NCBI RefSeq assembly: GCF_964213995.1
Contig: NC_135816.1
Coordinates: 67,704,001 to 67,768,000, forward strand
Reading direction: 5' to 3'
Source of the DNA: Mustelus asterias
Taxonomy: Eukaryota
Length of the DNA: 64,000 bases
Shown here: positions 1 through 64,000 of the stretch, piece after piece
Layout of the letters: each line of letters opens with the position of its first letter
Position numbering within the stretch: the stretch's first letter is position 1
Position numbers and translations under genes: made by a program
Notes under the pieces: generated by a model
Told to the model about the DNA's origin: nothing
Databases searched by the model: none
The model's input: the letters and a program-made list of their open reading frames with translations, nothing else

Positions 1-727
1 CCCAGCTTGAACAGAAAAAGCTGGAGAAATTAACTTAATTAAGAACAAAATAGAAGCAAGAGGACTTTGTAAATTAAATAGAGCATGGAGGCAGTCAAAC
101 AAAGTAGTAGGCTAAAAAATAATGTGATCGCTTGGAAGACATGCTTTTAAAAAGCATCCTAATTAAGAGTCTGCGAATTTTAAGCTGATTTATTGGCTTT
201 GGGACATGTGTTTCTTTGAGTTGATTCAATACTTCAAAATCAAGTTCAGAACTTTCTGAACCTTGATCAATTACCTAGGGTAACAGGTTAGGGGGCATGG
301 ATGAGGAAAAGCTAAGAATTTTCAGGGACAAATGAAGTGAAATGCCATCCAAAGTGAAGAAACAAAATGGATTGATTCTGTGAGAAAGTGATTGCATGAT
401 GTGCCACTCCAATGTGTTAAAGATGACTGAATGGATATTATGTGGCCAAGGTTGGTTACAAGATGAATTTGGCAGTTCAGGGTCATGTAAACAGCATCTG
501 ATGATTACATTATGTTTCATGGTTGTCGCCTGACTGTTTGCCACAATGTGTTGCCGAGTCCTAACCCTCGACTTACCCTCGTGCAAATCTATAGCACATT
601 CTTGCACCTCACTCAAATCTGTGCCTCAACATGATACATTTTCAAGATGCAATTTGCATTTATCTACCATCGTAAGTTGTTCTTCAAATTCTAACTTCAC
701 AAGATTATTTTATTGGTTATCATATTA

Positions 728-1340
728 AACCAATTTATTGGAGTTCTTTGAAGAAGTCACATGTGCTGTGAATAAAGGGGAACTGGTGAATGTACTTAGA
801 ATGAAATTAGATTTCCAGGAGGCATTTGATAAGGTGCCACAAAATAGGTTGTTGCAAGGGTGAAAAAAAGCTTGTGGTGTCAAGGATAACATATAGAAGA
901 TTAGCTAGCTAATAGCAAGCAGAGATAGGCATAAATGGGCAATGTTATGGCTGGCAAAATGTAATGAATGGTGTGTCATAGGGATCAGTGCTGGGACTTC
1001 AACATTTTACATTTTATATAAATGACTTGGATGAATGGACTGAAGGAATGGTTGCTAAATTTGCTGTTTTGAGACAAAGTTAGGTGAGAAAGTAAGATGT
1101 GAAGAGGGCATAACCTATCTATATCTCTTTGTAGCCTATTAAATGAGTGGACAAAGATCTGGAAAATGCAGTATAACGTTAGACAATGTGAAATTCTCCA
1201 TTTTGGCAGAAAGAATAAAATAGAAATATGTTATGTAAATGGTGAGAGATTGCAGAGATTTGAGTTGCAAAGGGATCTGAGTGCCCTAGTGCATGAATCA
1301 CAAAAGACAAATACACAGGTACAGCAAGTAATTAGGAAAA
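728..1340 (+). mobile_element. Degenerate CR1-clade LINE fragment (RT domain)
   Basis: Translates with frameshifts to NLLEFFEEVT, DFQEAFDKVP, GSVLG, YINDL, ending in the ORF 1166-1450 motif QYNV..CEILHFGRKN. Confidence 0.85.
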
Positions 1341-1811
1341 CTTTAACCATTCTGACTGGCAGTCATGAAACTTACTTCATATCAAAAGCTTCGACTTGTT
1401 TCTGCTCTTTGTCTCATAAACACTTTGAGCACGTTAATAATCATTCATAATCCAAGGATTCAGGGATACATCGACGAGAATCCAACTAAACAGAGGCAAA
1501 CAACTTAATGTCATTCACTACTTTAGAATTCTCTTTCAGTTCCGCCTCAAACAAAACTGGAAGAAAAAATATTGAATTCTGAATGCCTCAAAACAGAGGT
1601 ACTTTAGTGCAGAGCACTGTATCATAAACTAATTACTCTTATTTTTGTTCCAGTCATGTTACCTAATCTTTTGTCACTCCCAGTTAAGAAGTTGGTCTTG
1701 TGTTCTGGAGAAACCAATTATTGTGTCAAAGACACATAACGCTGTAACAAGTCCTTCTGTATCTAATCAGGCTGGTCTGATGATGTTTATTTCGAAGTTT
1801 CAAAAAGACAG

Positions 1812-2630
1812 TTTTGGCCGATGGAGATGGAGTTTAATCCGGATGAATGCGAAGTGATGCATTTTGGAAGAAATAATGTAGGGAGGAGTTATACAATAAA
1901 TGGCAGAGTCATCAGGAGTATAGAAACACAGAGGGACCTAGGTGTGCAAGTCCACAAATCCTTGAAGGTGGCAACACAGGTGGAGAAGGTGGTGAAGAAG
2001 GCATATGGTATGCTTGCCTTTATAGGACGGGGTATAGAGTATAAAAGCTGGAGTCTGATGATGCAGCTGTATAGAACGCTGGTTAGGCCACATTTGGAGT
2101 ACTGCGTCCAGTTCTGGTCGCCGCACTACCAGAAGGACGTGGAGGCATTGGAGAGAGTGCAGAGAAGGTTTACCAGGATGTTGCCTGGTATGGAGGGTCT
2201 TGGCTATGAGGAGAGATTGGGTAGACTGGGGTTGTTCTCCTTGGAAAGACGGAGAATGAGGGGAGATCTAATAGAGGTATACAAGATTATGAAGGGTATA
2301 GATAGGGTGAACAGTGGGAAGCTTTTTCCCAGGTCGGAGGTGACGATCACGAGGGGTCACGGGCTCAAGCTGAGAGGGGCGAAGTATAACTCAGACATCA
2401 GAGGGACGTTTTTTACACAGAGGGTGGTGGGGGCCTGGAATGCGCTGCCAAGTAGGGTGGTGGAGGCAGGCACGCTGACATCGTTTAAGACTTACCTGGA
2501 TAGTCACATGAGCAGCCTGGGAATGGAGGGATACAAACGATTGGTCTAGTTGGACCAAGGAGCGGCACAGGCTTGGAGGGCCGAAGGGCCTGTTTCCTGT
2601 GCTGTACTGTTCTTTGTTCTTTGTTCTTTG
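1812..2630 (+). mobile_element. 5'-truncated young CR1 (HER1-like) LINE 3' end with an open ORF2 C-terminus (1821-2549)
   Basis: Uninterrupted 242 aa with CR1 motifs LYRTLVRPHLEYCVQFWSP, RRMRGDLIEVYK, FFTQRVVGAWNALP; 3' UTR ends in a (TGTTCTT)n tail. Confidence 0.95.
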
Positions 2631-3169
2631 CATGTGCAGAAATTTGTGCATTTGGGACGCTTAAATGGCTGAAAGATTTTAAGCAAACAAAATGTAAAAC
2701 TCAGCATTCTCTAAGCACATTAAGTTTATTTTTTAACATATTCACAGGACATGGTAAGGCCCCAGCATTTCTTGCTCAGCCCTAGTTGTCCCTCACAAGG
2801 TGGTGGTGAGCCACCACCTTGAATACAACTGAGTGCACTTTTGAAGCCATTTCAGAGAAAGATTACAGGGGGGGGAATGTCCCAGCCCACTGTGCTGCTT
2901 TTGTAGCGCAGCAGGCCAGGAGACTCAAGCAGAGCCTGTTTCGCAGGCTCCCTGCTGGGTGCAACTGCTTTGGCACATCTCCGGCAGCCGGATTTCTGGC
3001 GTTGTCAACTCCATGCCTGAAATCGGCGTGGAGCTGCATAAATTATTTAAATGCGCATTTCAAAGCAATTTGCATTTCATTAGCGGGCCCGGGATTGAAA
3101 TCTCCGGGCCTGCTAGCCTCTCCACCTCCCCCCGCTGCCCCCCTGCCAGAAGTGAAACGGGGGCCATCT

Positions 3170-4000
3170 TTTCTTTTCCAGATAATTATCCAACTCTCTT
3201 CTGAATACCTCGGTTGACTCTGCCTCCACCACACTTGCGGACAGCGCATTCCAGATCCTAACCACTCACTGCGTGAAGAGGTGTTTCCTCATGTCACCTT
3301 TGCTTCTTTTGCCAATTACTTTAAATCTGTGCTCTCTGGTTCTTGATCCTTTTGTTGAGGAATAACCAGACAACGCACGATGAGTACTCAATCTCCCAAG
3401 CTTTTATTACTTGCTAGCAAGGAGAACAGACACAGTGAATTTCACTGTGATGTTTTGTTGATTCATACAGATAATTAGTAGTTATAGTTAATTGCAGCAA
3501 ATGAGAAATGAGTAACTTTCTAATCCTTCATTTGCATACATAGTCCACCAATCATAGCATAGCTTTTTGCCCTTCCTTATCCAATAGAAAACTGTCTTCT
3601 TGATTAGCATAATATGTCACTATATCTTGTGTTTTTTGGTATTTGTCATGGTAACTTGTTTTTGTTTCATACTGTGGCCAAGGTGGGAATGCAGTGTTTA
3701 TGAACCTAACATAACGTTAGATTAGTCTCTTTCCTGAATACGCAACTGCTGATCTTCACTGAGGCCCTGTCTGATAATAAGCCTTTTCCATCATTGCTGA
3801 CAGAGCCGCCCGCCATAGTTGTTCTAGCTTAATATCCACACTTCCACCAGTTTCTCTCCATCTGCTCTGTCCAGGCCCCTCATGATTTTGAATACCTCTA
3901 TCAAGTCTCCTCTCAACCTTCTTTTCTCCAATGAGAACAGCCCCAACTTGTTCAAACTGAAGTTCGTCATTGCTGGAACCTTGTTTGTGAATCTTTCCTG
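3170..4000 (-). mobile_element. Old CR1 3' fragment interrupted by a solo LTR
   Basis: Reverse strand resembles the CR1 C-terminal region on both sides of 3353-3840. Confidence 0.65.
3353..3840 (-). mobile_element. Solo LTR (488 bp)
   Basis: TGTTGA...TCCACA termini, imperfect 4-bp TSD CTTT/CTTC, minus-strand AATAAA near 3402, cleanly splits a CR1 fragment. Confidence 0.65.
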
Positions 4001-5114
4001 CCTTTCAGCTGCCAGTCAGGTCAGGGGGATAGTCATGTGTTGGATTGGGAAAGTTGCTGGGTCTTGTTGGGGAGTAGTCCCATCTAGTTGGGTTGTCAGG
4101 GAGGTAATTGGATCGTTGAAGATGTGGGGGTAGTTGGGTCTGCTCAGGCAAGTAATTGGGTGGTCGATGGAAGGTAGTTGGGTCTGTTCGGGAAGATCAG
4201 GTGGCCAGGTATCTAATTGAGTGATCGGGGGAATAGTCAGGTGATCGGGGGATGGGTGAGGGTTAGTCAGGTGATCAGAGGGTTTGTCAGATGATTGGGG
4301 AGTAGGCAGATGGTCTTGGGGTGATTGTAGGGAGTCAGCTGTGGTGTTGAGTACAATTTTACTGGCTCAGCACTGAGTTAGATCAGGTATCAAACTGTGT
4401 AACATTTCCTGGGCATGTGTGCAGTTAAGTCTCATGTATTTGACCGAAGTTTCTGCTCTGAGCTCAGAGTCAGAGACATTTGTGGAGGTTCCCATTGGGT
4501 CAAAATCCTGGAACTGCCCTCGAGTGGATATTCCTATAGTACATGAATTGCAAGAGTTCAAGAAGTCGGGTCACCTTTGTGTTCTTAAGAGTAAATAGAC
4601 AATAGGTGATGACCTTACCAGTGTTGCCCACATCCAGGAATGAACACAACATTTAAAGCTAATTTCTATTGGGATTCTGCTGTCATTACAGACTGATAGG
4701 AAAGGACAAGTTTTCTTTTGACCCATTTAGATTTGGTCCCAATAGTTTTTTGCCCAGACTATGTACAGCATGCACTACAATGACCAAACACAGATATGAA
4801 TTCTTCCACTGACCTTGTTGCTGGAATGTATAAGGCCTGGATAAAATCCAAGACTTGATTAAGTGACAGCTAACTTCCAAGATTCTTCACAAAATAGTCA
4901 AATCCTCACAGAAATCAATAGAAGCAATTTAAAATGGGATTTCCATGTACTCTACAATACTCTTATCACCTAATCTAAAATTACAATCTTCTCTACACAT
5001 AATTTACAAGAGTAAAATTCAATTCTTTCTTTCTCTCAACTCCAAAACCATTTGATGTTCACGCCATAAAAGCTGGAAAACTATCTTTTAAGTATAAGTG
5101 CAGTTTCTATTTCA

Positions 5115-5457
5115 GGGGCGGCACGATAGCACAGTGGTTAGCACTGCTGCTTCACAGCTCCAGGGTCCCGGGTTCGATTCCCGGCTCGGGTCACTGTCTG
5201 TGTGGAGTTTGCACATTCTCCTCATGTCTGCGTGGGTTTCCTCCGGGTGCTCCGGTTTCCTCCCACAGTCCAAAGATGTGCGGGTTAGGTTGATTGGCCA
5301 GGTTAAAAAATTGCCCCTTAGAGTCCTGGGATGTGTAGGTTAGAGGGCTTAGTGGGTAAAATATGTGGGGGTAGGGCCTGGATGGAATTGTGGTCGGTGC
5401 AGACTCGATGGGCCGAATGGCCTCCTTCTGCACTGTAGGGTTTCTATGATTTCTATG
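5115..5457 (+). mobile_element. Full-length HE1-type V-SINE
   Basis: tRNA-like head (A box TAGCACAGTGG, B box GGTTCGATTCC), V-core GGGTTTCCTCCGGGTGCTCCGGTTTCCTCCCACAGTCCAAAGA, CR1-like tail GGCCGAATGGCCTCCTTCTGCACTGTAGGG..TTCTATG. Confidence 0.92.
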
Positions 5458-5621
5458 TAATGTCGGGTTGATTAGGATTCCCTTTCTTGTGGGTTAAGGA
5501 CCCAGCATGACTTTGGAATTTATTCACCAATCTCAAAATTGGTGAACCAGTGATTCTTGAAGGTCATTGTTGTTCTCATGAGTATCTCACTGAAAACAGC
5601 AGTCCAGTATTGATATAAAAA

Positions 5622-5735
5622 CAAAATAACGCTGGAGATCTGCAATAAAAATGGAAATTGCTGCAAAAACTCAGCAGGTCTGGCAGCATCTGTGGAGAGA
5701 GAAACAGAGATTTGAGTCCAATATGACTCTCCCTG
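5622..5735. mobile_element. Terminal remnant of a Penelope-like repeat family
   Basis: CTCAGCAGGTCTGGCAGCATCTGTGGAGAGAGAAACAGAG, shared with 32500-32660, about 55350-55435 and 58445-58565. Confidence 0.5.
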
Positions 5736-6037
5736 GAACTCCAAGTCAAGTATTGATGGTTGACAAATACGTATTATTTCCTTGATTTTATATTTCAAAT
5801 CTCTGTCTCGTGAGCACTATTTGTTTGATCAACCTCTGCATCATATCGTCCTTAAAAATCTCAATTACATGCACATATCCAGCTGCCATTTTGTCATGGG
5901 GCAACACAAAGGCTAACTGATCCCATGACAGCGCTGGCCCCTTTCTGTTCTGTTTCTTTGCACGTATACAAAAAATATCTCCATCTTTATATGATGACCT
6001 CAGAATAGTGACATCAGAAGTTTAAATCACTGCTGTT

Positions 6038-6335
6038 TTAAGTTTATTTATTAGTGTCACAAGTAGGCTTACATTAACATTGCAGTGAAGTTACTGTGAA
6101 CATTCCCTAGTTGCCACACTTGGGCATCTGTTCGGGTACACTGAGGGAGAACTTAGTATGGCCAATACATCTAATCAGGACGTCTTTCGGTCTGTGGGAG
6201 GAAACCAGAGCACCCGGAGGAAACCCACGCAGACACGGGGAGAACATGCAGACTCTGCATAGACAATGACCCAAGCTGGGAATCGAACCTGGGTCCCTGG
6301 TGCTGTGAGGCAGCATTGCTACCCACTGTGCCACC
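6038..6335 (-). mobile_element. V-SINE with alternative 3' tail
   Basis: Same head and V-core as HE1, but the tail is ..TAAGCCTACTTGTGACACTAATAA..AAACTT. Confidence 0.88.
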
Positions 6336-6379
6336 TCTGACATTGTTAGCCATTGATAAACAGATGCAATATTAGTAAC

Positions 6380-6610
6380 AGTGGCAGTGAAACTACCAGA
6401 TTGTTGCAAAAGCTCCATCTGGCTCACTAATGTCCTTTAGAGAAGGAAATCAGCTTTCCACACATGGTCTATTCTATATGTGATTCCAGACCCACAGAAA
6501 TGTGACTTACTCTTGACCATCCACTGACATAGTCAAGCAATCCATTCAGTTGTCTGGTTCACGGCATCAAATGCAAGACCTGCCAATGATGCCCCTACCT
6601 TGTAAACAAG
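6380..6610 (+). mobile_element. 3' part of a second SINE family
   Basis: CTGGCTCACTAATGTCCTTTAG..GGAAAT..GATTCCAGACCCACAG; homologous to 41380-41610 and 43275-43495. Confidence 0.6.
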
Positions 6611-8120
6611 TGAAAAATAACCTGATATTTCTCATGTGTGCTAACCACTCGAACATAATCTTTCCCCTGAAATCAAGATATGACTACCAAAAGGAGTGAT
6701 TTCTAATCGGTCTCTCATTGTGTCTTTTGGGGTTCTTCCAGAAAAAGTTTTCAGAACAACAAGGATAACAGCATTAATTAATTATACTAAATGTTACTAA
6801 ATTACACAAAATGCTGATGATGATATTTTATCTGTGGATAGGAATGGTGGTCAAAATGATGTTTGATCATGGGTGAACTGTTTTTTTTCAGAAAAGTGTT
6901 GAAGGATTACATTTTCTTGGGTGCTGATCTATAATGACTAGTTGTCATGCATAATCATCAGGAACTGGCACATTTTAAATGATGTCAGGCCCTCTGACAT
7001 AAAAGCACACACAGAATAATGTTTAAAGGAAACTGAATTAAAAAGATTGCAATCAAAATGTTGTGCCAATAAAACATTATAAAATAAACAAAGAACAATT
7101 TATAAATGTCACCTCAACATTGCCTTTCGATATCAAAGTAATACTGAGAAAGATATTTTTAGTATGCAATTAAGTTCATAATTCTTATTATTCTATTGTC
7201 AATGTGACATGCTGTTGGTTCATTGTGGGCATGTGGCAGGGGAGTTGTGTGATGTTCATGGAAGATATTAAACAGATTGGCAGCATCATTACAGGAGGCT
7301 TGTCAATAAATAAACAGGTTACTGGAAAATTGCCTATCCAGTATAATAGCTCGTCCTCTCATTGGCATGCAGAATGCATAAAGCACAGCAGAAATTAATG
7401 CCTAAATGGGAAGTGTTCATGCATATGCACGTTATGTAAATCAACTAAAAGTCCAATCAGTTTAGCAGCCTTTGGAAAACAGGTTGGTATCACTGTAAAA
7501 TAACACTCTAAAGTAAAGCAGTTTACCCTATAGAAGACTACATTCCTGTTGCCTGAATTGCTCATACTTGCCAATCTCTAGAATATAGAACTTGAATACA
7601 CTAAAGATCTGCTCATCAAGGAGGACTGTTACTGTTCTGGGAAGGGGGGAGAGACATAAATCATATTCAACATCTCTTTGTCACATGCAATTAATAAGAT
7701 GCTGGTTTCTCAATTGTTGATGTTACACTTACCTCAGTAATGTGTTTCAATACAAAACACATTATTGAAATAGAAATTACACGAGTGCATTGCACCTTTA
7801 TAGACATTGCTTCCCATAGAACAATTCAAGAGTGAGATGATCCCAATCAATCACAAACTGCTACGTGCACCTTTGTGCATTAAGGTGGAAGAGAGATTTT
7901 ATTACTTTAAGTTAAAACTTTTTCCATCAAGTACTGATGATGATAATGATGTGTTAATTTGATAGTACATTTATGATAGGGTCAAGTGTACTTTCACGGA
8001 CAAAAAAATGTTCTGTGTATTTAAGTTAATTATTTGCATTAATGTTGTTACTTCAGCATGGAAAATGACTCCAAAATGTTTCACAAAGCCTTAATAAGAA
8101 AAAATGGAAACTGAGACTAA

Positions 8121-8246
8121 GGCTAGAATTTTACCGCCCTGCCTGCCACAGGAATTGGAGCAGGCGAGGTACAGAGAATGGAAATGTCCATTGACCTTGG
8201 GCTGAGTTTTATGGTTTTGGGATGAGCGAGGCCGTAAAATCCCACC
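8121..8246. mobile_element. PIF/Harbinger-type MITE
   Basis: TIRs GGCTAGAATTTTAC / GTAAAATCCCACC; 3-bp TSD TAA (8118-8120 and 8247-8249). Confidence 0.75.
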
Positions 8247-10749
8247 TAATGAGTCTATAAAGGTTGCTCCAGTTTTCAGCCAGTTCTGAACTGCCTCAAT
8301 GTTGCTCGTGAATTCAAGGACTTTGTTCGAGCAATCTCTTCCTTTTCTGAAGTCAGCCTCCGGCTTGGGAGTGTGGCTTCTAAAGTTTCTTTCAGTTGGG
8401 GATGAACAGTTTGACCACCTTCCAGACAGTAGCCTGAGGTGTGATGGGATATGAGCTTTTAGGAGTCTGGGCTGTATTTCCTGACTTTAGGGTAACACAA
8501 TGAACTTGGAATGGCGATGGACCTCTGAGATTATCCCTGTGGCAAGGATGTTGGAGAGGCAAGTTTGGCCAGCCTCATCAGTCCATTTGGGCCCTGGTTC
8601 CTGTTGTATTTCTGTGGTTGATTCCAGTTGTCAATCCCAGCAGCCTTTTGAGAGCTGGTGGTTATCACCGTTATCTCAACCTTTGCAGTGGGTAAGACAG
8701 CTGAAAAGGTGTTGTGTGGAGCGACCTTTTGCAGAGAATGTTTAAGCAGCCTTTTCAAACTCTGTTTATTTTCACTGGCAGTCATTGTCTCTTAGTTCAG
8801 TTTGAGGCAGGCCTAAGTGGCATTTGCATAGTCCTTCAGCATCTCTAGGTGGCATCAAACTGGTAAAGCAAGTTTCTACCTGAAAAGTGAGAAATCCAGG
8901 TTTTTCCATGACTCTCCCTCGATCTAATTGCCCTCTGCCTAGGGAATCCATGAGTGTTGTTGTTATATCTGGATCTTCTGTGTCAATAAACTATGCCAAC
9001 ATTCTCTCAAACTCCTGGGCCCAGCACGACCAAGGGGTGGCCAAACCAAATATCCCATTGTAAGCTTTTCACATCATGCAAAGGTAGTAGTTGTATTTTC
9101 ACCTGCGTAAGCTCAAACTTTCCATTCTCTAAACATTTCAACACCCTGCAGCCATTCCTTGATTTAATCGTCCAGGCTTGACTTGTGTGGTATAATGTTC
9201 TAACTATTTACTGTCAACTGTGGAATATTAGCTACTAATTACAATTCATTAGTACTGTGGTACTGCAGAATTTATGGTAATTCGCATTGCTCTGCACAGT
9301 GCATAATATTAAACCCTTCTAATGGAAGCACTTTGCTAAAACACACAATGAAGGCAACCGTTAAGAGAGAGGTTTTATCTGAACATGTCAGATTGCTATC
9401 ATCCTGTCCTTTCGAAAAACTAAAAATGCTTCAGATGAAAGTCCTCGGAGTATTAGATTTTACAATTTAAAAGAAAAGTTTGTGAAAAGTTGTAAAACTC
9501 CGGAGGTTAATCAAATAATACAATTTGAGCTTTCATGATTGTGAAGGAATTAATATTAATTCAAAAACTATAGGTGGAATCTTGAGCCCTCTCTTGCCAT
9601 CTGAAAGATTGCTCATGTGTGCTCAAGTTGTGGGCGAAATCTGGAAGTTGTGGTTCTCAGTGGCGAAATCACGACTTCCAATTCTCGCTGCTCCTTGCTG
9701 GTGACATGATCAGGTTCACGCCCAATTTAATAGATTTCCATACCATTAAACACCACCCCCACCTGCCCCTACCCTGTCAGATATTGACTCGCTGCCGTCT
9801 ATTTACACCACACCAACATGATATCACATCAGGATGGTTTACAACAGGTCACCCAGACATGAACCTGTCATGGGGATCCAGCGACAGTGAAGGAACTGCG
9901 ATATATTAACAATGGTGAGTGACTTGGAGGGGAACTTGTAGGTCGTGGTGTTCCCATGTATCTGCTGCCCTTGTCCTTCTCGATGGAAATGGTTATGGGT
10001 TTGGAAGGTGTTGTCTAAGGCTCTTTGGTGAATTTCTACAGTTCACATCTGAATAGGAGTTTTATTCAAAGGTTACCTCTGAGGCACAAAACACAACAAC
10101 CACTCTGCTATCGCTCCCCTGAGTTCCATAACCCATCTCAGAAATTATTTTTCTAATGGTGCAATTAGCAGTTTTATTATGTGGTGCTATTGAATGTGTG
10201 GCTCGTTACTGCACTTATGTTTGGTGGACAGTGAGAAAGTCTGAAGTTGGAACTGATCAAAACTGCTAAACTGAAAACCCACTTAGTCGGAGGCCGACCT
10301 AATTCAAATTCTGAAAGAGCTGTGAAGATCATTCCTCTGGGAAGGTGAAAACGATTGTACTTCAGCCGAGATAAATCACCTACTCTGACCTTCACTATTG
10401 TATTTCTCCAGCAATAAGATAGCTTTGACGGTGGCTGAGAGTTCTGATGGGCAAGAGACTTAATGGATCCCCCAGCAAAACAACAACTTCTTTCAGAATG
10501 ACCAAATTAATCTAATCCTTCTCTCTCAGACCTAAGAAGACCTAAATACGTGTTGACTTTGAGCAATAGTATTAATTGGTGATAGACAATCCTAATGTTT
10601 ATCCCCATTGAAGCCAGACCAAGAACGCTGAGGGACTGTAAAAACTGGCTGTGAATAAATGAAGCATGTTTAAAGCTTATATGAATCTTTTGGAAAGATT
10701 TTTCACTCCCCCCTCCCTTCCACAAACATTCACTCTCTCGACCATTGTC

Positions 10750-11112
10750 AAACAGTGGGAGCAGTGTGTACCATCTACATGATGCACTATAGGAACTCAC
10801 CAAGGCTTCTTAGGCCGCACCTTCCAAACTCATGACTGCGACAGCCTAGAAAGACAAAAGCAAATATCTGGGAACACCACCACCTAAAAGTTCCCCTCCA
10901 AACCACTGACAATCCTAACTTGGAAATATATAATCGTTCCTTCACTCTCGCTGAGTCAAAATCCTGGAACTCACTCCCTAACAGCACTCTGGGTGTACCT
11001 ACACCATATGGACTGCAGTGGTTTTAAAAAGGCAGCTCACCACCACCTTCTCAAGGGCAATTAGGAATGGGCAATAAATATTGACTTGGGCAGCAGTGCC
11101 TATACCCCATGA
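10750..11112 (+). mobile_element. LINE 3' end (family ending WNSLP..GLQ.FKKAAHHHLLKGN)
   Basis: C-terminal LINE motif plus 3' UTR; related minus-strand pieces at about 2735-2825, 9905-10040, 22775-22905 and 58630-58745. Confidence 0.7.
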
Positions 11113-11256
11113 GCTCTGTACTCCATGATGTGCAACAGTTGTATTGTTGATGCATTGCGCAGGTAAAATAACGAAGTCCCAGAGAGATCCAGCATATTGA
11201 TCGTACGTGGAAAAGCACACAAAGGCAGATACAGACGTGGAACAATTGAAAATCTG

Positions 11257-11380
11257 GGGTGGGATTTTCCAGCCGCACTCGTCCCTCGGCCGGAAATTTC
11301 TGCCCAAGTTCAACGGAACTTTCATGGTCTCCCTCTGCCCCTACAATTCCCATGGCAGGCGAGATGGGAAAATTCCGCCC
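11257..11380. mobile_element. PIF/Harbinger-type MITE
   Basis: TIRs GGGTGGGATTTTCC / GGAAAATTCCGCCC; TSD CTG (11254-11256 and 11381-11383). Confidence 0.8.
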
Positions 11381-11776
11381 CTGGGGTTGCTAACTCAGGA
11401 TGTGGGGATGCCGGCATTGGATGCCTAACTCGGGTCAGACTTAAAGTGGCATTACGGAATCCCAGCGATGTGACGTGAGTGAGTGAGCCCATCTAGAAGT
11501 GGACAAAGTCCAAAGCCTCAAACACTAGCAGCTGAACCTGGGTAATGAGTGCCCACAGTGTGTGACATTATACTCCAGTTGAATCTATTATTGCCGGACA
11601 GTTATAGTTGAATTTTGCACTGGGCACCAACAAGCAGTCACCCAACTTACACTCTCTGTCTGGCGGTGGCCCTGGCCTGCATCCTCCTGATGGATACCGA
11701 CGTGATAACATTTCCTGCTTCTGTGCGTACGATGTTACAGCAAATGTAAGTTAAACCCGGACGGAGCCAGTAGCCT

Positions 11777-11945
11777 ACATAGAACATAGAACATAGTAAA
11801 AATGAACATTACAGCGCAGTACAGGCCCTTCGGCCCTCGATGTTGCGCCGACCAGTGGAACCAATCTAAAGCCCCTCTAATCTACACTATTCCAATATCA
11901 TCCATATGTTTATCCAATAACCATTTGAATGCTCTTAATGTTGAC
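11777..11945 (-). mobile_element. CR1 3' tail
   Basis: (ACATAGA)n followed by ACAGGCCCTTCGGCCC, the reverse complement of the CR1 tail. Confidence 0.8.
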
Positions 11946-12002
11946 ATATTACCTTCAATAAAATAAAAGTGTGGAGACACTGTAAAGGCAGCCAACAACA
12001 TA

Positions 12003-12288
12003 GTGGCACAGTGGTTAGCATTGCTGCCTCACTGTGCCAGGGACCTGTGTTCAATTCCAGTCTTGGGTGGCTGTCTCGTCTTTGCATGCTCTCCTCGTGT
12101 CTGCGTGGGCTTCCTCCAGTTTCCTCCCGCGGTTTAAAGATGTGCAAGTTAGGCGGATTGACCATTATAAATGCATGTATTATGGGGTTAGGGAGGAGGA
12201 GAGGGCCTGGGTGGGATGCTCTTTCAGAGAGTCGGTGCAGAACTCGATGGGCCAAATGACCTCTTTCTGTACTGTAGGGATTCTATGG
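12003..12288 (+). mobile_element. HE1-type V-SINE
   Basis: tRNA head, V-core and CR1-type tail. Confidence 0.85.
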
Positions 12289-12946
12289 TAGCACATTACT
12301 GACAGCTAGCATCTGAAAGTCTGGCACCAACCCAGGTGGCACTCCCAGTCTGTCATCCACTTCCAAGACACTGCATAAATAATTAAATGGACTAATCCAG
12401 CCTATGATGCAAGGCCAATTCATCTGGGTTCACATGCATGTGTTCCTGGTTAAGCACCAGCTAACTACTACTGAGGTGCTGCATATATCATGGAAGCTCG
12501 ACAGATGTTGCAATCTTATCTCACAGCAAATTACAGGCACAGATGTTATTCCAACACTCCTGATACCAGAAAATAATTGCAAGAATGCAATTTGGAAAAA
12601 TATACAAATAATAATTGAGCCTATCTGTCCTGGTAGCATTGTTGCGATGACAACTCTAATCTATTCTAAGCTGCTGACACAACTATTCATCTCGCTCTCC
12701 CTTTAAGACAATAATAAAGCTTTGTTCAACATGGCCCCAATTGACACAAACTCTTATATTACTCATTACTGAAAATGAAACTTCGCAATTACATCCAACT
12801 CCAAATGAAGAAGCAACACAGGGAAGCTAGCTGCACAAATCATATTTTGAAAATTGATATCCCAAAGGCACCATGTATTGTTTGCTGATCCACTGCTCTG
12901 ACTAGCTTTTCCTTTCACAAAAGAACTTGATCTAATCAAGGCCTGC

Positions 12947-13228
12947 ATGGTTAGCACTGCTGCTTCACAGCGCCAGGGACCTGGGTTCAATTCCAGCCTC
13001 AGGTCACTGTCTGTGTGGAGTTTTCACATTCTCCCCCTGTCTGCATGTGTTTGTTCCGGTTTCCTCCCATACTCCAAAGATTAGGTTGATTGGCTATGCC
13101 CTCGTGTCAGGGGATTATCAGGGTAAATATGTGAGGTTACGGGAATAGGGCCTGGGTGGGATTGTGGTCGGTGCAGACTCGATGGGCCGAATAGCCTCCT
13201 TCTGCATTGTAGGGATCCAATGATTCTA
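12947..13228 (+). mobile_element. HE1-type V-SINE
   Basis: tRNA head, V-core and CR1-type tail. Confidence 0.85.
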
Positions 13229-14026
13229 ATCCCACCTGATGATATCTTCTCCAAGACAGTCCCAAAGGTCTGACGTGAAAATGGTGTGAATTTTGCCACA
13301 GGCATTGGAATCCCTAAAAGTGAGCCCCAAGCCCAGACTTGCTACCTTGACAATTTTAGTGCAGGTGATCTCCTGGTTGGCTGCCTGTGGGCCTGCCATG
13401 CAATTGAGTATGGCCGACTGGCTGTTGATGCTGCCCACCCAATCAAAGGGCTGGCAGCATTGAAGCCTCGGCCTTGCTACCAGGAGAGATGGTTACTGCT
13501 GAGGCAGTAGAAACAACTTGAAAGTTAAGCGGGCTGAGGGTCAGAAGGGAAAGTCCTCTGGGGGGAATTGTTGGGGCGTACCATCGCAGCCCATCATCAC
13601 CCCCTCCCTTCCCATCATCACCCCCTCCCTTCCCACCCCCAGGCTGCTACTGGGAAGCCACTTACTTCTAGCAAATGATTTCCCAACGCCGGGGCACCAT
13701 CTGCCTTTTGCAAGATGTTAGCAGCCCCAGAAAATGGTACTTAATTGGACTTTTGCTTTTAATTATGCTAATTGGAGGCAGCAACTAATTAAAATGCCCC
13801 AACAATGAAACCAATTCTGTGTGCTATCCCAACACAGCTGCCCAAGATTTAATCGGTACCCCACCACCTCACCTCCAGTAGCACTTTACCCATTAAGTCT
13901 GAAATCTTGAACTTACTTCTGGTTCTGAACCCTTGAATACAGCTCAACAATTGCCAAATATTTCCACTGGCACATTCACTCCAACATGGCAGAATCTGGT
14001 TCTGATCATTCCAGCTCAGAACTTGG

Positions 14027-14332
14027 GGGTGGCACAGTGACACAGTGTTCAGCACTGCTGCCTCACAGCACCAGGGACCCGGGTTCAATTCCCGGCTTGG
14101 ATCACTGTCTGTGTGGAGTTTGCACATTCTCCCTGTGTCTGCGTTGGTTTCCTCCAGGTGCTCTGGTTTCCTGCCACAGTCCAAAGACGTACCAGTAAGA
14201 TTGATTGGCTAGTGTCAGGGGGATTTGCAGGGTAAATATGTGGGGTTACAGAGATGGGGCCTGGGTGGGACTGTTGTCGGTGCAGGCTTGATGGGCTGAA
14301 TGGCCTAATCCTGCACTGTAGTGATTCTATGA
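14027..14332 (+). mobile_element. HE1-type V-SINE
   Basis: tRNA head, V-core and CR1-type tail. Confidence 0.88.
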
Positions 14333-14885
14333 ATCAAGGGACAGGTATCCAGCTTGAGTATATACATAATATAAATAAATAGATCACTGCCTTTAGCAGC
14401 AGTTTCCAGACCAGCAAGTGTAAAAGTTATTTCAGTGCTCATGATTCAAATGAGAAATTAAGCAGTATCTTGTCATGTACTTTGAGAGAACTTACATTCT
14501 TTCATAGTCTTTTTTTTCACATGGCCCTGTTATATTAACTTACCCGAGGTCGTACATAGCTGGAGGCAGTAGGCTGAGGGGGAACCTTTCAGCAAGTTTC
14601 AGGAAGGACCACTTAATGAGGAAGAGAAAATGCAGTTGCTCAGAGAAACAGCAATAACAGTAACAGCATCAACAAGGAGCACTCAAATGAAGAGAACAGG
14701 TCTCCACAGCAGTGTTCAATTTATCAGGAGCTCACTCATTCAAGACCTCTCACTGTTCTCAATGACATGTCAGGAGGAACCCTTGTCAGAAGAAAATTAA
14801 ATGTTAACAAGTCTTTCAAAGAAAGTTGCACCCAATCGAAGGAATGGCCTGTTGGTGCAGGTGTGAGGCTGGGACCTTATTAACT

Positions 14886-15220
14886 CATAGAATCATAGAA
14901 TCCCCACAGTGCAGAGGAGGTCATTTGGCCCATCGAGTCTGCTCAACTCTCTGACAGAGTATCTTACCCAGGCCCTCTCCCCTGACCTATCTCCTTAACA
15001 CCTCACCTTTCCCATCTAATCCATCTAACCCAAGGGGCAATTTAACATGGTCAATCTACCCAACCTGCACAACTTTAGACTGTGGGAGAAAACTTGAGCA
15101 CCTGGAGGAAACCCATACAGACATGGGGAGAACGTGTCAACTCCACACAGACAGTGATCTGAAGCCAAAATTGAACCCAGGTCCCTGGAGCTATGAGGCA
15201 GCAGTGTTCACCACTGAGTC
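14886..15220 (-). mobile_element. HE1-type V-SINE
   Basis: Reverse complement of HE1 with a CATAGAAT-repeat tail. Confidence 0.85.
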
Positions 15221-15335
15221 AGCTTGTTGTCTGGCTGCCAGTGCCAACTGGCAACCTACTTCTGCACGGCAGGTTGGTTCCCATACTGGTTGAGGCTGGG
15301 GCAGGTGGTGGAGGTGATCCTGGAATTGTTCACAG

Positions 15336-15611
15336 TTTATTATTAGTGTCACAAGTAGGCTTACATTAACACTGCAATGAAGTTACTGTGAAAGTCCCCT
15401 AGTCATCATAACTCCGGAACCTGTTCGGGTACACTGAGGGAGAATTAAGCCTGTCCAATGCACCCAACCAGCACATCTTTCAGACTGTGGGAGGAAACCC
15501 ACGCAGACACAGGGAGAATGTGCAAACTCCACACAGACAGTGGCGTAAGCTGGGAATCGAACCTGGGTCCCTGGCTCTGTGAGGCAGCAGTGCTAATCAC
15601 TGTGCCACCAT
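15336..15611 (-). mobile_element. V-SINE with alternative 3' tail
   Basis: Homologous to 6038-6335. Confidence 0.85.
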
Positions 15612-16099
15612 GCTTTTCACTCTCATACTGCCTTTTGCCAACATTCATTTCAAATGTGTACTAATGACACCCAACATTGCATTTCCATCATGAATCTAGA
15701 CACCATTGGAATATGGGATTTGGGAGCAAGAGTAGGCCATTCAGCCCTTCTCATGTGCTCCACCATTCAATAACATCATGACTGATCTGGTAGTGGTCTC
15801 AGCTCCAATTTCCTCACTGCCCCTTGACTTCTTCGTCTATCAAAAATTCCATCTAACTCTGTCTTGAGTGAATTCCACGTTGCCCTTGTATTATGTACCT
15901 GCCTCTTGCAGACAAGACAGAATTTCTGGCAGCTATACATGGAATGACAAAAGCCATCCTATTCAATTGTCATCAGAGTCTCGCGTTCCATTCATTGGAA
16001 AGAATTGGACAGGAAATCTTCTGGATGCTGCCCCGGTGTCCTGCCATGACACCACCAGATTCCTTGCTTACATTGCCAGATGTCTGCTAAACTTACAAT

Positions 16100-16993
16100 A
16101 GGGGTGATCTTGAGTGCGGCTCGATGTTCACAGGAATGGCAGCAGGGGCTCAAGATCTGGCAAAATCCAGAGGTCACGGGTCTCACCGGTGAGATCGCGG
16201 CTTCCGATTTTTGCCACCCCTTGCTGGCAATATAATCAGGTTCACGCTCACAAGGGATGTAAACCTGATTTGAATACATTTCCACACATCAGCATATTAT
16301 GAAAGACTCTCCTAGCACATATTGACCCCAAAGCATATTTTCAAACCTTGCCGACATGCCATCACATCAGCACGGTTTACAACAGGTTCACCCAGATGTG
16401 AACCTGTTGTGGGGATACCCCCCAGGGGAGGATGGGGCGGCACAGTGTCTTGGGTGGCACGGTGGCACAGTGGTTAACACTGCTGCCTAACAGCGCCAGG
16501 GATCCAGGTTCAAATTCGCCCTCAGGTCACTGTCTGTGTGGAGATTGCATTCTCTCCGTGTCTGCGTGGATTTCCTTTGGGTGCTCTGGTTTCCTCCCAC
16601 ACCCCAAAGATGTGTGGGTTATGTTGATTGGCCATGCTAAATTGACCCTAGTGTCAGGGGGATTAGTGGGTATACATGTGGGGCTACGGGAATCGGGCCT
16701 GGGTGGGATTGTGGTTGGTGCAGACTTGATGGGCCGAATGCACTGTACTGAATCTATATCAAATTACTTTTTGTGCTGATCAGGGCACCTTTTAAATATG
16801 GCACCCCGATTTCCGTGATGTCGGGCTTTGCTGGTGTTTTGAGGCCTAACCCCTCCACATGACGCCATGAAACGTGCCCAGCTCTTTTCTTGTGACAGAT
16901 CTGGAGAGAAAACTGACTTGTTTCTCTGGAGAAAAATGCAGCATTTTTCTCACTGGAACAAACACTCTGCCATCTTTTGGTAAGACTTTGCCC
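16100..16993 (-). mobile_element. Non-autonomous Harbinger-type element containing an HE1 SINE (about 16452-16750)
   Basis: Ends GGGGTGATCTTGAG and GGTAAGACTTTGCCC match, inverted, the ends of the 44927-48832 element; related partial copy at about 9572-9880. Confidence 0.6.
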
Positions 16994-17779
16994 ATGATCC
17001 TGAGAAAATTTCCATCAAAGTATGAGAAGCTAAGGCTGAAATTTCTGAAGGTGTATTGCAGGCTCCAGCCACTTTAGTTCAGCCAGCATATTCACCCTGT
17101 GTTCTCATGTACCTCAGAAAAATGGACAATTAAATGGATTGTAAGATCCTAAACCAAAATGTATTTCAATTTGTATGCTGTCGCAATATGCTAGCCTAAC
17201 TCTAATATTTTGGTGGAGCAATTAAGCATTCATCAAAATGTTGTCCTGTCGTGAATTCGCTGACAGTCCCCATGAGATATTTTGTTAAAATAAACTTACT
17301 TCTCTTGAAAGTACTTTAAAATGAGAGTGAAAGAGACAACAGAGTAATTCCTGTTAATCTCACTGTGACAGGCTTTACAATAGTACGATGATACCGTCTC
17401 CCTAATAGCTTTTAATACCCTCAGGGCAAGTCAGACATCTGCTTTAATAGAGTGTCTGATAAGAACTCCAAAGGTGAGCACAAGATGTTGGGACAGACAC
17501 CTTATCCAGCAAAGGAAAAAATAATTGCTGTCAAAAGCAGCCTAATGACATTAGGATCACAATTCCACAGTCTCCTACACAAGACAACATGTCTAACTCG
17601 AGGTTTAAAATAAAATCCGCTGCTATCACCAATCTTGCCTCACCTGTGGCTACCCCTTTCAATCTGTCTTGCCATTCATTTCCATTTCTTTTGATAACTT
17701 CACTAACCTGCCTAGCAATGTTCAACTGCTTTCACCCTCTTATCTCACAATGGAATTTCTTCTACTATATGGAAAATGG

Positions 17780-19003
17780 TGTTACGATCTCAGCTGACGT
17801 TATCACCGGACAAATCAGGTCCCAGAGCGGAACTTGGTTTGATATATCCTAACTTTTAATTTTTTTTAGATACGTGAATGGCAGCTACTGAACAATCACA
17901 GGAGTCAGCTGGTGAACTTTTAACAAAATAATAAAACATTTATTAAACAAGATAAGAATGGCTATAATGCACTACGCTCCGAACTAACTATGCCCCTAAA
18001 CATTTTTGTCAGGATAACACAAGTTACAGAATCCATCTTGTATTCGAATGCTCTCAGTAAGTACACAGTCCATGTAAATCAATCGGCAAAATGTGGTCAG
18101 ACACCCCACACCCTGAAACCAAGTGGCAAATGCCATCCAAATAAATTACATGTATTCCTCATCAATTCTCCACAGGCACTTGTTACACTGTGAGCCAACA
18201 GGTCTGACTGGAACTCTATCTTTCACATGAGGGTTTCTAATCTCTGCTCTGGAAGAATACACCTTGGGTTCTTCTCCCAAATGATGCTTTCTCTTGGATG
18301 ACTTCACCAAGGATCCACTTCCAGGGTTTCAATCTCTCCTTCCAGTATTCTTCCACCCTGGATCACCATGTGCATTCAAGCTTGCACACAATTTCTCAGA
18401 TACCCAGCCACCAACATAACAGCACTAATTCATAGGCCATATTAAGGAGTCACCAACCATCTGGTCACCTTGAATCTCTGGCTTCTTGCAAGTCCATGTT
18501 GTCCCACCTTTTTAATTTGGAGCCTCTCCTCCTCACCGTCAACCTTTCGGAACAGGACCTGCTTTCGAATCCTGACCTTTTTCCATGACAAAGTCTCCTG
18601 AAACTTTCTTGTATCTCATATTTTAGTTTCAGAAATTTTCTGTTCTTTAGCTTGACATCTGCTCTCTGCAGTCTCTCGTCATGTCCCCATTCCAACAGTT
18701 TCTATGGACTGTGTTTCCTTCTTGGTTTCCTTGTTCCAACTGAATTTAACTGCTTTTGTTCTTTCAGTGTGGAACCCTGGTTGCTGGGCTATAGCACAGA
18801 TTTTTTTACCCTCTGTACATTTTAGAGTCATAAAAACATAATTAAAATACTGGCAAAGCTTAAAGTGGAATTAAATTGAATTTCTTAACCTTTCCTAATA
18901 CACAAATACAGAAACACAGTTTGAACTTATCTAAAGCTATATCATATTCCTAATGCCCATAAGAACAAATATAAATTACTTAAACTACATCTATTTCCTA
19001 ACA
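17780..19003 (-). mobile_element. Solo LTR (1224 bp), Gypsy/ERV type
   Basis: TGTTA...TAACA inverted termini and perfect 4-bp TSD ATGG (17776-17779 and 19004-19007). Confidence 0.8.
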
Positions 19004-19209
19004 ATGGTTAAAACTAAATTCTAAGGGGTGAAATTGCTTTGTGCTGGTTGCATGAAACAGGTTCATAGAGAATCAGAAATAGTGTGAATTTGAGTAATCT
19101 TCTTATGTTTGTATTAAGATCTTTCTAGCATTTCCCCCTTTACCTTCACGTACCATCACATGACACGAACGGGTAATTTAGCATGGCCAATCCAACTAAC
19201 CCGCACATA

Positions 19210-19612
19210 TTTGGAGGAAGCATCTGCTCTACATCTAGTTTGTCAATACCTTTTTTCATCTTATGTACCTCAATTAGATCTCCTCTCATTCTGCTAAACT
19301 CTAGGGAGTATGGGCCTAAACTGCTCAGTCTCTCTTTATTAGACAAACCCCTCATCTCTGGAATCAATCTCTTCTGAACTGCCACTAATTCCACTATATC
19401 CTTCCTCAAATAAGGAGACCAAACCTGTCGACAGTACTCCAGGTGCAGTGTCACCAATGCCTGATATGGTTGCAGCAATCCTTACTTTTATACTCTATTC
19501 CTTTAGCTTTAAATGCCAAAATTCCATTTGGTTTCCTTATTACCTGCTGTATCTGCAAATTAGTTTTCTGTGACACAAACGCAAGAACACCCAGATCTGC
19601 ATCAATGCAGCT
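19210..19612 (-). mobile_element. CR1 ORF2 fragment
   Basis: HLEYC..WSPYLRKD and RMRGDLIEV motifs, frameshifted. Confidence 0.88.
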
Positions 19613-20817
19613 CAAGTCTCTCAGACTGCCTTGTGAAAAACCTCCTACCACTTGTTGCAGCTACAGTGCAGCTCCCCTTTAAGAAGTGCAGACTGCTTTT
19701 AAGTAGCACTAACTATTCGCAATGTCAAGCCCTCTGCTGCAGCGGCAGCCAATGAACAGCACAAGGAACACTGGCTGCAAACACAGGCATTTCAAAGAGG
19801 CGGCAGCACAAAGTTGACGTGCGAGTCACAATATAATAAACAGTTGTGGATTAATCACCTAGCACTAACCTTTACTGCACACAGGCATGAGGTGAAATGT
19901 TTCATTTTAAGTTCCTTTTTTTTGGTGACAGGAAAATTAATTTAAGTGATAATAAAAAATGTAAAGCTCAGTGAGCAAGACAGTTTCTCCTTTCTATCTC
20001 TGGTGTTTTATTCAGGCATAGTACATCTTCATGTCAGCTGCCCTCTCAAGACATGATGCTGGCTCCAACGCTCACAAACTAGGGCAAGAAAATGCATAAC
20101 ATGAATGCCCGCTCCCCTCACCTGATCCCATTATTCTTATTGAGAATCCAACAATCACCTGCTTAAGCTAGCAGGTATAACATTGTGTATCGTGAGAAAA
20201 TGATTAATGAAGAGATTCATACAGCACATCTGAGTCAACTTATGTTACATCCTCCCTATGTTCCACAAAGCTGAAATAATGATGTTTACTGTCACATTTC
20301 ACAGGTTGAGGATGGGATCCTGACAAAAGGTATGGCACTGATGAATGTGTTGAGAAATATTCAGTGTTTCTTGAGAATAATTTTTTATGATATTGGTAAT
20401 GAAGGAAAATGTTATGCAGCAGTGGCAAATTTTAAGAGCTATAAATGTCACTAAAGCTGCTCTCTTTGAATAGGTTACTGGAAAGTTAGTTCATAATATT
20501 TTATGAAAGCAGAATTAATGTTCTCATGGATTCGTAGTTCAGTTCTTAGAAGAGGAATTCAGGTTATTGTGGCGTTGTACCAACTTTGTCCTGATAACAC
20601 ATTATACAGGAAAGTTAGGTTAGGATAGTACAACTGGAGCTGATGCTACTGAAGCTGGAGATCCTTCGTGCTCTGCACAGCACCTCCAGCTACTTCCAGT
20701 TCAGCCCATGTGGCGTCCTGTTCCCTCTTGGGTTCAGGGTCTAGATGGGCTTTCTGCATGTAACCCAAGAATGTTACCATGGACTGTTATTTGTAAAAAA
20801 AAATCTTGTTTATATAA

Positions 20818-21066
20818 AGATCATAAGATTGTAAGATATAGGATCAGAATTAGGCCATTAGGTCCATCATGTCCGCCGCGCCATTCTATCATGGCTGATA
20901 AGTTTCTCAACCCCATTCTCCCGCCCTTTCCCCATAATCTTTGATCCTTTTAGCAATCAAGAACCTGTCTTAAATACACTCAATGATTTAGCTTCCCATC
21001 CTTCTGTGGCAATGAATTCCATAGATTCACCATCCTGTGGCTGAAGAAATTCCTCCTCATCTCAGT
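20818..21066 (-). mobile_element. CR1 3' tail
   Basis: Reverse complement of FFSHRMVNLWNSLP plus 3' UTR. Confidence 0.8.
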
Positions 21067-21530
21067 GTTACTGACATTAACCCTTTGTTAATCTATTTAC
21101 TCCCAGTCTCAGACTTCACAGGGTTTGTCTCTTTGGTGCCTTGACCAAGCTCCCTGATCTGGCCCAGTTTTCATTTTGAGATTGAGGAAGAACTGCACTC
21201 TCTTTTCACTCAATAGCAGTGTCTTCCACCTCAGCGGTTATGCAGTTTCTACTTGTTTCTGGTTCCTTGTCTCCATCTGGATTGAAATAGTATGCCCAAC
21301 GTTCCATTGGTTTCCTTTCCAATGATAGCAAGGCTCTTCAATTCCATCTGATATTTCCCTGGTTCACCTCAATCTCGGTTGTGGAGCTCTTTCCATTACA
21401 GTGCCTTTATCCACACACTCTCCCCAGGCTGTAACAGTTACAAGTCTTGTGTGCTGTGCCCAAAGTTCAAATTATGAGCTGGCTGTCTCTTTGTTGCTCC
21501 TCACATTTCTCATAATCATCTGACGTAATA

Positions 21531-22012
21531 CAAAGAGAACAAATAATAATACAGCACAGAAATAGGCCCTTTGGGCCACCAAGCCTGTGCCGATATGTGG
21601 TTTCTATCCCTCTGTTACCTCTCATTCACGTGTCTATCAAAATACACCTTAATCGTGACTAACGTGCCTGCTTCCACCACCTCCACTGGCAGTGTATACC
21701 AGGTACCTACCACCTTCTGTATGAAAAACTTTCTTTGCACGTCTCCCCTAAACTTACCACCTCTCACCTTAAACCTGTGCCCTCTTGTAGTCAACCCTTC
21801 CACCCTGGGAAAAAGCCTCTGACTATCCACCCTATCTGTGCCTCCCATAATTTGGTAGACCTCTATCAGGTCGCCCCTCAGCCTCTGACTTTCCAGTGAA
21901 AACAATCTGAATTTATCCAACCTCTCCTCATACCTAAAACACTCCAGACCAGGCAACATCCTGATAAACCTTCTTTGCACCCTCTCCAAAGCATCCACAT
22001 CCTTCTGGTAAT
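21531..22012 (-). mobile_element. CR1 3' end nested in the Gypsy element
   Basis: ORF 21615-21998 ALERVQRRF..RGDLIEVY plus CR1 tail. Confidence 0.9.
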
Positions 22013-23131
22013 GTTAAGTTGTAGAGTTTGTTGAAGAGCTGTTGTTACCAACTGCCTTCCCATCAATAGTTCTGATGGTGAGAAACTGTTTAATTGGTAG
22101 TGAGGTTCTGTAATTAAGAGGGGGCTAAGTGAAAATCTGTTCTTTTCATCAATTCCTTTATTGTTCAGACTCCTCTTTGTTTCTCCATTCAACTGAGGAG
22201 ATCTAGGTGAACAGTCAGACCAATGAAATTGTATTTCTGCACAGTTATGGAACAGCTCATCAGCAATCTGATGACTGTTGTCTGACACCACAATGTCCCA
22301 GATGCCACATATCATGAAGATTCTTGTAAGTGATGTACTGACCGCCTTCGCCGGGGCTAAGCAGTCTACTCACTTTAAACCATCTTGAATAGTAATCAAT
22401 GAGGAAAATTACAACTTCGTCTTTGAACTCAAATATATCCATTCCCAGGCTCTCGCAGGGAAAGAGGATGCTTCACTCTGCTGTTGGTAATTCACTGCTT
22501 ATGTAGGGCATGATGAGCTCTCCAATGGATTTTCTGGACAATGTCAAGCCGAAGTGTTTTCGGGGTAATAAATCTGTCATTAAAAACTAAGAAATTATCA
22601 AGGGTTGTGAGATTTCTTTCTCTGTTCAGTGTCTTGGCAAAGTATTGAAGTGTTAGGAGTATAATCTGGCCATTTGCTTTGGCAATATTCATTTATTTTG
22701 ATGCATTCACCATCCTGCTGTGCTTGCTTGATCTCTTGTAATATATTTAGATTTCTGGTTAGTTTCAAATTTTTTTATTCATTCAAAGGATGTAGGCTTC
22801 ACTGGCTAGGTCAGTATTTATTGCCTATCCCTAATTGACCTTGATAAGGTGGTGGTGAGCTTTCTTCTTGAACCGCTGAGATATGGTGTGGGTACAGCCA
22901 CAGTGCTCATGACATATTTCAGAGAATTCCTCATGGGTCTATGTGGCTACTAGTGCTTCTTTCTCAATGGTTGCATACCTCTTTTCTTTGTCTGTGAGAG
23001 ATCTTGAGGTATAATAAACTGGCCTTCTTTGTCCATCTCTTTCAATTTGGAACAACACTGCACGCAAGTCTGTAGATGATATGTCCACTGCTACAGTTGT
23101 TGGTAACTATAGATCCTGATGCACTAGAATA

Positions 23132-23422
23132 GGGGAAAGATCTTGAGTTCACACTCTCTGTCTGCGAGTTCGCTGACGGGGGCTCAAGATCCAGCAAAAC
23201 ACGAAAATCGTGAATCTCACAAAAGGCGTACCTATCTCAGTGGAGCCAGTTCTCAGCTCTGATTCCCCGCCCTGTCAGTGATGGCGTAAACCACGCCCAC
23301 TCTTATTTTTGGCAGTTAAAATGACAAGATTTGGAGAGAAAACTGGCCAGTGGAGCTGGGGAGTTCTATGCCAGTACTCACCAGAACTGACACTTTGCCA
23401 AATTCTCATAAGCTTTCTCCCT
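23132..23422. mobile_element. Harbinger-type MITE nested in the Gypsy RNase H region
   Basis: Ends resemble those of 16100-16993 and 44927-48832. Confidence 0.55.
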
Positions 23423-23666
23423 TTATGGTGACAGTAGGAGATTTTTGATCTTGTCAAAAGGTTTTTGTTGGTCCACATTCCAGCAGCCATGTTGACCCTG
23501 TTTCATCAGCTATTGTAACATTTTGTTGATTTCTGCCATGTTTGGTAGGAAATTGCCGACTTGATTGACTATCCAAAGGAAACTTTGTAATCCTTTTATG
23601 TTTATAGGCTGTGGAAACTCTCTAATAACTTCAGTTTTCTGTGGATTATCTATAATCTGTTGTACC

Positions 23667-24486
23667 TGTTAGTTCTCAGATACTTTCAACCAGTTTACTT
23701 ACTCCAAGGTTTTACCCCGGTGCCCTTATTTGCAGGATGGACAAAGGACAAACACAAATAAAGGTTCAACAAGTTTATTAATAATAACACTATTAACCCT
23801 TAAATTACCCACATAAAACAAGAGGGTACCCCAGATTCAAGTATACTACCCGTAAAGATGGTTTGGTTGAACTGCAGGCCCATTCTCTGAGTCCCTCTGG
23901 TCCGTCGTCACGAAGGTGAGTCTCGATGGCAGCTTCTTCCTTCCTTCCTTCTTCGGTCAGTCTTCCGAATGGGCAAGGCCGCCTCCTTCGTCGCATCTTC
24001 ACTCCTGTGTGTATTGAAGTATGTCCCTTTATCCCCCAGCCTGCTTGCCTTTCCAGAAATTTCTCTGGCTTCCGGCCAATGAGGTTCCAGGAGGGGGTTC
24101 CAATACCCAGTGGGTTTCTTGATGTCTGCCTGACAGGACACCAGGGTCCGCCCCCAGGTGTCCCATCTCCATGCTGTTGCTTTTGTATAACGTGTTATCA
24201 GATAAGGTATCTACAGGAACTCTTGGTGACAGAAAGTCTGACCCGATCTGGGCTTCTAACAATAGGCTGGTGCATTTCAATGAGGTGCAATGGTCTCCTG
24301 CTGAGTATCAGTAAATTGTAATGACCTTTGATGGGTGGTTGATGGGTCAGGCACAGGCACGTTTGTGTATTTGTAAAATTGGCCTGCCTGTGGTTTGACT
24401 GTGTTTGATTTTAATATGCCCAATTCTTTAATTTAGGATATCCAATTTTATCAGCCTTAAAACTAGGCCCTGTTTATATCACCACA
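23667..24486 (-). mobile_element. 3' LTR (820 bp) of a retrovirus-like element
   Basis: On the minus strand, polypurine tract AGAGGAGGGAA, then TGTGGT...CTAACA; AATAAA near 23775. Confidence 0.8.
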
Positions 24487-27400
24487 TTCCCTCCTCTTGA
24501 TCCAATGAGCATCAGCGAACCGGATCACACAACTCTCACCAAACCATCTCAACAAGCAAGTACCCTGAATCTGGAGTTGACAGTATCATCCCTAACCCAC
24601 AATAGTACCAACAAATTTAAATGAAGTAAAATAATTAAAAAAACAATAAGAAACAGTACATCAATCGGGTATATACAAAACAAAGCAATAAACAGTACAA
24701 AATGACAAGTGATTATACATATTAAATATAGATGGGAGAGTATCTTGATTGTAGAGACTCTCCCGATGTCGGATGGCCCTTGCCGATTCCAGGTTTTTGC
24801 AGAAATTCCTTCTTCCATCGGGCGTGGGGTGAACCACATATATCCGGAGTATCGTAGGCTGATTTTTTGGTCTTTGGTTGATGTGGTGTCTGTGGTTCGG
24901 TCTGAGACGAGGAGTCCCAGATAACAGAAAGGTATGTAGTTCATTCTGGGGAAGATCAAGGTAGCACCTGTTAATTCTTATTAATACCTGATTCTCTTTT
25001 CCTTTTCTTTACTAGAATGTCGTATGACTCCTCTTTTTTTTATAAAAAAACAAAGAAATAAGTAAAGGAAAGGCCAAAAGGCCTGTTTCTGAGCTGTAAT
25101 TTTCTATGGTTCTATGGAATAATAAAAGCCCAATAGTGTCATACGAAGGGTTGGTCGGCAATCAGTGTTGATGGGGTTGAGTGGGGTAAGGAGTTTGCAG
25201 AGCATGAAAATAAAATGTTGGGTATGTGCCATGTGTCCTTGTTGTTGGAGGACTATGGCATGGTATAGCAATACATTATTCATCCCACAACCAAACTGGT
25301 GTGTTGGAAAATTATGACGCAGTATAATGTGGGCAGATAAGAAACCCTTTTCAATTGGGCGATTCGTGGAGTCGATGGATAAAGCTATTTACAATCTGGA
25401 CTGTGATGTCCTGATTCTTTCTTAGTGGAGAGAACCTATGTGGGTGGGCTTTGGCTGCCAGGTACCCACTGCATTACCACCTCTGGCAGTGAGCGCCGGG
25501 TCAAACGGTTCTGGGAGTCCCGGTACCAGGGGCGCCACAGGGGGTAAGGTTTGCGGGTTCCCCATCCTTTCCGTCGGGGTCCCCTGGGCTGGGGTTTTAT
25601 TCCTGAAGCCCTGTAAATTGGGGCGGGGTCCGAGGTTGCGTGTGCTGTTCCTGGGGATACTGGGTGGGGGTTGATAACCTGGGGTACAGATTGTGGACCG
25701 TGGTTTAGGTCCGGTGCTGTGGGGTGAGGGTTGGGGCTTCCTTGTGACTCAAAGACTCCTTCCAGGGTGGCATGGTATTGGTGAAAATTTTGCTGGGAGC
25801 CGAATGCCTTCATTTGGTTCACATGATACCACTCGGCTTTCTTGTGGTCTACCATGATCTTGTATACCGAGGGGCTGGTCTTCTTGGTCTTCCACGTATA
25901 TCCCGCATCCTGTCCTCCTGTTTCCCTCTTCCACCATGGATGACCCATCTACAAAAATGTTTAAACTGTCCTGAGCCTGGGTTTGGCTGATTCCCCTGGC
26001 TCCTCCCCCCTTTTGTTTTGGCAAAAAAGACCCCTTGGGGTCTTTTATTGCCGGAACCTGCATTCATGGGGCTCCCCGCCGTAGGTTAGGTTGTCTGCCA
26101 GGAATTTGGGGGTTATAGCTGCATTTCGGGCCGGTCCTTCAAGGGGCATGGGTTGGGGTCCATCATCGGGGAACCGCTGAGATGGTCATGTGGGGTAGTT
26201 GCCCTAGAGTCCTGGGCGAAATGGTTGGGTTGCCCACAGGTATAACACTGTGCTTGTGGGGGTTGGCCTCTGGGCTCAGCTCTATATCGTTCTTGGTGTC
26301 GGGGGTTGGGCCTATGTCCTGTGCGGCCTTGTGGTTCCCTGTGTCGGCGATCAGCAATAGTGTATGGGTGTGCGGGGTTTGCTGGTCCCCTGAAATTTGG
26401 TGGTGCCCTACAGTCCCGGGCAAAATGGTTGGGTTGCCCACAGTTATAACACCGTGCTTGTGGGGGTGCATATCTGGGGTTAGTTTTATCTTGTTCCCTG
26501 TACCTGGGATTGGGAATATATCGGGGTTCTGCGCGGGGCTACGGTTTTCTGTATCGATGATTGGCAGGGGTATATGGGGGTGAGTTTCCCAGTCCCCTGT
26601 TTCCACCTCCCCCTTCGTTACGCCAAACCAGGGCCAGGTCTGTGTGGATCGGGTTCATCAATCCGTGTTTTGTGGACTTGGGGGTGTCCGTTTGTCTGAC
26701 TTCCCATTCCCACACACGAGTCATTTTGCGGATGGCCCAGGCTTCTGTGTGTGTATTATCATCGGGATCAAAATTCTCACAGGCTTTCCGAATCCCCTCG
26801 GTGGCGTGTGCTATCAGGGTCCGGATCCATGTGGGCCGGTGGTGTGCATTTAATTGGACTCGATATAATTGGCCGAAAACCGCAACAAATTGGTTCCATA
26901 GTCGGCCAGTGTAGGCTGTCGGGTGCTCCCCTCTCTTTTGTTGGCAGTTGTTTAAGCCTTGTACCGGGTCACCCTATTGTAGCCTATGGCGGCCAGAACG
27001 ACCGCCTTCATTTCTGGTAGGGTTCCCCCCCCGGCCATGTTCTGGGGTTCGGGTAGGGCGGAACGGATGGCAGGACTTAAACATAACAGAATAGGTTTAA
27101 CCTCTTCTGCCTCGTCTAGGCCGTTTAAAACACGATATTGGGTGACCTGGTCAATGAGAGCATGTGGATCCCCGGAGGGTTCAAATACTCCAATCACTTT
27201 AGCGATATCAGTGAGCTGTGTCATGGTGTATGGAGTTACATAAGTCACATTGTGGTTCTGCCCGTCCTGTCGTTGGGTGGTGACCGGATTCATCGGTACA
27301 GGAACCGGATTAGTGACTGGGTTTATTAGGATGGTAAAAGGACTAGGAGCCGAGACTGAGTTTCCCCAGGTGGGGGCCGAATTAGGTGGTGCCGTTGGTT

Positions 27401-28150
27401 CCACTACCGGGAAGGGAGGTGGGGGTCCCCAGTCGGCAGTGACGCTAGCTGTTCACAATGGCAGGCATCCTCTTCTAAATCCCCCCACTCTACCCCTGGG
27501 TCACTATCCCGTGTTTTGGTCATGCATGCACACATTACACCCCTTTTTATGGCGAGCTGTGCTTTTAAATATTCAATCTGGCGCAGGCATTTGGAGTGGT
27601 CTGTTGCGCGGGCTATATTTACTTTTCCTGCTCGATGCAAAACTTTTACTGCAGCCTGTAGGTCGCTGCATTTACATTTAACTTCCTCTACCCATCGGGC
27701 GAACTTAAATGTGAGGATGGTTAGGTACACTGCCATAAGTAGGATTCCTATTACGGCCAGTTGTGACAGAATGTGGACCCATGGGTGGATTTGGACATTT
27801 GAACCCCAATCCCAGAGGTCCTCCCATTCAGCATGACTGGCCATAATTATTTCCTTTTAGGATTCGTCACTTGAGTATAGGTAAGGGATCATCGGGGTAG
27901 GAGTCTGGTTTTCACTAAATTCCCTCCTGTAGATTTTACCTAAATTCCCTACACTGTTTTAGTTCTAACTACAAAGTTTGTCCACCTTGTGTTACAGATA
28001 CCGGGTTTATGGCCCAATTTACTGGTTGAATCTGTATGAGTCCTTCGCTCACTTAAGACTGGCCGACACGTGGGGCGGCTGCCCTCTTAATTCAGGCTCA
28101 GACGGAGTGTTGGAGAATACCGGGTTGAAGGTTTGACTTTGGAGCAACGT
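24487..28150 (-). mobile_element. Internally deleted retrovirus-like (lokiretrovirus/NYNRIN-like) region: gag, connection and RNase H remnant, integrase C-terminus
   Basis: Frameshifted gag from 27844 to about 26550 (PTAPP, TPYTMTQL, GRLWNQF); LADNLTYGGEPHEC; RNase H IFVDGSS; integrase tail SPSVYKI..WYHVNQMK. Confidence 0.65.
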
Positions 28151-28151
28151 A

Positions 28152-29100
28152 TCACTTCTTATCAAAGTCCCACCAGAGTCGCCACTGTGGGGGCTGTGAT
28201 GGGGTAGTCTGATTTAGGGCTTGATAATCGATTGTGAGTCTCCAGGAACCTTCCGGTTTCCTTACCGGCCATATGGGGGAGTTGTTAGTGGAAGCAACAG
28301 GGCGCAGGACTCCTTGTTTTAATAAACTGCTAATCACCTTGGCCACTTCCCCTTCAGCTTGCTTAGGGAAGCCGTACTGTCTTTGGGGTTTAGGGTCAGG
28401 ACCTTCTATGATTACCTCCCCTGTTATTCGGCCGCAGTCATGCTTGTGACTGGCAAATGCCTGTGTGTATTTGGCTAATATACCCTGTGCTTCAGGGTCT
28501 TCCGTCATTTCTGTGGGCCTGATCTACAATTCTCCAAAAGTAGATATTCGGTCTACGTATCTGCCGGTGGCCACCTCGACTGGGGATTGACAGGTGGTTG
28601 GCATTTGCCAAATGCAACAGTTAGCGGGGTCAAATGATAGGTTGCATTTCCTCATCAGATCGGACCCTAGAATGTGCTCTGTCTCTGGGTGGAGTTTAAC
28701 CAAGATAGCTGGGTGATGACATATTATATTACCCAGTCGAAATTCTAATGGGTCTGTTTCCTAGCCTTCCTGTAAATGTCCCGTAAAGCCACTTAACATT
28801 ATTGTTTTCCTGATAGGCCAAGTGCAGCTGAGGTCACGGGATGCGTTAAGAGTGGTACGGGAACCCTCTGTGTCCCATAGGAACTCAATGGGGTGGCCTC
28901 CTACTTTGTCTTTTACAAGGGGTCTCCCTCCACTATCCCATTCAGTGTTGCAGACCCAAGTTGGGGAGGTCTGACATAGTCATGCTTCCAATCCGGAGTC
29001 TAATTGAGGGTAGAGGCTGAAAGGGGTGTTGGAGTCATCCACCGGGGTTGTGATGCATTGTCTGGCTGGGCCCTTGGGTACAGCACTGAACTGAGACTAA
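28152..29100 (-). pseudogene. Retrovirus-like gag C-terminus, in-frame TGA-CTA, protease and RT N-terminus
   Basis: SLYPQLDSGLEA-stop-LCQ..GRPLV..FLWDTEGSRTTL..ILGSDLM; RT PQRQYGFP..SLLKQGVLRP..NSPIWPVRKPEGSWRLTIDYQALN. Confidence 0.85.
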
Positions 29101-30321
29101 CTACAAGAACCACCAAGCGGAAGAGGAGAATCAATCCCAGTCAGCACTCGAGCAATCCTTATGGACACAGAACAACATGGTAAAAGCTGTGGAATTCTCC
29201 CAACCAGAGAATGGGATAGAGGCTCCAGGAAGTGTCAATGAGACACTAAGTGTCAATAAGATTCATAAAGATAAAATTAAGAGGAGAACAATCACATTCG
29301 ACCCATTATTTTACCCTTAAACGGAAATGTCTGGGGTTTAAGAAAACTTTTTCTTCAATAATTCTTTCACACAAATTAAATACACAATATTTTGGCTTCA
29401 AGTATGCTCTGAATAAATAATTTTAAGACAGAAGTGTCACAGACCTAGCATGGAAATGTTATGCTGCAATAAGTAAAAGCATAAATCTAAAATGCATTTA
29501 TGGAGTCATGCATGACAAGTCCTGCCAATGCCAAAGCCTTGTACTTCGTATTCAGCCGTAAATGACCTCTACTCTACCATTTAAATTATGGAGATAGGCC
29601 CTTGTCAAAGATCATTTGCACTGCCTACCTACCATACATTGAAAGTGAAAAGTCTGGAGGCGAGGTTAAATTTGCAAGACATGAATTATACTGACTAGGT
29701 GTGTAACGCAAGGCAACCAGAGAGGAATGATTTTCCATTTCAAATTCAAAATCCGAGGCATCATTAAAACATCTGGTTACCACACTCAGCCTTTCCCAAA
29801 TCCAGTCCCAGCTCTCACTGTGACAATCGTTTGTATTTAAAAAGAAGCATAGTGATATAAAACGTAGGTAGAAAAAATACAAAAAGCTACCCACTTATTT
29901 TTGTGCTTTTCTTTTTTTTTTGCAAAATTAAATTAATTTTGAAATATTTAATCAATTTCGCCATAATACATCTTGAATGGAGTGATTAAATTTACAAGCT
30001 CACTGCAAGGCAGAAGGTCAAGTGGAGACAACTGTGTTAATTTACTTAACATGATGACTGGATCAATCCATAGTAACACTTTTTCTGAATCAATCCTACA
30101 AATTATATATATTTTTATATAATTTAAAATGCTGATTTTGTGAAATGACAATTAAATAAAAAGCAAACACAGCAAGGGGAACTGTGCATGTATGCAATAT
30201 TAAAAGGACCCATGATTGCTTACACAATTCAGAAAACCCTGTTGAATGTACTTCATATCACAGTGACCAGAAACATTAAAATTTACAGAAAGAGGTCTGA
30301 CATGATTTCTGTTTTGGTTCC
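29100..30321 (-). other. Probable 3' UTR of the IFRD2-like mRNA fragment
   Basis: AT-rich sequence directly after the IFRD stop codon; ATTAAA (29947-29952) lies 25 nt upstream of an A10 tract (29912-29921). Origin of 29100-29895 is uncertain. Confidence 0.55.
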
Positions 30322-30492
30322 TCAAAGTACATCAGCTCTTTTATCCCGGACTTTGCTTCTTGCCTTGGTCCTTGCTTTGAATGCCGCAGAATTGTACAGA
30401 TGCTTTTCGAATCTTGAAATTTTGTTGGCCCTGATAGCAGCAGCATCGAGCATTAGAGGAGGACCCAGTTCAAAGATATCCCGCAGCAAATC
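30322..30492 (-). pseudogene. IFRD2: 5'-truncated processed copy of the interferon-related developmental regulator 2 C-terminus
   Basis: DLLRDIFELGPPLMLDAAAIRANKISRFEKHLYNSAAFKARTKARSKVRDKRADVL-stop matches the IFRD C-terminal domain; the VRDKRADVL ending is IFRD2-like (IFRD1 ends CRDKRADVGEFF); no intron. Confidence 0.85.
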
Positions 30493-30506
30493 CCTGAAGC
30501 TTTCAA

Positions 30507-32175
30507 TGTACCCCAAGAATTTTATCATTCATATTTGTCATTCAATGTGAAATTGCTTCTTGTAAGACATTGAGGGCTGCCCTCACTGAATGGCCATGTC
30601 CTCTCCTCGATGATCCATGCAGGAGAATGTTGTCCATATGGAATATCCCTCCTTCCGTGCCTTCCAGTGTCTGAAACATTATTCTTTGGAATACTTCAGG
30701 TACAGAAGCAATTACAATCTGTTTAAACAATAACAACCAAAAAGGGTGATAGAAGTAATTAACAATCTGGATTCTTTATCCAGAGGCAACTGCCAAAAGC
30801 CACTGTTCATATATAATTTTGTGAATATGCTATTTAATTTATAATAAATTGTAATAAATTATTTAATTTATAATACATAATTTTGTGAATATGATGCTAT
30901 TTGCTAATTTGGCAATACTTTCATCCATTAATGCCATTGGCATCAAATATTGTGCTCTACTGACCTGCTTAATTGAGTCAAACCCATTTAACTTCATTAG
31001 GAACACCCGAGCTAATACTGAGATTGAAATTCGTGGGGTGACCATCAACTTCCAATTTAACCTTCTGATAATTATTTTCTGTTTCATTAAGGGTGGCACA
31101 GTGATACAGTGGTTAGCATTGCTGCCTAACAGTGCCAGGGACCCGAGTTCAATTCCAGCCTTGGCTGACTGCCTGTGTGGACATTTTCCCCATGTCTGTA
31201 CAGGTTTCCTCCAAAGATGCGCAGATTAAGAGCTTGGCCACACTAAAAGTGCCCCTTAGTGTCAGCAAGACTAACAAGGTAAATATGTAGGTTACAGGGA
31301 TAGGGCTGGGTGGGGTTGTTGTTGGTGCAGGCTTGATGGGTTGAGTGGCCTCCTTCTGCACTGTAGGGACTCTATGATTCTATTCTACTAAGATGATTAT
31401 TTGTTTCTGATGTGGCTGTTCTCCTTCTTGCATTTTATTTGGTTTCACTGTTATTTTTCTTCCGATGTGCTATGTGAACTTTGGATTTGCAAACTACTTT
31501 AAAATATCCCAACATCTTACAGTTGTGCCACCCAGCTCCCCCTGCTGGGCATCCTTCCCACTTGTGTAGGGTTTCCCACCACACCAAGACCAAGATGGCG
31601 GTTGGTGCACTTTTCCTGATTTTGTAGCCTTTTGCTTCACCATGCTTTCTCTTTTTATTCCAAAGGAATAAAACCACGGTCCTTAGCTTCATAATTTCAG
31701 TCAGCTCCTGTTGAGGGTGGGAAATCTCTGACAGCAACTTCTGGGTTTCTGCATTCTGCACCAGAGGTTGCTGCCCAATTAACCCCCATTATAAGGGAAA
31801 GTATCAGTAGTCTCAATGTTATTATTATAACGGATTCCAGACCATTTAATGTCTGTCTCTTTAGGGAAAGAAAATGGGTGGGATTTCCCACATCCCTCGT
31901 CCCACTGACCATGGTGTGTTTTGTGGAGGGGGGTATCATTGGCTAGCGGTGGAACAATGGGTTTTCCATGGATTGTCCCCTCCACCACCAGAGAACTGCA
32001 GCAAGCGGATGATATTGGTGGGATTGGAAGATTCCACCAACGGGGACAGCCAGAAAATTTTGGCCAATAAATGTAGGTCGCTTCTGTTCATGACTGTTAG
32101 GCTGGAAGGCTTGACTCTTAGATAAGGGTGACTGAGTGAGGGTTCCTTCAGTGTGGCTGAGTCTACATTTCACCT
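30507..32175 (-). mobile_element. Decayed Gypsy element, 5' half (gag zinc-knuckle remnant and RT)
   Basis: CPA..HNCKMLGYFKVVCKS; IFTKL..SGFWQLPL; PEVFQRIM..HMDNILLHG (YMDD remnant); TLNDK..IKFLGY. The 5' boundary is approximate. Confidence 0.8.
31091..31387 (+). mobile_element. HE1-type V-SINE nested in the Gypsy element
   Basis: tRNA head, partial core, CR1-type tail. Confidence 0.82.
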
Positions 32176-32499
32176 TTGTAAAGAAATTCCTTCTCTGGAC
32201 CCCAAATCCAGGAGCTTACATAGGAATTATCAAGTAAAATAATTTGCCTGCTGTGAATAAAATTGTGACAATTGTCACCAAAACAACAGTAAGGTGTTTC
32301 TCCACAACATGGAGAAAGTCAAATATATATTTTAAAGAAGGCAAGATCTCCTAATTTTATATTCTAAATTTGAAAGGAAAACAGTCAAACACTCAGCAAA
32401 TTCCTGCAACTCAGAGCAGCAACCATTTTAAATAGATGAGCATCATTAATGGAGTGAGTAGGTGAATAACATCACTTACTTATGCAAAAGATCAATTTG

Positions 32500-32660
32500 C
32501 ATGAAAACAAAAGAGAAAATGCTGGAAAATCTCAGCAGGTCTGGCAGCATCTGTAAGGAGAGAAAAGAGCTGACGTTTCGAACCCAGATGATCCTTTGTC
32601 TGAGATTTTCCAGCATTTTCTCTTTTGGTTTCAGATTGCAGCATCCGCAGTAATTTGCTT
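32500..32660. mobile_element. Penelope-like inverted terminal remnant (hairpin)
   Basis: AAAAGAGAAAATGCTGGAAAATCTCAG and its exact reverse complement about 65 nt downstream; degenerate CGAAACGTCAG on the minus strand. Confidence 0.65.
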
Positions 32661-33419
32661 TTATTCATTTGCATGAGATTGCCCAAATTATAACTTGTAA
32701 CTGGACTCTAATGATCTAGCTTTGAGGCCTTCATAAACACTAAGAAATGTGGCCTCACTTCAATTCAACAGCTCATGAATCCAGGTGCTCAGTTCAGTGA
32801 GTTTTGCGCTCAGAAATGCTCCAGAATATTTATGGAGCTGACCATCACTTAACTGGCTCTATAGTGCCTTTGCTAGTTGCATCATTGGAGGCAGAACCAA
32901 ACCGCTGTGCAACACATGTTGCCAATTCCCTTGCTACACTTCAACTTATTGATGTTTCAGAACAGACTGCTTGTTTTTGATAGTACAAAAATTCACTGAG
33001 TTAATAGATTTCAATTAGCAGGGACATCTATGTTTAAACGAGCTCTGTAGATTGTTTTTTCCTGTGTTATAATCAATATCTGCATTCAGTGCCAAATGTA
33101 CCCTGCTCAGAGTTAAAGACTGACACCATCTACAACTCAATTACAAAAGCACATTGTGATAATTGGAGATGGATTACGCAAACAGGTAATGATCTCACAA
33201 TAGAATCGGAAGGCAAAGCAGCAAAGTTCGTTGTCAGGTCAGCATGTAGAGTGGGTAATGAATTGAAAACATTGTTTTTCTTCTTATTATCAAATTCTCC
33301 CCTTCTGAAGATACTAAGTCATATGGGGAATGTTCCATGGCTGCTGGCAGTACTCTGGTACCTCACACTATTGTTCATTATTCATGTTTGAGTCCTACCT
33401 GCAGCTAACCCAATGTCCA

Positions 33420-35630
33420 TATAGAATCACAGAATGGATACCGCAGATAGGGGCCTGTCATCCCATTATGGATGAGCCCCGTAGCCCTGCAAATTATTCC
33501 TTTTCAGATAATGATCCAATTCCCTTTTGAAAGCTTCAATTGATCCCACATCCACCGCCCTCTCCGGCAGTGTATTCCAGATCTCAACTCACTGCGACAC
33601 GAAAAAGATTCTCCTCATGTTGTCATTGCTTCTTTTACTAATTACTTTTAAAGTGTGCTTGATCCTTCCACCAACAGAAACAGTTTCCAGACTCCTCATG
33701 ATTTTGAATATCTCTACCAAATCTCCTCTTAATTTTATCATCTCTAACTTCTAATTGTCCTAACTTCTCCTGTCTTTTTATGTACCTGATGTTCCTCATC
33801 CTTGGCACCATTTTTATGACTCTTTCCTGTATCCTCCTTCATGCCTTCACATCCTTTCTAAAGTGTGGTGCCCAGAACTGGACAAAATGCTCCAGTTGAG
33901 GCCAAACCAATGCTTTATACAGGTTTAACATAACTTATTTGCTTTTCTACTCTATATCTCTATTAATAAAACCTAGGGTGCAGAATGCTTTATTAATTAA
34001 GCACTCAAACTCTCCTGCCACTTTCAATGATTTATATACATGTACATCCAAGTCCCCCCTGCTCCTGCACTCCTTTTAGAGTTGTACACTTTATTATACA
34101 TGGGGCGGAAGATTTAATAGCAGGTGGGCCTGGGTGGGGCTGGCGGGCCTGGGTGGGGCTGGCGGGCCTGGGGGGGAGGGCGGGCCTGGGGGGGAGGGCG
34201 GGCCTGGGGGGGAGGGGGGGCCTGAATTGTAAGTTTCCCATTGGTGTTAATTTGCAGCTGGAATGTGCTGCAGGTCATGGTGTGTCACCATTCCCACCAG
34301 AGGCCAGCGTGAAACCACTTTGCATCCCGTTAATGGGATGCTGGTGAAGACACAACTAGTATTATGTGTGCCACTCTTCTGCCTGTTCCAACAACCCTAT
34401 GTCCTTTTGTCCTATTGTCCTCTTCACAGCTCACAGTGCTATCAAGTTTTGTATCACCACAAATTATGAAATCGACAAAAGGTCTATGTCATTAATATGT
34501 ATCAGTCAGAGCAAAGGTCCTAACATCAACCCCTGGTGACCCCCACTATAAACATTCCTCCAATTCAAATAACAACCATTCACCATTACTCATTGCTTTC
34601 TGTCACTCAGTCAGTTTCATAACCATGTGGATGCAGTGGCCATAATTTTAGGATCTTCCATAGCCTCAGGGTTGGAGCCAGTGGACTGCAGAATTGAAAA
34701 TATTACAACCTTGTTCAAAAAAAGGGTGTAAAGATAAAACCAGCAATTAAGTACAATCAGTGTAACTCAGTGGTGGGGAAACTCCTAGAAATGATCATTT
34801 GGGTCAAAATCTAATTGTCACTTGTGCCAACGAGGGCTAATTAAGAAAAGCCAACACATTGTCCCTACTGTCCCTTTTATTCCATGAGCTCTTAACTTTG
34901 CTCAAAGTTCTGTTATATGGTACTTTATCAACTGCTTTTCAGCAGCTATGTCCACCACATTAACGCTATTATCTTCATCAACAGTATTATCCTCTTCAAT
35001 CCTTCTGTTACCTCATTAAGAAACTCAACAAGTTAGTTAAACATAATTTATCCTGAAAACAAATGTGTTGGCTTTTCTTAATTAACCCTCGTTGGCACAA
35101 GTGACAATTAGATTTTGACCTAAATGATCATTTGTAGGAGTTTCCCCATGACTGAGCTAAATTGATTGCACTTAATTGCTGGTTTGATCTTTACACCCTT
35201 TTTTTGAACAAGGTTGTAATATTTTCAATTCTCAGTCCACTGGCTCCAACCCTGAGTCTAAGGAAGATCCTAAAATTATGGTCACTGCATCCACAATTTC
35301 TGTTCTCACTTCCTTCCATATCCTTGGATACATCTCACACGGACCTGATGCCGTATCCAATTTAAGTACTGACATCCTATCCAGCATCACCTCTGTATCA
35401 ATTTTAAATTGTTCAAATTCTTCTTTCAACCTGGACCTGCAGAGCATCAACTTCTTTGGTGGAAAGTATTTATTTTAGAACTCTGCTATGACCCTTGCCT
35501 CTGTGCATAAATCCCATTTTTGGTCCATAATTTGGCCCACTACTTCTCTGGCTACTCCTTTCTATTTATATAGCTTTAGAAAATGTTTCAATTCCTTTTT
35601 ACATTAGCTGCCAGTCTCTTCTCAGACTGG
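33420..35630 (-). mobile_element. Old CR1 LINE with a G-rich insertion (about 34101-34345) and an internal inverted duplication
   Basis: CR1 tail at 33420; HLEH.VQFWAP, PQGLMLG and SGP..MYPRIWKE motifs on the minus strand. Confidence 0.75.
34124..34222 (+). repeat. G-rich 18-bp tandem repeat (GGCGGGCCTGGGGGGGAG-like, about 5 units)
   Basis: Direct inspection. Confidence 0.85.
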
Positions 35631-35639
35631 CAGCTAACT

Positions 35640-36432
35640 GACAACTTAGGAAAAGGGGAAGTGCAACGTGACCATGGTGGAACAGTCACTGAAGGTTGGC
35701 ATGCAGGTACAGCAGGCAGTGAAGAAAGCTGATGGCATGCTGGCTTTCATAGCAAGAGCATTTGAGTATAGGAGTAAAGATGCCTTGTTGCAGTTATATA
35801 GGGCCTTAGTGAGGCCACACCTTGAGTATTGTGTGCTGTTTTGCTCTCCTAGTCTGAGGAAGGACATTATTGCTATTGAATGAGTCCAGCAAAAGGCTCT
35901 CCAGACTGATTCCTGGGATGGAAGGACTGACATATGTGTCGGAATTTTACCGCGTCGCCCACCCGAGGCTCGTAAGATCCCGCCCGAGGCCAACGGAGAA
36001 TGCCATTCTGTGAGCCGCGCCTGCTCTGATTCTGAGGCAGGCTTGGTGGTAAAATTCCAGTCATGAAGAGAGACTGGATCGACTGGGCTTGCACTCACTG
36101 GAATTTAGAAGAATGAGAGGGGTTCTCATAGAAACATATAAAATCCTGATGGGACTGGATGCGGGAAGAATGCTCTCAATTTTGGAGAAGTCCAGTCTAA
36201 GAATAAGGGGCAAGCCACTCAGGATTAAGATGCGGAAGAGCTTCTTCACTCAGAGAGTTGTAAACCTGTGGAATTCTCTACCACAGAAGCCGTTGGGGCC
36301 AGTCCGTTAGATATGTTCAAGAGTGGGTTGGATGTGGCCCTTCTGGCTAAAGGGATCAAGGGGTATGGTGCAGACTTGAAGGGCCGAATGGTCTACTCCT
36401 GCACCTATTTTCTATGCTTCTATATTTCTATG
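35640..36432 (+). mobile_element. CR1 3' end split by a MITE
   Basis: LYRALVRPHLEYC, RRMRG.LIETYK, FFTQRVVNLWNSLP and a CR1-type tail. Confidence 0.9.
35937..36062. mobile_element. Harbinger-type MITE
   Basis: GGAATTTTACC / GGTAAAATTCC TIRs with 3-bp TSD ATG; removing it restores the CR1 sequence ACATATGAAGAG. Confidence 0.8.
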
Positions 36433-37310
36433 AACATCGAGAGATTCTTCACCCTTAAAGGTGTTCAGAAGAGAGAGAGAGAGAGAGAGACAGAGGTAAA
36501 AGTATGGAAAATCTGCTCACAGACAGCATATAGCTTTGCAGATCTTCCTATCCTCCATTATTGGGTTCTTTGATGAATCTGGACATCTCCTAACACGGGA
36601 CAAGCTGACAAAGGCTGTCAGATTGTTTGAGATGAGTAAAACTACCAGAAGCGATGGTTTACCAGCTGAGTTGTATTTGATTTTGTGGTATTTGATCAGT
36701 CAAGACTTTATTCCACTCAGGTGCCTTACCTCACAGAAAGGTTTGTGTGAAAAGATTTTTGATTAGGAGTCCATCAGGAAGTGGCCCACATGTCAACCTC
36801 CTCAAGGCCCTGGAGGAAAAGGAGACAGAGAATCTTATCAGATGGCTCCCTGAGCAGTCCGTCAAAGTCATTTGGCAGAATACCTCTTCACCAGAACTTT
36901 CAAACAAGCACGAAGATGGCTGGTGATGTTAAGGGTCCTTCCCTGTCAGGTCCTTCAAATATACTCAGAGGCAGCTGGAGTAGGAGAGACTGTTAACTGA
37001 CTCCTTGTGGAACGTACATTTGCAAAGTAGATCTGGAAAGGGATGCAGTCATTTATTTGTCAACTGTTCACTCTCAGAAATTCCATGACGCAAGACTCTG
37101 TACTCTACTGGCTCCCAGAGACACACACCAGGTTAAACATCAACTGGGCACCATCTGTTCAATGAAAGACACTCCTTTGTCTGCCCAAAACTTGCTGCTC
37201 TTCCAGAGCAAAAAGCTATTGACAGCTACGTTTGGCAGACTTGTGCATTCCAAGGTCCAGCACTACATGTTGAGGGATGCATTAAAGCCTGGGACAGCCG
37301 TTGTATTTTA
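36433..37310 (+). mobile_element. Internally deleted L1/Tx1-clade LINE remnant
   Basis: LTKAV..SKTTRSDGLPAELY and C-terminal LSAQNLLLFQ..RLVHSKVQHYMLRDALK motifs. Confidence 0.6.
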
Positions 37311-37559
37311 GTTGATATTTGCTGGATTGTTCTTCATTTTTTTGCACTTTTGAGTTACGGTTCTGATATTCTTCTTCATTAACCTTCATTTCTGTTGTCT
37401 TATATGCCATATTTTCCATAAAGGTCAGGTATTCTTTTAGGGAGGAGTGGGAACTTATTATGAAAATCTGGATAATTGCGATGTGAAAGAGGAGTTCACA
37501 AGGCTGGAACAAATGCTCCCAGGGAATTTTGGCCACATCACATTTTGCCACGGCAATTT

Positions 37560-38678
37560 ACCTAGTGGATTAACCCTGGGTTTATCCTCTCTACCTTGCA
37601 AGGTGGCTTTGCTGTTGTGAGTAACTTGTTCTTGTTTTCCCACCACTGCAACTTCTCCTTCATTCACACTGCTTCTTTAGTGATAATGATGATTTCTAGG
37701 TCCTCACCTGCCTTCTTGTCATTAATTTTTGGTGTGTTATTTGTGTCTTCTACTGCAAAGACTGACACAAAATACCTGTTCATTGCCTCAGCCATTTCCC
37801 ATTATTAAATCCCCCTTCTTCTCCTCTAAAAGATCAATGTTTACCTTAGCCACTCTTTCTTTTTATACATTTGCTATCTGTTTTTATGTCCTGAGCTAGC
37901 TTACTCTCATAATCTATCTTACTTTTCTTTATAGCTTTTCTTGTGGCTTTCTGTTAGCCTTTAAAGATTTTCCAATCCTCTAATTTACCACTAATCTTTG
38001 CCACTTTGAATGCATCTTCTTTCAATTTATACCCTCCTTTATTTCCTTAGATATCCATGGCTGATTATCCCTTTTTCTACAGTCCTTCCTTTTCAACTGG
38101 TATATACTTTTGCCGAGGGCTGTGAAAAAAACACTTTGAAAGTCCTCTACTGTTCCTCAATTGTTCCAGCATAAAGTTTTTGCTCCCACTCTATCTTGGC
38201 CAACTACTCCCTCATTTCATTGCAGTTTCCTTTGTTTGAGCACAAGACAAATGGTATTGGATTTTTCCTTCTCGCACATCTGTATTTTAAATTCAACCAT
38301 ACTGTGATCACTCCTTCCGAGAGGATCCCTAACTGTGAGATCATTAATTATTCCTGTCTCATTACACAGAACCAGATCGAGGATAACTTGCTCCCTCATA
38401 GGTTCCATTACATACTGTTCGAGGAAACTATCGCGGATACGTTCTATCAGCTCCTCCTCAAGGCTGCCTTATCTGACCTGTTTTGACCAATCAACATGTG
38501 GATTAAAGTCCCCCATGATAATTGCAGTACCATTTTACTTGCATCAGTTATTTCCTTGTGTATTGCTTGCCCAACCATGATATTATTATTTGGCGGCATT
38601 AAGACTACACTTATTGGTGACGTTTTCTCCTTACTATTTCTAATTTCCACCCAAATGGAATCAATGCTTTTCTCCATA
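37560..38678 (-). mobile_element. CR1 endonuclease-region fragment
   Basis: SIWVEIRNSK..PPN and ILDLVLCNE..LGRSDHSMVEF. Confidence 0.85.
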
Positions 38679-39250
38679 GAACAGAGAACATAGAAAAGCT
38701 ACAGCACAAACAGGCCCTTCGGCCCACAAGTTGTGCCAAACATGTCCCTACCTACTAGGCTTACCTATAACCCTCTATCTTACTAACTTCCATGAACATA
38801 TCCAAAAGTCTCTTAAGAGACCCTATCGAATCCGCCTCCACCACAACTACCAGCAGCTGATTCCACGCACCCACCACCCTCTGAGTGAAAGACTTACCCC
38901 AAACATCTCCTCTGTACCTACTCCCCAGCACCCTAAACCTGTGACCTCTCGTGGCAACCATTACAGCCCTGGGTAAAAGCCTCTGAGAATCCACTCTATC
39001 AATACCTCTCAACATCTTATACACCTCTATCAGATCACCCCTCATCCTTCGCCTCTCCAAGGAGAAAAGACCTAGCTCTCTCAACCTATCCTCATAAGGC
39101 ATGCCACCTAATCCAGGCAACATCCTTGTAAATCTCCTCTGCACCCTTTCTATGGCTTCCACATCCTTTCTGTAATGAGGTGACCAGAACTGGGCACAGT
39201 ACTCCAGGTGGGGTCTGACCAGGGTCCTATACAGCTGCAGCATTATCTCC
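38679..39250 (-). mobile_element. Young CR1 3' end
   Basis: Open ORF2 C-terminus (38761 to about 39250) and CR1 tail. Confidence 0.93.
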
Positions 39251-40954
39251 CCGTGCCCAAAACGGGCACAACGGCAATTTAAATGCATTTGCGTGCATTT
39301 AAATTGAATTAATGAACCGCCCGCTTAACTTTATCAGCATTTCCCCCTTTCCCACCGCGTTTGCCGATCCGGAACCGCGCCGTAATGGACCTGCTAAATA
39401 AAAGTCTGAATCGGGCGCTCCAGCTGCTGAAGAGCGTGTTCAGAGCTTCCAACGGCTCTCTGACTCAGATCAGTGGTGGGGGGAGGGAGGAGGGAGGCGG
39501 GTCAGATGTTCCTCTTGGGGGGTGGGGGGGGGGTGAGTGAGGCCAGAGCATTCTCTGGGGGGGGATGGGTGAGTCCAGATCATTGTCTGGGGGAGGGGGC
39601 GGGGGTGAGTGAGGTCAGATCGTTGTCTGTGGGGGGATGGGTGAGGCCGGATCGCTGTCGGAGGGCGGGGATGAGTGAGGCCAGATCGTTGTCTGGGGGA
39701 GGTAGGCGGGGGTGAGTGAGGCCAGACCATTCTCTGGGGGGGGATGAGTCCGCCACTCTGCGGACGATCGGTGGGGGGGGAGGGGGGCAGGGGTGGTGAT
39801 TGGTCTGGGTAGTGGGGGGGGGGGGTGGATAAGGGGACAGTGATGTGTGTGGGTAGTGCGGGTGTGGATAAGGGGGACAGTGATGTGTGTGGGTAGTGGG
39901 GGGGTGGATAAGGGGCACAGTGATGTGTGTGGGTAGTGGGGGGGTGGATAAGGGGCACAGTGATGTGTGTGGGTAGTGCGGGTGTGGATAAGGGGGACAG
40001 TGATGTGTGTGGGTAGCGGGGGGGGGGTGGATAAGGGGGACAGTGATGTGTGTGGGTAGTGGGGGGGGGTGGATAAGGGGGACAGTGATGTGTGTGGGTA
40101 GTGCGGGTGTGGATAAGGGGGAGAGTGATGTGTGTGGGTAGCGGGGGGGGGGGGGGGTGGATAAGGGGGACAGTGATGTGTGTGGGTAGTGGGGGGGGTG
40201 GATAAGGGGGACAGTGATGTGTGTGGGTAGTGGGGGGGTGGATAAGGGGGACAGTGATGTGTGTGGGTAGTGGGGGGGTTGGATAAGGGGGACAGTGATG
40301 TGTGTGGGTAGTGGGGGGGGGTGGATAAGGGGGACAGTGATGTGTGTGGGTAGTGGGGGATGGATAAGGGGGACAGTGATGTGTGTGGGTAGTGGGGGGG
40401 AGGTGGATTAGGGAGACAGTGATGTGTGTGGGAAGTGGGGGGGGTGGATAAGGGGGACAGTGATGTGTGTGGGTAGTGGGGGGTGGATAAGGGGGTCAGT
40501 GATGTGTGTGTGTAATGGGGGGGGTGGATAAGGGGGACAGTGACGTGTGTGGGTAGTGGGGGGGGGTGGATAAGGGGGACAGTGACGTGTGTGGGTAGTG
40601 GGGGGGGGGTGGATAAGGGGGACAGTGATGTGTGTGGGTAGTGGGGGGGGGTGGATAAGGGGGACAGTGATGTGTGTGGGCACCATCGCTCCCGCCTTTC
40701 GCTCCCGGGCCGCTTTCTCCGATTTCTGCGGCCCGGGAGTGATCTGACACGGGCACGCTTTTTCAAATTTTTTTCCAACTGCACATGCGCAGTTCAGAGC
40801 TCCGATCGTTTCGGCCGCGCTAAGCCCCGCCCACAGCGCAAATGGGACTGGAGATGACTGAGTGCGCATGGGGGCGCCTGAAAGCAGATTTCTAAGTAGA
40901 ATCTGCATTACGCCCAGATTCAGCACTTAGAATGAAAATGGTAAAATCGGGCCC
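39251..40954 (+). mobile_element. GC-rich non-autonomous Harbinger-like element carrying a minisatellite
   Basis: Ends GGTAAAATCGGGCCC; 39255-39420 is the reverse-complement homolog of about 43930-44110. Confidence 0.6.
39822..40680 (+). repeat. Minisatellite, about 21 units of roughly 40 bp (GTGGATAAGGGGGACAGTGATGTGTGTGGGTAGT-Gn)
   Basis: Direct inspection; unit length varies through the poly-G run. Confidence 0.95.
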
Positions 40955-41004
40955 TATGTCCTTGACTTCAGATGATTGGCCTCTGACACCAAAACCATTT
41001 TCAG

Positions 41005-41308
41005 TTTAAATTTATTTATTTCTGTCACAAGTAGGCTTACATTAACATTGCAATGAAATTACTGGGAAATTCCCCTGGTGGCTGCACTCCGGTGCCTGTT
41101 CAGGTACACTGAGTGAGAATTTAGCATGGCCAATACACCTGACCAGCACGTCTTTTGGACTGTGGAAGGAAACCAGAGCACCCGGAAGAAACTTACAGAA
41201 ACATGAGGAGAACATGCAGGCTCTGCACAGACAGCAACTCAAGCCAGGAATCAAACTCGAGTCCCTGGCGCTGTGAGGCAGCAGTGCTAACTATTGTGCC
41301 ATCGTGCC
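41005..41308 (-). mobile_element. V-SINE with alternative 3' tail
   Basis: Homologous to 6038-6335. Confidence 0.87.
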
Positions 41309-41379
41309 AGTTAAGACTCTAACCAGTGGAGAGTTTTTGCTTTGATAATGTGCTGCTCCAAAAGCACTTGCTCTAATCG

Positions 41380-41610
41380 TGGGGAGGCAGTCACCTAGTG
41401 GTATTGTCACTGAACCAGTAATGCAGAGACCTAGAGTAAGCTCTGGGGACCAGGGTTCAAGTCAGAGTAGATAGTGAAATTTGAATTCAATAAAAATCTG
41501 GAATTAAAATCTTATGCCATTGAAACCATTGTCACTGTTTGGAAAACTGGTTCACTAGCTCTTTAGGAATAGAAATTGGCAATCCTTACCAGGTCTGCAT
41601 GTGACTGCAA
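41380..41610 (+). mobile_element. Second SINE family, head and body
   Basis: CCTAGTGGTATTGTCACT..GGGTTCAA..GAAATTTGAATTCAATAAAAATCTGGAATT..CTGGTTCACTA. Confidence 0.6.
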
Positions 41611-42231
41611 TTAGGGATGGTCCAACTGGCAATGCTCATGTTCCATAAAATAATTTGTTCCACCTCTATTTTGTTTTATTTTCCACAGATTTTGCTTTGT
41701 TATTTTATTCGTTTCATCATTCTCCTGCCAGTCATTCCTGGAACAGTAGGCATTTTCCCTTTGCCTTTCCCCTGTAGATGCAGTTCACATACGGGCTTGT
41801 GTGAATGATGTCATTGTTGCCATTCGAGTTATCTAACTTCTGTAGGGCTGGAAAGGTCTCAAGTACGATCAGATGTGACTTATTCAGCTATGTAATCGGT
41901 AAAGGAAGACAAATCTTGTCAGATAACTCAAGCTGCCACTCTCTCGCATCCAAGTCTTCAGGGTGGATAGCCAAGTTTCTCCTAACAGATGCTCATGAAT
42001 ATGGTTTCATCACCACAGACTTCTTATGCCACACAAATTGCCCATTGTTACTTTCCCGGGGTTTGGCAGCAGAATGTGAAGGAAGTGTATGGATTGCTGG
42101 CATGACACAACAATATAATTGATATCGTCCATTACACTGGAATGTTGGAAGTACAAGTATGTAGACATGGACTGTGAGCAAGACAGGGGTGGGCTTTGAT
42201 GCCCCCACAGTTGACAACTCCTAAACTGCGT

Positions 42232-42408
42232 GGATTGGTTCAATTGGCCATGCTAAATTGCCCCTTAGTGTCCCAAGATGTGTAGGTTAAGGAGATTAGC
42301 GGGGTAAATATGTTGGGTTACAGGGATAGGCCCTGGGTAAGATGCTCTTACAGAGAGTCGGTACAGACTTGATGGGCCGAATGGCCTCCTTTTGCACTGC
42401 GGAGATTG
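42232..42408 (+). mobile_element. HE1 SINE 3' half
   Basis: TTGGCCATGCTAAATTGCCCCTTAGTG through the tail. Confidence 0.8.
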
Positions 42409-43039
42409 TACAAACTCATGTTCATGGCTTACACACAAATAACAGCAGTGTGGATGAAAAGAAATGAGTGACTCGCACTCCTGGGGCAATGCCCTGCGGA
42501 GTGTGTTGACTTCTCAGGGAAAGGAGGAAAAAATGTGAATCTTACTATTGCTTATTAAAATATTAATTAGCATATCTCACCTGATTACCTTCCACCTAAT
42601 TCAAAATTCCTCATCTGATTATTCCCTTTTGAAATGGCAAATGGTTAATTCAGAGGCAAAGCTAATTGGAATTTGCTGAAATAATGTCGAGGGAAAATGT
42701 CACCACAATTCTTTAGAAGCTGCCAGTTCTGTGCCTTTGTGGTTGTGTGATTCACAGAAAGTCTGCCGTACAGTGCCAATTGACTGATCTGGTTCAGGTA
42801 CTGAATTGAAATTCCAACCATGCTGCTTTGTTATCAAGGGAAATGACAGGTAAAATGTCAGGACAATTGAGGGGTGAGGAACTCATCCTTGCCATACTAG
42901 ACTGCTCAAATGTGAAATTGTGAGGACATTTGCTGAAGCGCAATTGTGCACTGACACTGAGAAATTAGGAGCGCGGTATGCATTAATAATGGGGAGTGAA
43001 GGAAGCATCACCAATATGTTCTCTGACTTGTAATTTCTT

Positions 43040-43495
43040 TTTGATTCATTCGTAGGACATGGACATCGCTGGCTGGCCAAAGATGTGCGGATTAGGTTGA
43101 TTGGCCATGCTAAATTGCCCCTTAGTGTCCTGAAATGCATAGGTTAGAGGGATTAGCGGGTAATATGTGTAGGGATGTGGGGGTAGGGCCTGGGTGGGAT
43201 TGTGGTCGGTGGAGACTCGATGGGCCGAATGGCCTGTTTCTGCACTGTAGGGTTTCTATGATTCTTCTATGATTTATTGTCCATCCCGAGCTGGCCAAGG
43301 GCAGTTGAGAGTCAACCACATTGCTGTGCCTCTGGAGTCACATGTAGGCCAAACCAGGTAAGGACGGCAGACTTCCTTCCCTAAAGGGCATTAGTGAATT
43401 GGATGGTTTTTTACAACAATCGAAATGGTTTCATGGTCATCAGCAGATTCTTAATTCCAGATACTTTTTTTTCGTGAATTTAAATTCCACCATCT
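43040..43495 (-). mobile_element. Second-family SINE interrupted by an HE1 3' half (43078-43272, plus strand)
   Basis: Homology to 6380-6610 and 41380-41610; the HE1 fragment splits its tail. Confidence 0.7.
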
Positions 43496-43496
43496 C

Positions 43497-44250
43497 CAAC
43501 TGCGCATGCACAGAAAAATAATGATAGAATGCTGCTCCCCTGCCACATCGCTCGCTGGCCGGCTAATGCCTCCCCCAGCCCCCACAGACATTGCTCCACC
43601 CCCACAACATTACTGACCCCCTTATCCCCCCACCCCATCCGTCACCCAGACCGATCGCAGGCCCTTCCCTCCTTCCTCCCTCCACCGATCTCAGGCAGAG
43701 TGGCAGCGGACCTCCCCTTCCACCACCCCCCCCCCCACTGATCTCAGGCAGAGTGGCAGCGGACCTCCCCTCCCCCCCTCCCCCCCCCCCCCCCACTGAT
43801 CTCAGGCAGAGTGGCAGCGGACCCTCCTTCCCCTCCAGCGATCTCAGGCAGTGTTGCAGTGGACGCACCCCTCTCCTGCCCACCACCGATCTCAAGCAGA
43901 GAGCTGTCGGATGTTCGGCACCTACCTCTTCTCTAACTGGAGCGCCCGAATCAACCTTTTATGGAGCATGTCTGTTTCGCGTCAATTCTCGATGGGCGAA
44001 CGCGGTGGTAAAGGGGAAGTGTCGGTAAAGTTGGGCGTGCAGCCCATTAAGTCAATTTAAATACATGCAAGTGCATTTAAATGTCCGTCACGCCCATTTC
44101 GGGCACAGTCCTGAATGTGGCCATTTTCAGGCCTTGGTAAAGGGGGAACCGGCGTGGAGGCAGGCGCAGATCACACTACTCACCGCACGCCCAACTTTAC
44201 CAAGTTTTCGCGCCCGAAAACAGGCGCAACGCGATGATAAAATCAGGCCC
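43497..44250 (-). mobile_element. Inverted relative of the 39251-40954 Harbinger-like element, with a different internal repeat
   Basis: Ends GATAAAATCAGGCCC; internal repeat GATCTCAGGCAGAGTGGCAGCGGACC, 3-5 copies. Confidence 0.6.
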
Positions 44251-46052
44251 TGTGTTTTAAGATTCGCAAGAATAGGCCGGTTGGGTATGATCTGTACTTT
44301 GCCCATTTCAAAATGACAGGCTATTTGATATGATTCGTCTGCCAGTCTTTGGATGGTATTGCCTACAGATCTAGCATCACTGGCCCTCAAGTTCATTCAC
44401 CACATCACACATTTGTGCGATAGGCAGAATGTATTTTTGGCTTGATGACAGCACCCTGTTAATGGCAAATACCACTCATATTGCTCCTGCAGTGTGAAAC
44501 AGCTTGCTTCACCTATAGCTCAAATTTGTCATATACAAGGCAAGCTGTGCAGCGTATCAAAAACATCTACATGTGACAAATCTATTTAGATTTCATGTCT
44601 TCATGAAATGAAGTATGACAGAGTTCTGTTTATTCAGTAGCTCTTCTGATGAACAATCATATATTCCCATCATTAGATTTAAGAGGTTCTGTTTCAGGTT
44701 CAATGTCCAAATAGAATTTGGTGAAAACAAGAACTGTTTTTCACTTTACCCATCTTAATTTACTCTTTGAGAAACACAACAGCTGAAATAATTCAAATTA
44801 ACTGCTTCAATAAATGAGTTCATGCATCCATATAGTGGTTAAAGGGCAGTGTGGTATTATTTGGTAACAAGTGATAAAATATCTGTTCTTCTAAGCCTTC
44901 AGTTTCAGATCTCAAGAGTAAAACATGGGACAACCTTACCAGAATTTGGCAGTGTCAGTTCCAGCGAGAGAAATGGAGTGAATCCCACTGATGGCTCCAG
45001 CGTAATTTCTGACCAGACCTTGAGCCTCACTGATGAAAGTTTTTATGGCCACAAGAATAGTGCCAAGCCCAGTGCAGCCTCCCTCTGATTTGCCAGCCAC
45101 GGTTCCACTTAATCACGCTAATTACTGGGGAGTTGCATATCAACGGCTCCCCAGTGACTACAGAGGATGGCAGCCAGGAAGCCTGCTCCGCAATTCTCAA
45201 AGGGACACCTGATCAGAAGCGGAATGCACTCTACCCCCACTCCAGGAGAAGGCCTCCCAGCAAGGTCATCACCTCCGCCTGGGATGCAGTGGCAGCCCTG
45301 ATGAGTGCAAGCTCGCTGAAGAAGAAGGACAGACAGCAGTGCTACAAGAAGATGAACAATCTTAATTGCTCAGCCAGGGTAAGTGAACCTCATGAAGTCT
45401 TTTTCTGGACCCTCTCACAAATCTCTCCCCTGGCCACCTTCATCTCTCACCCAACCACTTCAGGCTTGTCAACACCTGTAAGGAGGTCCTTACCCCCCTC
45501 CCCCAATCACCATGTTCCCCACACCACTCATTGCCACGCTCCTCACACTCCAGCTCCCACTCAAGACTCATGCCTGCCACAACTCATCACCATCTTAAGT
45601 GTTAACACTGCCACTTACACTCTCCCTATCTATGTCATTGCAGGACAAAGTAAACCAGAACAAGCGTCAGCAAGCACGCCTAGCCAGAGTAATGCCGGAG
45701 CTCAGAATATTGACATCTTTTGAGCAGAGAGCCCTCGAGCTGGCCGGGAAGGAGGAAGAATGTGCCTGTGCTGAGAGTGAAGTGGGGGCAGCAGACAAAT
45801 GTGAGAATCCTCAAGACATGCTATCATTCCTCAAGTCTCAAGTGAGTAATCAATGTTCCCTCCTTTACCCCTGTAATGCACTAATGCCATCTCCCTTCTC
45901 TTGCAGGCAAAGCAGAATAGACCCGACCATCCTCGTGTCCCCTGGACCCACTGAACTATGATGTGGAGATGCCGGCGTTGGACTGGGGTAAACACAGTAA
46001 GAAGTTTAACAACACCAGGTTAAAGTCCAACAGGTTTATTTGGTAGCAAAAG

Positions 46053-46098
46053 CCACACAAGCTTTCGGAGCTCCAATCCCCTTCTTCAGGTGAGTGGG
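46053..46098 (-). ncRNA. Minimal type I hammerhead ribozyme motif (mirror copy)
   Basis: Exact reverse complement of 46701-46746. Confidence 0.75.
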
Positions 46099-46700
46099 AA
46101 TTCTGTTCACAAACAGAGCATATAAAGACACAAACTCAATTTACATGAATAATGGTTGGAATGCGAATACTTACAACTAATCAAGTCTTTAAGAAACAAA
46201 ACAAAGTGAGTGGAGAGAGCATCAAGACAGGCTAAAAAGATGTGTATTGTCTCCAGACAAGACAGCCAGTGAAACTCTGTGGGGGTTACAAATAGTGTGA
46301 CATGAACCCAATATCCCGGTTGAGGCCGTCCTCGTGTGTGCGGAACTTGGCTATCAGTTTCTGCTCAGCGACAATATTCGGGTAAGCCTTCTCCAAGGCG
46401 GCCTTCGCGACACACGACGGCGCAGAGTCGCTGAGCAGAAACTGATAGCCAAGTTCCGCACACACGAGGACGGCCTCAACTGGGATATTGGGTTCATGTC
46501 ACACTATTTGTAACCCCCACAGAGTTTCACTGGCTGTCTTGTCTGGAGACAATACACATCTTTTTAGCCTGTCTTGATGCTCTCTCCACTCACTTTGTTT
46601 TGTTTCTTAAAGACTTGATTAGTTGTAAGTATTCGCATTCCAACCATTATTCATGTAAATTGAGTTTGTGTCTTTATATGCTCTGTTTGTGAACAGAATT

Positions 46701-46746
46701 CCCACTCACCTGAAGAAGGGGATTGGAGCTCCGAAAGCTTGTGTGG
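46701..46746 (+). ncRNA. Minimal type I hammerhead ribozyme motif
   Basis: CAC-CUGAAGA-stem II (GGGG..CUCC)-GAAA-GCUU-GUG, with palindromic AGCU at stem III. Confidence 0.75.
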
Positions 46747-47140
46747 CTTTTGCTACCAAATAAACCTGTTGGACTTTAACCTGGTGTTGTTAAACTTCCC
46801 ACTGAACTATAGCAGCTCCAAGGGAGACTTTTCGGACCCCACAATGGAAGAGGCTTCACAGCTGTCACCTGCACCCAGCACCAGTGCAAAGACTTACACC
46901 TCAGTGGATTCACTGGATAGGTCACTCAATGGTGAGCATTGGTGATCTGAAGATCTGCAGCAGGTGGAAACAGGAATTTCCCAGGAAACCAGCAGTTGTA
47001 GGGATGTTGGAGACCAAGACTCTGCTGGACCTCTGCATGATGATGGACCCCTCGGTCCGGTTGTCCCAGAGCTGATGGAGCTGCAAAGGAAGATTTGTGA
47101 GCATCAGGAGGGGATGACAGCATCCCTCCTCGGACTGCAA

Positions 47141-47370
47141 GGTCACTGTGTGGAGTCTGCACTTTCTCCTTGCATCTGTGTGGGTTTCCTCTGGTTTCCT
47201 CCCACAGTCTGAAAGACATGCTGGTTAGATGCATTGACCATGCTAAATTCTCCCTCAGTGTACCTGAACAGGCGCCGGAGTGTGTCGACTAGGGGATTTT
47301 CACAGTAACTTCATTGCAGAGTTAACGTACGCCTACCTGTGACACTAATAATTAAACTAAACTTTAAACT
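47141..47370 (+). mobile_element. 5'-truncated V-SINE with alternative tail
   Basis: V-core followed by GCCTACCTGTGACACTAATA..(AAACT)n. Confidence 0.85.
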
Positions 47371-48528
47371 TTTTTACTTCTAAGGCTTGAATTGAAAGAC
47401 GCGTCTACATTCTTGGGGCTTTTTGTTCCAAAGGGTTAACCTTTGTCCCCAGACAATGCAACTAGGTCTAACTCTGGATATTAAACTGGCATGCTGTACT
47501 CCTCAAAGATTCATCAGTTAGTCACTCTGGCAATGATATTCACCTTGATGAGTCACAGCTGGATCCTGGAGGTATGCTATTAGCTTTTGCAGCAATTCCC
47601 TCGAGGGCAGCCTCATTCTTTGGGGTTTTCAATGCTGTGCAGTTAAGTAGCTTTGCATGAGAGCAATCAACACACTCTCACTGATTCAGAGTTTGCAGAG
47701 AAGTGGATTTGAACTTCCTGTCCTGGCCTCACATTGACAGAGTAAGGGTTGTAGGTTTCACTGCATTTTCCCTCCCCCAGGTGAGAGGGTCTTTATGCCT
47801 CATGAGGCAGGGTAGCTTCCCATCACTGATACCCCCACACTGCCCTTACTATCTAGCCTCTCCTAAAGCAGGACCCCAGGACCTCATAGTCGCACACAGC
47901 ACTACCCCTCTTTTGTGGCCACCTCCCACCCAGTTTGCAGCTCTTGACAAGGAAGGGCACCCACTCAGCGCTTGTTTGAACAGTAACACAGCATGGAGGA
48001 ATTGGGAGCGATGTTTGCTTCATAGGCAGCACATCCCCTTGGAGCAAGGGGTGACCGGATATGAAGGGCAGGTCAGGCCTCTGAGCAATGCAAGCCCCCA
48101 CCCCTCCCCCCCCACCCCCCCACCCCCCCACCTCATCCCCCACCACCCCGTCGATGGCAACATTGATCCTCACCCCCGACCCGGAGCTGCACTTGTGTGC
48201 ATCCCCAGCATTCTCCCTGATCCCTCTATTGTATTGGACTGCCTGTGAAATATTGGCCACTTGAGCGCTCACCTCTGATATCCCCTTGGAGGTGACTGAG
48301 CCAGGTTCACGCTTATGTAGAGCTGTTGTAAATGGTGCCAGCCGAACATTTGGTGAGGGCTGAATATCCAGAGTGAGTGCTCAATAATGAGATGCTGATG
48401 CATTCAAATTAGGTTCATATCCTCCCCAGCTTGTTCTGTATCACTCCGCTGGCCAGATCAGCTCAAAATCATAAAACACAATTTCACTGGCGAGGATCAT
48501 GCTTTTTCATATATCTGGCTGGAATGTT

Positions 48529-48641
48529 ACACAGTAAGAAGTTTAACAACACCAGGTTAAAGTCCAACGTTGGACTTTAACCTGGTGTTGTTAAACTTCT
48601 TACTGTGTTTACCCCAGTCCAACGCCGGCATCTCCACATCA
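48529..48641. mobile_element. Minimal Penelope-like fold-back insertion
   Basis: Perfect 80-bp palindrome 48529-48608 plus a tail identical to the end of 45960-46797; 12-bp TSD TGGAATGTTACA (48520-48531 and 48642-48653). Confidence 0.9.
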
Positions 48642-50377
48642 TGGAATGTTACAGCCATTCATGCCAGTTTTCCCATCTCGCTGCAGTGAATGGAGATTTG
48701 GCTAGGTGCCAGATTCTCTGACTTCACTGCAGCAGCGGCATGGTGTGAAGAGCTGGTAAGATTGCGCCTTCTTCATTTTGAGCCTGTGCCGCCATTCCCA
48801 CGGACAGTGAACATTGGCTCAAGATCCCACCCACAGTCTGGCACCAAACCATGAAGATTATGGGCGAATCTCACCAAAGTTGGCAAAGTGTCAGGGTCTG
48901 ACTGAAAACCAGTGCGTTTCTCTCTGGAGAAACAGGCCGATTTTCTCTCCAGATTTTACAATCGCCCCGATAGCAGAGAAAGACTAAGCAGTTGTAGTTT
49001 TCCAAACAAATCACTTAAAAAGTAACATTAAAGGAAGAAAAGTTATCAAATTTAACCATTAATTATATAATTTGAATTAAAATAAAATTTGTTTCACCAT
49101 GTAGGGTAATTTAACTCTGAAGATTTTTTGCCCTCTACTGTTTTTTTCCTTCATGTTATTTTCCATTAATGCAAATCAAAAGAAAGCAGCAGTGCAAATT
49201 CAACTTCTTTTAGCAGCTCCTAAAAGTTTTGACACTGTTTTGTGCGATGAGTTTTGCTTTCATTATATGTTCACATAAAAGTTGTATTTGTTGTGCAAAT
49301 GGAAAAATTTTTTTATCTACAAAACTATTGCTAATTTTTCTTAATCCTGGTCTTTGGAATAGAGTGGCAAGAATGAAGCAGTCTCTCTTTGGTAAGCTTT
49401 TTTTTTTGGATTAGTTCCTGCTGGTTGCTGCATGCACAAAATTAATAGTGGGTTGCCATAACCTACACGAGGACAAGGAGATTCATTGTGTGTGTGAAGT
49501 TTGATTTTTGTCAAGGGGTGCTAATTACACTAATGCCTATTGAAAGGAGTTATTGGTGCTAATTACCTATGAAGTAGTGCTGCTGATGACTGGTTAGACA
49601 ACTCATCAACTTCTCGACAAACTTTGAGCATCTGTTAACCCTAGGTATTAATTAGAGATGCAGTTGTCAAATACTTGCTGTTTTGATACATATTCCAAGC
49701 ATGTATCAAGATATTCACCTATTTGGCAGCAAGAGGATTTTGAGATTAATTTATGTTATAATACTGCTACTAAATTAAATTTGGATCAATTCCCAGGAAC
49801 GCACAAGCTATTCTGAATGTTGATTAAGACTTTTAGCTAGAGTGCTAGATTAAATGTAAATTCATCATACCTTTGAAGTTGGAGACAAAATTGGTGGTTA
49901 TTAACATTCCAGAGAGGGTTGTATCTAAAATGTTGGATAAGTTAATCTACTGAACACAGCAGTAGGCTTAGCTAAACAGACAGCATATCTACCATTACAA
50001 GGTGGAGGTGACAATATTAAGCTTTTTGCTTCTTCTCTTGTCTGGGGAAAATAAAATGACAGATTGCAGTTTGAAATAGTCAATATGGTAGAAACCCTTC
50101 ACATTTTAAACAGCCAGATGGAGAGGGGCAGTCTTATACCTGAGATATGAACATGTATATCCTTTAAAATAGAGGTTCTCAAACATTTTTGGATGGAGGG
50201 TTCCTTTTCAAATGGATTAGAAATTGTGGACCTAACCAGCTAAATTAGGATACTCTATAATAATCATCGTGTGAAAGTGCGGCATGTAAAGAATGTTTTA
50301 ATATCTTTAAGAAGGCAGTATGTATTTCTGGGTGTTGTCAGTGAGATGGGTCTTTCTACTTCTCACTGTAAAGTCTG

Positions 50378-50514
50378 TGGCTGGAATTTTCCAGCTTTTA
50401 ATTCCCTGCCGCTATTGCAAGCGAGGATGGAGAATTTGGTGCTCAGCCAATTCTTCGCTCACTACAGCAGGAGCAAAGAATCCCGCTGACATGAACGGCC
50501 AGAAAATTCCAGCC
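50378..50514. mobile_element. Harbinger-type MITE
   Basis: GGCTGGAATTTTC / GAAAATTCCAGCC TIRs with CTG at both flanks. Confidence 0.7.
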
Positions 50515-51502
50515 TGACTATCTTACCTTGGTAGCCAACAGCGTGGAGAGAGCAGGAACTGGGGAAAAACACAAGGAGAACCAACGGAAAATAGAAGCAT
50601 TGGAGATGCACAGCGTGCAGAGTGACTAATTGGGACTCAGAGTGGGGAATCACCCCAGGAGGGAGGGATTCTCCTAGGTAGAGATATTTTAGAGCTAGCT
50701 GCAAAGCTGCTGCAGCTCCTGAAGATCACTAAATAAATCCCTTTTTGTTCACTAACAAAGTCACTTAAAATGCATCACAACAGGAGCATAGCATTCTTCT
50801 GACCACTGCTCACTCACTCTTCACGCTTGACTATGGTGTCATAGGTAGCCATTCATTCCTTAAGGTCAGTCCTCCCTTGCATAACCTGTGGAAGCCCATT
50901 TGACAACTGCTTCTTGAAGAGAAAGATTAGTGGTAGCTGGTTTACCAGCCTTAATATGTGAGTTTTAGCGAATTAGCAGGGATAGAATGACATACTTTGT
51001 TATTATCCATGTTGCGCTGTTCATTTAGATATTTCGCACAAATAGACCTGTTTTTTGGCTTACGGTAGGCTTTGTTACACCAGACTGCTCATTAGACTGT
51101 CTTCCAAAGGAGAAGATAAAATATAACGCATCACTTGAGAGAATCCAGTCTTCCACACATGTGAGTTTTATCATTCTAGCCTTGCTCATGCTATCACGTA
51201 ACTATACACTGAGCTGTAAAGGAAGATATACTCTCACTTGTACAGGATGTTGATGCCGAATCAAAGAGCATATACAGTGATACCGGAAATTTGTAACAAT
51301 GATATATTTATGTCTGATTTTATACAATAACTCAGTCAGGAATTTGTAAGCTAATAGAAAGAATGATTAGTTATGACCCCATGCAGTATTTTGCCATTTC
51401 TGATCCAAATATGTTTACTTTTTAATAAGGAGCCAATCAAATTAGTTTTTCTTGAATTACAAAAGGAGCAAGTTTATTCAATACAAAATAAAAGATACAA
51501 AG

Positions 51503-51805
51503 ATAGGGTAAATATGTGGAGTTATGGGAATAGGGCCTGGGTGGGTTGGTTGTTGGTGCAGATTCGACAGACCAAATGGCCTCCTTCTGCACTGTAGGGA
51601 TTCTATGATTTAGGAAAGAAAAAAGGGTGGTTAGCACTGCTGCCTCACAGCGCCAGGGTTCCGGGTTCAATTCCAGCCTTGGGTTGTTGTCTGTGTGGCG
51701 TTTGCACATTCTCTCTCTGTCTGCATGGGCTTCGTCCCACAGTTGTGCGACTTAGTTGGCCATGCTAAATTGCCCCTTAGTGTTGGGGGACTAGTAGGAT
51801 AAATA
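51503..51805 (+). mobile_element. HE1 SINE pieces in tail-then-head order
   Basis: Tail 51503-51610 precedes head and core 51627-51805. Confidence 0.75.
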
Positions 51806-53532
51806 GCACACATACATATATTAGATGCAAGAAAGAGTCTAAATAAAAGTTAATCGTATATATAATTAAAATCTTTGTTTGTCCTTGAGGCATAGATTGT
51901 TGAATGTTGCAACCATTTGAAGTTACCTGGTTCCCATTAAAATCCTAGAGTTGAATTGTTGTCCAGATTAAGGCACCTTTGCTGGAGACAATTTCCTTCC
52001 TTTTAATTCCATCTTCCAAAAGTACATTAACATTTCATACGTTATCTCTGTGAATGATTTCAGACTGTGAAGAGATGGCTGCTGATAGCAATCTTCAGTC
52101 ACTGCGCCACATTTTCTTTTTTCAAGAGGTCATTTTTCAACAGTTAAGTATGTTGTTAATTAGCTGGTGGATTTATAGGTCGATCTCATTCAGTCACACT
52201 TTCCTGTCCAGGTGAGGAGGAGTGTAAGAACTCCTTTTTTATTCCCATTTCTTGGGTGATTGTAATGGATTTTGAAAGTTACAGGGATGAATGGGCCAAA
52301 TCAGTGTTTGTACTTAACTGCTTATATGCTGCTTGCAATGAACTCACTTAGACAGATCTTCTTGCATTTAAACAAGAAAGGGGTTGGTTTTAATAGTGGT
52401 AAAAATCCACCCCAACTAATGATATAAAAAATTAAAAATGTAAAAACACTGTCACAGCACAAACACACGTAAGGTACAGGAGGTTAACTTTGGCCAAATT
52501 AAGATTCAATCAGAAAAGACAAAGTTCTAATGAGTTCACTGGTTGCAAGTGGCTTGCTGATCTGGCTGCAGCAACTCAAATTGTTTAACTCTGGGCTGAT
52601 GGAGTTTAAAGTTTTGCTGTTATTTCTTCTTTCCTGCAAAGCTGGAGATCAAAGTCTGCTCCAGAATTTCCCTGTCTGCTGCCCACAGTCTGATATAAAC
52701 AAATGGGGTCCAATCTTAGCTAAAATGGAAAGAGACAAAGGGAGAAGAGGCTTTCTTCTCTGCTGCCAAAAACAAATTTTGTCTTTGTAATAAAGGGATT
52801 TCAAAAGATGGTAAGCAGTTTCAATCACATGATAAGTCCATTTGGAAGGCTCATGGTGACAATGTAGATGCCACCAGCCAGCCAAATCCAGTGAATGACA
52901 CAATCTGTTGCTTTTTAGCACTTCATTGTGCATAATCAGCTTTATTAGCTCTCTTTGGTTACTGGATCAGGCTCAGAATCAATATGTCTGGGTTTATTGT
53001 TCTTTTGTTGAAATAATCCTTGACATTAGCCAGTGTAAAATTCTCCAGGAATTGTCCAATTTAATTTACTTTGTAAACTTCCCTAAACTTTACCAAATTA
53101 TAGTTCCAGAAAGAACTGGAGACCTCTGGCAGCCATCTTAAGTCAGTGTGTTTGTTTCAGCAGTTGAAATTGCTTTTTAAAAATTTCCCATTTTAAAAAC
53201 AAATCACCATGTGATTACAGTTGATGGAAATTAAAATTTAATATTTGACACCAAAGTACTTCCAAAACAGGATAGAGTACTGTTTACTTACCTGTCTAAT
53301 GTTAAGGAACGGTCAGTTTTCAGGAGTGGTCAGTGATGTTTGACTCTCTTACATCTTGTGTGAAGACACCAAAATTAGTTTGTGACATGCATTGGACCTG
53401 ACAATCATGTTTGAAAGCATTCAGTAGCATTTGTCTTATTAAAGTAATTAAGAGATTGGTGTGGAACAAACTCTTGAAACTCTGAACGCTGCAACTTTGA
53501 TTTCTAATCTTTTAGTTGATTTCAATTGACCA

Positions 53533-53831
53533 GGCAGCACAGTGGTTAGCAATGTTACCTCACAGCGCCAGAGACTCTGCTTCGATCCCCGGCTTCGGTC
53601 ACTGTCTTTGCGGAGTCTGCACGTTCTCCCTGTGTTTGCATGGGTTTCCTCTGGGTGCTCTGGCTTCCTCTCATAGTCCAAAAGACATGTTGGTTAGGTG
53701 CATTGGCCATTCTAAATTCTTCCTTCGTGTACCCTTACAGGCTTGGGAGTGTGGTGACTAGGGGATTTTCACAGTAACTTCTTTGCAGTGTTAATGTAAG
53801 CCTACTTGTAACGCTAATAAATAAATAAATT
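53533..53831 (+). mobile_element. V-SINE with alternative 3' tail
   Basis: Head and V-core followed by GTAAGCCTACTTGT..(AATA)n. Confidence 0.87.
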
Positions 53832-54012
53832 AAGCAACTGGGGCATGGCAATTGGCTCAAGGATCCCAAAGTCAATGGACAGAAATAACAGCATGGCGTT
53901 CAGTTCCTGTTAGGTATCCAGTGATATTGTAAAAAAGGAACGATGTAACTCCAATTGTTAATCCCTATAAAACTGTTGAGAGGAAATCACATCACTAAAA
54001 CATTCTGTATTG

Positions 54013-54457
54013 CTTAATTGTCTGGTTTTCGCTTTGAATATTCGCTCTTTCAGATGGTGTTCGTAAAGCAGAAGTGGAAATGAATAGGGTTGGGAAGCAT
54101 TTTCTGTTCATGGCCAGTGTGATCTCCTGGACTCGTTTCGATCGCCTCAGGGGGTCGGAGAGGAATTTCCCAGATTTTTTTCCCCCATATTGGCCCTGGG
54201 GTTTTCACTCTGGGTTTTCGCCTCTCCCTGGAGATCACATGGTCTGAAATGGGAGGGTGGGGGTGAGTTAATAGGTTGTGATGAACAAAGCATCGTAGCT
54301 GTGAGGGACAGCTCGGTGGATAGGATATTAGGATGTAGATAGGCTGGAAAATTGGGCGGGGATCCTGGATTCAGGATTCAATCCTGGACCGGGGAGCGGC
54401 GCGGGCTTGGAGGGCCGAAGGGCCTGTTCCTGTGCTGTATTGTTCTTTGTTCTTTGT
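54013..54457 (+). mobile_element. Non-coding retroposon ending in a CR1 tail
   Basis: The last ~65 nt nearly match 2559-2630; TTCTGTATTG occurs at both flanks. Confidence 0.6.
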
Positions 54458-55624
54458 GTAACATGTTCTGTATTGGGAAGGTTTCCTGCCACCTATGAGT
54501 AACCTTGGTCAAAATCCAATAAGTGTCTTCAAAAACTGCTTTGTTTATTTTATAGTCCTTTCAAAGCTTCTAGGTAAGAACATCTGTCTCTTGTACAGAC
54601 AATTCCATCTTTTCTTCTCAGTCTCTTGCACATGATTGCTGATGTCACTGTTCCATCATACATTACAATCTCATTCGCCCCTTTTAAATATGTTAAGAAA
54701 TATTTTTACAGAGGCTAGTAAGTACCTATTTTCATTTTCCCATTCTCTCCTCCTTTTTGTAGTCTAGTGCAGCAGTCAAGAGGTTGTTTTGCTGATGAGC
54801 ATTTTCCTGTGGGGAATAATTCTCTGCTGCTTAAAGGTGGGCAGATGGGAGTTGCTTTCTTAACGTTACATTTCCTGGTTGGGTGTCTGATAGCAATTGA
54901 AGGACGACACCATTGTGTATTTGCTGGAATATGAGGCTGGTAGCAAAGTAAAAAGATTAACAACCCACGGTTTGTTGTTGGAGAGGGAATTTGTTTGGAA
55001 GTTGATGGATAACATCACACGATCAATATAGGTAACAAGTACCTAAGCTCATTAGGGCTGAGGAGAGAAAGATTATATTGACTTGAAACCTGTTGATGCA
55101 CTGTGCAGTTACATTGATGTGGGAAACGATTAAAGGAAAGTCAAGAAGAAACCATGAATAAATAAGTGAGGCAAACAAAATACAAAAATAGTCATGGACT
55201 TAAAACACAACAAGAAATTCAAAGACACTTGAAGTATGATCTGTCACTTTTGGGAAATGAGGTGGGACCAACTTCCAGTTTCTAATTACGGGCTCATTAA
55301 ATAGTCATTCCAGACAGGCAGATACATGCTAAATTAAGACCAAAAGTCTGTGAAGGCTGGAAATCTGAAATGGAAATTAAAATACAGGAAATACTCAACA
55401 TTTCTGGCAGAATTTCTGGAGAGGATGTGTTAATGAACTGTATTTTTTTGCTACTATGATGGGTAGCTCATGTCAGGAAGGTCCCCGGCTCATTGCACTC
55501 ATTCAATTAAAAAGATCCTCGAATAGCACAACTTTTGTTTCTGGGGAGATGGATGTGTGATAGAATTAGGCCCACCACCCTCGGAAGCAGATTGGAAGTG
55601 GCTAGAGGATCGGCTACATACTGA

Positions 55625-56375
55625 TATAAGAACATAGAAGCAGGAGTGGCCATCTGGCCCATCGAGCCTGCTCCGCCATTCAATAAGATCATGGCTGATC
55701 TTTTTGTGGACTCAGCTCCACTTACCCCCCCATTCACCATAACCCTTAATTCCTTTACTGTTCAAAAATGTATCTTTCCTTGCCTTAAAACCATTCAATG
55801 AGGTAGCCTCAACTGCTTGACTGGGCAGGGAATTCCACAGATTCACAACCCTTTGTGTGAAGAAGTTCCTCCTCAACTCAGTCCTAAATCTGCTTCCCCT
55901 TATTTTGAGGCTATGCCCCCTAGTTCTAATTTCACCTGCCAGTGGAAACAACTTCCCTGCTTCTATCTTATCTATTCCTTCTTAATCTTATATGTTTCTA
56001 TAAGATCTCCCCCCATTCTTCTGAATTCCAATGAGTATAGCCCCAGTCTACTCAGTCTCTCCTCATAAGCCAACCCTCTCAACCCCGGAATCAACTTAGT
56101 GAATCTCCTCTGCACCCCCTCCAGTGTCAGTATATCCTTTCTCAAGTAAGGAGACCAAAACTGTACACAGTACTCCAGATATGGCCTCACCAGCACCTTA
56201 TACAGCTGCAACATAACCTTGCTGGTTTTAAACTCCATCCCTTTAGCAATAAAGGACAAAATTCCATTTGCCGCCTTAATTACCTGCAGCACCTGCAAAC
56301 CAACTCTGAGATTCCTGCACAAGGACACCCAGGTCCCTCTGCACAGCAGCAGGCTGCAATTTTTTACCATTTAAT
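55625..56375 (-). mobile_element. CR1 3' end
   Basis: LYKVLVRPYLEYCVQFWSP, FFTQRVVNLWNSLP and tail. Confidence 0.92.
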
Positions 56376-57924
56376 ATAGGCTGGTTAAGAGGTCCATCTT
56401 ATTACTCTGGGGTTTCACCCCATTTGTTTTGTTATATTTTAGGCCCTTTAGCCTTCACCACTACCCATTCCCCATGCCACATGTCAAGTCATATTAGTAT
56501 CTATCACCTTTTATACCCTCCATGACAATCCACCCAGTATCCACCATGGGCAGAGCTCAGAAGCCATGGTAAAATGAAATGAAGTACTAAAATGTAATTC
56601 AGCCTTCACAATAGTAAACCAGATTCCCATGTTTCAAATCTCAAATGCCTAATCTTTATTAAAAACAAACTTCTATTCATAATCCTGTCTCAAACACAGC
56701 TAATCTTTTTACAACCTCTCAACAGTCATTCAAACTGTGAGCACCCTGCTGAGATAATTATTGCTTTTGGAAATCAGCCAAGGTTTCATAAAGAGCCATT
56801 CAAGAAGCATCAACAAACAACTAGTGAAACTGCGAGAACAGAGGATTTTAAAAAATACTTTCGCTGATTCTGACAGCCTGGTTTTGTTTTTAAAGAGTTG
56901 TTAAAGAGTTCAGAAGTTAAATATCACATCATGACACTCAAACAAACCTTATCCACCCTTCAACAACCTTTTTGTCTACTTCATGAATTTGTGACTCCAG
57001 CATTGTGGGTTGAGTTTGTCGCAGCAACTCCAGTGGGGGTCTGTTGAATTCATCATTGAGTTTCCCACCCTGCACTCCTTCCCCTGCCAGCAAAGATTGG
57101 AGCTGTCAGATGTGGGGCCAGGATTCCTGATGGGAGCTAATGAAGGTAAGGGGGGAGGGGTGGGGGGCACTGTGGAAGGAGGACTGTCCAAGCAGAGTGG
57201 GGAAGGGTGATGCGGCACAATGGCAGACAGGTCCCAGGAGGTGGATGAGGATGATGAACATTAGAAAACAGAGGGAAAACCGAGGGGAGGGAATCTGGAT
57301 CCTGACAAAACTGTATGAACTTCCCACAAACAAGGGGGTCAAAGGGATGCCTCACTATTTACTGGAAGAGGTTACAGGCAGACTCCAGAAGCCAGATGAG
57401 GTAGGTAGAGGTCCACGAAGGGCATGGGTGCCTTTGGCAGATGCTGGATTTTGGGGGAGGATGGGAATGTGCACCACAACAATGACTGGATCCAGAACAT
57501 CTGCAGGGATGGTTGCTGGAGGATAAGGGCTATCCATTTAAACACTGGTTCATGACTCCAGTGTGCCGAGGAGAGGTACAACACTGCTCACAGCTCAATA
57601 CATTCTCTACCAGACCAGACCATAAGACTTCAGATGCCTGGACTGCTCAAGTGGCTCTCTGCAATACGCACTGAGAGGGTTTCCTAGATTATCACAGTTT
57701 GTTGTGCCCTTCACAATCTGGTAATGTAAAGAGGTGAGCTCTACACAAAAGGACCAGAGGATAGAGCATGAGAAACATGGCAGATGGGATGGTGGTGAAA
57801 GTGTCTGTGACAGAATGAGGATTGGTATGTTTCCCCTGTTAATGGATCTATGTGTAGAGAGTTGCCATATGACTACATAATGACATGATGATAGTTTGAG
57901 AGTGGAGGTAGCTGAGAGAGGACT

Positions 57925-58145
57925 TGCCATGGTGGGGCAGATGAGATTATCCATCCTGCATTGTGTTTCTGGCACAATTGGCAATCATGCTGACTATCTG
58001 GACAATGGCATCCCAGGCCAGAGCGGTGAAGTTGATGTGCTTCCTGGAGCCATCTCTTGAGTAGAGGACTTCTTCTGTGCCTGGACAGAATCAAGACCTC
58101 AAGGGCATGGCGGTTGAATCAGGGTGCAGACCACTTCCTGAGGCT
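57925..58145 (-). pseudogene. Second, more decayed Harbinger Myb/SANT-like exon
   Basis: Frameshifted SAP.F..ALEVL..EVLYSRDG..AWDAIVQIVS..RMDNL, paralleling 45167-45378. Confidence 0.5.
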
Positions 58146-59306
58146 GTTAGCCTTGTGCTTCTGGATTCCAGATGTTTTGCATGGTCTTGTAAAGACAGCT
58201 GTTGAGAGTAATATGAATGTGTGCTGGACTGGTGTTCAAATATGGCATTGGGATCTTCAATCTGGTTAGCTGATGGCAGCTGGTCAAATCAGCAGGGTGA
58301 TTTGAAGAGATAATCATGCGTGATTAATGAGGGTACAAATGCAGAATCGGGCACCAGTTCATGCCATTTCAGCCAATGGCCTGCATGGGCGCATGTGCAC
58401 TCACAGCTCAATACACTTCCCCTTCTAACCCAAAAGTAGAATAGTGCCGATGCTGGAGATCTCAAATCAAAACAGAAAGCGCTGGAAAAACTCAGCAGGT
58501 GTGACAGCATTTGTGGAGAGAGGAATAGAGTTAACATTTCAAGACCATCTGACACTTCCTGAGACACCCTCTTGAAGGAAACTAAGTCGAGACTCTGTGT
58601 TTAAACTTCTTCAAAATCCTTCATTTAAGAGTTCCAGGTTTTGACCCCGCAACAATGAGGGAACGGTGAGTTCCAAGTCAGGATGGTATCTTGGAACTTG
58701 CAGGTGGTGATGTTCCCAAGCATCTGCTGCCCTTGTTCTTCTAGAAATAGGTTACTTTGTCCATCACATTTCTTTGTCAAACTCAATTAGACCCAGTACA
58801 CTACTTTTTTCCCTCCCTACTCATTTACTTTTCAAATTAAATATTTACCCATCTCTTTAAAAATTGTTTGAAGTTTTCTAATGGTCACTGGTGGGATATT
58901 TGTGCCCTAACAACCCTCTACACAAATAAATACTGACCATTTTGCCCTTTAGATAATGATGATCTCAAATTTTGCCCTCTAGTAGATCTGCATTAATTTC
59001 TAATGAGCTCCATTAAGTTCTCATTACCTAGCTGAGTGAAGCCAGAGGTTATGGAGGTTCAAGTGAAAACATTCCTATGTTAATCCTGGCTCTTTATGTG
59101 GAACTATTTACTCCAGTCTCATTTGCCCACCCTGTCTCCATCTTTCTTTAAAAACTCTTCCTTTCCAAGTTCATCTCCAGTTCTATTTTAGACAATTTGA
59201 TGATCTTGGCCCCTACATCAAAGCATTCCAAATCCAAAACAGCCCTTTAGGGAAAATAATATTTCTACACGACTTTGGTCTTCCAGTGATAATCCTCAGA
59301 TATATC

Positions 59307-59637
59307 TGATGCGCGATATAACTCACGAGGCTAGAGATGCTCGAGGAAATAAAGGCTTTTATTTACTATTACAATGGAGCTACCATATATAATACACGAT
59401 CCCAGACTGAGGGGTCCCAGACAGAGCAGTGACCTTTATACCTCTCCCAGGAGGCGGAGCCCGACTGGGATGTACCATAATAACTATAATACAGGTAGAA
59501 CAGCCCAACCCTAACCCCAACAGTAACAAGTAGAACAACCCAACCCTAACCCCAACAGCAACATATATACAGACTCATAGTACTGGCCAGACCCTGGCTC
59601 AGTACTACCTGGTGGGAACCAACGATGGTTCACCACA
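59307..59637 (-). repeat. 3' LTR (331 bp)
   Basis: TG...CA termini, adjacent PPT, minus-strand TATAAA and AATAAA. Confidence 0.95.
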
Positions 59638-59705
59638 TTCACCCCTCCTTTGAAGACAAAGGCCGGCGGGGTACAAAAAAAAACACAGAATAATTTGTCA
59701 TCAGT

Positions 59706-62465
59706 CTATAAGTTCAGACGGTCAGGGGGACCGCACCGTCGTTGTGACCTCCTCAACACCGGCGATGACACCGGAGTCGGCACTCGCGGTGGCGTTCTCC
59801 CCAAGGCGGTGTCCAACGGCTCCTCCACTGTCTCACGGGCCGGTTGACCCCGAGGTGATGATAATCCGTTGAGTTCGGACACGCCTTGAAGTGGCGACCA
59901 TCTCCTGGACTCAGGCAAGCTGTACACGGGAGTAAAAGGGTTAAGTAATGGTCCCGATGCTGCCCGCACCGTGTCAGATGGGGAAACAATAGTTGGGGGA
60001 TCTCTAACAGGAGGTATGGGAGCGACAGGGGTTTCCATGTCCCCTGCTGGCGCCAGGTCTCGAATCGAGACCGTGTCCTCATGCCCGTTAGGGTATGCCA
60101 CATAGGCATACTGAGGGTTGGCGTGGAGGAGATGGACCTGTTCAACCAAAGGGTCGGACTTGCGGGCCCTAACATGTCGCCGCAGGAGGACAGATCCTGA
60201 GTACGTCAACCAAGACGGAAATGAGGTCCCAGAGGAAGACTTCCGAGGGAATGAAAACAGCCTCTCATGGGGGGTAGCGTAGGTTGCCGTACACAGGAGT
60301 GAGCGTATGGAATGGAGCGCATCAGGGAGCACCTCTTGCCAACGGGAGACTGGAAGGCTTATTGACTTCAACGCCAGTAAGACAGCCTTCCAGACTGTAG
60401 CATTCTCATGTTCCACCTGTCCGTTACCCCTAGGGTTGTAGCTCATGGTTCTACTAGAGGCAATCCCGTATGAGAGCAGGTATTGCCTCAAGTCATCGCT
60501 CATGAACGACGAGCCCCTATCGCTGTGGATGTAGCAGGGGTACCCGAACAGGGTGAAAAGATCACAAAATGCCTTGATAACCGTGGCAGTGGTTGTATCA
60601 GAACAGAGAATGACAAAAGGGAATCTCGAGTACTCATCAATGATGTTGAGGAAGTACACATTCCGATCTGTCGAGGGAAGGGGACCCTTAAAGTCCACAC
60701 TCAGTCTTTCGAAGGGACGAGTGGCCTTAATGAGTTGTGCCCTGTCAGGTCGGTAAAAATGCGGTTTGCATTCCGCGCATACCCGGCAGCTTCTAGTTAT
60801 GGACCTGACATCCTCCACCGAGTAGGGTAGATTCCGGGCTTTTACGAAGTGGTAGAGCCAAGTGACCCCTGGATGGCAGAGGTCATTGTGGAGAGCCTGC
60901 AAACGGTCCTCCTGCATACTGGCGCATGTTCCACGCGACAGGGCATCCGAGGGCTCGTTGAGTTTCCCTGGACGATACATGATGTCGTAATTATAGGTGG
61001 AGAGTTCGATTCTCCACCTCAAGATCTTATCGTTCTTGATCTTGCCCCGTAACGTGTTATTGAACATGAACGCCACAGACCGCTGGTCCGTGATCAGGGT
61101 GAACCGTTTTCCCGCCAAGTAATGGCGCCAATGCCGGACGGCCTCCACAATGGCCTGGGCCTCCTTTTCCACCGCTGAATGTCGAATTTCGGGGCCTTGG
61201 AGGGTGCGAGAAAAAAAGGCGACGGGCCTGCCCGCCTGGTTAAGTGTGGCGGCCAGGGCGAAATCAGATGCATCGCTCTCCACCTGAAAGGGGATGGAGA
61301 CATCGACAGCGTGCATCGTGGCTTTCGCGATGTCGGCTTTTAGTTTTTCAAAGGCCAAACGAGCCTCTGGTGCTAGGGGAAAAGAGGTAGACTTGATGAG
61401 CGGACGGGCTTTGTCCGTGTAATTGGGGACCCACTGTGCGTAGTAAGAGAAGAAGCCTAAGCATCTTCTCAGTGCTTTTACGCTAGTGGGCAGGGGAAGT
61501 TCAAGGAGGGGACGCATACGGTCTGGATCAGGGCCAATGACCCCGTTTTCCACCACGTATCCGAGGATAGCTAGGCGGCGCGTGCGAAATACACACTTCT
61601 CCCTGTTGTAGGTCAGATTCAGGCGAGATGCAGTGCGTAGGAATTTAAGGAGATTGGTATCGTGGTCCTGCTGGTCATGGCCGCAGATGGTGACGTTATC
61701 CAGGTACGGGAAGGTAGCCCGCAGTCCGTTATGGTCCACCATTCGGCCAATAGCACACTGGAAGACCGAGACCCCATTGGTGACACCAAAAGGAACCCTT
61801 AGAAAATGGTACAAGCGACCATCCGCCTCAAAGGCCGTGTATTGTCGGTCCTCTGGGCGAATGGGGAGCTGGTGGTAGGCAGACTTTAGGTCGATGGTGG
61901 AGAACACCCGGTACTGCGCAATCTGATTGACCATGTCAGATATGCGCGGGAGGGGATACGCATCCAGCTGCGTGTATCTATTAATGGTCTGACTATAGTC
62001 AATGACCATCCGGGGTTTGTTCCCACTCTTGACCACCACGACCTGCGCTCTCCAAGGACTAGCGCTAGATTGTATGATCCCTTCCTTGAGGAGCCGCTGA
62101 ACCTCAGATCGAATGAAGATCCGATCCTCAGCGCTGTAATGCCTACTCTTAGTCGCGATGGGCTTGCAGCCTGGCACAAGATTCTGGAATAGGGAGGGTG
62201 TGGTAATCTTAAGCGTCGAGAGGCTACAGGTGGAGCGCGTTGGGCAATTTAGAGGTTGCGAGTCTCCCACTGAAAGCGGAGGGAGTGGCCCACCGTACTG
62301 TAGGGTTACACTCTTCAAGTGGACCATGAAATTTAGTCCGAGGAGTATTGGCGCACAAAGATGCGGTAACACCAGGAGCTTGAAGCTCTCGTAAACCGTG
62401 CCCTGCACCGTTAAATTTACCACGCAACTCCCTAGCACAGTGACAGACCGGGACCTTGATGCCAT
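59706..62465 (-). CDS. pol: Pol: protease C-terminal half, RT, RNase H, integrase
   Basis: ILLGLNF, YLDN (YxDD variant), ESDASD..EKEA..TDQ, HHCC zinc finger, VDF..HSDRG..NGQVE. Confidence 0.93.
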   Translation of the reverse strand: MASRSRSVTVLGSCVVNLTVQGTVYESFKLLVLPHLCAPILLGLNFMVHLKSVTLQYGGPLPPLSVGDSQPLNCPTRSTCSLSTLKITTPSLFQNLVPGCKPIATKSRHYSAEDRIFIRSEVQRLLKEGIIQSSASPWRAQVVVVKSGNKPRMVIDYSQTINRYTQLDAYPLPRISDMVNQIAQYRVFSTIDLKSAYHQLPIRPEDRQYTAFEADGRLYHFLRVPFGVTNGVSVFQCAIGRMVDHNGLRATFPYLDNVTICGHDQQDHDTNLLKFLRTASRLNLTYNREKCVFRTRRLAILGYVVENGVIGPDPDRMRPLLELPLPTSVKALRRCLGFFSYYAQWVPNYTDKARPLIKSTSFPLAPEARLAFEKLKADIAKATMHAVDVSIPFQVESDASDFALAATLNQAGRPVAFFSRTLQGPEIRHSAVEKEAQAIVEAVRHWRHYLAGKRFTLITDQRSVAFMFNNTLRGKIKNDKILRWRIELSTYNYDIMYRPGKLNEPSDALSRGTCASMQEDRLQALHNDLCHPGVTWLYHFVKARNLPYSVEDVRSITRSCRVCAECKPHFYRPDRAQLIKATRPFERLSVDFKGPLPSTDRNVYFLNIIDEYSRFPFVILCSDTTTATVIKAFCDLFTLFGYPCYIHSDRGSSFMSDDLRQYLLSYGIASSRTMSYNPRGNGQVEHENATVWKAVLLALKSISLPVSRWQEVLPDALHSIRSLLCTATYATPHERLFSFPRKSSSGTSFPSWLTYSGSVLLRRHVRARKSDPLVEQVHLLHANPQYAYVAYPNGHEDTVSIRDLAPAGDMETPVAPIPPVRDPPTIVSPSDTVRAASGPLLNPFTPVYSLPESRRWSPLQGVSELNGLSSPRGQPARETVEEPLDTALGRTPPRVPTPVSSPVLRRSQRRCGPPDRLNL

Positions 62466-62486
62466 CGAAATCGTCTGCTTGACAGG

Positions 62487-63683
62487 TTAGATCTGGAGGC
62501 CACACCGCTTCACAGCGTCTGGGTGAATAAAACTCTCCGTGCTCCCGCTGTCAAACAGACAATAAATCAAACGTTTGTTTACCTGTATGTCCATCATAGT
62601 CTTGTCGAGTCTGTGAGGCTTGGCCTGGTCCAGGATGATCGACGCCACCGTTGGTTCGTGAGCGCCACTGCAGGCAGCTGAGATGGATGATGATGACCCC
62701 TGCTGGTCATTCGCGGTTGGTGCCGACCAAAATGGCTGCTCCCATAGGTCGCACGTGGGCGATGGCGCCAAAATCAGCGACCCCTGGTGGTCGCACATCT
62801 CTTGCGACTCCGTCGTCTGTAATGGCGACGTCCTGGCCTGGCACGTGGAAGAAACCCTTGGCAATGCCGACGACGAGTCGCAGGCCGCACTGCTGTTCCT
62901 GGAAGTAAGTTTGGATCGACATACCTTCGAATAATGCCCCTTCTTGCCGCAGGCGGAGCACAACACCGCTTTAGCGGGACATCGCTGTCGAGTGTGCTTC
63001 ACTCCCCCACAGAAGCAACACCGCGGGCCGCCTGGAGCTGCTGCCATCGTCAGGCCCGAGTGTGGGCACGCCATCACGCAGCTTTTCGGACCCGAGGGAC
63101 GAGGTGGGATCTGCGACTGCTCCTGCCACGCTGTCTCCACGTGGTCTTCGGGATACATCGCTAGGCTTTTGGAGGCCGTTTCTAGCGTATCCGCTAGTTC
63201 TATAGACTTCGTGAGATCAAGATTACCTTGCTCCAACAGTCGGAGTCGGATATAAGACGATCCAATTCCTGCCACAAACGCATCTCGAGCGAGGTCATTC
63301 ATGTTCTGGTCTGCCGACACTGCTTTGCAGTTACAGCCCCTGGCTAGCTGTAGGAGCTCGCACGCGTACTGTTCCATCGTTTCGCCGGGCTGCCGTCGTC
63401 GAGTGGCTAAAAGATATCGAGCATGCATCTCGTTTGGCGGTTTAATGTAGCGCTTCTTAAGAAGCTCGAGGGCCCCTTTGTAGTCGGTGGCCGCACGGAT
63501 CGCTAAATATACAGCGTCACTTACCCTCGCGTGGAGGACCCGGAGTCTGTCGTCGTCCATGTTGACCACTGCGGAGGCTGCGAGGTAGTCCTGAAAACAT
63601 TTCGACCAGTGGTCGAAGGTGTTAGAGGCACCCGCCGCACGTGGGTCCAGCATAAGACGTTCGGGTTTTAACATTTGCTCCAT
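62487..63683 (-). CDS. gag: Gag (two zinc knuckles) plus N-terminal half of the protease, ended by an in-frame stop
   Basis: CFCGGVKHTRQRC and CSACGKKGHYSKVC; protease LFDSGS. Confidence 0.9.
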   Translation of the reverse strand: MEQMLKPERLMLDPRAAGASNTFDHWSKCFQDYLAASAVVNMDDDRLRVLHARVSDAVYLAIRAATDYKGALELLKKRYIKPPNEMHARYLLATRRRQPGETMEQYACELLQLARGCNCKAVSADQNMNDLARDAFVAGIGSSYIRLRLLEQGNLDLTKSIELADTLETASKSLAMYPEDHVETAWQEQSQIPPRPSGPKSCVMACPHSGLTMAAAPGGPRCCFCGGVKHTRQRCPAKAVLCSACGKKGHYSKVCRSKLTSRNSSAACDSSSALPRVSSTCQARTSPLQTTESQEMCDHQGSLILAPSPTCDLWEQPFWSAPTANDQQGSSSSISAACSGAHEPTVASIILDQAKPHRLDKTMMDIQVNKRLIYCLFDSGSTESFIHPDAVKRCGLQI

Positions 63684-63745
63684 ACTCTCTGTATCGTTTT
63701 CCTTTCTTTTTCAACGACGAGAGTTCAATTAATAGTAAATAAAAT

Positions 63746-64000
63746 TGATGCGCGATATAACTCACGAGGCTAGAGATGCTCGAGGAAATAAAGGCTTTTA
63801 TTTACTATTACAATGGAGCTACCATATATAATACACGATCCCAGACTGAGGGGTCCCAGACAGAGCAGTGACCTTTATACCTCTCCCAGGAGGCGGAGCC
63901 CGACCGTGATGTACCATAATAACTATAATACAGGTAGAACAGCCCAACCCTAACCCCAACAGTTACAAGTAGAACAACCCAACCCTAACCCCAACAGCAA
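63746..64000 (-). repeat. 5' LTR (partial)
   Basis: Matches 59307-59561 with 3 substitutions seen. Confidence 0.95.

Follow-up and report, generated by a model that had tools for sequence, protein, structure and literature searches.

Introduction

LTR-mediated retroposition has been described as template switching at microsimilarities, by which an mRNA comes to lie inside an element; since integrase requires two ends, both LTRs are expected (Tan et al. 2016, PMC5131818). For HTLV-1, integrase has been reported to use an internal end, with a normal target-site duplication (TSD) (PMC6950816). Ends repaired by the host usually carry far larger duplications or deletions and usually short homology (PMC5041404). 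For the plus-strand primer-binding site (PBS), the primer tRNA serves as template (PMC4549124). As to lineages, foamy-like ERVs have a Gag without Cys-His boxes, a GGGTG border between polypurine tract (PPT) and LTR and mostly a tRNA-Lys PBS (PMC5210030), and lokiretroviruses have an RT in the loki clade and a paramyxovirus-F-like Env (PMC7947760). Here and below, statements on these papers refer to the portions of them that were consulted.

The insert described here lies in Mustelus asterias (contig NC_135816.1), in a window of 64,000 nucleotides to which all positions refer. LTR-mediated retrocopies are expected to arise with both LTRs, and the insert is a natural, well-delimited case that departs from this.

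Results and discussion

Borders, target site and empty site

The insert spans 23658–30488 (6831 bp, minus strand) and has TG...CA termini and a 4-bp TSD. Its features, in the reading direction of the minus strand, are as follows.

30493–30790, minus strand: left flank, decayed Gypsy RT, the insertion target, including TGTACC at 30507–30512 and bases 30493–30506 (paralogues align up to the TSD; empty site in run X3)
30489–30492, minus strand: left TSD copy, GATT (AATC on the plus strand) (paralogues, empty site, family TSD comparison)
30403–30488, minus strand: penultimate exon of IFRD2, lacking its 5' portion; the left end of the insert is formed by the first two bases of this piece, TG, a putative surrogate attachment end (85/86 identical to G000:C3:145214824-145214909; Pfam IFRD_C; best named homologues IFRD2)
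30322–30402, minus strand: IFRD2 last exon, coding part through the stop, fused to the preceding exon without the parental 1303-bp GT..AG intron (parent alignment)
29067–30321, minus strand: IFRD2 3' UTR, ending short of the mRNA end (colinear with the parent; intron-less contig of run X7)
29056–29066, minus strand: junction 1, 11-nt microsimilarity of element GCCAGACAATG and IFRD2 UTR GCTAGCAATG, element letters retained in the insert (score reached by 6 of 3000 random pairs)
28185–29064, minus strand: end of gag, protease and 5' part of RT, displaced from the family order and derived from a family member with pol (sequence comparison; 2.4–4.5% from other copies)
28167–28188, minus strand: junction 2, cryptic pol site ACAGTGGCGACT (28188–28177) fused to an 18-nt PBS (28184–28167) complementary to tRNA-Arg(TCT) (sequence comparison)
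24499–28166, minus strand: sequence of an internally deleted subfamily, comprising the leader, gag with two CCHC knuckles, remnants of RNase H and integrase, and the 3' region (Pfam zf-CCHC; family comparison)
24487–24498, minus strand: PPT (sequence directly; identical in other copies)
23658–24486, minus strand: complete 3' LTR, 829 bp, TG...CA, containing TGTACC at 23661–23666 (family LTR comparison)
23654–23657, minus strand: right TSD copy (paralogues, empty site, family TSD comparison)
23420–23653, minus strand: right flank, Gypsy RT continued (paralogue alignment; weak best PDB matches to Ty3 RT)

The initial annotation had recognised a Gypsy RT interrupted by one insertion, which paralogous Gypsy copies and the weak PDB matches to Ty3 RT confirm. 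Its borders, 23661..30512, were both wrong, bases 30489–30506 being Gypsy target. The directly repeated TGTACC from which it had started does stand at 23661–23666 and 30507–30512, and is ruled out as TSD: GGTACA sits within the LTR 3' end (...CAGGTAC[A/T]ACA) in 39 of 52 LTR ends of the fetched loci, a count in which overlapping loci may have entered some copy twice, and the second TGTACC is a G-Y codon pair of the Gypsy target. An 18-nt “filler” at 30489–30506, suggested by an exact string unique in the genome, was rejected as well, since paralogous copies (e.g. L078, L083 and L095) align through 30489–30506 with the 4-mer present once. The empty site, which the initial annotation had proposed to seek in related sharks, was found in a contig of a related species (run X3, record 18) that joins 30489 straight to 23653 with one copy of the 4-mer. 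The entire 6.8 kb is missing there as a single block. Both outer junctions occur in short-read contigs with 0 differences, and the TSD has the length observed in 18/22 family copies. The insert differs from the parent IFRD2 by 27 substitutions in 1395 (1.9%), a distance as large as that of the flanks to the empty-site species (15 substitutions in 784); the timing of the insertion is therefore loose.

The IFRD2-derived part and the left end

The earlier identification of a spliced IFRD2 mRNA end is borne out by the missing parental intron and by colinearity with the parent into the 3' UTR. An intron-less parent or a genomic duplication, raised as a possible objection, is at odds with the intron of the parent and its loss in the copy. 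Another objection, a LINE-made retrocopy with a poly(A) end near 29895, failed too: the A-run near 29920 is genomic in the parent and colinearity goes on for ~850 nt past it, which rules out such an end at 29895–29920. Neither poly(A) nor a TSD of its own was found for the IFRD2 piece in the parent alignment, the insert and the contigs. A 3239-nt contig of run X7, a run regarded as RNA solely because this contig is intron-less, spans the 3' UTR part and extends 695 nt further. The coding remnant amounts to the last 54 codons only, and the ribosome binding of IFRD2, invoked initially, has no part in any evidence found. Having neither a promoter nor a 5' LTR and so short a coding remnant, the insert is predicted to be an inert, non-functional single copy.

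TG...CA termini and a family-length TSD are features of integrase-type insertion, and the insert has both. IFRD2 sequence extends as far as the TSD. The left end starts with TG, past which nothing of the LTR is present; this dinucleotide occupies 8.4% of the positions of the IFRD2-derived sequence. The target and the mRNA sequence preceding the left end share no microhomology, and no PPT-like tract was found ahead of the TG in the IFRD2 mRNA. Past the TG, no attachment-like signal rises above the other TG sites, of which 9/120 match U3 equally over 12 nt and 38/120 match U5 equally over 6 nt. This and the missing PPT-like tract are counted against the origin proposed below.

The element and its classification

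The order first read from the sequence, i.e. IFRD2 C-terminus and 3' UTR, gag-end/PR/RT, gag/RNase H/IN remnant, PPT and one complete LTR without a 5' LTR, stands. That the gag-end/PR/RT piece is displaced from family order and meets the rest of the element at the PBS was absent from the initial annotation. Among 40 places scored, the gag-to-RNase H deletion of the insert turned up in 26 others. A short SINE-like stub lies near 25068–25117. Elsewhere, the family carries endophilin-B1, another host-derived piece, in at least 40 places, a point in favour of the origin proposed below. Both the window and fetched loci contain LINE-like RT sequence.

Another family copy contains Pfam RT_RNaseH and RNase_H domains (tether and second RNase H). 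Against PDB entries, the family RT scores 180 bits with foamy virus, 154 with MLV and 117 with Ty3. In the Pol tree, which has a midpoint root only and no named loki or foamy reference, the family falls with vertebrate Pols that have dual RNase H (100/100), separate from the rows with a single RNase H. Judged from these proteins, the element is assigned to the retrovirus type (Retroviridae or a sister lineage), with an RT outside Ty3/Gypsy. No env was found in 3/3 longer copies, where the 1.4–1.7 kb between integrase end and PPT have a longest open stretch of 108–199 aa. A foamy-like ERV was considered; zf-CCHC, the GGGAA/TG border and the tRNA-Arg(TCT) PBS of the window speak against it.

Internal junctions and the primer-binding site

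At junction 1, the similarity lies on the side that the minus strand would have copied already, scoring 6.5 there and 2.5 on the opposite side; 6.5 is reached by 6/3000 random pairs. The search of the genome for junctions suggested at the outset gave no second copy of either internal junction among 40 scored candidates of each search. The contigs listed include none bridging either internal junction. One contig of run X1, which may be the assembly's own sample, has insert-type letters up to 29065 and is thereafter unlike the window; it is read as a putative assembler collapse with the parent IFRD2. Of the runs with a small share, X14 alone was used, and its contigs added nothing on the junctions. 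The early objection of a misassembly failed, both outer junctions being carried by short-read contigs.

Junction 2 falls exactly on the PBS, and the insert PBS is complementary to the terminal sequence of host tRNA-Arg(TCT) genes. ARAGORN placed tRNA genes in 7 of 29 loci, 2 as Arg(TCT) and 5 with other or unclear anticodons. Among 100 listed of 186 family matches, the window itself is the one copy with a TCT-type PBS; 27 have the TGGCGACCCAGA type and 72 the TGGCAC type or variants of it. We take the two common types to match tRNA-Arg isoacceptors. No TCT-type PBS was found in 29 other exact-core loci examined, of 65 matches. The cryptic pol site is the only 8-nt match to the 5' end of the insert PBS in each of 3/3 longer copies. 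The four bases preceding it, ACAG, equal the U5 end, and with them the identity between pol and the U5/PBS border amounts to 12 nt.

Proposed origin and alternatives

The insert is likely to have arisen as a chimeric cDNA made by RT and joined to the target by integrase at both ends. The initial annotation had similarly proposed a spliced IFRD2 mRNA joined to the element by RT, with one authentic LTR end. Microsimilarity and splicing support this idea; there are, however, two internal joins instead of one, and the host end is itself of integrase type (TG and 4-bp TSD). Given an origin by RT and integrase, we regard tRNA mis-priming as moderately likely, and assign a lower though appreciable probability to a mis-aimed jump from a PBS.

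In the mis-priming route, three RNA templates (the deleted element, a pol-bearing element and the spliced IFRD2 mRNA) would have been together in one particle of this env-less family. tRNA-Arg(TCT) would mis-prime at the 8-nt PBS-like site in pol, and minus DNA would extend by ~880 nt before jumping to the IFRD2 3' UTR at the 11-nt microsimilarity. The plus strand of this IFRD2+pol cDNA would then copy 18 nt of the tRNA and, by second strand transfer, move onto the minus strand of the deleted element, so that IFRD2+pol would take the place of U3-R-U5. Finally, integrase would join the real U5 end and the host TG/CA end, a substitute for the missing 5' LTR, in one concerted step. That a mis-primed host-mRNA cDNA replaced the 5' LTR at second strand transfer and was accepted by integrase as an end is a tentative proposal, the mechanism being read from one fossil event. 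Priming over 8 nt is short, which is counted against it, and so is ACAG, because mis-priming has no need of these bases and a jump would use them.

The jump variant shares the origin by RT and integrase and supposes one continuous minus strand: from a parent with a TCT-type PBS, synthesis would have jumped to the 12-nt pol match instead of undergoing second strand transfer, and then to the IFRD2 mRNA. Beyond the 12-nt identity with its ACAG, it is favoured by the common direction of both jumps and by the existence of more than one PBS type in the family, from which it follows that switches happen. On the other hand, the TCT parent PBS is seen in 0/99 other listed copies and 0/29 other exact-core loci (of 65 matches). 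To derive it from the common TGGCGACCCAGA type, three particular changes are required that by chance yield a perfect complement to a tRNA, and an 18-nt overhang would presumably remain at the U5 end. Taken overall, and not as a share of the common origin, this variant is unlikely.

Improbable is a history in two steps, in which a normal two-LTR provirus made the TSD and the stretch from LTR base 3 to the PBS was later exchanged for a chimeric cDNA by DNA repair, which kept the TG of the LTR. No surrogate end is needed here to account for TG and the 4-bp TSD, and Tan et al. interpret one-sided cases as later loss (PMC5131818). Yet both breakpoints must strike exact functional borders (LTR start and PBS), IFRD2 runs to the TSD with nothing of the LTR past TG, and no intermediate allele was seen in four runs. 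One-ended integration, with the U5 end inserted by integrase and the IFRD2 end joined by host repair, is a known result where one of the ends serves poorly as substrate (PMC5041404), and the attachment-likeness of the host end is weak. The exact 4-bp family TSD and the TG start would then need chance, and the junction lacks homology; we consider this very improbable. A LINE-made retrocopy or genomic duplication beside an ERV fragment, or a misassembly, could appeal to the LINE-like RT sequence in the window and fetched loci and to internal junctions not bridged independently among the contigs listed, and is the least probable of all given that the intron is gone, that the IFRD2 piece has no poly(A) or separate TSD, that the insert terminates at the U5 CA and not at a poly(A) site, and that the 6.8 kb, whose outer junctions are in contigs with 0 differences, are absent from the empty site as one block.

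Comparison with known systems

Three observations are new: the pol piece is out of order, a junction sits at the PBS, and this PBS matches tRNA-Arg(TCT), the only such PBS among the 100 listed family copies. The corrected TSD and the empty site open the integrase reading to testing. The identity of the tRNA that primed the aberrant cDNA appears to be preserved in the PBS, which gives a rare view of one reverse-transcription accident in a vertebrate germline. If integrase did accept a host-mRNA end, LTR elements could give rise to retrocopies that are spliced, truncated at the 5' end and tail-less and that have one LTR or a seemingly decayed flank, and current screens would file them as “LTR lost later” or “uncertain”. 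A search rule would be a spliced mRNA starting with TG, an element on the 3' side only and a TSD of family length. In the literature consulted, in which older J Virol papers are thinly covered, neither integrase use of a host-mRNA end nor a fossil of tRNA mis-priming was found; PMC12789967 and bioRxiv 2024.03.25.586437 contributed nothing decisive. mRNA capture by LTR elements (Tan et al. 2016) and integrase-made 5'-LTR-less proviruses (HTLV-1) are each known; their combination was not found in that literature.

In the portions considered, primer-tRNA copying (PMC4549124) is alike in that a PBS can record the priming tRNA; the tRNA recorded in the insert fits the internal pol site better than the family PBS types. 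Foamy-like fish ERVs (PMC5210030) and lokiretroviruses (PMC7947760) share dual RNase H, the former also the 4-bp TSD, and among solved structures the family RT matches foamy Pol best. Compared with these groups, the shark element differs in the CCHC knuckles (zf-CCHC) of its Gag, its GGGAA/TG border, the tRNA-Arg(TCT) PBS in the window and its lack of env.

The insert resembles the cases of Tan et al. 2016 (PMC5131818) in its partial spliced mRNA, lack of poly(A), mRNA-element microsimilarity and ERV/LTR carrier. Three one-sided LTR rows in the consulted part of their Table S8 have the element on the 5' side, give no TSD and are interpreted as later decay, whereas the shark insert has the element on the 3' side only, an mRNA as terminus and a TSD shown by the empty site. 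Being intron-less, without L1 hallmarks and with microsimilarity, it would work like an LTR-mediated retrocopy but is not a standard member, since IFRD2 adjoins the TSD instead of having the element on both sides. Aberrant one-ended HIV and ASLV integrations (PMC5041404) likewise combine a normal LTR end with an abnormal one; in those cases duplications or deletions are usually large and the junction usually has homology, in contrast to the exact family TSD found here. 5'-LTR-less HTLV-1 proviruses formed before integration (PMC6950816) have one LTR, a normal short repeat at the non-LTR end and an inferred action of integrase on internal sequence. Their surrogate end is viral pol/env sequence and somatic, whereas that of the shark insert would be host mRNA-derived, in the germline and attached to a rearranged element.

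Borders and target site of the insert

The initial annotation was right in describing an IFRD2 mRNA end joined to a single-LTR element as a real insertion, but its borders were misplaced. The insert spans 23658–30488, carries TG...CA termini and is flanked by a 4-bp target-site duplication (TSD). The hexamer TGTACC, previously taken as the TSD, is indeed present at both claimed places. Still, LTR ends of the family (the ERV family of this LTR) read ...CAGGTAC[A/T]ACA, with GGTACA present in 39 of the 52 LTR ends found, and the copy at 23661–23666 therefore belongs to the LTR interior, the LTR end being 23658. The 4-mer after this LTR is GATT, which recurs at 30492–30489 and is directly followed by the TG that starts the IFRD2 sequence. 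Paralogous Gypsy copies can be aligned across 30506–30489 and on through the right flank, where they have a single 4-mer, and a related-species contig (run X3, record 18) links 30489 to 23653 as expected of an empty site. Together with the GATT pair, these two comparisons fix the borders. A TSD of 4 bp was also found in 18 of 22 tested family copies (solo or two-LTR); one miss was a mis-paired truncated copy, another a 5' LTR past the filter, and the remaining two showed one-base mismatches at what is apparently one duplicated locus. Both outer junctions are crossed by contigs of run X1 with no differences, for 38 letters at the LTR junction and 30 at the IFRD2 junction, where the bridging threshold is missed by one; X1 may be the sample behind the assembly itself.

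30488–30403, minus strand: penultimate exon of IFRD2
30402–29065, minus strand: last exon of IFRD2
29064–28185, minus strand: gag end, protease and RT start
39480–40680: G-rich tandem array, unit of about 40 nt
45995–46804: 378-nt inverted repeat, 99% complementary, 54-nt spacer
59300–64000, minus strand: young Gypsy-type element truncated where the window stops; its pol stretch is 926 aa and its gag stretch 407 aa, and its LTR-like repeats (59300–59561 and 63739–64000) are 98% alike

The IFRD2 segment

The parent gene is located at 145.21 Mb of contig C3 in the searched M. asterias genome; its named homologues are IFRD2, with a Pfam IFRD_C match. The 1303-bp GT..AG intron of the parent is absent from the copy. 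Relative to the parent, the copy has 27 substitutions over 1395 aligned bases, four deletions (6–22 nt) and four insertions (1–15 nt). A 3239-nt contig from this species that lacks the intron (run X7, record 29), by inference RNA-derived, spans the whole piece and extends 1093 nt upstream and 695 nt downstream of it. A poly(A) end at the A-run near 29920 was rejected, since this run is also in the parent's DNA. Thus, the IFRD2 piece is truncated at both ends and lacks a tail. No second copy was found among the best 40 scored of 82 candidates.

Viral segments and family

The LTR family is large (2133 first-look candidates), the best 40 scored being 92–95% identical. The RT of another family copy scored best with foamy-virus Pol (180 bits), followed by MLV (154) and Ty3 (117). 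Pol contains a tether and RNase H, and in a tree built without named clade references it clusters with the Pols of frog, coelacanth and turtle; Gag has CCHC knuckles, and no env-sized frame was found in three longer copies examined. The element is therefore an env-less, retrovirus-type element, placed no finer than that, and the family departs from the foamy-like features given in PMC5210030. Divergence between the LTR pairs of ten other copies (2.1–5.3%) indicates, on sequence distance, that the family was active when the 1.9% IFRD2 distance began accruing.

The part from the primer-binding site (PBS) to the LTR is an internally deleted subfamily member, its gag-to-RNase H join being common to 26 other places among the best 40 scored. 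The 29064–28185 piece lies upstream of the PBS in the insert, but all four longer copies compared have its counterpart downstream of gag; the out-of-order join was absent from the other copies among the best 40 scored of 487.

Separately, part of an endophilin-B1 BAR domain (~411 bp) precedes the polypurine tract (PPT) in at least 40 family copies, such as L058:5755–6165 and L019:5177–5593; of 160 candidates, 40 were scored. It is not in the window, where its site would be 24812/24811. At the amino-acid level the piece is 94% identical to a short isoform from a shark, and it was likely spliced, since the additional segment that three longer isoforms carry is missing from it. At L019 its frame agrees with that of a small viral 3' reading frame. 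Variants in 15 copies (70 non-synonymous, 21 synonymous) look neutral.

Internal junctions and proposed mechanism

At the first internal junction (29066–29056), element GCCAGACAATG is similar to UTR GCTAGCAATG, and the letters kept in the insert are the element's. The similarity score, 6.5 versus 2.5 on the opposite side, was reached by 6 of 3000 random element–UTR pairs; the similar side would be that already copied by the minus strand before a jump. The PBS in the window is complementary to the 3' ends of host tRNA-Arg(TCT) genes plus CCA, which is added to tRNA 3' ends. Pol at 28188–28177 reads ACAGTGGCGACT; in three longer copies this is in every case the sole 8-nt match to the start of this PBS. 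The TCT type is confined to the window among the 100 family PBS matches listed out of 186. There were 65 exact matches to the PBS core; of 30 examined, 14 fall in a sister LTR family and the rest in tRNA-like or other sequence, with the family's leader behind the core in the window only. Because the plus-strand PBS is a copy of the primer tRNA (PMC4549124), the simplest reading is that tRNA-Arg(TCT) primed at the pol site.

In the proposed mechanism, tRNA-Arg(TCT) would mis-prime within pol in a single particle, and the minus strand begun there would jump to IFRD2 mRNA. The 18 nt of tRNA copied by the plus strand could then serve the second strand transfer onto the minus strand of the deleted element, and integrase would use the U5 end together with a host TG/CA end for joining, from which the 4-bp TSD would result. 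In the main alternative, RT and integrase are retained, but one minus strand jumps from a PBS already of TCT type; this accounts for the extra ACAG identity, yet requires a parent with such a PBS, and none was seen among the matches listed. A further, less simple source of the TCT-type PBS would be co-packaged RNA of the sister family, which regularly uses a tRNA-Arg(TCT) PBS (L103, L105–L107, L111–L115, L117, L118, L123–L125) and shares ~72% identity with the family in the leader, where aligned. Copies of tRNA-Arg(TCT)-like genes are many and apparently clustered, on contig C85 and other small contigs (L127–L131), with inconsistent naming by ARAGORN.

Four observations weigh against the whole reading. 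The host end at the insert's left does not exceed other TG sites in its likeness to an attachment site, and no PPT-like tract accounting for the origin of the left DNA end was found. One X1 contig is identical to the insert over 29065–29449 and then diverges from the window, for which assembler collapse with the parent gene is probably the explanation. No contig bridging the two internal junctions was found among those listed. Rival readings, judged unlikely, are a two-step replacement, repair of one end by the host, and a LINE-made copy or misassembly. The insert is predicted to be a single inert copy, and its value is mechanistic.

Comparison with known systems

No literature report combining a host-mRNA end with integrase was found, older virology papers being thinly covered. 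PMC5131818 describes LTR-mediated retroposition across animals, expects both LTRs to coexist and interprets one-sided cases as decay. Its supplement includes at least three one-sided LTR rows; unlike the insert, these place the element on the 5' side and list no TSD. Host-repaired ends, as described in PMC5041404, look unlike the insert's end. Use of an internal viral end by HTLV-1 integrase is described in PMC6950816.
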